A stretch of DNA of 64,000 nt from positions 1,612,001 to 1,676,000 of the forward strand of contig NC_073420.1 of the NCBI RefSeq assembly GCF_028641065.1. Reading direction: 5' to 3'. Shown one piece after another: positions 1 through 64,000 of the stretch (its first letter is position 1; every line of letters starts with the position of its first letter). The DNA is from Leucoraja erinacea (taxonomy: Eukaryota). A program made the position numbers and the translations under genes. Under the pieces are notes generated by a model. It was given only the letters and a program-made list of their open reading frames with translations. It ran no database searches and was not told the origin of the DNA.

Positions 1-1794
1 CTGTTGAATAACTCTCCGATCTGTTGCATCTTTTTATTCAAGTTCTGGGGCTTTCTCTGTTGTCCTCTCATTGTTTGGGTTGGATGGAAACTACTTCCTG
101 CCAAAGAACGTAGCTGGAATGTGGAATGTCAGATCTGCCAAGCCATGAAGGTTCTCTGGCGTGAGCCGAGGAAGCAATTTTTGGCTGAGATGTCTGACTG
201 GGAATTAAACGTCTCCAAACGCAGCACCGTTGGGGATAGGGTGGCGTAGCAGTCTAGGTGGTGGCTGACAGCCAGCATTCCTGACCAGTAATATTAGTTC
301 AAATCCCACCAGAGCAGCTGCAACTTCTAAATTTAAGTATTTGAATATACGCCTGGAACTGTTGAAAAGTTTCGGCAACTACCAGATGTTTGTAAAATAC
401 AATCTTGTTCACGAATGTTTACTTTAGAGATACAGCATGGAAACTGGCCGGTCAGCCCACACTGACCATCGATCATCTGTTTGCACTAGTTCCGTTTTGA
501 ACCTTCGCATCTACTCCCGACACAATTAGAGCAATAGACAATAGGTGCAGGAGTATGCCATTCGACCCTTCGAGCCAGCACTACCATTCAATGTGATCAT
601 GGCTGATCATCCACAATTAGTACCCCGTTCCTGCCTTCTCCCCTTATCCCCTGACTGCTACCTAGCTCTCTTTTGAAAGCATCCAATTTACAGAGGCTAA
701 TTAACCCAAACATGTCCTTTGGCACACTCACCCAAACAACGTTATGTATTAATTGGATGTGAATTTAACTGCCATTAGGCTTTAAACAAGATGTACATTC
801 ATTGAGAAATCCACGTACCTTTTTCCATGCAAATAAAAAAATGTGTCTAATTTGTGTGCGCCTTGCAGAGCTGTGGTTCAAAGAACGAGAGGGGGGAGGG
901 GGCTTTATTAAGTGTCGTACAGTCCGGAAATAGGACGTTGAGCCCAACTTATCCGTGCCCATCAAGATGCCACATCTAAATTAGTCGCACCTGCCTGCCT
1001 GCTTTTGACCCGTATCACTCTAAACCTTTCCTATCCATGTAGCTGTTAAATGGTAAATGCTGCTTCAGAGGCGACTACTCTCTTCCTTGATTTTGCAAAG
1101 TGTTAGAAAACCATTTTTGAGTTGAGAAACCATGGCCGATTTTGGTGTTTTACTCGAAAGGAGAATGGCCTTTTCCTTGCAGTTTAGTCTTTAAAAATTC
1201 TGATCTAACAAATGCTATCCTACACAAAGATTTAAAAAAGCCATATAATGCCTTACTTTTGATGAAATTCAGCGGGAAAACGCGTTTTATATATTCCCCG
1301 ATATCCTTTTTGGACCTAGAACTTAAATATCACCTCGGCAATTGTCGGCTCCTGACTTCCGGTGGATCAGTTTGGTACACCTTCAGTTCCCTCTTGACAT
1401 TTACCGATTTTTTGCTAAATTTTTCTTTTTGACCCTGTAAATTTAGGTAGCTGTGCCTCACTGAAGGTCAGCGGCCGACTGGCACAGTGAAATTGCAGCT
1501 CTCGGGAAACCTTGCCGCGCTGAATTTCTATGTTTTTATTCAGCGTGGGAAAATGCGATATTTTTCCCATCCACTAATTGTCATGTATAGCATGTCTACC
1601 TTCAGTTCCCTCTTGTAAGACTTTCTATCATTTTTTTGGTCACTGAACATTTAGGTCGCGGATCACCACGCTCCAGTGACCTTTAGTGAAATCACCCTAT
1701 AGACAGCACCTGTAGTCAGGATCAAACCCGAGCCTCTGGCACTTAGGGGCCTCAACTCTACCCACTGTGCCACACTGCGATGTTTATGTTTTGA

Positions 1795-1974
<180 letters not shown>

Positions 1975-4900
1975 GGCGGCTCCCAGGAGGGGAGGAGGCC
2001 GGGGTGGCCTTTCCTCCTCCCGCCCTCGTCCAGTAGTTCTGTCGACTGTTCTAGAATATTTTCCCCCCTCTCTCTGAGGAAACTCCTTCCTTGGGGGATG
2101 GGGGGGTTGGGGTTTGGGGCGGAATTGTATGATTTTTATTTTTATCTCTCTCTCTCTCTTTTTCTGTCTGTCCACGCTGGTGAATTAGGGCTCGGTGCTT
2201 CGGCCCAAGTGTGAGGGAGGGGGGGGGGGGGTCGTCGTGCTGGGCCGCCCACTGCGCCTGCGCGCACCCCAAACCCAGTTCCCGCCATTTCCCCCCGGCC
2301 TTCCGCGCATGCGCTCAGCACGTCCGCCGGGGATCTCGCCGTCTGCGCACGCGCCCTGCGCTCGCGGGCCGGCCTTCTGCGCCTGCGCGCCCCAGTTCCC
2401 GCCATCGCCAACTGCCAGCTTCCCCGCGCGCGCGTCCGGCTCTCCGGTTTCGCCTTCTGCGCATGCGCCATGCACTCGCGGGCCGGCCTTCTGCGCGCCC
2501 CGTTCCCGCCATCACCAACTGCCAACTCCCCGCGCGTGCGCCGGCCCCGGCCGCCATTTTGGCCCCGAGGTAGAGGAGACGACGCGCTCCCGTCGTCGTC
2601 GTCTGTCGGATGGAGACTTCCTCCTGGGGATTGTTAAGACGGAGGAGGGTTGGGGGGTTTAAGGCCTTCCTCCCCTCCTGCTTGTAACCCTCGTCGTTCT
2701 CTCTCGCCGGGCGGGTGAGTCGGGGTGCAGCTCGTCAATGCCGGTGGGGCGAGTTGAGGGGGGGGGGGGGGGAGGGACGGGGACGAGCGGCCCTCACGTG
2801 ACCCCCCAGGGCGCAGTACCCCGGTCCCGCCATGTGAGGGCGCGTGTGTGGATGCTCGCTGTAGACATCCACTGGCCGGGGTCAGTACTGCAGGGGGCCA
2901 ATCTGGATGGTTCAATATCCCTTCCTCACCCCCCCCCCCCCTTTGCTATTGCCCATGATGTATATGCATCCCCTTCCTTCCGCATGATGTATATGCATCC
3001 CCTTCCTTCCGCTCACCCACCCCCCTTGCTATTGCCCTCGATGTATATGCATCCCCTTCCTTCCTCTCACCCCCTTCCCATCCCATACCCTATGCATTGG
3101 AGGGCCATCAACAACTCTGAGCTGGGGGCATTGAATATCTTATCTCATGCCATTCCTCCTCAGGTAGACAAGCAATGCTGGAGGATCTCACGACAGGCAA
3201 CGTTTCTGGAGAGCAGGAATGGGTGGCGTTTTGGGTCAAGACCCTACTTCAGACTTGAAACGTCACCCACTCCACGTTCTCCAGAGATATGCTGCCTGCC
3301 CCGCTGAGTTACTCGAGCACTTTATATCTACCTTTTGTGTAAAACAAGCATCTGCGACCCCCCCCCCCCCCCCCCCCCCAGAGCTGCACATTGCATTCAA
3401 TCATCATACCTTAGTGGGATGATAGTCGGGAAGGGAAAGTAGATGTCAACAGGATGTCTATCCTTGCATTTTCCCTCCCTCACTCCCCTCAACACCCCAA
3501 AAATCAGAAACGCTTCCCCCACCCCCAGCACCAAATTATTTTGCCCAGATTTGTCACTCTCTCGCCATGGTGAAGTGGGCCCAAAGTACCACCTTGAGTT
3601 TTATAATAAATTTTATACTATGGCAAAGCAAAAACTATTTTTTCCATTGCTGATATTAACTGCGGTAATTTAAAGGGACAAAAAAAAAAAGCAATGACAA
3701 ATGGTGCTTACATTTTACCTCCAAGCCGTGGGATGACAAAGCTTTTTTTTTAAACTGCATCTCATGGCCATCTGCTCGTTCCACCGCCATGATAGGTCTG
3801 GTGGATTGGGATAATATTTGAGTTTCTATTCGTGCCGGGTTTTTTTTTTAATGAAACCTATTGCATGGACTTTTTAAAAAAAAAACATTTTGGCCTCTCT
3901 CTCTCTTCTGTTTTTGTTTGGAAGAGTTCTTTTTGGAGGGCGGCTCGTCCCAATATATTTTTAAACTCCCCCCCCCCCCCCCCCCCCCTTTTCTCTCTGT
4001 GAACTAAATCTCTGGTGGGGGTGGGGGAGCGATTCATTCAAAATTACTGTTTCCTATGTGAAACCAGTGTCTGAATTCTGTGGTGGTTGGGGAGCAAAGA
4101 ACCTGGTTCTTCATTGTTGAATGAGATTATTTCAGAATCTGGATTATCCAAGCTTGTCTGTAAACTTTTGACTGTGTGGTTGATTGGCTTTAAAAGAAAA
4201 TCTCTCGCCCACCAGATGCACAGTGTGTGAGTGTCTCTCGGGGGGTCGCTCAGCAAGATATGGGCAAGATCAGCCATAATCCCACCATTTAGGGTCCTGA
4301 ATGGATGTGAGCCCCTTGCACATAATATGGAGGTCTCCTTGGTCTGCTGACTGTTCGGGCTGCACTGATGAGGAAACTGTGTGATCATGGTTCAAGTTGG
4401 GCATGGGTTTATCAGCATAAACCCAGTGTTTATTAGTGATGGTGTTAGGCAATGTGGAAACAAGAGATTAGAGCTGAATCATGGTGCGGGGGATAGTATT
4501 TAGTCTATCTCTGCCCTAGGATAATGTACAAGAACCATTACTCTAACCTGTGTTCTAACCTCTATCTCTGCCTTGGGAATGCATTCAGGGACTGAGTAGA
4601 GAGAGAGGTGTAGTTTTGTCTCTGCTTTGCAAATCTCTTTCTCCCCCCCATCATCATCATGATTGCTGAGCAAGCATAACCATTGTTTTAAAGAATACTG
4701 TCTGCCATCTCGCCTTTAGGCTGCTCCCCTCCTGCCCGCGCTCCCTTCCCTCTACAGTGAAAAAAAAGATTAAAACGCCTCCCACACTTGCAGCACGAGT
4801 TTCTCTAGTTCACAGCACAGTCCAGGGTATTTTATAATCCAGTCTTTAAATCTTTCATATCAACTACACTGTAGAAAAAGAAAAATGTTTGTAGAAAGGG

Positions 4901-5065
4901 TTTTATTTGTGTTTTAAAAGAAGAAAAATCTAAACCTGTTTGTATGTCTTTCTGAAGAGATTTCTTCATTCGTATTCATGACCTGTCTGCTCTCTCTTCT
5001 TTGACTGCTGTCTTCTTCCTCTGACTATCTTGTACACATTACTATTAAAAGCGTGAAATCTGAAG
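1975..5065 (+). other. Long 3' UTR of the H3.3 gene, with ATTAAA polyA signal at 5044-5049 (AATAAA near 5243 is an alternative)
   Basis: Mostly repeat-free, with A/T and C tracts. GTAGTTCT..CTAGAATATTTTCCC near 2033 and CTATTAAAA near 5042 resemble H3-3A UTR blocks as I recall them. The 3' end is inferred. Confidence 0.55.
2230..2860. promoter_or_regulatory. CpG island with a triplicated NRF1/E2F module and a YY1 site
   Basis: GCGC(A/C)TGCGC-type motifs at 2253, 2305, 2344 (variant), 2378 and 2458; TTCCCGCC at 2279, 2396 and 2503; CCGCCATTTT at 2551. Confidence 0.6.
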
Positions 5066-7788
5066 GCTGAGTTGTGGTCCGTTATTTTTCACCCGTTCAA
5101 TCACTTTTCCCCAAGCTCTTCGACACTGAGATTGCAACCACTGCTCGAGCTTGTCGTTCCCTCTCCCATCCCATCAAAACTTGACCTGTTCCTGCCATCA
5201 AACTAGATCAGAATCTGTCTGGGGCTCGCCCTACCTGATAAACAATAAAAATAAGTCTATATTAAGACCTGAAACATTAACTCAAGATTAGTTTTCCCCC
5301 AAATGCTGCCTGCTATCAGATTCAGATTCAATTTTCATTGTCATTGTCAGTGTACAGTACAGAGACAACAAAATGCATTAAGGGACTATATTGCGTATAT
5401 TCAGGTTTCTCTAAAAGACACACAATGCTGGAGTAACTCAGCAGGTCAGGCAGCATCCCTGGAGAACACACGTTTTTAGTAGGGACTCTTATAGAGTCTT
5501 TCAGATTTCCAGCACCAACACAGCTGCCTGCTTCATGGCACCAGAGACCTAGGTTCAATTTACTGCCTCTATTGCTGCCTTTGCAGAGTTTCTCCATTCT
5601 CCCTGTGACTGTGTGGATCTCTTCAGGGTGCTCTGGTTTCCTCCCACATCCCAAAGACGTGCAGGTTGTAGGTTAATTGGCCCTCTAAATTGCTCTGCGT
5701 GTGGGGAGTGGATGTGAAAGTGGGATAACATAGAACTGACAGACGGTTGGCATGGACCCGGTGGGCTGCCGGTTTCTATAGCAACGAGGAACTGCAGATG
5801 CTGGTTTACACAAATCCTATCACTTAAGAATTACAAAAATGCTAGAGTGACTCAGCATCTCTAGAGAACATGGATAGATAACGTTTCGAGCTGGGACCCT
5901 TCAGAGTGTGGGGGGGGGTGAAACTTTCTGAAAGACTATTGTGTGCACCACATAGAAAATGGGTGCAGGAGGAGGCTATTCGGCCCTTCGAGCCAGCACC
6001 GCCATTCATTGTGATCATGGCTGATCAGCCCCAATCAATAACCTGTGCCCATAGAAAATAGGTGCAGGCTATCCATCGTAATTGAGAACATTTGCTGTCC
6101 AGCCTAATCCTCCTTGGTCTGCGGGAGTCAGTAGATGGACACTCTTTGGGTACAAAGCCACATGGTGTTAAATGTGGTGAGGGTCTCCAACCTGCTCTTG
6201 GGAAACCACAGCCAGTTAGCTTGATATCTGCCAAAGGCAAAAATGTGCAACCCATTATTAAAATAACAATCAGTCGATGTGTTTTTAGAAAAGGGAAATC
6301 ATATTTGACAAGTTTATTAGCATTATTAGAACACGTTGCAAGGTATATGAAAAGGGAGTCAGTAGACTAATAAGTATATTGGATTCTAAAAACAATTTCA
6401 TTAGGTGCTATATAACCAGAGTGCAGGAGGATGAGGGGTGATCTTATAGAGATGTACAAGATCATGACAGGAATAGATGGGGCAAATGCAGTCTTTTAAC
6501 CAGGTTGGGGGAATCGGGAACAAGAGGACATAGGCTTAAATTGGGGGTGGGGTGGGGGAAGGTGAGATTTAATAGGAACCTGGGGGGGGAGATTTAATAG
6601 GAACCTGTGGGGTAACTTTTTTTACACAAAGGGTGGCGGGTATATGGGTTGAGCTGCCAGAAGAGGTAGTTGAGGCAGATATTATCGTACGCTTAAGAGA
6701 CATTTGGACTGGTACATAGATAGGGCAGGTTTAGAGGGTTATGGGTCAAGCGCGGGGCAGTTGGGACGAGCGTCGATGGGGCATGTTGGACGGCATGGGC
6801 TAGTTGACCCGATGGGTCTGTTTCCATACTGTATGGCTGTGACCTTAGGTGACTATTCAAGGTAAGGAACTCGAGTGTGCTGTGGGTAATATATCAGCAT
6901 GAATGGATGACTGGATAACCGACAGAAAAGTGAAAGTTGGGATGAATTGGTTATTTTCCAAGTTGATGGGCTGTAGCAAGTGAGGTGCCACAGTGATGGA
7001 TGTGATGGTACCTTCAACTATGTACAATCAATGTTAATGATGGAGAGGAAGCGACTGAAATCGAGTGGTATAAAGGTGGCTGGTGAAGCAGGCTACAAAA
7101 GTGCGCAAGTGCATTCAGAGTTTAAATGAATTGGTAAAAATAAATTAGCAGATGGAGTATAATGTGAGGTTATCCACTTTAATCAGAATAATGAGAAAAC
7201 TGGTGGCACAAGAAACCGCAAACCCTTGGACGGGTACATGGATAGAAAAGGTTTAGAGGGATGTGGGCCAAATGGGAGCAAATGGAAGGGGCTAATATGA
7301 GGCATGTTGGTCAGCATGGACAAGTTGGGCTGAAAGGCCTGTTTCCATGTATGATTATGAGGACAGCTGATGGAACTCGGCTGATTAGGGCAGCATCTGA
7401 TTTCAGAAAAATTTGTCGGCAACATTTTAGGTTACATAGAAAATAGGTGCAGGAGGTGACCATTCGGCCCTTCGAACCTGCACCGCCATTCAATATGATC
7501 ATGGCTGATCACCTGCCTTCGCTCCATACCCCCTGATCCCTTTAGCCACAAGGGCCACATCTAACTCCTTCTTAAATATAGCCAATGAACTGGCCTCAAC
7601 TACTATCTGCGGCAGAGAATTCCACAGATTCACCACTCTGTGTGAAAAATATTACGGTAGTTCATCTAGAAGCTGCCACTGTTTGAGGGGGAGGGTTGAA
7701 TCATAAGGAAACTAAACAGTGGGACAGTATGTGCTACAATTCTGCATGTGTACTTGCTCCATATCCCCACGAGTGCCCTGGTGCTGCA

Positions 7789-8537
7789 TTAGACGGTTGT
7801 CTCACACTCAGTGCTGTTGTAGGCTGAGAGAGGAGACTCTGCGAGCAGGGAGTTGTGCCTCGATGCCGGGCTGCCCCAGTCATGGTGGGGCTGCTGGTCC
7901 CCCGCACAGCACAGCCTGTGGGCGCAGCGCTGCCCGCACGCCAGCTCACACCCCAGCCCCCGGTCCTCGCCCACCTCCGGCTGCACCGTGACTGCCGCCA
8001 TCCCCTCCCGCCGGAGGAAGGCGGCCAGCCTCCCGGCCGTGCCCGCATCCCGGCACCGGGCATGGGCCATGGCCACCAGCCGCCTGCCAGCCAGCCGCCA
8101 CACATGCAACTCATGCACGGCCTCCACCCCGTCCTGTCTCAGCAGCAGCTCCCGCAGCCGCCGCACATCCAGCCCCCCGGGCACTGCTTGCAGCAGCAGC
8201 AGCGCCGACTCCTTCAGCCGGGGCCAGGACACCCACATGGCCCTGGAGACCACACCGAGACCCAGGGCCGGGTCCAGGTACAGCAACAGCCAGCAGGGCC
8301 AGGCACTCTCCTCCTCCCCCTTGCACTGTCCCACGGAACAGGAGGACCAGGCTGTGTAATGAGCCAACGCGTTCAACAGCAACAGAACCGAGATCGGGGC
8401 ATCCGCCAGCACCCGCGGTGAAGCCCTCTGACAATCCAGGCGCAGCTCTTCGCCCACGGCCCCGGGCTCCTCCAAATCCTCTCCCCACCAGCTCTTGCTT
8501 CGTCCCGGGACATCGGTCAGCGTCTCACTGAGAAGTT
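7789..8537 (-). CDS. SLC30A1/ZnT1-like cation diffusion facilitator, exon 2 (TM5-TM6 and C-terminal domain)
   Basis: TTGCAG acceptor at 8540-8538, phase 1, open to TAA at 7791-7789. Motifs PCWLLLYLDP, LKESALLLLQAVP, GVEAVHELHVWRLAG, TVQPE and CELACGQRCAHRLCC match ZnT1. Confidence 0.9.
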
Positions 8538-8599
8538 CTGCAACAACAGCAGAGCGGGGACGTCAGGCCTACCGTGTCTCCCGGTTGCGAACCATTTTC

Positions 8600-9440
8600 A
8601 TTCCCATTCTTCCCTTCCCTCCCGCACCACCTCCTCCCCGGGCACTTTCTCTTGCAACCGCAAGAGATGCTACACTTGTCGCTTTACCTCTTGGTTCTTG
8701 GTTTCTTGCACCTCCAAAATATTCCAAATGGAATTTAAACTGGAGGTGGTGGAGGGAGGGCTTAAGCCAGAAAGGGTTATTGGGAAGAAAGAGCTACTTT
8801 AAATTTAGTTGCATCTGGTTGGGTAACTATAGTTGGGTGGAGATTATTCCATGCTTTAATTGTAAGAACGAATTGCTGTATACATCCCCCCTTGACTCCA
8901 TTCAAGGACCCAAGCAGTCGTTACAGGTGCGACAGAGGTTCACCTGCACCTCCTCCAACCTTATCTATTGCATCTGCTACTCTAGATGTCAGCTGATCTA
9001 CATCGGTGAGACCAAACGTAGGCTTGGCGATCGTTTCACCGAACACCTTCGCTCGGTCCGCATTAACCAACCTGACCTCCCGGTGGCTCAGCAATTCAAC
9101 TCCCCCTCCGACCTCCGAATCCAACCTCTCTGTTCTGGGCCTCCTCCATGGCCAGAGTGAGCACTGCCGGAAATTGGAACAGCACCTCATATTCCGCTTG
9201 GGCAGTCTGCATCCTAGTGGCATAAACAGTGAATTCTCCAATTTCCGGTAGCCCTTGCTGTCTCCTCCCCTTCTCAGCTCTCCCTCAGCCCTCGGGCTCC
9301 TCATCTTCCTTTTTCCTTTCTTCTCCCCGCCCCCCACCCTCCATCAGTCTGAAGAAGGGTTTCGGCCCGAAACGTTGCCTATTTCCTTCGCTCCATAGAT
9401 GCTGCTGCACCCGCTGAGTTTCTCCAGCGTTTTGTCTACC
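8600..9440 (+). mobile_element. Penelope-like retroelement 3' fragment (GIY-YIG endonuclease plus hammerhead-like tail) in the SLC30A intron
   Basis: FTCTSSNLIYCICYSRCQLIYIGETKRRLGDRFTEHLRSV and RKLEQHLIFRLGSLHPSGINSEF; frameshifted and interrupted at about 8690-8880. CTGAAGA-stem-GAAACGTT at 9349-9376. Confidence 0.85.
9346..9380 (+). ncRNA. Minimal type-I hammerhead-ribozyme-like motif
   Basis: CTGAAGA, then GGGT-TTCG-GCCC hairpin, GAAA and CGTT, directly 3' of the GIY-YIG frame. Activity untested. Confidence 0.6.
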
Positions 9441-10353
9441 CACACTGACCTTTCTGTCCTGGGTCGCTTCCATTGCCAGAGTGAAGCAAACTGGAAGGAC
9501 TGCGTCTGGTATTCCACTTGGGTAGATTACAACCCAACAGAATGAACATGGAAAATAGACACAAAATGCTGGAGTGAAAGATAGGTTAGATGTGGAGAGG
9601 AGAGAGGGTAGACACAACATTCTGGAGTAACCCAGCAGGATAGGCAGCATTTCTGGAGAGAGGGAATGGGTGATGATTCGCGTCGAGACCCTTCTTCAGA
9701 TGTTTTCACTAATGGGAGAATCCAGGCCAGAAGCCTCAGAATAATAGGATGTACTTTTAAGAAGGAGATGAGGGGGGATTTCTTTAGTCAGAGGGTGGAA
9801 TCTATGGAATTCATTGCCACAGACGGCTGTGGAGGCCAAGGGGTTTTTTTAAAGGCGGAGATTGACAAATTCTTGATTAGTATATCAGGGGTTGAAGGGC
9901 CGAATGGCCTCCTCCTGCACCTGTTTTCTATGTTTTTAATCTGGAGGTGTGCGTTTTCACACTTCTGTATATCATGTCTGACGGGAGAGGGGAGAAGAGG
10001 GAGTGACCGGGGTGGGACTGGCCCTTGATTGTGCTGCTAGCCTTGCCGAGGCGGCGTGTGGTGTGACTTGTAACTCAACCAAACTCAACACAGAGAGTGG
10101 TGAGTCTGTGGAATTCTCTGCCTCAGGTGGAGGCCGGTTCTCTGGATGATTTCAAGAGAGAGCTAGATAGGGATCTTAAAGATAGCGGAGTCTGGGGATA
10201 TGGGGAGAAGGCAGGAACGGGGTACTGATTGTGGATGATCAGCCATGATCACATTGAATGGCGGTGCTGGCTCGAAGGGCCAAATGGCCTACTCCTGTTG
10301 TCTATTGTGTTAAAAGTAACAGCGATTAACCATTTCCCCCGGTAAAATCTGAC

Positions 10354-10834
10354 CTTTGTTTTCGCGCTTGCAACCCGTGTCTGCGGAGGGCCAGTCTTGT
10401 GCGTTGTTTGCTCCTCTGAAGATGTAGAAACTGCCCAGGTCGATCAGGAGACTGGTTAACCCGACCCCCACTAGGACCTCGGGGCGTCGGACTGGGCGAG
10501 GTTGCAACAAGCTCTCCACCGTTTTCCCCAGGGCGGCGAAGCAGAGGCCAGTGAGGAACACGCCTTGCACCAGGGCGCCCAGCGGCTCCACCCTCAGCCA
10601 GCCGAAGGTGTTCTTGGCCCGATTGTGGACCCGGCCGGCCCAGTTGAGCCTCCGAGACACCTGCAGCGTGCACAGACCCAGCAGCGTGGAGAAGGTGTGA
10701 AAGGACTGAGAGAGCAGGGCGAGGGAGCAGCACACTTTGCTCGCACTCAGTTGCAACAGCCAGACCGCCAGGGTAAATGCAAGCATCAGATGCAGAGCCA
10801 CGGCGCCCCAACACGAGCGGTGCCTCTTTTGCAT
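10354..10834 (-). CDS. SLC30A1/ZnT1-like, exon 1 (TM1-TM4)
   Basis: ATG at 10834; SLALLSQSFH and KNTFGWLRVEPLGALVQGVFLTGLCF match ZnT1. Donor AAG|GTCAGA is phase 1, matching exon 2. Joined CDS is 1230 nt, about 409 aa, with the 2-exon layout of SLC30A1. Confidence 0.88.
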
Positions 10835-11199
10835 TCTCCACTCTCTCCTTCGAAGTTTATGCACCCGGTGTCGGATGCACACGGGTCCAAAGCAAGCCCT
10901 CTCCGCACGAAACCAGGGCTCAGGACGGAATAAATAACAACACTTTCAAAACCAAATCACGGAATTCCTTCGTGCATTGAAAACTTCATCCTTTGCCTCC
11001 AAGGTTGTGATTTTCCGCCTCTGCTAGCTTGCAACTCCTACTCACGAGCCCAGATAATTAAAATATTTTAACCCATCTCCAACTCGCGGGAACTTTACGC
11101 TGTGTGTAACCTCGAAACAAAAACAGTGCAGTCTGAAGAATGGTGCCGACCTGCCCATGCTCTGCAGAAATGCTGCCTGACCAGTTGAGATTACTCCAG

Positions 11200-11475
11200 C
11201 ACTTCGTGTTTAAGAAAGAACTGCAGATGCTGGAACAATCGAAGGTAGACAGAAATGCTGGAGAAACTCAGCGGGTGAGGCAGCATCTATGGAGCGAAGG
11301 AATAGGTGACGTTTCGGGTCGAGACCCTTCTTCAGACTGCACTGTTTTTGTTGGCCAATAAACTTATTCAGTCTGAATAAGTCGACACCCGAAACGTCAC
11401 CTATTCCTTCGCACCATAGATGCTGCCTCACCCGCTGAGTTTCCCCAGCATTTTTGTCTATCACCACTTCGTGTG
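11200..11475. mobile_element. Non-autonomous Penelope-derived inverted-repeat mini-element
   Basis: Arms at about 11253-11340 and 11367-11460 are reverse complements, each with a hammerhead-like core; flanked by the direct repeat CACTTCGTGT. Confidence 0.65.
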
Positions 11476-11509
11476 TTTTTAAATATAAAACTGGACATCA
11501 CAGGAGTAG

Positions 11510-11736
11510 TTAGACAAAAATGCTGGAGAAACTCAGCGGGTGCAGCAGCATCTATGGAGCGAAGGCGAAACCCTTCTTCAGACTGATGCTGAAGTCTGAT
11601 GCGTCAGTCTGAAGAAGGGTTTCGGCCCGAAACGTCACCTATTTCCTTCGCTCCATAGATGCTGCTGCACCCGCTGAGTTTCTGCAGCATTTTTGTGTAC
11701 CTTCGATCTTCCAGCATCTGCAGTTCCTTCTTGAAC
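11510..11736. mobile_element. Non-autonomous Penelope-derived palindromic mini-element with 15-bp flanking duplication
   Basis: ACATCACAGGAGTAG at 11495-11509 and 11737-11751; inverted arms; intact CTGAAGA..GAAACGTC at 11609-11636. Confidence 0.75.
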
Positions 11737-12249
11737 ACATCACAGGAGTAGGATCTTCGGCCCACAATATTTGTCCCGAACAAGATGCCAAGTTACACTG
11801 ATCCAGCTTCCACGTCATCTATATATATATCCCTCCATCTTTTATATAATGGAACTGTAGATGCTGATTTAAATCGAAGATGGACACAAAATGCTGGAGT
11901 AACACAGCGGGATATAGGCAGCATCTCTGGATAGAACGAAGAGATGAGTTTCTCCAGCACTTTTGTCTATCTTTGATTTTCCAGCACCTGCAGTTCCTTC
12001 TTAAACACTAAAGAAGGGTCCTGCTCAGAAAAGTCACCTGGCCTTTTTCTCCAAAGATGCTGCCTGACCCGCTGAGTTGCTCCAGCACTTTGTGTCTATC
12101 TTCTCATCTAGTTTTAGTTTAGTTTTAATTTTGGAGATACAGCACAGAAACAGGCCCTTCGGCCCACCGAGTCCATACCGACCAGCGATTCCCGCACACT
12201 AGCACTATCCTATATATTAGGGATAATTCAAAATTTTTACCTGAAATCA

Positions 12250-12690
12250 CATTTTTATGCTGAAGAGAAAACTGAAGGGAACTGGCCTTCAAAACAAGCA
12301 TAAGCTAAAGATGACTGCAATACAGGCCTGGCAGAGCATCACCCAGAGAAGACACCCAGCAACTGGTGATGTCCATGAATCGCAGACTTCAAGCAGTCAT
12401 TGCATGCAAAGGATATACAATAAAATACTAAACGTGACTACTTTCATTTACATGACATTGCTGTGTCCCAAACATTATGGTGCCCTGAAATGGGGGGACT
12501 ATGTATAAACACTGCTGTAATTTCTACATGGTGAAACCAAAATGTATAAAAATGGCCTTTATTAAAATCTGACAATGTACATTTTAACCACATGTGATTT
12601 TTTTTAAAGTATTACAAATCTCAAATTGTGGAGTACAGAGGCAAATAAATAAATGATGGGTCTTTGTCCCAAACATTATGGCGGGCACTG
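12250..12690 (+). mobile_element. Tc1/mariner relic (transposase C-terminus and right IR/DR end)
   Basis: LKRKLK..NKHKLKMTAIQAWQSIT; TGTCCCAAACATTATGG occurs twice (about 12465 and 12665); ends CACTG followed by TA. Confidence 0.75.
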
Positions 12691-13139
12691 TATGTCCTTT
12701 TATTCTAAGGCTATGGCCTCTGATCCTAGACTCTCCCACTAGTGGAAACATCCTCTCCCTGCCACAGCCTCCCAGGACACAGGTCAGACACACGCATTAC
12801 TCCAGCTCTCTCTTCCCTGAACGTCACACGCTCCTGGGCTTGGACACACAGAATGCAGCTCTCTCTTCACTGTCCCAGGGCTCATGTACGTGCTCTGCCT
12901 CTGCTGAGTTAGCATGAAGCCAACAAAAGAAGGGATGCGGTCCAGAAACTGCGTGAAGGGGTTAAGTACGAGGCCTGTAGTGGCGTCAGCAGCAGCTGGG
13001 AGGTCTGCCTGAATGGGTCAGCTAATTCACAGTGCGATATTGTGTGCTCTGTCAGTGGAACAGAGAGCACAATGGTAGCAATGTGTTTCCTCATTAATGC
13101 TGCACGGAACGTTCCAGAATGTAGGGTACTGCTCCCGCT

Positions 13140-13790
13140 TCTCTCTCTTTTATCTCTCTCTTGCTACCTCCCTCTCTCCATCTCTCTCATCCTCTCTCCC
13201 TGCCTCCCCCTACCTCTCTCAGTCTCTCCCACCTCCCTTCTCCCCCTACCTCCTCCCCCCTCCCTCTCTCCCTTCCCTCCTCTTTCTCCTTCCCTTCATC
13301 TCTTTCCCCCTCTCTCCTTCCCTCCCCCTCCCCCTACCTCACTCTCCCCCCCCCCCTTTCTCTTTCTCCTGCACTATCCTTGCACCTCCCAGAATCTCTC
13401 TCACTCTTTTTCTTTCTCTCCCACTCTCTCTCCTATACCTACCTGTGTGAAGTTTGACACTTGCGGCATTACCAAATGTGAATGATAGCAGTTGACATAC
13501 TATGTGAGTGAGTGTGTGCGAATGAGTTTGTGCGTGTCTGTATCTGTGCGTGCCAGTGAGTTAAAGGGTGTTTGTGAGCGCAATTGAGGGTGTGGGTGTG
13601 TGTGAGAGTATGTGTGAGAGTTGAGGGTATGTGTGTGTGTATAAGTGTGTTGATATAAGTGTGAGAGTGCATGCATGTGTGCAAGTAAGGGGTGTGTGTG
13701 TGTGTGTGTAAGTGAGGGTGTGTGAGTGAGGGTGTGCATGTATGTGTGTAAGGGTGTGTGTTAGTGAGGGTGTGTGTGTGTGTGTGTTCT
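13140..13790. repeat. CT-rich then GT-rich low-complexity microsatellite block
   Basis: Visible (CT)n-like tract at 13140-13440 and (GT)n-like tract at 13500-13790. Confidence 0.9.
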
Positions 13791-14027
13791 ATGGTTTGTA
13801 GGTGAACCAGTTCTGATCAACATCACACTGAACCGCCCACACTCTCATACACACAAACAGGCAAGGCACATTTATTTCCTTTCTACACATCTCTATCCTT
13901 TTTTCTTCTTTTTAAAACACTCCTAGAGCAACCTCTTGAGTCGGGGCCAAGCAGTCTTTGATAATTCGGTAACTTGGCATCCAAATGCAAACTGCTGAAG
14001 CTGTTGAAAACTGATTTCCCCTTACTG

Positions 14028-14215
14028 TAGACAAAAGTGCTGGAGAGACTCAGCGGGTGCAGCAGCATCTATGGAGCGAAGGAAATAGGCAACGTTTCGG
14101 CCCGAAACGTTGCCAATTTCCTTTGCTCCATAGATGCTGTTGCACCCGCTGAGTTTCTCCAGCACTTTTGTCTACCTTCGATTTTCCAGCAACTGCAGTT
14201 CCTTCTTAAACACTT
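14028..14215. mobile_element. Near-perfect palindromic Penelope-tail mini-element
   Basis: Symmetric about GGCAACGTTTCGGCCCGAAACGTTGCC (about 14088-14114); TTTCCCCTTA flanks both sides. Confidence 0.65.
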
Positions 14216-15124
14216 TGTCTTTCCCCTTATGGTGTTCCCCGGACAGAGATGGCTGCACCAACGTTTATTGCCCATCCACAATTGCCCTCGGTCCAATGGA
14301 TCGTAAAACCTCCAAGGCAGTGAATGCCTCATTATTTTTTTTGGGGCACAATAGTGAACCGGACGGTTATTCTACGATAGTCCAGAGTTACTTGGTCACT
14401 GTTACCATGGTTGCTAACATCTTCACGGAGATTTATTTAATGGTACCTGTATATTTAAATTCTCCAGCAGAGTCGAGATTCGATCTTAATGACCGGACTG
14501 CCAGAGTTTAGTTTAGGGCACAGCTATAAAGTGATTGGGGGAAAGTTTAATGGAGATGTACGGGGCGAGTTTTTTTTAACGCTGAGATTGATGGGGACCT
14601 GAAACGCATTAGATGGGGCAACGTGGAAGGGATATAGTTAATGTACAGACAGATGGATCATGTACAGGCGGCACTTTGGCGCATGGGTAAACATAGAAAC
14701 ATAGAAAATAGGTGCAGGAGTAGGCCATTCGGCCCTTTGAGCCTGCACCACCATTCAATATGATCATGGCTGATCGTCCAACTCAGTATCCCACCCCTGC
14801 CTTCTCTCCATACCCCCTGATCCCTTTAGCCACAAGGGCCACATCTAACTCCCTCTTAAATATAGCCAATGAACTGGCCTCAACTACCTTCTGTGGCAGA
14901 GAATTCCACAGATTCGCCACTCTCTGTGTAAAAAACGATTTTCTCATCTCGGTCCTAAAAGACTTCCCTCTTATCCTTAAACTGTGTGACCACTTGTTCT
15001 GGACTTCCCCAACATTGGGAATAATCTTCCTGCATCTAGCCTGTCCAACCCCTTAAGAATTTTGTAGGTTTCTATAAGATCCCCCCTCAATCTTCTAAAT
15101 TCTAGCGTGTACAAACCGAGTCGG

Positions 15125-15400
15125 CCTTAGTTGCAGCCTTACTGCGCCAGAGACCCGGGTTCGATCCTGACTACGGCTGCTGTATGTACGGAGTTTGTAC
15201 GTTCTCCCCGTGACAGGCGTGGGTTTTCTCCAGGTGCTCCGGTTTCCTCCCACACTCCAAAGACGTACAGGTTGGTAGGTTAAATGGCTTCGGTAAAAAT
15301 TGTGCATTGCCCCTAATATGTAGCACAGTGCTAGTGTATGGGATGGTCGGTCGGCGTGCGTGGGCCGAGGGGCCTGTTTCTGTGCTGTATCTCCAAATTG
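15125..15400 (+). mobile_element. tRNA-derived V-SINE (HE1-like), representative copy; others at about 5520, 19180, 22640, 22955, 36040, 39370, 40505, 46490, 46900, 52860 and 53755
   Basis: B-box GGTTCGATCC, V-domain GGTTTCCTCCCACACTCCAAAGACGTACAGGTT, and CR1-derived tail GGGCCTGTTTC..GCTGTATCTC. Confidence 0.75.
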
Positions 15401-16545
15401 AAAACAAAACGAAACCTAGATGCGAATATAGACACAGAGTGCTCGAGTAACTCAGAGGGTCAGCAGCATCTCTGGAGAAAAAGGGTGACGTTTTGGGTCG
15501 GGTCCCTTCTATAGACCCCAAAAAACGAAATGAGAACAGTTTAACTTGGCATCACATGTTCATAAGACATAGGAGCAGAATTAAGCCATTCAGCCTATTA
15601 AGTCAACTCTGCCATTCGATCATGGCTGATCTATCTCTCTTCAGATTCCCTTTCAACCCCCTTCTCCTCAAAACCCCGACACCCATACTAATCAAGAACC
15701 CGTCAGTCTCCGCTTTAAAAATACCTAATGACTTGGCCTCCACTGCCGTCTGTGGTAATGAATTCCACATTCACCCACCCTCGGGTTTGGCACGAACATT
15801 CTGGGCCGAAGGGCCTCTTCCTGTGCTGTACGACGGCTCATTTCAATCTTCTCCCCTCCCCATGACAGAATCAAAAGTGGCGCCGTGGAAGAAAAACAGA
15901 AAACCTTTTTTAAATTTTAGCTTTAATCAATTAATAAACTCTGGACCATCAAATACAATTTAAAAAAATGATTGCATTTGGTGCTTAGTTTGGGGGGTGG
16001 GGAAGGGGGGGGGGGAATGGTGAGGTGGTGGGTAGGGGTTGGTGGGGAGGGGGGGGGGGCGGGGAGGCTGTGGGGAGGTGTGGGAGAGAAGCAGCAGCTT
16101 CCCGTTTTGGGGGAAAGGAGTGGGGGTGGGAATCTGGTTTGGGAGAGGGAACGGGGGGGGGGGGGGGGAGACTGAGGAAGGCAGTTTCCAATTTGGGGGG
16201 GGGGAGGTGGCGTTGGATGGGGTTTGAGAGATGTAGCTACATTTTAGGGGGAGGGTTGGTACAGAAGGGGCAGATAGAGGTGAGGATGGAGGGGGGAAGA
16301 GTCTGAGGGGGGTGGCTCCAGGTTAGGGGGGGAATGGAGGGAGGCACCTTTGAATTTGGGTGGAGGGGGGGGCAGAAAGTGAGGGGGGGGGGGAAATCTG
16401 AGGGGTACAGCTTCCAGTTTGGGTGGGGGGAGAAGGGGGTTAGGGATGGAGAGGGGGAGAGATTGTGGGAGATAGCTTCCAGTTTGGAAGGGAGGATTTT
16501 GGGGTTGGAGTGAGAGGGGGTAGACTGAGGGCAGCAGTTTCCGCC

Positions 16546-16992
16546 TCATAAGTTCTTCCCGGGAAACTCCGACCACTCCGAGGCCTTCTCCTCGGAGTCG
16601 GGCTCTCCGGTGGTGTCCAGCTCAAAGTGTGGCGGGACCCTCTTGCGACTGGACGTGTTGTAGCGTTCGATGAACTCGACCCTGCCGTCCGTGTGCACGA
16701 TCTCCTTGAAGGTGGGCCGGTTGACCGCGTTGTACAGCTGCTCCTTGATCTTCCTGGCCAGCTCCAGGCTGCACTTGCGGGTGGGCCGGGAGGCGGTGTT
16801 GGTCAGGGCCTTGCCCACCACCGCGCTGAACACCATCTTGTACTCCTCCGGGGTGAGCCTGTGGATCTTCAGGGGCTGCTCCCCGAAGCCCTCGCACTTC
16901 CGCGGGATCCTGGTGTCTGAGCTACTCCTGCTCAGTCCATCAGCCTGCTCGCTACTAGGACCCGAGCTATTCCAGGCCAGGATTTCCTTCTC
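16546..16992 (-). CDS. C22orf31/DUF4662-like protein, last coding exon
   Basis: Phase-0 acceptor CCCATTGTTTCCTACGTGAAG|GAG. LKIHRLTPEEYKMVFSAVV..RKCSLELARKIKEQLYNAV resembles the C22orf31 block LTIHGL..YQALYHAVV..YSLELGKAIKQKLWEAL (from memory). GC-rich third codon positions; TGA at 16548-16546; ATTAAA on the minus strand at 15927-15922. Confidence 0.75.
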   Translation of the reverse strand, partial: EKEILAWNSSGPSSEQADGLSRSSSDTRIPRKCEGFGEQPLKIHRLTPEEYKMVFSAVVGKALTNTASRPTRKCSLELARKIKEQLYNAVNRPTFKEIVHTDGRVEFIERYNTSSRKRVPPHFELDTTGEPDSEEKASEWSEFPGKNL

Positions 16993-17454
16993 CTTCACGT
17001 AGGAAACAATGGGAGGTTTTAATATGGAGGAAGGAACTGCAGGTGCTGGTTTACACTGCAGGTAATCACATTTCACTGTGCCATCTGGCACATATGACAA
17101 ATAAATGTATCTTGTATCTTGTAGATAAGACACAAATTCTGGAGTAACACACTGGGACAGACAGCATCACCAGACAGAAAGAATGAATAACCTTTTGGCT
17201 CGAGACCCTTCCTGCTTTGATCAGTCGTGTTCACACCTTACCCTTCAATTGATCAATTTCTCTCCTGGGATAAATAAATAAAGTTCTATCATATTGTGTA
17301 GCTTTATCTTCCATCTCCCCTGACTCTCAGACTGAGGAAGGGTCTCGGCCCCAACTGGCACCGTTCTCCTTCTCTCCAGAGATGCTGCCTGTCCTGCTGA
17401 GTTAGTCAGGCACTTTGTGTCTATCTAGGAGGTTTTAATTGTTTCTTTCCAATG

Positions 17455-18312
17455 CTAAATAGACAATAGGTGCAGGAGTAGAGGCCATTCGGCCCTTCAA
17501 GCCAGCACCGTCATTCAATGTGATCATGGCTGATCATCCCCAATCAGTACCCCGTTCCTGCCTTTTCCCAATATCCCCTGACTCTTTAAGATCCCTATCC
17601 AGCTCTCTCTTGCAAGCATCCAGAGAACCTGCCTCCACCGCCCGCTGAGGCAGAGAATTCCACACACTCACAACTCTCTGTGAGAAAAACTGTTTCCTCG
17701 TCTCCATTCTAAATGGCTTACCCCTTATTCTTAAACTGTGGCCCCTGGTTCTAGACTCCCCCAACATCGGGAACATGTTTCCTGCCTCTAGCATGTCCAA
17801 ACCCTTAATAATCTTATATGTTTCAATAAGATTCCCTCTCCTCCTTCTAAACTCCAGAGTGTACAAGCCCAGCCGCTCCATTCTCTCCGCATATGACAGT
17901 CCCGCCATCCCGAGAATTAACCTTGTAAACCTACGCTGCTCTCCCCTCAATAGCGAGAATGTCCTTCCTCAAATTAGGGGACCAAAACTGCACACAATAC
18001 TCCAGGTCTGTTCTCATTAGGGCTCTGTACGACTGCAGAAGGACCTCTTTGCTCCTATATTCGATTCCTCTTGTTATAAAGGCCAACATGCCATTCGCAT
18101 TCTTCACTGCCTGCTGTAGCTGTATGCTTACTTTCATAGACTGGTGTACAAGATCCCGTTGTACTTCCCCTTTTCCCAACTTGGCGCCATTTAGATAGTA
18201 ATCTGCCGTCCTGTTTTTGCTACCAAAGTGGATAGCCTCACATATATCCGCATTAAACTCCATCTGCCATGCTTCTGCCCACTCCCCCAACCTGTCCAAG
18301 TCACCCTGCAGA
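17455..18312 (-). mobile_element. CR1-type LINE (HER1-like) 3' fragment
   Basis: RT C-terminal [35 protein letters not shown] and the conserved GGCTCGAAGGGCCGAATGGCCT-type tail. Confidence 0.9.
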
Positions 18313-18382
18313 AGGGGGAGGGGGGGGGTAAGGGGGGAACGCGGCTCCGCGGGACGGGGTGAGGAGGGGGCGATGTACTGAC

Positions 18383-18895
18383 CTTGCGTTGCCGTGACGA
18401 CTGAAGGTGCTCGGGCCCCTCGGCCTCTGTCTCTCTCTTGCCCACCGCCTGCCCTGCGACCTGTTGGATGCCCACCACCAGGTCCACCGCCTCGTCCACC
18501 TCGATCCTGGCCTGGGCCCGGGCGCGGGTCCTCTGGCGGGTGGAGCGCAGGGCGGCCGCCCCACAGCTCCAGCGGTGGGTGCTGAGCAGGCGTCGGGCAG
18601 AGCCGGTCCCTCTCACCCCCCCACCTCCCGCCCGCTTGGTCGCCCGGCGGCTGCAGTAGTTGTGCTCGATGGTGATGATGTCGGGCGCCGGGTAGTCGCC
18701 CGCCATCTGGGGCCGGGTCACGGGCAGAGGGTGGTCGCAGGGCTGACCCGTCAGCAGGCAGGTGGCGTGCCCGGCCTGCATCTGGCCGTGGTGGAAGAGG
18801 CCGGGGCTCGGGCACAGTAGGCTGGCTGGCGGCTCACTCGCCGCGTGCTGGAAACCCTCATGGACACCTAGGGAGCCGATGGATTCGGAAATCAT
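18383..18895 (-). CDS. C22orf31/DUF4662-like protein, upstream coding exon
   Basis: Acceptor TTTTCTTCCAG| at 18911, AAGATG start at 18895, open 171 codons, donor AAG|GTCAGT in phase 0 matching the next exon. Total about 319 aa. Confidence 0.7.
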
Positions 18896-20369
18896 CTTGG
18901 TCCCAAATACCTGGAAGAAAAATCGCACCTGCGTAAGTCCAAACACCTCTCAGTGCTAGAGACCCTGGTTCAATTCAGATTCAGATTCAATTTTAATTGT
19001 CATTGTCAGTGTACAGTACAGAGACAACAAAATGCATTTAGCATCTCCCTTGAAGAGCGACATAGCAAACGATTTGAATAAAAAATAATAAGTGTCCGGT
19101 GATTGGCAGTCACTGAGGTACGTTGTTGAGTATGTCCTGACCGTGTGTGTGTATCTCTGTCTGTCTTTCTGGCTGTGTGTTTGCACGTTTTCCCTGTGAC
19201 TGCGTGACTGCCTGTGACTGCGTGGGTTTCCTCCGGATGCTCCGGTTTCCTCCCACGTCCCAAAGACGTGCGGGTTTGTAGGTCAATTGGCCCTCTGTAA
19301 AATCACCCCTTGTGTGTGGGAAGCTGATGAGAAAGTGGGAAAATACGGAAACATATAAAAATTCTTAAGGGATTGGACAGGCTGGATGCAGGAAAAATGT
19401 TCTGCATGGTGGGGGAGTCCAGAACCAGGGGTCACAGTTTAAGAATAAGGGGTAGGTAGGCCATTTAGGACTGATATGAGGAAAAACTTTTTCAGCCAGA
19501 GATTTGTTAATCTGTGCAATTCTCTGCCACAGAAGGCAGTAGAGGCCAATTCACTGGATGTTTTCAAGAGAGAGTTGGATATAGCTCTTAGGGCTAAAGG
19601 AATCAAGGGATATGGGGAGAAATCAGGAACAGGCTACTGATTGTGGATGATCAGCCATGATCATGTTGAATGGTGGTGCTGGCTCGAAGGGCCAAATGGC
19701 CTACTCCTGCACCTATTTTCTATGTTTCTAACTAGTGTGAACGGGTGACCGATGGTCAGCGTGGACTCTTTGGGCTGAAGGGCCTGTTTCCATGCTCTAA
19801 ATCTCTAAATCAAACTCTGTGGTGACCAGGGCTCACAGGCAAACAGTTCCAAAAATAGATGGCGTATTGACTGCTATTAACTACTAGAAGAGGTCGACGA
19901 TCCCGAGAGATAGGAGAGCATTATAAATAAAAAAGTGCTGGAGTAACTCAGCGGGTCAGGCAGCATGTCTGGAGAATGTGGGCAGGTGACGTTTCGAGTC
20001 GGGACCCTTCTTCAGACTCTGAAGAAAGATCCCGACCTGAAACGTCACCTAGTTTCATTTTGTTCATCATTGTCATGTGTACCGAGGTACGGTGATACGC
20101 TTTGTTATTGCATCCTATCCAGTCAACGAAAAGACTATACATGATTACAATCAATCCATCGAGTTTGCAGATACAGGATAAAGGGAATAACGTTTAGTGC
20201 AGGGTAAAGTCCGATTAAAGAGCCTGAGAGTCTCCAATGAGGTAGATGGTAGGTCAGGGCTGCTCTCTAGTCGATGAGAGGACTGTTCAGTGGCCTGATG
20301 ACAGCTGGGAAGAAACTGTCCCTGAATCTGGAGGTGTGCATTCTCAAACTTCTGTACGTCTTGCCTGAT

Positions 20370-20815
20370 TCAGATTCAGATTCAGATTCAGATTCAACTT
20401 TAATTGTCATTGTCAGTGTACAGTACAGAGACAACGAAATGCAGTTAGCATCTCCATGGAAGAGCAACATAGAATATGAATAAATAAATCTATCTACATG
20501 CAGACAGTCATAGTGTTTTTTCCTGTGGGAGGAGTGTCCAGGTGGGGGGGGGGGGGGGTGATTGGCAGTCACTGAGGTACAGTGTTAAGTAGTGTAACAG
20601 CCGCAGGGAAGAAGCTGTTCCTGGACCTGCTGTTCCGGCAACGGAGAGACCTGTAGCGCCTCTCGGATGGTAGGAGGGTAAACAGTCCATGGTTGGGGTG
20701 AGAGCATTCCTTGACGATGCTGAGCGCCCTTCGCAGACAACGCTTGCTTTGGACAGACTCAATGGAGGGGAGCGAGGAACCGGTGATGCGTTGGGCAATT
20801 TTCACCACCTCTGCA
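20370..20815 (-). mobile_element. Rex1/Babar-type LINE 3' fragment with (GAATCT)n tail
   Basis: VVKIAQRITGSSLPSIE..SHPNHGLFTLLPS..RNSFFPAAVTLLN. Confidence 0.8.
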
Positions 20816-23800
20816 GTGGGAGAGGGGAAGAGTGACCGAGGTGAGACTGGTCCTTGTTTATTACCCATCCACGTTCTGCCAAGATGCTCCCTAACCTGCT
20901 GCGTTACTCCAGCACTCTGTGTCATTTTATGTAAACCAGCATCTGCAGTTCTTCGTTTCCATATTCCCGAGTTGTGTCTTGTAGATGGTGGAGAGATTTT
21001 AGGGTATAGAGAAGTGTGTAATCAGCCACAAATTGGGTGTAATCAGCCTAAACCCAGTGTTTAGGAAGGAACTGCAGTTGCTGGTTTATACCGAAGATAG
21101 ACACAAAATGCTGGAGTAACTCAGCGGGTTAGGCAGCGTCTCTGGAGAAAAAGGATGGGTGCGTTACGGGTCGGAAGCTTTCTTCAAATTTCAGACAGTC
21201 TGAAGAAGGGTTCCGACCTGAAATGTCACCCATCCTTTTCCTCCAGAGATGTTGCTTAACCTGCTGAGTTACTCCAGCAGTTTGTGTCTGTCACAGAATA
21301 CCCAGTGCCTGACTTGTAACTGGTATAGTGCATTTTCTGGACTGTTTAATTGTCGAAGGTAGACACAAATTGCTGTAGTAACTCAGAGGGACAGGCAGCA
21401 TCTCTGGAGAGAAGGAATAGGTGACGTTTTGGGTCGAGACCCTTCTTCAGACTGATCGTAATTGTCTGAGTATTTAATTGTCGGATGCACCAACTACCGA
21501 ACAATGAAATTCCTACTTGAGGCAGGTACACAAAAATGCTGGAGAAACTCAGCGGGTGCAGCAGCATCTATGGAGCGAAGGAAATAGGCAATGTTTCGGG
21601 CCGAAACCCTTCTTCAGGCAGCTTAACACACCTGTAAGCACAATGCTCACAGATAACATAATCAATAAAAAACATTTTTAAGGCAGAGATGGATAGATTC
21701 TTGATCAGTACGGGTGTCGGGGGTTATGAGAAAGCAGGAGAATGGGGTTAGGAGGGAGAGATAGATCAGTCATGATTGAAAGGCTGAGTAGACTTGATGG
21801 GCCGAGTGGCCTAATACTACTCCTATCACATGACTTTATGACCTAATTCCATAGATTAAAAACTCCAATATTTGGTGTTAAAAACTGAAACTCTTCAGTG
21901 CAACCAAAACAGTTCATAGTTGAGGTTAGTGTTATGTAGTATTCAAGAGCCTGATGGCTGTTTGGAAGAAGCTGGAATTCATTGCCGCAGATGGGTGTGG
22001 AGGCCAAGTCAATAGGTATTTTTATGGTGGAGATTGACAAATTCGAGGCGAAGGCAGGAGAATGGGGTTGTGCGGGACAGATAGATCAGCCAGGATTGAA
22101 TGGCGGAGTTGACTTGATCGGCCGAATGGCCTAATTCTGCTCCTATAACTTATGAACTTATGTAGCTGTTCTTGAACCTGGACATCACATCCTAAACATT
22201 CTTCCCAATAGATGTTATGAATGAAATGAGAGGGTGGCCAGGGTGGTGTGGGTCCTTGATGATGCTGGCTGCTTTTTTGAGGCAGTGCCTCCTATAGATC
22301 CCTTCGATGGTGGGGAGGTTAGTACCTATGATGGACCGGGCACTGTTCACCACTTCTTATACGCTTCCCCATTCCTGGGTGTTCGAGTTGCCGAGCCAGT
22401 GATGCAACCAGTCAAAATACTCTTTACCGTATAACGTTACCCACTCGTAATCTTACGCCAATCAACGCACTCTCCCTCCTCTTCCCAATTTATTTGCATG
22501 GTTTTCCAACTCCTGTCGGCTGGGGTTGTCTCCTCGTAGAGAGCTGCCTGGTACCTCTCTCTTTGGGAGCAATTCAGCCAGGGAAGGGTTTGTATACTGT
22601 CCTCTCCCACACTGGACAAAAGGACCAAACTTTGGGTGGCGCAGTGGCACAGCTGGTAGAGTTCCTATTTCGCGGTGCCAGGGTCCCAGGTTCAACCCTG
22701 ACCTCAGGTGCCGTCTGTGTGGAGTTTCTCCGTTCTCCCTGAGGTTCATTCCGGTTCCCTCCCACACGTTTCTGTGCGTGTTTGCAGGACATTTGGCCCT
22801 CTGTAAATTGCTCTCTGGTGTGTAGGGTGTGGATTAGAAAGCGCGATAACGATAACACTAGGGGTGATCGGTGTCCAGCATGGACTAAGTGGGCTAAAGG
22901 TCCTGTTTCCACGCTGCCTTTTTAACAATCGCAACACCCCAGCTCACACACATAGTGGCACGGTGGCATAATGGTATAGCTATTGCCTTACAGCGCCAGA
23001 GACCCGGGCTCAATCCTGACTACGGAGGCTGTTTGTACGGAATTTGTACGTTCTTCCCGTGACCTGCGTGGGTTTTCTCCAAGATCATCAGTTTCCTCCC
23101 ACACTCCAAAGACGTACAGGTTTGTAAGCTAATTGGCTTGGTATAAATGTAAATTGCCCCAAGTGTTAATGTGCGGAAAATCGCAGACGTGGTTTCCACG
23201 CTATATCTCTAAACTAAACTTTAACCTCGGAAACCGAGGCCAATTATATTCACAAACAGCCACTCATTTCTACCATTAAACAAACGTGAAACAAACTGAC
23301 GTGTGGACAACTGATGAATTGGCTCGGAACTCCATCAGTTGGGCAGTGCATATTCCAACCTCTCCTTTTCAAATCCAATTAATTTTATTACTGTTTACCT
23401 CCTGGCCAAAGCAACAGCTAACTCAGGTTACAGACACTAATTCAAGAAAAAAAAACAAGAATAACTCTCTCACTGCCACCAGAACTTCAAATATTGTGAA
23501 TTAACCCTAACATCGCAGCATCGACTAAATCTCCACCACTCCCTTACTTTCCCCTTCAGCGCAAACAAGGATAGGAATGAAAGCCTTTTTTTTACCATTG
23601 TCTGTTGTTAAGAGCGATGGGTACAAAGCTTCCTCCCTCCTTATGTCAAGGAGGGTCTGCTTTGCTCGCGGCTTCCCCACCCCCCCTATTTTGTGTTGTT
23701 TTTTACAAACAGCATGTGCTTTTGTTGCCCTGTGTATATTCAAACATTCTCGGGTACCTTGAGCGTCGATGGAAACCATTGTGTGACATCACCCACTAAT

Positions 23801-25379
23801 ATTCCAGCTCGCCTTGACAAGAACCAGAGTGGTGAAGATAGACACAAAGTGCTGGAGTAACTCAGCGGGTCAGGCAGCATCTCTGGGGAAAAAGGATGGG
23901 TGACATTTCGGGTCGGGATCCTTTTTCGGACTAAGAATGGCGGAGTAGACTTGATGGCCCACCTGCCCATATTAGTTCCATATCCCTCCAAACCTGTCCT
24001 ATCCATATACCTGTCTAACTGTTTCTTAAATGTTGGGGTAGGCCCAGCTTCAACTACCTCCTCTGGCAGCTTGTTCCATACACCAATCACCCTTTGTGTG
24101 AAAATGTTACCCATCAGACTCCAATTAAACCTTTCCCACTTCACCCTAAACCTATGTCCTCTGGTCCTCTATTCACCTAGGCAAGAGACTCTTGATCTCT
24201 TAATTTCATACACCTCTAAAAGATCACCCCACATCCTCCTGCACTCCAAGGAATAGAGTCACATCCCACTCAACCTCTCCCTATAGCTCAGACCTTCACG
24301 TCCTGGCAACATCTTCATAAATTGTACTCTTTCCAGCTTGATAACATCTTTCCTAATAACACGGTACCCAGAACTGAATGCAGTACTCTAAATGTGGCCT
24401 CACCAACGTCTTATACAACTGCAACATGACCTCCCAACTTCTATACCTCAATACTGTGACTGATGTAGGTTATCTTGAAGGGGACTCCAGACTGTCAAAG
24501 CCGCCACACCCAGAAAAAAAAGCTTACCCCCATGAGCTCTACTCAACAGCCAAAAGTCTGTAGCCTCCTTTTGCTCTGGCATTTTATTTCATTCTTCACA
24601 TGGTTAAATTATAATGTTTTATTTTTAATTGTCTATTGTATATCGTGTTATTACTTGCGAGCAAAGCACCAAGGCAAATTCCTTGTATGTATACATACTT
24701 GGCTAATAACATTTATTCAATTTCAATCTTAATTTAATTGTTAGTGTAAACATAGAAACATAGAAATTAGGTGCAGGAGTAGGCCATTCGGCCCTTCGAG
24801 CCTGCACCGCCATTTAATATGATCATGGCTGATCATCCAACTCAGTATCCCGTACCTGCCTTCTCTCCATACCCTCTGATCCCCTTGGCCACAAGGGCCA
24901 CATCTAACTCCCTCTTAAATATAGCCAATTGGCCTCAACTACCCTCTTGGCAGAGAGTTCCAGAGATTCACCACTCTCTGTGTGAAAAATGTTACCCCTC
25001 AGGCTCCAATTAAACCTTTCCCAAGGTTTCCCAAGCTTTCCCAAGGTGTACGCTAGTGATCGCTGGTGGGCGTGAACTCGGTGAGCTGAAGGGCATGTTT
25101 CCTTGTTGTACTCTTCGCGAAAATGTACTAGATCAGCCAGGATCGAATGGCGGAGTGGACTCGAGGGGCCGAATGGCCTAATTCTGCTCCTTAGTCTTAT
25201 GGTGACACCTGGAATGGGGTTAGGAAGGAGAGATAGATAGATAGATCAGCCGTGATTGAATGGCGGAATAGACTTGAGGGGCCGAATGGCCTAATTCTAC
25301 TCCTATCACTTGTGACCTTGTACCCACTGACCCCCCCCCACCCCTCCTTTACTGGCTGATTGACACATCTGTTGCCCTG

Positions 25380-25675
25380 GAGGTGGACGGGGGCGGTGAC
25401 AGATGGAGGAGCCCCGCCCACCTCAACTGGTCTTTGGCACCGCCCACTCCCAGTGATTGACGGCCAAGACCCGCCCACTCCCGGCGAACGACATCCCAGC
25501 GAACGGCGCCATGCGCCCCGCCCACTCCCAGTGATTGACGGCCAAGACCCACCCACGCCCAACGACCGACATCATACGCCCCGCCTACTACCAATGATTG
25601 ACGGACAGGACCCGCCCATTCCCAGCAGCAACGTCATCCACCCCGCCCACACCCGATGATCGACGTCACACGCCT
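25380..25675. promoter_or_regulatory. CpG-rich promoter-like array, left half (GC boxes, CCAAT-like and CRE-like motifs)
   Basis: Repeated CCGCCCACTCCCAGTGATTGACGGCCAAGACCC; CCAAT at about 25591; ACGTCA at about 25631 and 25663. Confidence 0.6.
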
Positions 25676-25689
25676 TGACCATTATATTA

Positions 25690-28560
25690 AGCATGCAGGT
25701 CCAACAGGCAGTGAAGAAAGTTAATGGCATGTTGGCCTTTATAACAAGAGGAGTCAAGTATAGGAGGAAAAAGGTCCTGCAGTTGTACAGGGCCCTGGTG
25801 AGCCCACACCTGGAGTATTGTGTGCAGTTTTGGTCCCCTAATTTGAGGAAGGACATTCTTGCTATTGAGGGAGTGCAGCGTAGGTTCACCAGATTAATTC
25901 CCGGGATGGCGGGACTGTCATATGCTGAGAGAATAGAGCGGCTGGGCTTGTACACGTGGAGTTTAGAAGGATGAGAGGGGATCTTTATGATACATATCAG
26001 ATTATTAAGGGTTTGGACACGCTAGAGGCAGGAAACATGTTCCCGATGTTGGGGGAGTCCAGAACCAGGGGCCACAGTTTAAGAATAAGGGGTAAGCCAT
26101 TTAGAACGGAGACGAGGAAACACTTTTCCACCCAGAGAGTTGTGAGTCTGTGGAATTCTCTGCCTCAAGAGGGCGGCGGAGGCAGGTTCTCTGAATACTT
26201 TCAAGAGAGAGCTAGATAGGGCTCTTAAAGGTAGCGGAGTCAGGGAATAATCAAATCAAATCAAATCAAATCAACCTTTATTGTCATCTTGCAAAGCAAC
26301 AGTTGTACAGTGCAAAATGAGAAGATGTTTCCCAGGGAATACCGGAGCATCGCACATGAAACTTAAAACATTCCACACATAATAACAATATAAACAATCC
26401 AGTCCCTGATGAAACAGTATAAATAGTTAAAAGCAGGTAAAACAGCAACATTAAAATACAGTAAAAAACAATCGGCTTGTACATGCTGGAATTCAGAAGA
26501 TTGAGGGGGATCTTATAGAAACTTACAAAATTCTTAAGGGGTTGGACAGGCTAGATGCAGGAAGATTATTCCCGATGTTGGGGAAGTCCAGAACAGGGGT
26601 CACAGTTTAAGGATAAGAGTCTTTTTAGGACCGAGATGAGAAAATCATTTTTTACACAGAGAGTGGTGAATCTGTGGAATTCTCTGCCACAGAAGGTAGT
26701 TGAGGCCACAGTTTATTGGCTATATTTAAGAGGGAGCTAGATGTGGCCCTTGTGGCTAAAGGGATCAGGGGGTATGGAGAGAAGGCAGGGATGGGATACC
26801 GAGTTGGATGATGAGCCATGATCATATCGAATGGCGGTGCAGGCTCGAAGGGCCGAATGGCCTACTCCTGCACCTATTTCTATGTTAAAATGTCCAGGGC
26901 AGCTGATTTGAGTGGCCAGTGCCAGAGTTATTGAAATGTCAATGCAAAGCCGCAGAATCAGGTGACTGATTGCCAGGCAGGAACGGGGTACTGATTGGGG
27001 ACGATCAGCCATTTTTTTTTTTTTTTAAATTATTCTCAGATTCAGATTCAGATTCAATTTTAATTGTCATTGTCAGTGTACAGTACAGAGACAACGAAAT
27101 GCATTTCGCATCTCCCTGGAAGAGCAACATAGCAAACGATTTGAATAAATAATAATAAGTGTCCGGGGGGGGTGGTGATTGGCAGTCGCCGAGGTACGTT
27201 GTTGAGTAGAGTGACAGCCGCCGGGAAGAAGCTGTTCCTCGACCTGCTGATTCGGCAACGGAGAGACCTGTAGCGCCTCCCGGATGGTAGGAGGGTAAAC
27301 AGTCCATGGTTGGGGTGAGAGCAGTCCTTGGCGATGCTGAGCGCCCTCCGCAGACAGCGCTTGCTTTGGACAGACTGAATGGAGGGGAGCGAGGAACCGG
27401 TGATGCGTTGGGCAATTTTCACCACCCTCTGCAATGCCTTCCGGCCAGAGACAGAGCAGTTGCCATACCATACTGTGATGCAGTTGGTAAGGATGCTCTC
27501 GATGGTGCAGCGGTAGAAGTTCACCAGGATCTGAGGAGACAGATGGACCTTCTTCAGTCTCCTCAGGAAGAAGAGACGCTGGTGAGCCTTCTTGATCAGA
27601 GTAGAGGTATTGTGGGTCCAAGGGGTAATTCTGTATCTTCTCTCTTTCTATTCTTTTTTAAAATTTCTTTATGCACAACTACTACGGACTGACGCAAAAC
27701 TGCATTTCGTTGTACTCATACTTGTATTTGTGCGATGATATTAAAGTTGAATTGAATTGAATGATCACATTGGGACTGGCCAAATTGTGTGCCTTCCACC
27801 ACAGTGATGAATGCTGTGGTGGATGTTTATGTTAAAATTTTATTGTGTTTTTGTGTGTGCCCTTTATCATTGTATCGCTGCTGACATATCATTTCACTTG
27901 CACTTTTTGTGCAATGTGACAAATAAACCGTTGTATTGTATATTGAATGATCACATTTACAGGGGGACTGTTGAGAGCACACTGACATACGGCATCACTT
28001 CCTGGTTCGGGAGCTGCAAGGCGTACGAACGGCACCAACTGGACAGGATAGTGAAGACCGCAAGCAGGATTATTGGTGCTCCACTCCCCTTCCTGCTGGA
28101 CATATACAAGAAGAGATGCATCAACAGAGCCATCTCCATCATCAAAGACCCTTACCACCCATCGCATGACTTTTTCACCATCCTCCCATCTGGGAAGAGA
28201 TACAGGAGCATCAGCTGCAAAACCAGCAGGATGCTCCTCAGCTTCTTCCCACAGGCTATAAGACTGTTAAATGAACTTTCCCCCCTGCCAAGTATCGCGC
28301 ACAAACACCCCGCTGCCGGTCGGAACGGCTGTTGAATGTTATTGAATGTTATTAGAGGGTTAAATTGTTCATGACATGTATTTTAACTTTAATTGCTATT
28401 TATTTTTTAACGAAAACTGAATGGACACTGGTTGAGAAACGTTTTTTTGTTTCCTCTGAGTATGCGAATACTCAGGAAATGACAATAAAGATTTACAATT
28501 ACAATTACAATTACAATATTGTATTGTTGGCTCGAAGGGCCGAATGGCCTCTCCTCTATT
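25690..28560. mobile_element. Nested retroelement stack: CR1 fragments (+) and Rex1/Babar fragments (27040-27620 minus, 27950-28330 plus)
   Basis: ORF track shows CR1 RT motifs and DUF1891-like FYRCTIESILT..ITVWYGN and YRGTVESTLTYGITSWFG; several microsatellite tails. Confidence 0.85.
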
Positions 28561-28569
28561 GCCTATTCC

Positions 28570-28973
28570 CCACCGTGTCTGACGTCATTCGCCCCGCCCC
28601 GACTATCGACGTCACACGCCCCGCCCATTCCCAACGCGTCCGACGTCATCCGCCCCGCCCCCATCCCGTGACTGGCAGTCGAGGCCCCCGCCCACCGGCC
28701 CGGGTGATTGACGGCTCCGCCTCCTCGTTGTCTGCGGCGCCCGCCGCTGATGCTAGAGGAGGAAGAAGCGAAGAACAAGCCGGCAGCGGCGAAAAACAAC
28801 GAGCACCATCCTCGGATCGAGCCGGCACACAGACATCGTCCGACCGCCAGCTCCCCCCCCCTCCTCCATCCCTCTCGCTCGGGACACAGCGACTGCAATT
28901 TGAACGCTCGCCCCCGGCCAGAGTGCGCCTTCAGCCGGCCGCAGCGCGTAGGAAAGACCGCGGATCCAGCGGT
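28570..28973 (+). promoter_or_regulatory. UBXN1: UBXN1 CpG-island promoter and probable non-coding exon 1
   Basis: TGACGTCA at about 28580, further GACGTCA sites, multiple CCGCCC boxes; donor GTAAGT at 28974-28979. Confidence 0.7.
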
Positions 28974-31609
28974 GTAAGTAGGCCCGAGCCGCTAGGCTTG
29001 TCGTGATGGTTGGGGAGAGGGAGCACTCGAAACCTGGGCCAAAGTTGGTGATGAAACCAGGAAGCAACAACTATATATTTTTTTTCTCCACATCCCATGG
29101 TTTAAAATTGGGAAAGCAAACAATTGTGTGTTTCTGATCAAAATATTTTTAGTTTTTTGGGGGAAAAGTTGCTGTACAGTTCCCCTAAGCAATACATTCT
29201 GTGATTTAAATAGCCAGAATATGCAGTCACATAGCGTGGAAACAGGCCCTTCGGCCCACAATAGCCACATGTCCCATCTTCACTAGTCCCACCTGCCCGT
29301 GTTTGGTCCATATCCCTCCAAAACCTGTCCTATCCATGTACCTGTCTAACGTGATAGCCCCAGCCTCAACTATCTCCTCCGGCAGCTCGTTCCAAACACC
29401 CACCACCCTTTAACATAGAAACATAGAAAATAGGTGCAGGAGGAGGCCATTCGGCCCTTTGAGCCTGCACCGCCATTCAATATGATCATGGCTGATCATC
29501 CAACTCAGTATCCCATCCCTGCCTTCTCTCCATACCCCCTGATCCCTTTAGCCACAAGGGCCACATCTAACTCCCTCTTAAATATAGCCAATGAACTGTG
29601 GCCTCAACTACCTTCTGTGGCAGAGAATTCCAGAGATTCACCACTCTGTGTGTGAAAAAGTTACCCCTCGGGTTCCTATTAAATCTTTTCCCACTCGCCT
29701 TAAACCCATGTGCTCTAGCTCTCGATTCCCCAACTCTGGGCAAGAGATTCAGTTTCAGTTTAGTTTATTGTCACATGTACCGAGCTGCATTGAAAAGCTT
29801 TTGTTGCGTGCCATCCAGTCAGCAGAAAGACAACACATGATTACAATTGGGCCATTACAGTACAGATACATGATAAATGAATAATGTTTAGTGCAAGGTA
29901 AGGCAAGCACAGTCTGATCAAAGTCCAAGGGTCACTAAAGAGGTAGATAATAGTTTAGCACTTCATATGTGTGACCAATATTTGACCAATTTATCTTAAA
30001 AACTGAGATTTTCACTCATTTTGCTCGTGTTGTGTTTTTTTATTTGTGACAATCAATTCCACAGATTCACCACCTCTCCGCAGATGCTGCCTGACGTGCC
30101 GAGTTCCTCCATCAGATTGCTTTGTGCATGAGATTCCATCATCTGCAGTCTCTCGAGTCCCCTCTAGTTAGTTGCCTGTTTCCACGTTGGAGTTGAGGAC
30201 TGAGATCATAGGACACAAGAGATGTCTCTTGTGATGTGAGACCACATCTGGAGTATTGTGTACAGTTTTGGTCTCCTAATTTGAGGAAGGACATCCTTGT
30301 AATTGAATAGGTTCACGAGATTGACCCCTGGGATGGCGGGACTGTCATATGAGGAAAGATTGAAAAGACTAGGCTCGTATTCACTGGAGTTTAGAAGGAT
30401 GAGGGGCAAATCTTATAGAAACATATAAAATTATAAAAGGACTGGACAAGCTAGATGCAGGAAAAATGTTCCCAATGTTGGGCGAGTCCAGAACCAGGGG
30501 CCACACAGCCTTCGAATAAAGGGGAGGTCATTTAAGACTGAGGTGAGAAAAAACGTTTTCACCCAGAGAGTTGTGAATTTATGGAATTCCCTGCCACAGA
30601 GGGCAGTGGAGACCAAATCACTGGATGGATTTAAGAGAGAGTTAGAGAGTTAGATTTTTTTATTCCCTCGTTTGCTATGTCGCTCTTCAAGGGGAGGCTA
30701 AATGCATTTCGTTGTCTCTGTACTGTACTGAGACAATTAAAATTGAATCTGAATCTGAATCTGAATAGCTCTAGGGGCTAGTGGAGTCAAGGGATATGGG
30801 GAGAAGGCAGGCACGGGTTATTGATAGGGGACGATCAGCCATGATCACAATGAATGGCGGTGCTGGCACGAAGGGCCGAATGGCCTCCTCCTGCACCTAT
30901 TTTCTATGTTTCTATCATCAAATTAGGCTGATGATAAGACGCAAAAAGCTGGATTGCCTCAGCCGGTCAGACAGCATCTCTGGAGAAAAGGAATCGGTGA
31001 GGTTTCTGGTCAAGTCAAGCAAGTTTATTGTAATGCGTCCCAGATAGGACAATGATATTTGTGCTTGCTGCAGCACAACAGAATATTGTAGGCATAAATA
31101 CAGATGAGATCAGTGTGTCCATATACCATGGAATATATATATATATATACACACATAAATAAACAGATAAAGTGCAATAGGCTGTTATAGTTCAGTGTTT
31201 GTTTGAAGTTGTGTTTAATAATCTGATGGCTGTGGGGAAGAAGCTGTTCCTGAACCTGGATGTTGCAGATTTCAGGCTCCTGTAACTACCTGATGGTAGC
31301 GGGGAGATGAGTGTGTGGCCAGGATGGTGTGGGTCCTTGATGATGCTGGCAGCCTTTTAGAGGCAGTGACTGCGATAGATCCCCTCGAAGGTAGGGAGGT
31401 CAGAGCCGATGATGGACTGGGCAGTGTTGAGACCCTTTTTCAGACTGAGAGTCGGGGATGCAGCGAGATATAGAACAAATGAACGAAAGATAAGCAAAAA
31501 AAGTAACAATGATAATGGAAACTGGCCATTGTTAGCTGTGTGCTAAGTGAAAACAAGTTATACAGACAATGGAACTCGCCAGGATAACAGTGAACGACTA
31601 GAGTGACTT

Positions 31610-32270
31610 CATTCACTTGCACCTCCTCCAACCTTATCAGCCATGTCCGTTATTCCAGGTGTGGACTCGCGTACATCGGCGAGACTGGGCGATCGGTTCG
31701 CCAACCAACCTCCGCTCAGTCTGCGTAAACCTACCTGATCTCCTGGTTGCCAAATGCTGTAATTCCCCCTCCCATTCCCACACTAATCTTTCTGTCCTGG
31801 GCCGCCTCCAATGTCAGGATGAGGCCAAACGCAAATTGGAGGAACAGCACCTCATATTTCGCTTGGGCAGCTTGCAACCCAGCGGAGTAGACAGCTCCAT
31901 AGATGCTGCTGCACCCGCTGAGTTTCTCCAGCAATTTTGTGTACCTACAACCCAGCGGTAGGAGTTTGATGTCTCTAACTCCAAGTAACCCTTGCTTTCC
32001 CTCTTTCCATCCCTCCCCCACCCGAGTTCTCCGACTGGTTTCACTGTCCTCTTGATTAATTTTACTGTTTGCATGCCTCGTTGTCAACTTCCCCATTGTC
32101 AACAATGAACATTTGTACAGTTCTTTGAACGTCGTCTGCTTTGATCTGTCCTTTTCACACCTTACATGTTCTTCCGTATCACTAGTTTCCCTCTCCCCCG
32201 CCTCTCAGTCTGAAGAAGGGTCTCGACCAGAAACGTCACCCATTCCTGCTCTCCAGAGATGCTGCCTGTC
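31610..32270 (+). mobile_element. Second Penelope-like GIY-YIG 3' fragment with hammerhead-like tail
   Basis: TTCACTTGCACCTCCTCCAACCTT..TACATCGGCGAGAC (YIGET), KRKLEEQHLIFRLGSLQP; CTGAAGA at 32210. Confidence 0.8.
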
Positions 32271-32671
32271 AATAGACAATAGGTGCAGGAGTAGGCCGTT
32301 TGGCCCTTCGATCACATTCAATGTGATCATGGCTGATCATCCCCAATCAGTACCCCGTTCCTGCCTTCTACCCATATCCCCTGACCCGCTATTTTTAAGA
32401 GCCCTATCTAGCTCGCTCTTGAAAGCATCCAGAGAACCTGCCTCCACCGCCCTCTGAGGCAGAGAATTCCACAGACTCACAAACGCTCTGTGAGAAAAAG
32501 TGTTTCCTCGTCTCCGTTCTAAATGGCTTACTCCTTATTCTTAAACTGTGGCCCCTGGCTCTGGACTCCCCCAACATCAGGAACGTGTTTCCTGCCTCTA
32601 GCGTGTCCAAGCCCATAACAATCTAGGATCCGTCCCGCTGAGTTACTCCAGCATTTTGTGTCTACGGTGTA

Positions 32672-33105
32672 AAGTCAAGTCAAGTTTATTTGTCACATAC
32701 ACATACGAGATGTGCAGTGAAATGAAAGTGGCAATGCTCGCGGACTTTTGTGCAAAAGACAAACAACAAAACAACCAAACAAATTATAAACACAATCATA
32801 ACACACATATTCTTTTACATAATAAATAATGGAAGGAAAAACGTTCTGTAGAGTTAGTCCCTGGTGAGATAGGCGTTTACAGTCCGAATTGCCTCTGGGA
32901 AGAAACTCCTTCTCAACCTCTCCGTTCTCACCGCATGGCAACGGAGGCGTTTGCCTGACCGTAGCAGCTGGAACAGTCCGTTGCAGGGGATGGAAGGGGT
33001 CTCCCATGATTTTATTTGCTCTGGAGTTGCACCTCCTGTTTAGTTCCTGCAGGGGGGTGAGTGAAGTTCCCATAGTGCGTTTGGCCGAACGCACTACTCT
33101 CTGCA
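32672..33105 (-). mobile_element. Rex1/Babar-type LINE 3' end with (CTTGA)n tail; near-identical to 56870-57390
   Basis: LQRVVRSAKRTMGTSLTPLQEL..GDPFHP; the same sequence occurs on + at 56870. Confidence 0.8.
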
Positions 33106-33244
33106 GGTGTAAACAGCATCTGCAGTTCCTTCCTACACATATGTTGAGTATGCTCTCTGTACATCTGGCCAATTCTTAGGATCTGATGCTTAATTTGCTC
33201 TGTACTTCCCTCACAGATTATCTTCTTGATCCGGACTGCAGGAG

Positions 33245-33303
33245 ATGACCGAGATGAATGCGTTGGAATCGATGATGGAGATGGGATTCTCCCAGAACAG
33301 AGC
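33245..33303 (+). CDS. UBXN1: UBXN1 first coding exon (start of UBA domain)
   Basis: Acceptor at 33215-33216; MTEMNALESMMEMGFSQNRA; donor GC|GTAAGC, phase 2. Confidence 0.9.
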
Positions 33304-33991
33304 GTAAGCGCTCCCAATCTTGCCGTACCCCGGACAGGAGGCCACGTTTCATACGGGAGGCCACGTTTCTGTCCGTTCTGTTGCGTTAGTTGGCTCTTCC
33401 CATAGTCCCCTCCCTCCCTCCTAGCGGTTCCTACTGGGTGAAAGGGCACAAAGTGCTGGGGTAACTCAGCGGGTCAGGCAGTATCTCTGGAGAACGTGGA
33501 CAGGTGACGTTTCGGGTCAGGACCCTTCTTCACTTGCCAGGTTTTGTCCCACCACCCCTCCTCTTTCCCAGCTTTCTTCCCCCTCCCCCCTCCTCCCCCC
33601 AATAACAATGAATCTGAAGAATAGCCCCGCAAAGACCGCTCCCTCCGTAACTCCCTTGTCAATTCTTCCCTTCCCTCCCGTACCACCCCCTCCCCCCGGG
33701 CACTAGTGAGCTACAGGGAGAGGTTGAGCAGGCTGGGTCTCTATTCCCTGGAGCGCAGGGGGGTGAGGTGATCTTATAGAGGTGTACAAAGTCACGAGAG
33801 GAATAGATCTGGTGGACCCGCACGGTCTTTTGCCCAGAGGTGAATCGAGGACCAAGTTTTAAGATAAAGGGGAATAGATTTAATAGGAATCTGAGGGGTA
33901 ACTTTTTCACACAAAGGGTGCTGGGCATATGGAATAAGCTGCCAGAGGAGGTAGTTGAGGCAGGGACCATCCTAACGTTTAAGAAACAGAC

Positions 33992-34292
33992 CAGGGGTGG
34001 GGAACCTGTGGCTTTAAGGCTGCATGCGGCCTTCTAGGCCATTGTGTGCGGCCTTTTGAATGAATCCAAATTTTGTAGTACAAATCCTTTTATTTTTATT
34101 AATATGTTTTTGTTTGTCTTTTATTATTTTTAGTTTAATCTGCAAATTAACGTATTTAAAATACCCAAAGAGTAAAAGAAGATTTAAAAAAAATAATAAT
34201 CCTATATCTAATTGAAGTTTTTTGGATGTGGCCTCATTAAATTACAGCTAACTTAATGCGGCATTCTGACATGGAAAAGTTCCCCACCCCTG
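33992..34292. mobile_element. hAT/Charlie-like MITE inserted into a CR1 fragment
   Basis: TIR CAGGGGTGGGGAAC / GTTCCCCACCCCTG; right flank AGTTAGAC fits an 8-bp hAT target, left copy degraded. Confidence 0.7.
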
Positions 34293-34732
34293 AGTTAGAC
34301 CGATACATGGTCTAACTCAGAGTGGTAGCGGTGTGGAATGAGCTTCCAGTGGAAGTGGTGGAGGCAGGTTCGTTGGTATCATTTAAAAATAAATTGGATA
34401 GGCATATGGATGAGAAGGGAATGGAGGGTTATGGTATGAGTGCAGGCAGGTGGGACTAAGAGAAAAAAAGTTGTTCGGCATGGACTTGTAGGGCCGAGAT
34501 GGCCTGTTTCCGTGCTGTAATTGTTAGATGGTTATATGGCTAGGACAGGTTTGGAGAGATAGGGACCAAATGTAGGCAGGTGGGACTAGTGTAGCTGGGA
34601 CATGTTGGCCAGTGTGGGCAAGTTGGGCTGCGGCCTGTTTCCACGCTGTATCTTGCTGTATGACTCTATGACCAGTGCCTTATAAAGCCTCAGCTTTGTT
34701 TTAATTATGTTATTTTTGTGTTTTTTTCCCAG

Positions 34733-34786
34733 GGAAAGGGCGTTGGCATTGTCAGGGAATCAAGGAATTGAGAAAGCCATGGACTG
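34733..34786 (+). CDS. UBXN1: UBXN1 coding exon 2
   Basis: ERALALSGNQGIEKAMDW; AG/GT boundaries in phase. Confidence 0.93.
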
Positions 34787-35698
34787 GTACGGAAGTGTTT
34801 GTTCTCTCTCAGCTACTCATCTCTCACGTCTGAAAAAGGGTCTCGACCCGAAACGTCACCTATTCCTTCGCTCCATAGATGCTGCCTCACCCGCTGAGTT
34901 TCTCCAGCATTTTTGTCCAACTTTGATTTTTTTCCTGCATCTGCAGTTCTTTCTCAAACATAAACGTCATACGTTAACCCACTCATTCCTGGGATCATTC
35001 TCGTAAACCTCCTCCGGATCCTCTCCAACGCCAGCACATCCTTCCCCAAATATGGGGCCCAAAACTGCTCACAAATGCAATCCGCCCAAAGCCTCAGCAA
35101 TACATCCCTGTTTTTGAATTCTCATCCTCTCGAAATAAATGCCTGCCATTGTATTTGCCTTCCTCGCTATGGACTTGACCGTCAAAAATGAACCTTTTGG
35201 GAATCTTGCACCAGCGCTCCCAAGTCCCTTCGCACCTCCGATTTCTGACTTGTGTAGGGAATGATTTGGAATTTATTCCTTGGAGTGCAGGAGGCTGAGG
35301 GATGATTTCTGAATTTCACGAGTCTGTAGTCAGTGTTGTTTTATCTGTCACATGTGCAACTACGCAGTGAAATACCGCTACCATGTATTACAGATGCGGG
35401 CACCGCCATTATAGGCGCCGTTGCCAAAGGCCTGAGTCCGTGAAACGACGTCTCTCCTTTCCTCGCCCGGCCATCTTTGTGACCCGGGGGTGCCTCCTGT
35501 GGCCGACCGAGGCACTACCCCCGTTCACCGTTCAACCCGCCCTTGCCCCCTCGTGCCCGACGTCTCCAGCTCTCTCACGGTTTACACCGATCGCCGAGTG
35601 GGTTTCTGGTCCCACCGAACGCGAGCCTTTAGTTGGGCGTGGCGATGGGCCGCTGGCTTCCACCCTAATACCCGTCTTCTCCTCTCCCCCGTTCCCAG

Positions 35699-35814
35699 GT
35701 TAATGGAGCACGAAGATGACCCCAATCTGGACGAACCCTACGTCCCACCACAGGGCGACGTCCTGGGCACCGTGGAGAGATCGGAAGCCGAGGAGGCAGA
35801 GTTAACCTTCCAAG
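35699..35814 (+). CDS. UBXN1: UBXN1 coding exon 3 (probable GC donor)
   Basis: LMEHEDDPNLDEPYVPPQGDVLG..TFQ; best phase-1 donor is AAG|GCGAGT. Confidence 0.82.
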
Positions 35815-36505
35815 GCGAGTGTGAAAGTGTCGGCGAGGTTTTGGTTACCCGAGCACCACAGTTAGCAAGAGGACACTCCGCCCATCGTTCCCGTGGTTCA
35901 TTTCAGAGATACAGGCTCATTCCCATCGCCATCTCTTCAGCTGCCCAGGCACACACCGTTCAACTCTCGGAGGCCGTGACCTTCGTTAGTCCGGCAAAAA
36001 CGGACAATCCAGACGGGCTCGGGAACTTAGTTTAGTTCCGGGAAACAGGCCTTTCGGCCCACCAAGTCTGCGCTGACCAGTGGTCCCCGCACACTCACAC
36101 TATCCTATGCACACAAGGGACAATTGACAATTGATACCAAGCCAATTCGCCCTCAAAATTGTACGTCTTTGGAGTGTGGGAGGAAACCGGAGATCCCGGA
36201 GAGGACACACGGGGTGAACGTGCAAACTCCATTCAGAGAGCACGCGTAGTCGGGATCGAACCCGGGTCTCTGGTGCTGCAAGTGCTGAAAGGCAGCAGCT
36301 CAGTACATCCACTCTATCCGGGCCTTTCACGATTCGGTACGTTTCAATGAGGCCGCCCTTCCCCTCGTCCTTCTAAACTCCAGCGAGTACAGGCCCAATG
36401 CTTTCAAACTACCATCAGTTTTTTCAGCCCCCCCCCCCCCTTCCTTCAGCTTCTTCACCTGCATCGTGAAGTGTTCTGCTCACCTAATCTGATTCTTTCC
36501 CACAG

Positions 36506-36572
36506 AGAATTCCAACCAGATCCAACAGAACGCATCGCTATCGGAGGAGGAGAAGAAGGAACAGCTACGGAG
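36506..36572 (+). CDS. UBXN1: UBXN1 coding exon 4
   Basis: NSNQIQQNASLSEEEKKEQLR; cacag acceptor, AG|GTAGGG donor. Confidence 0.88.
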
Positions 36573-37261
36573 GTAGGGGCTTTTTAGTAACATAGAAACA
36601 TAGACATAGACAATAGGTGCAGGAGTAGGCCATTCGGTCCTTTGAGCCTGCAACGCCATTCAATATGATCATGGCTGATCATCCAACTCAGTATCCTGTC
36701 CCTGCCTTCTCTCCATACCCCCTGATCCCTTTAGCCACAAGGGTCACATCTAACTCCCTCTTAAATATAGCCAATGAACTGTGGCCTCAACTACCCTCTG
36801 TGGCAGAGAATTCCACAGATTCACCACTCTCTGTGTGAAAAATGTTTTTCTCATCTCGGTCCTAAAAGATTTCCCCCTTATCCTTAAACTGTGTGACCCC
36901 TTGTTCTGGACTTCCCCAACATCGGGAACAATCTTCCTGCATCTTGCCTGTCCAACCCCTTAAGAATTTTGAAGTTTCTATAAGATCCCCCTCAATCTGC
37001 CCACTCACTCAACCAGTCCAGGTCACCGTTGAGGTCACAGTTCATTAGCTATATTTAAGAGGGAGTTAGATGTGGCCCTTGTGGCTAAAGGGATCAGGGG
37101 GTATGGAGAGAAGGCAGGTACAGGATACTGAGTTGGATGATCAGTCATGACCATATTGAATGGCGGTGCAGGCTCGAAGGGCCGAATGGCCTACTCCTGC
37201 ACCTATTGTCTATGTTTCTATGCTGATGTTTGGCCTCTTGTGGCCTCTCTCCGCCCCGCAG

Positions 37262-37453
37262 GCTGGAGGAGCTGATGAAGCAGCGGCAACTGGAGCGGGA
37301 GGAGCGGGAGAAACAGGACGAGGTGAACCGGGAGAAACAGCGGCGGAAACAAGGCCAGGAGCTCTCGCTCATCCGCCAGAAGCTGCAGGAGGAGGAGATG
37401 AAGAAGATCGCCGAGGACAGGCGCAAGGAGAAGCAGGAGGACATCCGGGCCAA
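37262..37453 (+). CDS. UBXN1: UBXN1 coding exon 5 (coiled coil)
   Basis: [41 protein letters not shown]. Confidence 0.93.
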
Positions 37454-38446
37454 GTAACCAGACCCCGTGGGGGTGGGAGTGGGAGGGGGGGGGGGGGTCA
37501 TAAGCGATAGGAGCAGAATTAGCCCATTCGGCCCATCAAGTCTACTCCGCCACTCAATCACGGCTGATCTATCTCTCCCTCCTAACCCCATTCCCCTGCC
37601 TTCTCCCCATAACCCCCGACACCCGCACTAATCAAAGTCGACAAAAATGCTGGAGAAACTCAGCGGGTGAGGCAGCATCTATGGAGCGAAGGAATAGGTG
37701 ACGTTACTGGTCGAGACCCTTCGAAGAAGTCTGATCACCCCCAATCAGTAACCAGTTCCTGCCTTCTCCCCATATCCCTTCACTCCGCTATCTTTTAAGA
37801 GCTCCATCTAACTCTCTCTTGAAAGCTTCCAGAGAATCAGCCTCCACTGCCTTCTGAGGCAGAGAATTCCACAGACTCACCATTCGCCCCTTGCAGCCAG
37901 CACCGCCATTCAATGTGATCATGGCAGATCATCCCCAATCAGTACCCCGTTCCTGCCTTCTCCCCATATCTCCTGACTCCGTTACCTTTAAGAGCCCTAT
38001 CTAGCTCTCGCTTGAAAGTATCCAGAGAACCGGCCTCCACCGCCCACTGAGGCAGAAAATTCCACAGACTCGCCACTCTCTGTGAGAAAAAGGTGTTTCC
38101 TCGTTTCCGCTCGAAATGGCTTACCCCTTATTCTTAAACTGTGTGGCCCCCTGGTTCTGAACATTGGGAACAGGCGGAACTAGTATAGATGGGGCATGTT
38201 GGTTTGGGTGGGCAAGTTGGGCCGTGGGGCCTGTTTCCACGCTGTGTGATTCTATGAAGCCCGCCTTAGGCCTGTCTCTCCCGATTCCCCACCTCTGGGT
38301 TAAAAGACTCCGTGAGTTCTCCCGATCTGTCCTGTGGTTGAGTGGGCTCGGTTGAGTGGGGGGCTGAAGATGCACTCTGATGTGAAACCTCTGCCTCCCC
38401 TTTTGAACCCGCCGCCATTGACTCCATCTTTCCACCGCTATTTCAG

Positions 38447-38498
38447 GCAGAGAGTTCGAGAAAAGATCGAGAGAGACAAGGCTGAGAGAGCACTGAAG
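38447..38498 (+). CDS. UBXN1: UBXN1 coding exon 6
   Basis: QRVREKIERDKAERALK; donor GTGAGT. Confidence 0.95.
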
Positions 38499-39205
38499 GT
38501 GAGTAGAGGTCCTTCAATGCATGTACTTTCCTTGGCAGGGGTGTGTGTGTGGTGGGGGGGGGGTTGGAGAGGCATTGCCTCCTTGGTTACTGGATCTACA
38601 CGTCAAGTTCCAAACACACCTCCAGATTCGGGGACAGTTTCTTCCCACATGTTATTCCAGGCAAGGCTTTGAAGCCAAGGCAGGGCTTCCAGTGAAGGTG
38701 GTGGAGGCAGGTTCGTTTTTATAATTTAAAAATAAATTGGATAGTTATATGGATGGGAAGGGAATGGAGGGTTATGGTCTGAGCGCAGGTATATGGGACT
38801 AGGGGAGATTATGTGTTCGGCACGGACTAGAAGGGTCGAGATGGCCTGTTTCCGTGCTGTAATTGTTATATGGTTATATGGTTTAACAGAACCATCTTAT
38901 AACCAGAGAGCGTTCCTGACATCCCATTAGAGACCCTCAGACTATCTTTAATCAGATTTTACTGACGTTTATCTTGCATTATATGTTATTTCCATTATCC
39001 TATACCTGCACACGATGGTTCGATTGTAATCATGTATAATCTTTCTGCAGAGTGGATAGCAGGCAACAAAAATATTTTCACTGTACCTCAGTACAGGTGA
39101 CGGTAAATTGAACTAAACTAAGTTGTGGATTTGATGGGCCGAAGGGCCTGTTTCCGTGCTGTATCGCTAAACCGTGTCCTCTTTTCTTCCCACCTCCCAC
39201 CCCAG

Positions 39206-39316
39206 TTTGGCGGAGGTCCCGTGGCCACAGTCTCTCCACCGCAGCCAACGCCAGCGCTCCCTCAGTCTAGCCAAGCAACATCGGCCAAGAGGGAGTACGA
39301 TGAATGCAGGCTACAG
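39206..39316 (+). CDS. UBXN1: UBXN1 coding exon 7
   Basis: FGGGP..KREYDECRLQ; donor GTGAGT. Confidence 0.93.
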
Positions 39317-42300
39317 GTGAGTGCTTTACCACCGGGAGCCCTTTAACCCTCCGGCTGTCCCGTGGGCTCAGTCGGCACAGCGGGTAGAGGCGTTACCTCA
39401 CAGCGCCAGAGACCTGGGTGCTGTCTGTACGGCGTCCGCTTGTACGTGCTCCCCGTGACATTGTGGGTTTTCTCCTGTTTCTTCCCACGCTCCAAAGGCG
39501 TGCGGGTTTGTTAGTTAATTGGCTTCAGATAAAATTGTAAATTGTCCCTAGTGTGTAGGATAGTGTTGGTGTCCGTGGTCGGCACGGACTCGGTGGACCG
39601 AAGGGCCTCTATCTGTGCTGTATCTCAAGTCCAAAACTTGATCATCCCTCCCATGGGATAATCCTGATTTGAGTATAGGAGCAGGGAGGTTCTACGGCAG
39701 TTGTACAGGGTCTTGGTGAGACCACACCTGGAGTATTGCGTACAGTTTTGGTCTCCAAATCTGAGGAAGGACATTATTGCCATTGAGGGAGTGCAGAGAC
39801 GGTTCACCAGACTGATTCCTGGGATGTCAGGACTGTCTTATGAAGAAAGACTGGATAGACTTGGTTTATACTCTCTAGAGTTTACAAGATTGAGAGGGGA
39901 TCTTATAGAAACTTACAAAATTCTTAAGGGGTTGGACAGGCTAGATGCAGGAAGATTGTTCCCGATGTTAGGCAAGTCCAGGACAAGGGGTCACAGCTTA
40001 AGGATAAGGGGGAAATCCTTTAAAACCGAGATGAGAAGAACTTTTTTCACACAGAGTGGTGAATCTCAGGAACTCTCTGCCACAGAGGGTAGTTGAGGCC
40101 AGTTCATTGGCTATATTTAAGGAGTTAGATGTGGCCCTTGTAGCTAAGGGGATCAGGGGGTATGGAGAGAAGGCAGGTACGGGATACTGAGTTGGATGAT
40201 CAGCCATGATCATATTGAATGGCGGTGCAGGCTCGAAGGGCCGAATGGCCTACTCCTGCACCTAATTTCTATGTTTCTATCCTTGCCAGCTCAGGATAAG
40301 GAGCAAGACTATCTTGCTATATTTACAATCGCAACGTTTAAGAAACAGTTAGACAGGTACGTGGATGGGACAGGTTTAGAGGGATGTGGGCCAAATGCAG
40401 GCAGGTGGGACTAGTGTAGCTGGTACATGTTAGCCGTGTGTGGGAGTTGGGCAGAAGGGCCTGTTTCCACGCTGTATGAACTCAAAGACCATTCTGTGAG
40501 TAGGAGCACAGCGGGTAGAGGCTCTACCTCACAGCGCCAGAGACCCGGTTTCATCCTGACCTCGGGTGCTGTCTATGTGGTGTTCGCACAATCTCACTGT
40601 GACTGCATGGGTTTCTTCCCAGTGCTCTGGTTTCCTCCCTCATCCCAAAGTTTGTAGGTTAATTGGGGCTCTGTAAAATCGCCCCTCATGTGCAGGGAGT
40701 GGCTGAGAAAGAGGGATATCACAGAACTAGTGTGAACGGGTGATCGATGGGCTGAAGGGCATTTTTCCATGCTGTATCTCTAAACTAGGCTGTACTTTGT
40801 GTACAAACCAGAACCAATAGTTCCTAAGGCAGATGGCACATTGCCTTCTATTGCAAGGAAGTTTAGAGATAGCAAAGCATTTAGATCTTTAAACAATACA
40901 ACGACTCCTCCTCCCCACTCCCCCATGTGAGATAAAACTGCCTGCTAACCTCACTCGTGCTTCGCCCTTTACTTCTGTGCCTCCTTGTAGCCACCACACA
41001 ATTTTACCCACTGCTGCTCGAGGGTCTGAGCTACAGGGAGAGGTTGAGCAGGCTGGAGCGCAAGAGGATGAGGGGGTGTTCTGATAGAGGTGTATGGAAC
41101 GAGTTGCCAGAGGAGGTAGTTGAGGCTGGGACTATTGTAACATTTAAGAAACAATTAAGACAGGTACATGGATAGGACAGGTTTGGAGGGATATGGCAGG
41201 TGGGACCAGTGTAGATGGGACTTGTTGGTTGGTGTGGGTGAAGGGCCTGTTTCCACGCTGTACCTCGACACTAAACAAGCAGATTTGTAGGTTAATTGGC
41301 TTCGACAAAATCATAAATTGTCCCTCGTGAGTGTGTGCGTGTGTGTGTGTGTGTGTGTGGGGGGGAGATAGTGTCAGTGGTGATCGCTGGTTAGCGTGGA
41401 ATTGATGGGCCAAATGGCTTGTATCTGCACTGTATCTCTTAAACTATAGACTGTAAAAGTCAGCAGGTAAATGGGATACCAAAGAATGAATGAATAAGTT
41501 TATTGGCCAAGTATTCACATACAAGGAATTTGCCCTGGTGCTCCGCCCGCAAGTGACGATGACATACAGTGACAGTTAGGAACGACACGTAAAGCATTAA
41601 ACATTAATAATAAAACATTATTGATGAAACATGTGAATTAAATAAAATACCAGAGCAAAAGGAGGCTACACATTTGTGGTTATTGAGTGGACTCATTAAC
41701 CCTCTTGGTCTCAACCCCGTCATCCATTTTAAAGATGGCCCCCGAGCTACTTCCCCTGGCAGACAATAGCACCTCAGTGCAGCCGGAGAGAGTGGAATGT
41801 CCGAATTGACTCCAAACCCGATGCTGGCAGGAGGTGACGTGCTCGGCACAAGCCGTACCCTCCAGGGCACGAAGGTTCAGCCTCTGGGGAGGGGCAGTGC
41901 CGGTGGGGGTGAAGGAGCTGGGACACTGCCAGACAAATCTCGGCTCCAGACACGAACCAAAACCAAAACTAACCAGCCGAGGAGCAGTTTCACTTTGGAG
42001 AACAAGGCAGGGCGGAGTGGAGCAAAACTCAGCGGGGTCGTTGCAAAGGCCAGCAACGTGAAACATAAGGATTATATTTAAGATTCAAAGATTGCTAGGC
42101 ATTTCGGAGAGCTCTGGTTTCACTGCAGACCACACCTAGAGTATTGTCTGCAGTTTTGGTCTCCAAATTTGAGGAAGGACATTCTTGCTATTGAGGGAGT
42201 GCAGCGTAGGTTCACCAGGTTAATACCCGGGATGGCGGGACTGTCATATATTATAGATAATAGGTGCAGGAGTAGGCCATTCGGCCCTTCGAGCCAGCAC

Positions 42301-42555
42301 CGCCATCAATGTGATCATAGCTGATCATCCACAATCAGTACCCCGTTCCTGCCTTCTCCCCATATCCCCTGACTCCACTATTAATAGAATGGAGAGGCTG
42401 GGCTTATACACACTGAAATTTAGATGGATGAGAGGGAATCTTATTGAAACATTTAAGATTATTAAGGGTTTGGACACGCTAGAGGCAGGAAACGTGTTCC
42501 TGATGTTGGGAGAGTCCAAAACCAGGGGCCACAGTATAAGAATAAGGGGTAAGCA

Positions 42556-43262
42556 CCTACACACACACACGCACGTACCTATACGCACGCACGCACAGAC
42601 ACGCACACGCACCTACACACACGCACGCACCTACACGCACACACACGCCATGCAGGGACTGATGAATGCATCGGGAGGGAGACGGGAGAATTAATGAGCT
42701 CGAGAGATATCGGGCTGCTTTGTTTTCCTTGGAAGAGCGTGGGGTTAGAAACAAAAGTGGAAGCAAGCACCAGAAAGCAGGGTGGGGAGAAAAACAACAG
42801 GGTAAAGAACGCAACTGGCATGAAACCAGAATGGTGCACAGTTCACCCTGTTCACCTGTTGCTCACGTCAACCTTCGTGAGCTTTGAGGCTTATTGTTTG
42901 CAATGACAGGACAAACCTGTGTGTTTTGATTGTGGCTCGATTGTAATCATGTATTGTCTTTCTGGTGACTGGACAGCACGCAGCCGCAACAAAAGCTTTT
43001 CACTGTGCAAGTGACAAGAAAGTAAACTGTAAACTCAGTTGCACAAAGTTTAGTTTAGAGATACGGCGCGGAAGCAGGCCCTTCGGCCCACCGAGTCCGC
43101 GCCGACCAGCGATCCCCACACATTAGCACTATCCTACACACACTAGGGACAATTTACAATTTTACCAAGGTAATTTAGCCTACAAACCGTTGTAGAGCAG
43201 GAGTTTTTGTACAGCAGGAGGAAACCAAAGCACTCGGAGAAAACCCACGGGGTTCATGTACA
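42556..43262 (+). repeat. Local duplication of about 700 bp, copy 1 (copy 2 ends at about 46702)
   Basis: From CATGCAGGGACT (about 42649 and 46090) to GGGTTCATGTACAA (about 43262 and 46702) the copies are nearly identical; each follows a CA-rich repeat. Confidence 0.9.
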
Positions 43263-43401
43263 ATGGGCTTATACACACTGGAATTTAGATGGATGAGAGG
43301 GGATCTTATTGAAACATATAAGATTATTAAGGGTTTGGACACGCTAGAGGCAGGAAACATGTTCCCGATGTTGGGAGAGTCCAAAACCAGGGGCCACAGT
43401 A

Positions 43402-44464
43402 TAGGTGCACAACCTTTTATCCGGTGTTCCGGAAACCGAAAACCTCCGAAAACCGGCCATTTTTTCCAGGATGTCATCGGCACACCAAAGTTCGCGTTTG
43501 GCGCCAAACTTGACCCGAAACGACCCACGGTCAACCCAGGTCTGTACTACTGTAGCGGCTGCCTCCTCCCCGGAGACCGGGGAGACACTTAAACATCTGT
43601 AAATCATTGCTTAAATGTTAGTCAGTTAGTTTGGAGGGCTTTTATGTGAAGGGGGGGTTGAAGGGGTAAACTTTAATTCTTAGTCCCCTACCTGGTCGGA
43701 GAGACGGGGAGCGGTCAATGCCTTACCGGGTCGCCGTGCAGTAAGCTCCGCAGAGCTGTGGCCGCCAACTCCCAGCTGGGGCTGCGGGCGGCGCCGGTTG
43801 TAGCTCCGACCCCGGCAACTCTACCCCTGGCTGCGAGACGCTCCAAATCCACCGCCGCCCGCCCCCCACCCCAGCTCCGCAAATGTTGGGAGTCGGCGAC
43901 GTCGCAGCGCTGGGATACCAGCAGGGAGCGAACAATGCCTTACCGGCTCGCCGTGCAGTAAGCTCCGCAGTGCTGGGATACCAGTGGGGAGCGGGCAATG
44001 CCTTACCGGGTTGCTGTGCGGTAAGCTCCAGGGCGCGGAGGCCGCCTTCTCCCAACATTCGTGGAGCTGGGGCCGCGGGCGGCGCTGGATTTGGAGCGCC
44101 TCGCAGCCAGGGGTAGAGTTGCCGGGGTCGGAGCTACAACCGGCGCCGCCCGCGGCCGGACGGAGCCCCCAGCTCCGCGATGTTGGGAGTGCAGGTAGGG
44201 GACTAAGAATTAAAGTTTTCCCCCTTCACCCACCCACCCCACCACCACCACATAAAATCTCTCCAAACTAACTGACTAACATTTATGCAATGATTTACAA
44301 TGATTCCCCGGTCTCCGGGGAGGAGGCAGTTGCTCCAGACTTTTCAAGCCGCCCGCGCTACCTACCTAATCTACGCTAAAAATCTTCCATTCGGAAATCC
44401 GAAAATGTCCGAAATCCGACAAGTGTCTGGTCCCAAGGCTTTCGGATAAAAGGTTGTGCACCTG
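43402..44464. mobile_element. Tc1/pogo(Tigger)-type non-autonomous DNA transposon with internal fold-back
   Basis: 22-bp TIRs (T/C)AGGTGCACAACCTTTTATCCG; TA at 43400-43401 and 44465-44466; interrupts CR1 sequence whose empty site is visible at about 42531. Confidence 0.88.
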
Positions 44465-45739
44465 TATAAGAATAAGGGGCAAGCCATCTAGAACGGAGAC
44501 GAGGAAACACTTTTTCACTCGGAGAGTTGTGAATCTGCGGAAATCTCTGCCTCAGAGGACGGTGGAGGCCGATTCTTTGGATGCTTTCAAAAGAGACCTA
44601 GAGCTCTTAAAGATAGCGGAGTGAATGGATATGGGGAGAAGGCAGGAACGGGGTACTGATTGTAGATGATCAGCCATGATCACAGTGAAGGGCCGAATGG
44701 CCTACCACTGCACCTATTGTCTATTTTTGTTTGTACATTCTCCCTCTCGGGTGACTGGCCCCTTCCAGTATCTCCAACACCCATAAGACCATGAGGCAGA
44801 GGAGCAGAATTGGGCCATTCAGCCCATCGAGACTACTCTATTCATTTGATCACCGCCGATCTATTTTCCCCTCTCAACCCCATTCTCCAGCCTTCTCCCC
44901 GTAACCTTACACACACTTCCCAATCAAGATCCTATCGATCTCTGCCTTAAAAATACTCAATGTCTTGGCCTCCAACACCATTTGTGGTAATTAATTCTGC
45001 AAATTCACCACCCTCTGGCTGAAGAAATTCCTCCTCGTCTCCTTTCTAAAGTGCTGGAGTGACTCAGAATCTCTGACGAACATGCATTGGTGACGTTTCA
45101 GATTGGGGGCCCTTCTTCAGACTAAATGTAAGTGGGGGGGGGGGGGGGGGGGGGGGGGTGAAGAAAGCTGGAAGAGAGGAGGGGCAGGACAAAGCCTGGG
45201 AAGTGATAGGTGGAGAAACAAAGGAACCGCAGATGACAAAAAGAGACAAAGTGCTGGAGTAACTCAGCCAGTCAGGAGAACATGGATAGGCGATGTTTCA
45301 AGTAGGGAACTTTCAAAGAATTGTCACGTATCCTGTTTCCCCAGAGATGCTGCCTGACCTGATGAGTTACTCCATCACTTTGTGTTCTGCTCCAGACTGC
45401 AGCATCTGTGTAGATCAGTCTGAAGAAGGGTCTCGACTCAAAACGTCACCCATTCCTTCTCCAGAGAGGCTGCCTGACCCACTGAGTTGCTCCAGCATTT
45501 TGTGTCCACCTCCAGCATATGCGGTTCCTTGTGTCTGCTGTAAAGCTGTTGATCTCGCAGCTGCGGCTGGGTCCCTTGGGTGTGAAACCAGTGGGGACAT
45601 CCCTGGTCTCTGTCGTGGATGTGTGCAAGGTTTACACACAGACCTTCACGTCAATGAATAGTCAGATGGCTGCGGCAATTGTCTTTTCTTTTCGCCCCCT
45701 ATTTTGGGCACGAGCATCGCACGCAAACCTGCCCGACAA

Positions 45740-46090
45740 AAAACACACAGCCACACACACACGCACGCACCTACACACGCACGCACCTGCACACGCACAG
45801 ACGCACACACACAGACACACCCATACACACCCGCACACGCACCTACACACACACACGCACCTACATACACAAACGCACGCACCTACACACACAAACGCAC
45901 GCACCTACACACACAAACGCACGAACCTGCACGCACGTACCTACACACACGCACGCACCTACACACACACACGTACGTACCTACACACACACACGCACGC
46001 ACACACACCCACAGACACACACACGGACGCACACAGACACACACCCACACACACACACACGGAGACATCTCACGCACGCATACACACACC
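45740..46090. repeat. CA/CACG-rich microsatellite
   Basis: Visible (CA)n and CACGCACCTA repeats. Confidence 0.9.
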
Positions 46091-47490
46091 ATGCAGGGAC
46101 TGGTGAATGCATCGGGAGGGAGACGGGAGAATTAATGAGCTCAAGGGATATTGGGCTGCTTTGTTTTCCTTGGAAGAGCGTGGGGTTAGAAACAAAAGTG
46201 GAAGCAAGCACCAGAAAGCAGGGTGGGGAGAAAAACAACAGGGTAAAGAACGCAACTGGCATGAAACCAGAACGGTGCACAGTTCACCCTGTTCACCTGC
46301 TGCTCACGTCAACCTTTGTGAGCTTTGAGGCTTATTGTTTGCAATTACAGGACAAACCTGTGTGTTTTGATTGTGGCTCGATTGTAATCATGTATTGTCT
46401 TTCTGGTGACTGGACAGCACGCAGCCGCAACAAACGCTTTTCACTGTGCAAGTGACAAGAAACTAAACTGTAAACTCAGTCGCACAAAGTTTAGTTTAGA
46501 GATACGGCGCGGAAACAGGCCATTCGGCCCACCGAGTCCGTGCCGACCAGCGATCCCCGCACATTAGCACTATCCTACACAGACTAGGGACAATTTACAA
46601 TTTTACCAAGCTAATTTAGCCTACAAACCGTTGTAGAGCAGGAGTATTTGTACAGCAGGAGGAAACCAAAGCACTCGGAGAAAACCCACGGGGTTCATGT
46701 ACAAACGCCACACGGACAGTACCTGTGGTCGGGATCGCACCCGGGTCTCTGGCGCTGTAAGGCAGCAACTCTACTGCTGTGCCACTCTGCTGTCTCATAG
46801 ACATAGATTGATACAGTGTGGTAACAGACCCTTTGGCCCAACTTGCCCACACTAGCCAACGTCCCATCTACACTTGAACAACCTGCCTACTCACACACTA
46901 GGGACAATTTACATTTATGACAAGCCTATTAACCGACAAACCTCCACGTCTTTGGAGCGTGGGAGGAAACCGAAGCTTCCCTGAGAAAACCCACGCAGGT
47001 CACGGGGGGAGGGGGACGTACAAACTCCGTAGACACAGCACCCGTAGTCGGGTTCAAACCCGGGTCTCCGGCGCCGTGAGGCAGGCAGCGCTACCCGCTG
47101 TACCACCGTGCCGCCCGCTGGCTCCTCCCCAAGTCTCTGACGCACTCGGGGCCAGATAACCCACCAGCACATCCTTGGAAACATGGGAGGACTCCCACAA
47201 GGTCACAGTGAGGGCCTGCAAACTCCACACAGACAGCACCGGAGGTCAGTATCATAAGATCTAAGAGCAGAATACGGCTGTTCAGCCCATTAAGTCTACT
47301 CCGCCATTCAATCATGGCTGATCTATCTTTCCCTCTCAATCCCAAAGATGTAGTTTCATCAGCGAATTGGCTTGGTATAAATATAAATTTTCCCTCGTTT
47401 GTGTGTAGGATAGTGTTAATGTGCGGGGATCACTGGTCGGTGCAGACTCCGTGGGCCCTAGGGCCTGTCCACGTTTTATCTCTAAACTAA

Positions 47491-47790
47491 AGGGCCTGTC
47501 CCACTGTACGAGGTAATTCAAGAGCTCTCCCGAAAAATCAAGCTCGTGGTAAGCACGTAGAATGTACGTAGCGGGTACGTCGGAGTTCGTGGATGTCCCG
47601 TAGCGGCTCGTAACGCTAACGGCAGGTACTCGGGGAAACGCGGTAACTCGTGACGTTTTTTTCAGCACTGCGAAAAATGTCCACGAGAGCCCCGAGTAAT
47701 TACGTGCGGCTATTACCGTAATTCTCCGAGTTCGAATCAGGGGAAACTCGGGAGAACTCTTGAATTACCTTGTACAGTGGGACAGGCCCT
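47491..47790. mobile_element. PIF/Harbinger-like MITE (300 bp)
   Basis: TIR AGGGCCTGTCCCACTGTAC(G/A)AGGTAATTCAAGAG, about 34 bp; TAA on both flanks (47488-47490 and 47791-47793). Confidence 0.85.
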
Positions 47791-48092
47791 TAAGCAAATA
47801 CGTGTGTGTGTGTGTGTGTATGTCCCTCTCAACCCCATTTCCTGCCTTCTCCCCATAACCCCTGACACCCAAACGAATCAAGGGGCAGATATCAACTTGG
47901 GTTCCTAGGGGTGGTGGTGGTGGGAGGTTGCACATGGGAGGAGGGGAGGAGTGTGGGGTGTGAGCTGCGAGCTGCCTGCTTTTGACTGATCTTCTCTCCC
48001 TTCTTCTCATCCTACCGCCCTCCCTCCCTCTCTCCATCTTTCCCTCCCTCTCTCCCTGCCTCCCTCTCTCCTTCCCCCTCCCCCTGCTACAG

Positions 48093-48273
48093 ATCCGCTT
48101 GCTAGACGGGACGCAACTCACACAGTCCTTCAAGAGCAGGGAGCAGCTGGCTTCCGTCAGGCTGTACGTGCAGCTCCAACAGCAGGAAGACACCGACAAC
48201 TTCAACCTCATGACGTCCTTCCCCCGCAAAGTCTTCTCTGAAGAGGACATGGAGAAGCCCCTTCAGGAGTTAG
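48093..48273 (+). CDS. UBXN1: UBXN1 coding exon 8 (UBX domain)
   Basis: [46 protein letters not shown], including the p97-binding FPR loop. Confidence 0.95.
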
Positions 48274-50330
48274 GTAACAGCCATGCCCCTTTATTATGTT
48301 ATAATCCAGATCTTCCAGGCCTGAAGCAGTGTCTCGACCCGAAACGTCACCCATTCCTTCTATCCAGAGATGCTGCCTGTCCCGTTGAGTCACTCCAGCA
48401 CTTTGTGTCTTTCTTCGGTGTAAACCGGCATCTGCAGTTCCGTCCTACACATTCCCGATTTACCTACTTGGTTGATTAGCTGCCAATGAGAGAATTCATT
48501 GTAGATTGTCTACAGACGTAATCTGTTTTGTAAGGAATGTTATGTTGCGATATGTACTCAACAAACACACAGTTTGTAACCAAGGGACCTTGCATAAGAA
48601 TGCGATGAACCACATGTACAAATCTGGCGAAACACAACCTCGGCTGCATAGTCAGTTTCAGTTTAGTTTAAGAAGGAACTGCAGATGCTGGAAAATCGAA
48701 GGTAGACAAAAATGCTGGAGAAACTCGGGCCGAAACCCTTCTTCAGACTGATGGACTGAAGCAAAAGGATTTGAGTATCAGAGCAGGGAGGTTCTACTGC
48801 AGTTGTACAGGGTCTTGGTGAGACCACACCTGGAGTATTGCTTACAATTTTGGTCTCCTAATCTGAGGAAGGACATTCTTGCCATCGAGGGAGTACAGAG
48901 AAGGTTCACCAGACTGATTCCTGGGATGGCAGGACTTTCATATGAAGAAAGGCTGGATAGACTCGGCTTGTACTCGCTAGAATTTACAAGATTGAGGGGG
49001 GATCTTATAGAAACTTACAAAATTCTTAGGGGGTTGGACAGGCTAGATGCAGGAAGATTGTTCCCGATGTTGGGGAAGTCCAGAACAAGGGGTCAGAGTT
49101 TAAGGATAAGGGGGGAATCTTTTAGGACCGAGATGAGAAAAACATTTTTTATACAGAGAGTGGTGAATCTGTGGAATTCTCTGCCACAGAAGGTAGTTGA
49201 GGCCACACAGTTCACTGGCTATATTTAAGAGGGAGTTAGATGTGGCCCTTGTGGCTAAAGGGATCAGGGGGTATGGAGAGAAGGCAGGGATGGGATACTG
49301 AGTTGGATGATCAGCCATGATCATATTGAATGGCGGTGCAGGCTCGAAGGGCCGAATGGCCTATTCCGGCACCTATTGTCTATGTTTCTATGATGGATCC
49401 ATCAGGTCTGAAGAAGGGTTTCGGCCCGAAAGGTTGCCTATTTCCTTCACTCCATAGATGGTGAGCACCCGCTGAGTTTCTCCAGCACTTTTGACTACCT
49501 GCTCCTTTATTAACACAGCTACAGATGTACAATGATTTTTTACTTTTTTTTTGCATACAATTCGTTAAAGTTCATAAGTTCTAGGGTCTCTGACACTTCA
49601 TCCCATTTTCCTGCCTTCTCCACATGACAACCGTTCTAATCAAGAATTTGTCTATCTCTGCTTTAAAAATATCCACCAACTTGGCCTCCACAGCCCTCTG
49701 TGGCAATGAGTTCCGCAGATTCACCGCCCTCTGACTAAAGAGGTTCCTCCTCACCTTTTTAAAAGAGTGCCCGTAATTCTGCGTCTGCGACCTCTGGTGC
49801 AAGACTCGCCCACCAGTGGAAGCATCCTCTCCACATCCAAAGATAGACCCAAAAAGCTGGAGTAACTCAGCGGGACCGGCAGCATCACTGGAGAGAAGGA
49901 ATGGGTGACGTTTCGAGTTGGGGCACATCCACTCTATCTCTGCAAGTGTCAATAAGGTCTTACCCCCCCCCCCAACCTTCTAAACTCCAGCGAGAACAGG
50001 CCCAGTGCCATCAAACACTGATCACATGCTAACCCACTCATTCCTGGTTTCACCAACTCTGGACCCTCTCCAGAGCCAGCACATCCTTCCTCAGATTTTT
50101 AAGTGTATCGCTGCTGGCAAATTCATTTCACTGCACCTTTGGGTGCATGTGATGAGTAAAATTGACTTTGATACGGGGCCCAAGATTGTATCTGTACGCT
50201 CTGTGTCTACGGCTCGATAGTAAGCATGCATTGTCTTTCCGCTGACTGGTTAGCACGCAACAAAAAAGCTTTTCACTGTGCCTCGGTAGCTCGCGCGACA
50301 ATAAACTAAACTGCGCTCGACTTTTTCCAG

Positions 50331-50371
50331 GTCTGGTACCTTCTGCGGTCCTGATTGTCTGCAAGAAGTGA
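50331..50371 (+). CDS. UBXN1: UBXN1 last coding exon
   Basis: LVPSAVLIVCKK-TGA; AATAAA at 50598-50603. Total CDS 873 nt, 290 aa. Confidence 0.93.
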
Positions 50372-50717
50372 ACACAGCGGGCGGGGAACCTCCTTCACCA
50401 CCGCACTAACTTGGCGCCGTTAAAAAAAAAAAAATGCCTTGGAGCGACGGGGAGAGCATAGCCAGAGTCACTTGCCTGAACGTACACAGTGCCTACAAGT
50501 GTGTGTGTGTGTGCACACCTGCCATCTCCAGGGCTTTATCCGTGCACGGCCTGCCCGCCTTTAACTAAAGACTTGTTTGTCTCAAGATAAAAAGCGAAAT
50601 AAAAAGTGTAAACATTTTTTAAATAATCTAGCCGTCTCATTCAATGCGTGACTAGCCCCGGCTGCGGAGGGGGGGAGGAGGCTAATTTGACCCGCCGATC
50701 AGCCACGGACGTCCCGA

Positions 50718-51950
50718 TGAGGTTATCCACTTTGGTGGCAAAAACAGGAAAGTAGACCTGACTGGTGGCCGATTAGGAAAAGGGGAGATGCAACGAGACT
50801 TGGGTGTCATGGTACACCAGTCATTGAAAGTAGGCATGCAGGTGCAGCAGGCAGTGAAGAAAGCAAATGGTATGTTAGCATTAGCAAAGAGTAGGAGTAA
50901 ACGGGTCCTTTTCACAATGGCAGGCAGTGACTAGTGGGGTACCGCAAGGCTCAGTACTGGGACCCCAGCTATTTACAATATATATTAATGATCTGGATGA
51001 GGGAATTGAAGGCAATATCTCCAAGTTTGCGGATGACACTAAGCTGGGGGGCAGTGTTAGGTGTGAGGAGGATGCTAGGAGACTGCAAGGTGACTTGGAT
51101 AGGCTGGGTGAGTGGGCAAATGTTTGGCAGATGCAGTATAATGTGGATAAATGTGAGGTTATCCATTTTGGTGGCAAAAACGGGAAAGCAGATTATTATC
51201 TAAACGGTGGCCGATTGGGAAAGGGGGAGATGCAGCGAGACCTGGGTGTCATGGTACACCAGTCATTGAAGGTAGGCATGCAGGTGCAGCAGGCAGTGAA
51301 GAAAGCAAATGGTATGTTAGCATTCATAGCAAAAGGATTTGAGTATAGGAGCAGGGAGGTTCTACTGCAGTTGTACAGGGTCTTGGTGAGACCACACCTG
51401 GAGTATTGTGTACAGTTTTGGTCTCCTAATCTGAGGAAATACATTCTTGCCATAGAGGGAGTACAGAGAAGGTTCACCAGACTGATTCCTGGGATGGCAG
51501 GACTTTCATATGAAGAAAGACTGGATAGACTCGGCTTGTACACGCTAGAATTTAGAAGATTGAGGGGGGATCTTATAAAAACTTACAAAATTCTTAAGGG
51601 GCTGGACAGGCTAGATGCAGGAAGATTATTCCCGATGTTGGGGAAGTCCAGAACAAGGGGTCACACAGTTTAAGGATAAGAGGGAAGTCTTTTAGGACCG
51701 AGATGAGAAAATCATTTTTTACACAGAGAGTGGTGAATCTGTGGAATTCTCTGCCACAGAAGGTAGTTGAGGCCACAGTTCATTGGCTATATTTAATAGG
51801 GAGTTAGATGTGGCCCTTGTGGCTAAAGGGATCAGGGGGTATGGAGAGAAGGCAGGGATGGGATACTGAGTTGGATGATCAGCCATGATCACATTGAATG
51901 GCGGTGTTGGCTCAAAGGGCCAAATGGCCTACTCCTGCACCTATTGTCTA
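50718..51950 (+). mobile_element. Young 5'-truncated CR1 LINE with an intact RT-core ORF; related fragments at about 30230, 39665, 48770, 62090 and 63795
   Basis: ORF 50927-51673: SGVPQGSVLGPQLFTIYINDLD..SKFADDTKLG, followed by the typical 3' UTR. 50718-50885 repeats part of the downstream sequence. Confidence 0.92.
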
Positions 51951-54553
51951 TTGCCTCGCCCGGCCTGGGGCTACTTTTTCGGGGGGGGGGGGGATTTCAA
52001 GCTCACTCTCGGAGTTTTGTCCGGATTGAAGGAGGTGCTGGACAAGCAGTTGCTGGAAAATTGTTGTTGGACCTGTACCGAGTTCATCAGTGATAGGAGC
52101 AGAATTAACTCCCGTTCCATGTGGTACGCCCCTTGGGAGAGATTACTGCTAGGGGGTGAGTGGCACTGTGTGGCGGTGAGCCCTTTATCTCAGATCCAGG
52201 CACCGTTGGAGAATGGGGGGGCAGACAAAAATACTGGAGAAACTCAGCGGGTGAGGCACCATCTATCGAGCGAAGGAATAGGTGACGTTCCGGGTCGAGA
52301 CCCTTCTTCATTCTCATGTTTGGACACACTGACTGCATCAACTATCCTCCCTTTCTGCCCTTCCCTGGAGATACATCGACAATAGGTGCAGGAGTAGGCC
52401 ATTCGGCCCTTCGAGCCAGCACCGCCATTCAATGTGATCATGGCTGATCATCCTCAATCAGTACCCCGTTCCTGCCTTCTCCCCATATTCCTTGATTCCA
52501 CTAGCCCTAAGAGCTCTATCCAACTCTCTTGAAAACATCCAGTGAATCGGCCTCCACTGCCTTCTGTGGCAGGGAATTCAACAGATTCATAACTGAAAAC
52601 GTTTTTCCTCCTCTCAGTCCTAAATGCGCTACCCCTTAGAGGAAGGGTCTCGACCCGAAACGTCACCTATTCCTTCGCTCCATTGATGCTGCCTCACCCG
52701 CTGAGTTTCTCCAGCATTTTTGTCTACCTTCGATTTTTCCAGCATCTGCAGTTCTTTCTTAAACACTGGACAATTGGGGAAGTGTAACGGGTTGGAAATG
52801 CACAGTTTCTGAGTTTAATAAAGATTCGTGCTGAGACCAATTGAAAAGTAGTGGCCGTCTGGTGGAGTTGCTGCCTCAGCTCCAGAGACCTGGGTTTGAT
52901 CCCGAGTCCAGGCGCTGTCTGTGTGGAGTTTGTACCATCTTCACTGTGACTGCGTGGGTTTTCTCCGGGTGCTCCGGTTTCCCCCCACACTCCAATGACG
53001 TACAGGTTTGTCGGCTCGTTGGCCAAGTAAAGTTGTAAATTGTCCCCGGGTGCGTTTAGGATCGCGTTAGTGTGCGGGGATCTATGGTCGGTGGGGGTGG
53101 AGGGGCTGTTCCCGCGCCGTATCTCTAAACTAAACGCAGTCCCAGAGTCTGTATTGGATTATCCGTTTTGCCGGACCACCAGGAGTGGGCTGAGGGTGCC
53201 GAGATACCGGATGGCAAAGTCGGCTCTGTGAACGGATCTGCTGGCTCCGGGCGAGGCCGGAGTTCTCGAGCACTGGCTGCAGTGCGGGGGGGGGCCAATT
53301 CGATCAGCCGCGGAAGTCCCGATGAGGTCGAGATCTCCGCCATGGCTGATCTATCTCTCACTCCTACCCCATTCTCCGCATAACTCATGCCCGTACTAAA
53401 TCAAGAATCTTATCTCTCTCTGCCTTAAAGGGCGTGCTGGAGGGCATAGTGTTAAGATGAGAGGCAAAATTTAAAGGAGATGTGCGGGGCAGGTTTTGTT
53501 CTGCACAGAGGTCAGCGAGTGCGTAAATCAACTCGCTGCCAGGGGTGGAGGCAAATACGATGGTTTCATTTTAGAGACATTTGCATAGGCACGTGGATAT
53601 GGATCACGTGCAGGAACATAAGAGTTAGCCTTGGCATCGTGCCCGGCACAGACATTTTGGGCAGAAGGGCCTGTTCTCGTGCTATACTGTTCTATATGTG
53701 TTCCAACCCTAAGGTGGCAGAGAACTTGAAGCCGTGTCTGTGAGAAATAGCGGGCGGCACGGTGGCACAGCGGTAGAGTTGTTGCCTTGCAGCGTTCACA
53801 GTGCCAGAGATCCGGGGCCCATCCCAGCTACGGAGTTTTGTACGTGTTTCAGAAGGGACTTCAGATGCTGGAAAATCGAAGGTACAAAAAAATGCTGGAG
53901 AAACTCAGCGGGTGCGGCAGCATCTATGGAGCAAAGGAAATAGGCAACGTTTCGGGCCGAAACCCTTCTTCAGACGGAGTTTGTACGTTCTGCCCGTGAC
54001 CTGCGAGGGTTTTTCCCAAAATCTCCAGTTTCCTCCCACACTACAAAGAAGTACAGGATTGTAGTTTGATAGGCTTGGATTAAATGTAAAATTGTCCCTG
54101 GTGTGTGTTGGATGGTGTTAGTGTGCGGGGGATCGCTGGTCGGCACGGACTCGATGGGCCCAAGGGCCCTGTTTCTGCGCTGTACCTCTAAACTCAAGGA
54201 TGCTGGGTTTACAACTCAGCTCAGGTTGTTATTTCTGCGATAGGTGTTCGTACCAACTCATTTTCAGAAAGTCACTGCGACTTATTGTTTACTTGGATCA
54301 AATTACAGGTGTGGCTTGCCACGCTGAACATATTAATCGGGAGCCCCGATTAGCACAAACACACACAATGAGTCTTATTGTTGACACGGTGGGCGCCCTG
54401 TCCGAACAGCTCGAGAATCCGGCGGAAAAAATAAGCAGTCCTTTCCTCATCGTTTTGCCCCAGGAGAGAGCGGGATTTCACCAAAGTCTTCACCGTTTGC
54501 CGTCTGCACTGTGGCAAGGTCGATCAAGGTTCACCGCTCTTCCGGCTGTGTTC

Positions 54554-54618
54554 TCATTCCTTCGGCCGTGATTTATTGACAGGATCTACCAATACCACCA
54601 GGCCAAACGACAGCAGCC
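54554..54618 (-). CDS. DMAC1: DMAC1 (TMEM261) exon 2
   Basis: CTCTTGTGGCAG acceptor, phase 1; GLLSFGLVVLVDPVNKSRPKE-TGA resembles the human WGIVVMADP end. Confidence 0.82.
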
Positions 54619-55424
54619 CTGCCACAAGAGAGGGAAGAGAATTTGTGAGAGGAAAAATGACTGCATCGATATTTAGAGTATTATCATGTCATTAGATTGA
54701 TACAGGGTGGAAACTTGTCCAGTGGCCCACACCGGCCAAAATGTCCCCATCTACATTAGTCCCACCTGCCTGCGTTGGGTCCATATCCCTCCAAACCTGT
54801 CCTATGCATGTACCTGTCTAACTGTTTCTTAAACAGTTGGATAGTCCCAGCCTCAACTACCTCCTCCGACAGCTCGTTCCATACACCCACCACCCTTTGT
54901 GTGAAAAGGTTACCCCTAAGATTCCTATTAAATCTTTTCCCTATGTCGTCTGGTGCTCGATTCCCCTACTCTGGGCAAGAGTGTGTGTGTCTACCCGATC
55001 TATTCCTCTCATGGTTTTGTACACCTCTATAAGTTCACTCACTCACTCTCACTCACACTAACACACACCCTCACTAACACTAACACTCACACCCACACAC
55101 TCACACTCACCCACACTCACACTCACGTAAATATGTAATATGTAAAATAATATGTGATTGTGTTTGTAGTTTGTTTGGTTGTTTGTTTATTTGTCTTTTT
55201 GCACAATTCGCGAGCATCGCCACTTTTCATTTCACTGCACATCTCGTATGAGTATGACCCACACTCACCCACACTAACACTAACCCACACTCACACCCAC
55301 ACCAACACACATACACCCACACACTCACACCAACACACATACCCACACTACACACACACACACCCACCCACACATTAACACACACAAACACACCCCCACA
55401 CACCCACACACTAACACACACTCA

Positions 55425-56155
55425 NNNNNNNNNNNNNNNNNNNNNNNNNNNNNNNNNNNNNNNNNNNNNNNNNNNNNNNNNNNNNNNNNNNNNNNNNNNN
55501 NNNNNNNNNNNNNNNNNNNNNNNNNNNNNNNNNNNNNNNNNNNNNNNNNNNNNNNNNNNNNNNNNNNNNNNNNNNNNNNNNNNNNNNNNNNNNNNNNNNN
55601 NNNNNNNNNNNNNNNNNNNNNNNNNNNNNNNNNNNNNNNNNNNNNNNNNNNNNNNNNNNNNNNNNNNNNNNNNNNNNNNNNNNNNNNNNNNNNNNNNNNN
55701 NNNNNNNNNNNNNNNNNNNNNNNNNNNNNNNNNNNNNNNNNNNNNNNNNNNNNNNNNNNNNNNNNNNNNNNNNNNNNNNNNNNNNNNNNNNNNNNNNNNN
55801 NNNNNNNNNNNNNNNNNNNNNNNNNNNNNNNNNNNNNNNNNNNNNNNNNNNNNNNNNNNNNNNNNNNNNNNNNNNNNNNNNNNNNNNNNNNNNNNNNNNN
55901 NNNNNNNNNNNNNNNNNNNNNNNNNNNNNNNNNNNNNNNNNNNNNNNNNNNNNNNNNNNNNNNNNNNNNNNNNNNNNNNNNNNNNNNNNNNNNNNNNNNN
56001 NNNNNNNNNNNNNNNNNNNNNNNNNNNNNNNNNNNNNNNNNNNNNNNNNNNNNNNNNNNNNNNNNNNNNNNNNNNNNNNNNNNNNNNNNNNNNNNNNNNN
56101 NNNNNNNNNNNNNNNNNNNNNNNNNNNNNNNNNNNNNNNNNNNNNNNNNNNNNNN
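55425..56155. other. Assembly gap inside a CA-rich repeat in the DMAC1 intron
   Basis: Run of N flanked by CA-rich microsatellite. Confidence 0.99.
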
Positions 56156-56226
56156 CACACCCTCACACACTAACACACCCTCACACACTAACCCACACCC
56201 ACACATAGACACCCACACCCACTGAC

Positions 56227-56434
56227 CCAGGGCGAACACCATCTGCCCCACGGTTCCCATCCCGGGCGGGGAATGGCGCTGCGTTGCCCCGCGGGCCGAG
56301 GCGTAGATCCAGGCCGCCGCCGCCATCAGGCCGCCCCCGCACACCACCCGGCAGCCCCAGCATTCCCGCAGCATCTGCCGCCGCCGCCCGCCCGGCCGTG
56401 GGGCGGGGAGAGGAGGGGGAGCAGGAGCCGCCAT
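56227..56434 (-). CDS. DMAC1: DMAC1 (complex I distal membrane-arm assembly factor) exon 1
   Basis: MAAPAPP..ECWGCRVVCGGGLMAAAAWIYASAR..PPGMGTVGQMVFAL; CWxCR motif; donor G|GTCAGT, phase 1. Total 90 aa. Confidence 0.85.
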
Positions 56435-56869
56435 CAACCCTCCCTCGGCCTCGGCCTCGACCCGGACCCTGCGGACGCGACGCGACGGACCGCCGCCACC
56501 CAGAGTGTGCCCCGTCCTAAACCTTCCCCTGGACCCCCGGCCGCCGCGCCATCGTTCCCCCGGCCGCACCACATGGAACTGAACCATCAATCACCGACCC
56601 TGACTTCAAACTTCATTTCATTCTATTTGAAATATCATTTTATATTTTATTTTAATATTATTAATAATAATAACATATTTTTAACATTGATATTTTTATT
56701 ATAATATGTAATATAATATAACATAATATACTAAAATATAAATATATATACATACATATATTAAATTTTTATTGTGTTTTTGTGTGTGTTCTTATAATTG
56801 TACCACTGCTGACATATTCATTTCACTTGCACTTATGTGCAATGTGACAAATAAACTGTATTGTATTGG

Positions 56870-57390
56870 ATTGTTCATCTTGTCCGGGAACATTACCAAC
56901 TGGTTTGGGAATTGCTCTGCCAAGGACAAGAAGGCTCTGCAGAGAGTAGTGCGTTCAACCGAACGCACTATGGGGACTTCACTCACCCCCCTGCAGGAAC
57001 TATACAACAGGAGGTGCAACTCCAGAGCAAACAAAATCATGGGAGACCCCTTCCACCCCTGCAACGGACTGTTCCAGCTGCTACGGTCAGGCAAACGCCT
57101 CCGTTGCCATGCGGTGAGAACGGAGAGGTTGAGAAGGAGTTTCTTCCCAGAGGCAATTCGGTCTGTAAACGCCTATCTCACCAGGGACTAACTCTACAGA
57201 ACGTTTTTCCTTCCATTATTTATTATGAATAAGAACATGTGTGTTATGATTGTGTTTATAATTTGTTTGGTTGTTTTGTTGTTTGTCTTTTTGCACAAAA
57301 GTCCGCGAGCATTGCCACTTTCATTTCACTGCACATCTCGTATGTGTATGTGACAAATAAACTTGACTTGACTTGACTTGACTTGACTTA
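56870..57390 (+). mobile_element. Rex1/Babar-type LINE 3' end
   Basis: ILSGNITNWFGNCSAKDKKALQRVVR..RRSFFPEAIR; (CTTGA)n tail. Confidence 0.82.
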
Positions 57391-57669
57391 ATGTGTATTA
57401 ATCTATTGTTTAAGCAACTGATCCACAATTCTGTCCCTCACCATCTTCCAGTCCCACCTCAAGACCCATCTCTTCACCTCTGCCTATCCTTAGCCCCACG
57501 TCCCCCCTCCCTTTTCATCTGTGCATTAATTGCCTCATATTGTGTTTTGTATTGAATTCTGTCTTTACTTTGTGTACTAGTCATGTCTCTACTATTTATT
57601 TCATTCCCCTTACATGTTTTTCCTCTACCTGCTAAATTTTTGTAAGGTGTCCTTGATCCTTGAGAAAAT

Positions 57670-58380
57670 TTATTATTATTATTATTATTATTGTTAATAT
57701 AATATATTAATAATATATATCTTAAGATATAATATTTATATCATATATTATATCTATAATTTATATCTAATTTATATTATATATATATTATATCTATCAT
57801 TATCATAATTTAATATTATATTTCTTATATCATATTATAGATCTTATAATATTATATGATATTAACAATAGATTAATAACACATTGATAGTAAAAACATT
57901 GGTATTAATATGATTATTAATATATTGTTAAAACATACTAATATTTATTAATCTATTATTAACATATAATATATCACATAATATTAATATTATAGTTTGT
58001 TATATTATATTAACAATATATTAAAATATGTTAAAACATACTAATATTTATTAATCTATTGTTAACATATAATATATCACATAATATTAATATTATAGTA
58101 TGTTATATTATATTAACAATATATTAAAATATGTTAAAACATACTAATATTTATTAATCTATTGTTAATATATAATATATCATATAATATTAATATTATA
58201 GTGTTATATTATATTAACAATATATTAATAAACATATTAATACTGTTTTAATATAAATGTGTTTATTAATCTATTGTTAATATAATATATTGAAAATATG
58301 AAATCTTAAACCTTGAATACAATTATTTATATATTATCTTATATATTAGTAGTAAAAATAGTAAAACAAATATTATAAAA
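57670..58380. repeat. Extremely AT-rich tract containing a 103-bp tandem repeat
   Basis: TTAAAACATACTAATATTTATTAATCT recurs at about 57928, 58031 and 58134. Confidence 0.85.
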
Positions 58381-58649
58381 CAAACAAATGCCTCAAAACT
58401 GATTGGCCGGCAATTCTTTCTACAGCAAGACAATGAATAAAAGCAACAAAGGAGTTTTTCAAAGCTAAAAAATGGTCAGTTCAGATTCAGATTCAGATTC
58501 AGATTCAATTTTAATTGTCATTGTCAGTGTACAGTACAGAGACAACGAAATGCATTTAGCATCTCCCTTGAAGAGCGACATAGCAAACGATTTGAATAAA
58601 TAATAATAAGTGTCCGGGGGGGGGGGGTGGTGATTGGCAGTCACCGAGG

Positions 58650-59518
58650 TACAGTTCTTGAGTGGCCAAGTCAATCACCCGGTCTGAACCCAATTGAGCA
58701 TGTATTTTATATGCTGAAGGGAAAACTAAAGGGGACTAGCCCCCAAAACAAGCATAAGCTAAAGATGGCTGCAATACAGGGCTGGCAGAGCATCACAGAG
58801 AAGACACCCAGTAACTGGTGAAGTCCATGAATCGCAGACTTCAAGCAGTCAAAGGAGCTGGCTGAACTTTGTGCCTCCCACCACAGTGAAGAATACTGTG
58901 TTCAATTGAATTGAATTGAATTGAATACCTTTATTGTCATTCAGACCTTACGGTCTGAACGAAATTTCGTGCCTGCAGTCATACATACAATCATACAATA
59001 ATAAACAACAATAAACACAAATTAACACCACCACAGTGGGTCCTCCAAGCACCTCCTCACTGTGGTGGAGGCAAAATCTGTGGTGGATGTTTGTGTTAAA
59101 TCTTATTGTGCATTGCGTGTTCTTTTTAAGTGTACCGCTGCTGGCAAATTCATATCACTGCACCTTTGAGTGTATGTGACGAATAACATTGACTTTGAGT
59201 TTGCGAAGGATATGCAACAAAATACTAAACAAGCAGTGATTGCATGCAAAGGATATGCAACAAAATACTAAACGTGACTACTTTCATTTACATGACATTG
59301 CTGTGTCCCAAACATGATGGTGCCCTGAAATGGGGGGACTATGTATAAACACTGCTGTAATTTCTACACGGTGAAACCAAAATGTGTAAAAATGGCCTTT
59401 ATTAAAATCTGACAATGTGCATTTAACCACATGTGATTTTTTTTCTATTACAAATCTCAAATTGTGTAGTACAGAGGCAAATGATGGATCTTTGTCCCAA
59501 ACATTATGGAGGGCACTG
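58650..59518 (+). mobile_element. Tc1/mariner relic, same family as 12250-12690, interrupted by other repeats
   Basis: VLEWPSQSPGLNPIEH (the SPDLNPIE motif with D changed to G); IR/DR end TGTCCCAAACAT..GGCACTG. Confidence 0.8.
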
Positions 59519-59559
59519 GAGTTGGGGGGGGGGGGGGGGGGGGGGAGGGGGGGGGGGAG

Positions 59560-60293
59560 GGGGAGGGTGGGGCCGTTAACTGATGACGTTTTTTGAACGG
59601 CGGTCCCGCCCTCCTCGCGCTGATTGGAGGTGACGATCTGTGATTGGTCAGGGCGGGTGTCCGTCAGCGGGATCGGCGCCTGATTGATGGGAGACGGGAG
59701 GAGGCGGGACGTCTGGTCAGAATTCCGCCGCTGGTTGGCTGAGAGCGGGCGGGTGGGCGGGTCAGGTCGGGTGTCGGGATCCCGCCCCATTGGCTGCAGC
59801 TGCTATCAACGTGACGTTGATAGGAGCTGATTGGCCGGTGGGCGGGACCTCACCCCATCCCAGCTGTAAACGGGATTGGCCAAGTCCGCCAGAAGGGGCG
59901 GGACAAGCGGGGCCTCGTTACCCCATTGGTTAAGCCTGCTGTCAGCGTGACGGGCGAGGAGCCGATTGGCTTAGATAGCGATTGGTAGGCGGGACCAATC
60001 ACCCCCCCCGATCTAACCACCCATTGGGCGAGGCCGCTGTCAGCGAGACGGAGGAAGAGCTGATTGGCTGAAACCGCGGGAGAGGGCGGGACATAAGGCG
60101 GGATCTCATCGCGCCATTGGCCGAGGCCGCTGTCAGCGTGACGGGCGAGGAGCCGATTGGCTGAGCCCGCAGTAGAGGGCGGGACTTTCCTTCGTCCCCG
60201 CTGCCCCCGCCCCCGGGGACCAACGGATGAATGAAGCGGCGAGTCGACGGTGAGGAGCAAAGATCCTATAGTGGAGCATCTTTGGTGAGGAGG
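59560..60293 (+). promoter_or_regulatory. DPP3: CCAAT-box-rich CpG promoter and non-coding exon 1 of DPP3
   Basis: About 13 ATTGG/CCAAT boxes interspersed with GGCGGG; donor AGG|GTAAGC at 60294. Confidence 0.72.
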
Positions 60294-60369
60294 GTAAGCG
60301 TGGCGGTCCGGTCCGGTCCTTCCCCTCCCTCGCCAGGCTGCAGCCCGCGGCCCCGGGCCCCTTCTCCCC

Positions 60370-61365
60370 GGTCTCTGGGTTAATGCAATACCCGGGTTAA
60401 TGCTGGCCCCGGCCTCTGGGTTAATGCTGGCCCCGGCCTCTGGGTTAATGCTGGCCCCGGCCTCTGGATTCAAGGTGGCCCCGGCCTCTGGGTTAATGCT
60501 GGCCCCGGGTTAATGCTGGCCCCGGCCTCTGGGTTAATGCTGGCCCCGGGTTAATGCTGGCCCCGGCCTCTGGGTTAATGCAATACCCGGGTTAATGCTG
60601 GCCCCGGCCTCTGGATTCATGCTGGCCCCGGCCTGTGCATTCCCGCTGGCCTCTGGATGCATGCGGGCCCCGGGTTAATGCTGGCCCCGGCCTCTGGATT
60701 TATGCTGGCCCCGGGTTAATGCTGGCCCCGGCCTCTGGATTCATGCTGGCCCCGGCCTCTGGGTTAATGCTGGCCCCGGCCTCTGGATTCATGCTGGCCC
60801 CGGCCTCTGGGTTAATGCTGGCCCCGGGTTAATGCTGGCCCCGACCTCTGGGTTCATGCTGGCCCCGGCCTCTGGATTCATGCTGGCCCCGGGTTAATGC
60901 TGGCCCCGGCCTCTGGATTCAAGGTGGCCCCCGGCCTCTGGGTTAATGCTGGCCCCGGCCTCTGGGTTAATGCTGGCCCCGGCCTATGGGTTCAAGGTGG
61001 CCCCGGCCTCTGGATTTATGCTGGCCCCGGCCTCTGGATTCATGCTGGCCCCGGGTTAATGCTGGCCCCCCGGCCTCTGGATTCAAGGTGGCCCCGGCCT
61101 CTGGATTTATGCTGGCCCCGGGTTAATGCTGGCCCCGGCCTCTGGATTCAAGGTGGCCCCGGCCTCTGGATTCATGCTACCCGGGTTAATGCTGGCCCCG
61201 GCCTCTGGATTCAAGGTGGCCCCGGCCTCTGGATACATGCTGGCCCCGGGTTAATGCTGGCCCCGGCCTCTGGGTTCATGCTGGCCCCGGCCTCTGGATT
61301 CATGCTGGCCTCTGGATTCATGCTGGCCCCGGGTTAATGCTGGCCCCGGCCTCTGGTTTAATGCT
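60370..61365. repeat. GC-rich minisatellite (24-bp unit GCTGGCCCCGGCCTCTGGGTTAAT, with 17-bp and substitution variants) in DPP3 intron 1
   Basis: About 40 visible units, followed by a CT-rich tract at 61370-61720. Confidence 0.93.
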
Positions 61366-63377
61366 GGTTTCTTGGTCCTTCTATCTATCTATCTCCTCTC
61401 TCCTACTCTCTCTCTTTCTTCTCTATCTCCTCTCTTTTCCCTTCTATCTATCTCTCCTCTTTCTATCTCTTTTTCTTCTATCTCTCTCCTCTCTTTTATT
61501 TCCTTCTATCTATCTCCTTTTCTTCTTCTATCTATCCCTCTCTTCCTCTTCTTCTATCTATCTCTCTCTTTTCTTCTATCTCTCTCCTCTTCTATCAATC
61601 TATCTCTCCTCTCTCTCTTTTCTATCTATCTCCTCTCTCTCTCTTTTACTTCTTCTATCTCTCTCTCTCTCTTTTCTTCTTTCTATCCCTCTTTCTCTCT
61701 CTCTATATCTTTCTCCTCTGGGTTCATGCTGGCCCCGGGCACCTGGGTTAATGTAGGGCAGAGTCTGGGCTCTTGTTAACAGCCATGGACATGTGCATTC
61801 AACTACAAATGCAAGCGCCTGTGATTTTGGAGGGAGGTTGTTAATGGTGGTCCCTTTAAGAAATGGCAAGATCCCATTGTATTCGAGGGTCTCTCGTTGC
61901 ACCTCTTTGATGTTACAGACTGGCATCTCGTCAATGCTAGGCTGGGCATCTTGTTAATACTGGACTGAGTCTTGGCTCTTGTTAACAGCAATAGAAAAGT
62001 GCATTAAGCTGCAAAAGCAAGTCTGTGCTATTGGTATCAGAACCCTGTAATGGTGGTCCCGTTGAGGGTTGGCCATATCCCATTGCTTCATAACAAGAGG
62101 AGTTGAGTATAGGTCCTTCTGCAGTTGTGCAGGGCCCCAGTGAGACCACACCTGGAGTATTGTATGCAGTTTTGGTCCCCTAATTTGAGGAAGGACCTTC
62201 TTGCTATTGAGGGAGTGCAGCGTAGGTTTACAAGGTTAATTCCCGGGTAGGCGGGACTGTCATATGCTGAGAGAATGGAGTGGCTGGGCTTGTATACTCT
62301 GGAGTTTAGAAGGATGATGGGGTATCTTATTGAAACATATAAGATTATTAAGGGTTTGGACACACTAGAGGCAGGAAACATGTTCCCGATGTGGGGGGAG
62401 TCCAGAACCTGGGGCCACAGTTTAAGAATAAGGGGTAAGCCATTTAGAGCGGAGATGAGGAAACACTTGTGAGTCTGGAATTGTCTGCTTCAGAGGGCGG
62501 TGGAGGCCGGCTCTCTGGATACCTTCAAGAGAGAGCTAGATAGGGCTCTTAAATATAGCAGAGTCAGGGAATATGGGGTAAAGGCAGGAACAGGGTACTG
62601 TTTGGGGATGATCAGCCATGATCACTTTGAATGGCGGTGCTGGCTCGAAGGGCCGAATGGCCTACTCCTGCACCTATTGTCACCTCTTTAATGTTGGGCA
62701 GGGTGCAGACTGGTATCTGGGTTGTTGTTGGGCTGAGTACATTCAAGTGCTAATGGAAGTCCCTGTGCTGTGTGAGGGAGGTATCAGGGCCCTCTATCTG
62801 TTAGAGGGATTACCTGCACCTCTAATGTTGGTGAGGATGCAGACTAGCATCTGGGCCCTTGTTAACAACAGTGGATAATTGCATTAAACTGCAGATGCAA
62901 GTTCCTTCATTGCTGGAGGAAGGTATCGGGACTGCTAAAATGGTGGTCCCATTAAAGTTTTTACTAGCTCCTATAATGTTGGAGGGATTACTGGCACCTC
63001 TTTACCAGCTGTGTAGGAAGGAACTGCAGATGCTGGTTTAAACCAAAGGTAAACACAAAAAGCAGGAGTGAAGAAGGGTCTCGACCAGAAACGTCACCCA
63101 TTCCTTCTCTCCAGAGGTGCTGCCTGTTACTCCAGCGTTTTGTGACTATCCTTGGTTCAAAGCAGCATCTGCAGTCCATGTGGCCCTTGTAGCTAAAGGG
63201 ATCAGGGGGTATGGAGAGAAGGCAGGTACGGGATACTGAGTTGGATGATCAGCCATTATCATATTGAATGGCGGTGCAGGCTCGAAGGGCCGAATGGCCA
63301 ACTCCTGCACCTATTTTCTATGTATCTATTTTGTTTCCTCTTGCTCTTGCAGGTTTGACTTCGTAGGACGAGACAAG

Positions 63378-63647
63378 ATGGTGGACTCCCAGTACCTTTT
63401 GCCCAATGACATTGGCATCTCGCTGCTGGACTGCAAAGATGCCTTCCAGCTGCTGTCGAAGGAGGAGAAGCTGTACGCCCATTATATCTCGCGCGCCTCG
63501 TGGTACGGAGGGCTGGTTGTGCTGCTGCAGACCTCCCCGGAGTCCCCCGCCATCTACGTCCTGTTACAGAAGCTGTTCCGGGCCCAGCCCCTCCCTCAGC
63601 TGCAGGAAAAGGCCACAGCGGTGGGCATGACCTGCGAAGAATACCAG
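63378..63647 (+). CDS. DPP3: Dipeptidyl peptidase 3, first coding exon; the gene continues beyond the window
   Basis: Acceptor at 63351-63352; MVDSQYLLPNDIGISLLDCKDAFQLLSKEEKLYAHYISRASWYGGLVVLLQTSPESPAIYVLLQKLFRAQ..EEYQ|GTAACC; 90 codons. Confidence 0.95.
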
Positions 63648-64000
63648 GTAACCCGCTCCTGCTCTCTCCCTCCTCCCCCATCTGCAACGCGCCTTCACTC
63701 AGTCCGTGCACACCACGCAATCCCCCACTGTCGGTCATCCTTCAGTGGTTCTACTCTGGGGCTGTAGAAAGCATCTTGCCAGCCAACATCCCAACTCGGC
63801 TTGTACTCGCTAGAATTTAGAAGGTTGAGGGGGGATCTTATAGAAACGTACAAAATTCTTAAGGGGTTGGACAGGCGAGATGCAGGAAGATCGTTCCCGA
63901 TGTTGGGGAAGTCCAGAACACGGGGTCACAGTTTAAGGATAAGGGGGAAATCTTTTAGTACCAAGATGAGAAAAACATTTTTCACACAGAGAGTGGTGAA

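Follow-up and report, generated by a model that had tools for sequence, protein, structure and literature searches.

A transcribed ZnT1 paralog in Leucoraja erinacea that has lost the canonical transport site, a likely ancient duplicate and candidate non-transporting partner

We analysed a gene on the minus strand of a 64,000-nucleotide stretch of the Leucoraja erinacea genome (contig NC_073420.1, positions 1,612,001 to 1,676,000; hereafter the window, whose own numbering is used below). With a probability of roughly 55%, we read it as a transcribed paralog of the zinc exporter ZnT1 that lacks D47 and H251 (human ZnT1 numbering), an old duplicate acting as a non-transporting partner or scaffold. 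The initial annotation had listed a pseudo-transporter or a partner of ZnT1 among its suggestions, and this agrees best with the evidence: the transport site is lost, and the cytosolic dimer domain, its zinc site and the tail are kept.

Results

Gene structure, identity and expression

The gene occupies 7789..10834 and consists of two exons holding 409 codons and a TAA stop, with no internal stops (Table 1). Its exons, its donor (AAG/GTCAG) and acceptor (TTGCAG/AA), and the letter-for-letter identity of the 409-residue product to RefSeq protein XP_055520763.1 ("SLC30A1-like", Leucoraja erinacea) all bear out the uninterrupted two-exon frame first noticed here. The gene is thus already annotated, but only by likeness. 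The product has the features of the CDF/SLC30 family, a six-helix Cation_efflux domain and a cytosolic ZT_dimer domain, by Pfam, predicted fold and Foldseek; both Pfam matches exceed the cut-off, with ZT_dimer found in the exon 2 product at E 5e-06. An AlphaFold2 model from 126 aligned rows (mean pLDDT 78.8) predicts six long helices and a cytosolic sheet. Searched with this predicted model, Foldseek returned ZnT1 structures as its first nine matches (top 8xmf, E 6e-20, 35% identity), and human ZnT1 was also the best PDB match by sequence. Features of the ZnT1 lineage, an extracellular Cys loop and a C-terminal class I PDZ motif, are present as well.

Table 1. Features of the paralog in window coordinates; residues are matched to human ZnT1 numbering unless ZnT10 is named
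Feature	Position	Strand	Details and basis
Coding exon 1 (TM1-TM4, loop start)	10354..10834	-	481 nt; Pfam Cation_efflux E 1.4e-16; stranded reads in runs X13 and X16
Intron, GT-AG, phase 1, repeat-filled	8538..10353	-	Sequence of window
Coding exon 2 (loop end, TM5, short extracellular loop, TM6, cytosolic domain, tail, TAA)	7789..8537	-	749 nt
Gln28, replaces TM1 E25	10751..10753	-	Aligned to human ZnT1 numbering
Gln43, replaces D40 (Mn ligand in ZnT10)	10706..10708	-	Alignment
His46 = H43, kept in 8/8 elasmobranchs	10697..10699	-	Alignment
Thr50, replaces D47; Asp gone in 8/8 elasmobranchs	10685..10687	-	Alignment
Asp132, at ZnT10 N127 position; Asp in 6/6 skates and rays, Asn in 2/2 sharks	10439..10441	-	Alignment
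Arg202, replaces H251; variable among orthologs	8413..8415	-	Alignment
Asp206 = D255; kept in 6/6 skates and rays, gone in 2/2 sharks	8401..8403	-	Alignment
Extracellular Cys loop, about half ZnT1 length, 3 Cys instead of 5	8281..8352	-	Alignment
Cytosolic Zn site: His305, His319, Glu348, Cys357 (= H370, H387, E420, C433) and Cys cluster to Cys371	7906..8106	-	Alignment
C-terminal ETTV, class I PDZ-type motif	7792..7803	-	Sequence; cf. ZnT1 ESSL

The gene is transcribed at a low level. RNA reads came from three raw runs (X9, X13 and X16) and one contig set (X1), from an organism that is near-identical over the exons and perhaps not the window's own species. Stranded RNA covered both exons in two of the three raw runs, with mean depth per exon bin of 2-13 in X13 and 1-6 in X16, against 0 to 0.11 in a bin upstream of the gene (10956-11082); X9 had almost no reads over the exons. 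First mates lay on the plus strand only, which in most stranded libraries indicates RNA of the opposite strand, here the minus strand of the gene. One X1 contig ends its match exactly at the acceptor, 8537, and carries 22 more letters beyond it. Repeats dominated the joints listed (15 of 989), and the 10354/8537 junction does not appear there. Four motifs resembling metal-response elements (MREs) occur in the 1.4 kb upstream of the start codon (10860-11672, minus strand; 1.1 expected, p 0.04), two of them within 50 bp; the excess is marginal and one of several things looked at.

Loss of the membrane transport site

The codons that the initial annotation had singled out read as it had stated (CAC at 10699-10697, ACG at 10687-10685, CGG at 8415-8413), and both of its registers against human ZnT1 hold, with TM2 reading SQSFHTFST for SDSFHMLSD and TM5 reading RVLAD for HVLGD. 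The HD/HD site of functional ZnT1 (H43, D47, H251, D255) accordingly reads H, T, R, D in the window gene. We reject an assembly error as the source of these letters, since the Amblyraja and Rhinoraja proteins carry the identical Q/H/T and R/D residues; five Logan fragments (two over exon 1 and three over exon 2, perhaps not independent samples) also match.

Published mutants indicate what these replacements would mean. Zinc efflux of human ZnT1 is reported to be lost in D47A/D255A, D47N/D255N and H43A/H251A and retained in H370A/H387A and H408A/H413A, so that only the membrane site is critical (PMC11051671). Outward-facing ZnT1 holds zinc by D47, H251 and D255 (PMC11549101), and two of these three are gone here. 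Our literature coverage yielded no transport test of a single D47T mutant. The sequence comparison strongly suggests that the protein is transport-dead, and we hold it highly likely that it is not a normal zinc exporter. The TM4-TM5 loop, as had been claimed, lacks a His-rich tract, with no His in 55 residues compared with 6-9 in three ZnT1 proteins. The distal change from HNHGIH to RREGMA is likewise real, but it says little, as the retained efflux of H408A/H413A concerns this very segment.

The site was then compared across eight elasmobranch orthologs (Leucoraja, Amblyraja, Rhinoraja, Pristis, Mobula, Narcine, Heptranchias and Scyliorhinus). The D47 position reads T,T,T,T,A,T,G,A, the D40 position Q,Q,Q,H,R,H,H,L, the H251 position R,R,R,H,H,R,Q,H, and the D255 position D in six and then V,G in the sharks. 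These positions are invariant in 97-99 of the 99 canonical rows among the 126 aligned, which were picked on H43, D47, H251 and D255 and are therefore invariant at those four by construction. Loss of the canonical transport site thus stands, with D47 and H251 replaced in the window gene and D47 gone in all eight orthologs. The suggestion that the Arg change might be common to sharks and rays does not hold; the losses held in common are those of D47 and D40. The H-T/R-D arrangement is the skate version only, and because the replacements differ by species they make a single new substrate site less plausible: selection for another ion would be expected to fix the rebuilt residues again, and residues that drift look unused.

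Regions that remain conserved

Conservation of the paralog is concentrated outside the moving helices. Positions conserved across the family are kept at 15/17 in the cytosolic domain and 21/48 in the membrane domain (36/65 in total; Fisher p 0.0017), a position counting as kept if five or more of the six non-redundant elasmobranch rows carry it. Conservation within the paralog tracks that of the family (rho 0.39; invariant at 29/65 versus 36/208 positions, p 2e-5). By region, the conservation ratio is 0.84-0.95 in TM6, the TM2-TM3 linker and the cytosolic domain and 0.68-0.73 in TM1, TM2 and TM5; TM3, which is also part of the dimer face, has a ratio of 0.74, no better than the moving helices.

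At the cytosolic zinc site, H370, H387, E420, C433 and C437, together with Q418, are kept in 8/8 elasmobranchs, and T416 in 7/8; the persistence of the Cys cluster, to Cys371, is as first described. This site has been defined in ZnT1, where zinc binding changes the cytosolic dimer (PMC12290082). The cytosolic site is not universal, as H370 and some of the Cys cluster are missing in lizards; the snake model lacks TM5. At the C-terminus, a class I PDZ-type end is found in seven of the eight elasmobranchs (the Mobula model has a different tail) and in five of six lungfish and reptile proteins, and a shark, lizards and a turtle all end in EYETTV, compared with ESSL or ESAV in ZnT1. ZnT1 has been described as the only mammalian ZnT with a class I PDZ motif (PMC3975337). 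The extracellular loop, which makes ZnT1 dimer contacts and joins the protomers (PMC11051671), has its full five Cys in the shark, lungfish, lizard and turtle copies and is halved in skates and rays.

Reading frames are open in all eight elasmobranch models, at identities down to 44-49%, and 3.5% of single-base changes in the coding sequence of the skate gene would make a stop; the databases used can show only annotated, intact copies. Read variants listed in exon 1 (one silent, two replacement) are too few for dN/dS. The paralog branch is several times longer than that of ZnT1, which indicates relaxed constraint. Overall, intact orthologs, patterned conservation and transcription speak against the decaying pseudogene that the initial annotation had allowed for, and the gene is very likely under selection.

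Phylogeny and age

Placed in trees with SLC30A1 and SLC30A10, as had been proposed, the window gene nests in the ZnT1 line, apart from the ZnT10 clade (support 100/99 and 100/100 in two trees). The eight elasmobranch proteins form a clade with support of 100/98 in an LG tree of 45 chosen rows, and seven of them one of 99/97 in a mixture-model tree that uses 34 of those rows, with 11 dropped. A full-library profile search, of which the best 150 of 421 matches at E 1e-30 were taken and 20 looked up by name, placed site-dead "ZnT1-like" proteins of a lungfish, a turtle, lacertid lizards, a monitor lizard and a pit viper among the matches listed. These lungfish and reptile copies join the elasmobranch clade (97/86 in the LG tree; 91/78 and 80/72 in the mixture model), a grouping whose support is only moderate given long branches and skewed composition. 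AU tests reject a duplicate restricted to cartilaginous fishes (p 0.0005) and one restricted to reptiles (p 0.006), although the tested groups were named after the first tree and the p values are somewhat generous. We therefore discard shark-only and reptile-only duplicates. The EYETTV end common to shark, lizards and turtle is a further sign of common ancient origin. By these comparisons the gene is likely an ancient duplicate that sharks also carry, as lungfish and reptiles probably do, and its age probably exceeds the split of sharks from bony fishes.

A second clade of site-dead ZnT1-like proteins (100/100) comprises sequences from catshark, white shark, coelacanth, lungfish, newt, paddlefish and bichir (P0015, P0140, P0065, P0101, P0110, P0121 and P0135). 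D47 is lost in 7/7 and D255 in 5/6 aligned; H370, H387, E420, E25 and D40 are kept, the extracellular loop is short and none of the seven has a class I PDZ end. With the catshark member as query, no separate copy of this clade was found in the present genome. Two further ZnT1-like proteins with altered sites, P0044 (bichir) and P0028 (arapaima), have an unsettled place in the tree. A carp study names four genes in its legend on slc30a1 synteny, nek2, rd3, rhag and kcns3 (PMC4281218 Fig. 5); the last two are probably neighbours of slc30a1b. Single zebrafish slc30a1b knockouts are reported to be normal and the double knockout severe (PMC8706747).

Genomic neighbourhood and mode of duplication

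Two related genes lie elsewhere in the genome. A normal ZnT1 with its HD/HD site is at C8:58.54 Mb, close to a B56 gene and about 80 kb from RD3, and a ZnT10 with D40, D47, N127, D248 and S252 in place is at C8:52.92 Mb. With both found on C8, we reject the window gene as the ortholog of either. Proximity of slc30a1 to rd3 is a conserved synteny (PMC4281218), and RD3 was not found on C44, the contig of the window gene. The neighbours there are FLRT, a RILP-like gene, STIP1, FERMT3, a spliced histone H3, a UBX gene, DPP3 and Pellino. We take the FLRT/STIP1/FERMT3/DPP3/Pellino neighbourhood to match human 11q13, presumably a block paralogous to 1q32-41, the home of SLC30A1. Searches for markers of the paralogous block (B56, ELM2, KA1 and RD3) returned none on C44. 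A fifth B56 (PPP2R5) gene lies on C1369, which is possibly from the same small chromosome as C44.

An intron of the same phase 1 in the same TM4-TM5 loop can be placed in the genome's own ZnT1, its splice sites being the best candidates. This common intron makes a processed retrocopy unlikely and points to duplication at the DNA level.

Several other loci were recorded along the way. The RILP-like gene between FLRT and STIP1 is a single ORF, and an fn3-domain gene lies between FERMT3 and histone H3 on C44 (RILP-like, L037:4240-4911; fn3, L047:5941-6597). The genome's ZnT10 (L013, L021 and L027; C8:52.92-52.95 Mb) has Ser at N43 and Gln at H244 and seems to lack part of the TM2-TM3 linker; a second, partial copy of its exon 1 lies about 20 kb on, and its cytosolic-domain motif was not found in the 30 kb examined. 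Within the window, the first coding sequence found on the upstream side of the paralog is a gene of probably two exons at 16546-18949 (minus strand), whose second ORF matches DUF4662 in Pfam. A short ORF beside an N run at 56181-56516 (minus strand) has no Pfam match and resembles DMAC1.

Discussion

The closest known system is ZnT1 itself, which agrees with the window gene in best sequence and fold match, two exons, loop intron, Cys loop, cytosolic site and PDZ-type tail. Besides D47 and H251, the window gene lacks the D40, E25, TM3 Asn and His-rich loop of ZnT1, has a halved extracellular loop and sits among other neighbours on another contig. In its putative mode of action, it resembles ZnT6 (SLC30A6), which serves ZnT5 as an auxiliary protomer, is short of two ligands and is thought not to transport (PMC7949119): both are CDF proteins without two membrane ligands that keep the cytosolic dimer domain. 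They differ in that the window gene comes from the plasma-membrane ZnT1 branch and its replacements vary by species. ZnT10, a sister family, also has a non-HDHD site, and equivalents of its D248 and S252 are kept in skates and rays; the window gene has none of D40, D47 and E25 and falls outside that clade. The second site-dead lineage has also lost D47 and mostly D255, but is a separate clade that keeps E25 and D40 and has no PDZ end.

As a non-transporting partner or scaffold, the protein would use its cytosolic domain to dimerise and bind zinc, and its tail may still dock on PDZ scaffolds. It would pair with ZnT1, as ZnT6 does with ZnT5, or with itself, and the pairing would tune the location or output of ZnT1 or carry its non-transport interactions. 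ZnT1 is reported to heterodimerise with ZnT2-4 and to bind the L-type channel beta subunit, Raf-1 and EVER proteins (PMC7949119). That ZnT1 is the partner is possible, though we would not assume it.

We weighed three other accounts against a partner or scaffold. A carrier re-tooled in skates and rays for Mn, Ca or another oxygen-liking ion, with a ZnT10-type site rebuilt as Q43/D132/D206/S210 and the carboxylate moved from TM2 to TM4, draws on the fact that D132, D206, S210 and H46 are fixed in 6/6 skates and rays and could still bind an ion. The equivalent positions form the Mn site of SLC30A10 (D40/N127/D248/S252), which tolerates H244A (PMC12480533). The same work reports that D40 and D47 are each required, with D47A abolishing transport, and that E25 helps; all three are gone here, the site reading Q/D/D/S with Thr at 47. 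Position 43 moreover varies among Q, H and R, both sharks lack D206 and D132, and the genome has its own ZnT10 with the site in place. The carrier with a new substrate that the initial annotation had raised is disfavoured by site residues that are not fixed across species, and we think it unlikely. Its supporting remark that an H-to-N change makes ZnT10 a Mn exporter was too simple, as N43A and N43H leave SLC30A10 Mn transport intact (PMC12480533).

Slow decay of a weakly selected duplicate that now does little would account for the long branches, the low and patchy expression, the erosion in lizards and the snake and the shortened loop in rays, and mammals carry only ten SLC30 genes (PMC7926707). 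It sits poorly with frames that have stayed open in 8/8 elasmobranchs at such divergence despite the share of stop-making changes, with conservation patterned by domain and with the identical EYETTV end, and we judge it improbable. Least probable, in our view, is a homodimer that works on its own as a zinc sensor or buffer, binding cytosolic zinc and signalling via its tail independently of ZnT1, possibly under induction by zinc. The site kept throughout the elasmobranchs, the dimer change on zinc binding in ZnT1 (PMC12290082) and the weak excess of MRE-like motifs would suit such a protein; the loss of the site in lizards and the marginal size of that excess count against it.

A broader version of the partner reading, which we advance only tentatively, is that jawed vertebrates once had two extra genes of the ZnT1 line without a transport site and that the window gene is a regulatory subunit setting zinc export. 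In a heterodimer with ZnT1, its zinc-binding cytosolic domain and PDZ tail would set where and how much zinc leaves. If true, this would be a natural split of ZnT1 scaffolding from pumping, lost in mammals.

The literature covered, which excludes subscription journals and supplements, yielded no description of this paralog; "ZnT11" there denotes TMEM163. The member count of the vertebrate SLC30 family comes from mammals, in which ZnT6 has been described as lacking the site. Our results suggest that the ZnT1 line has at least one further site-dead member, and probably a second, that went unnoticed under the bare database label "SLC30A1-like", and "zinc transporter 1-like" labels in sharks, lungfish and reptiles should not be read as working exporters. 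A transport-dead twin of ZnT1, retained over hundreds of millions of years, would offer a direct way to ask which of the non-export roles of ZnT1 need transport.
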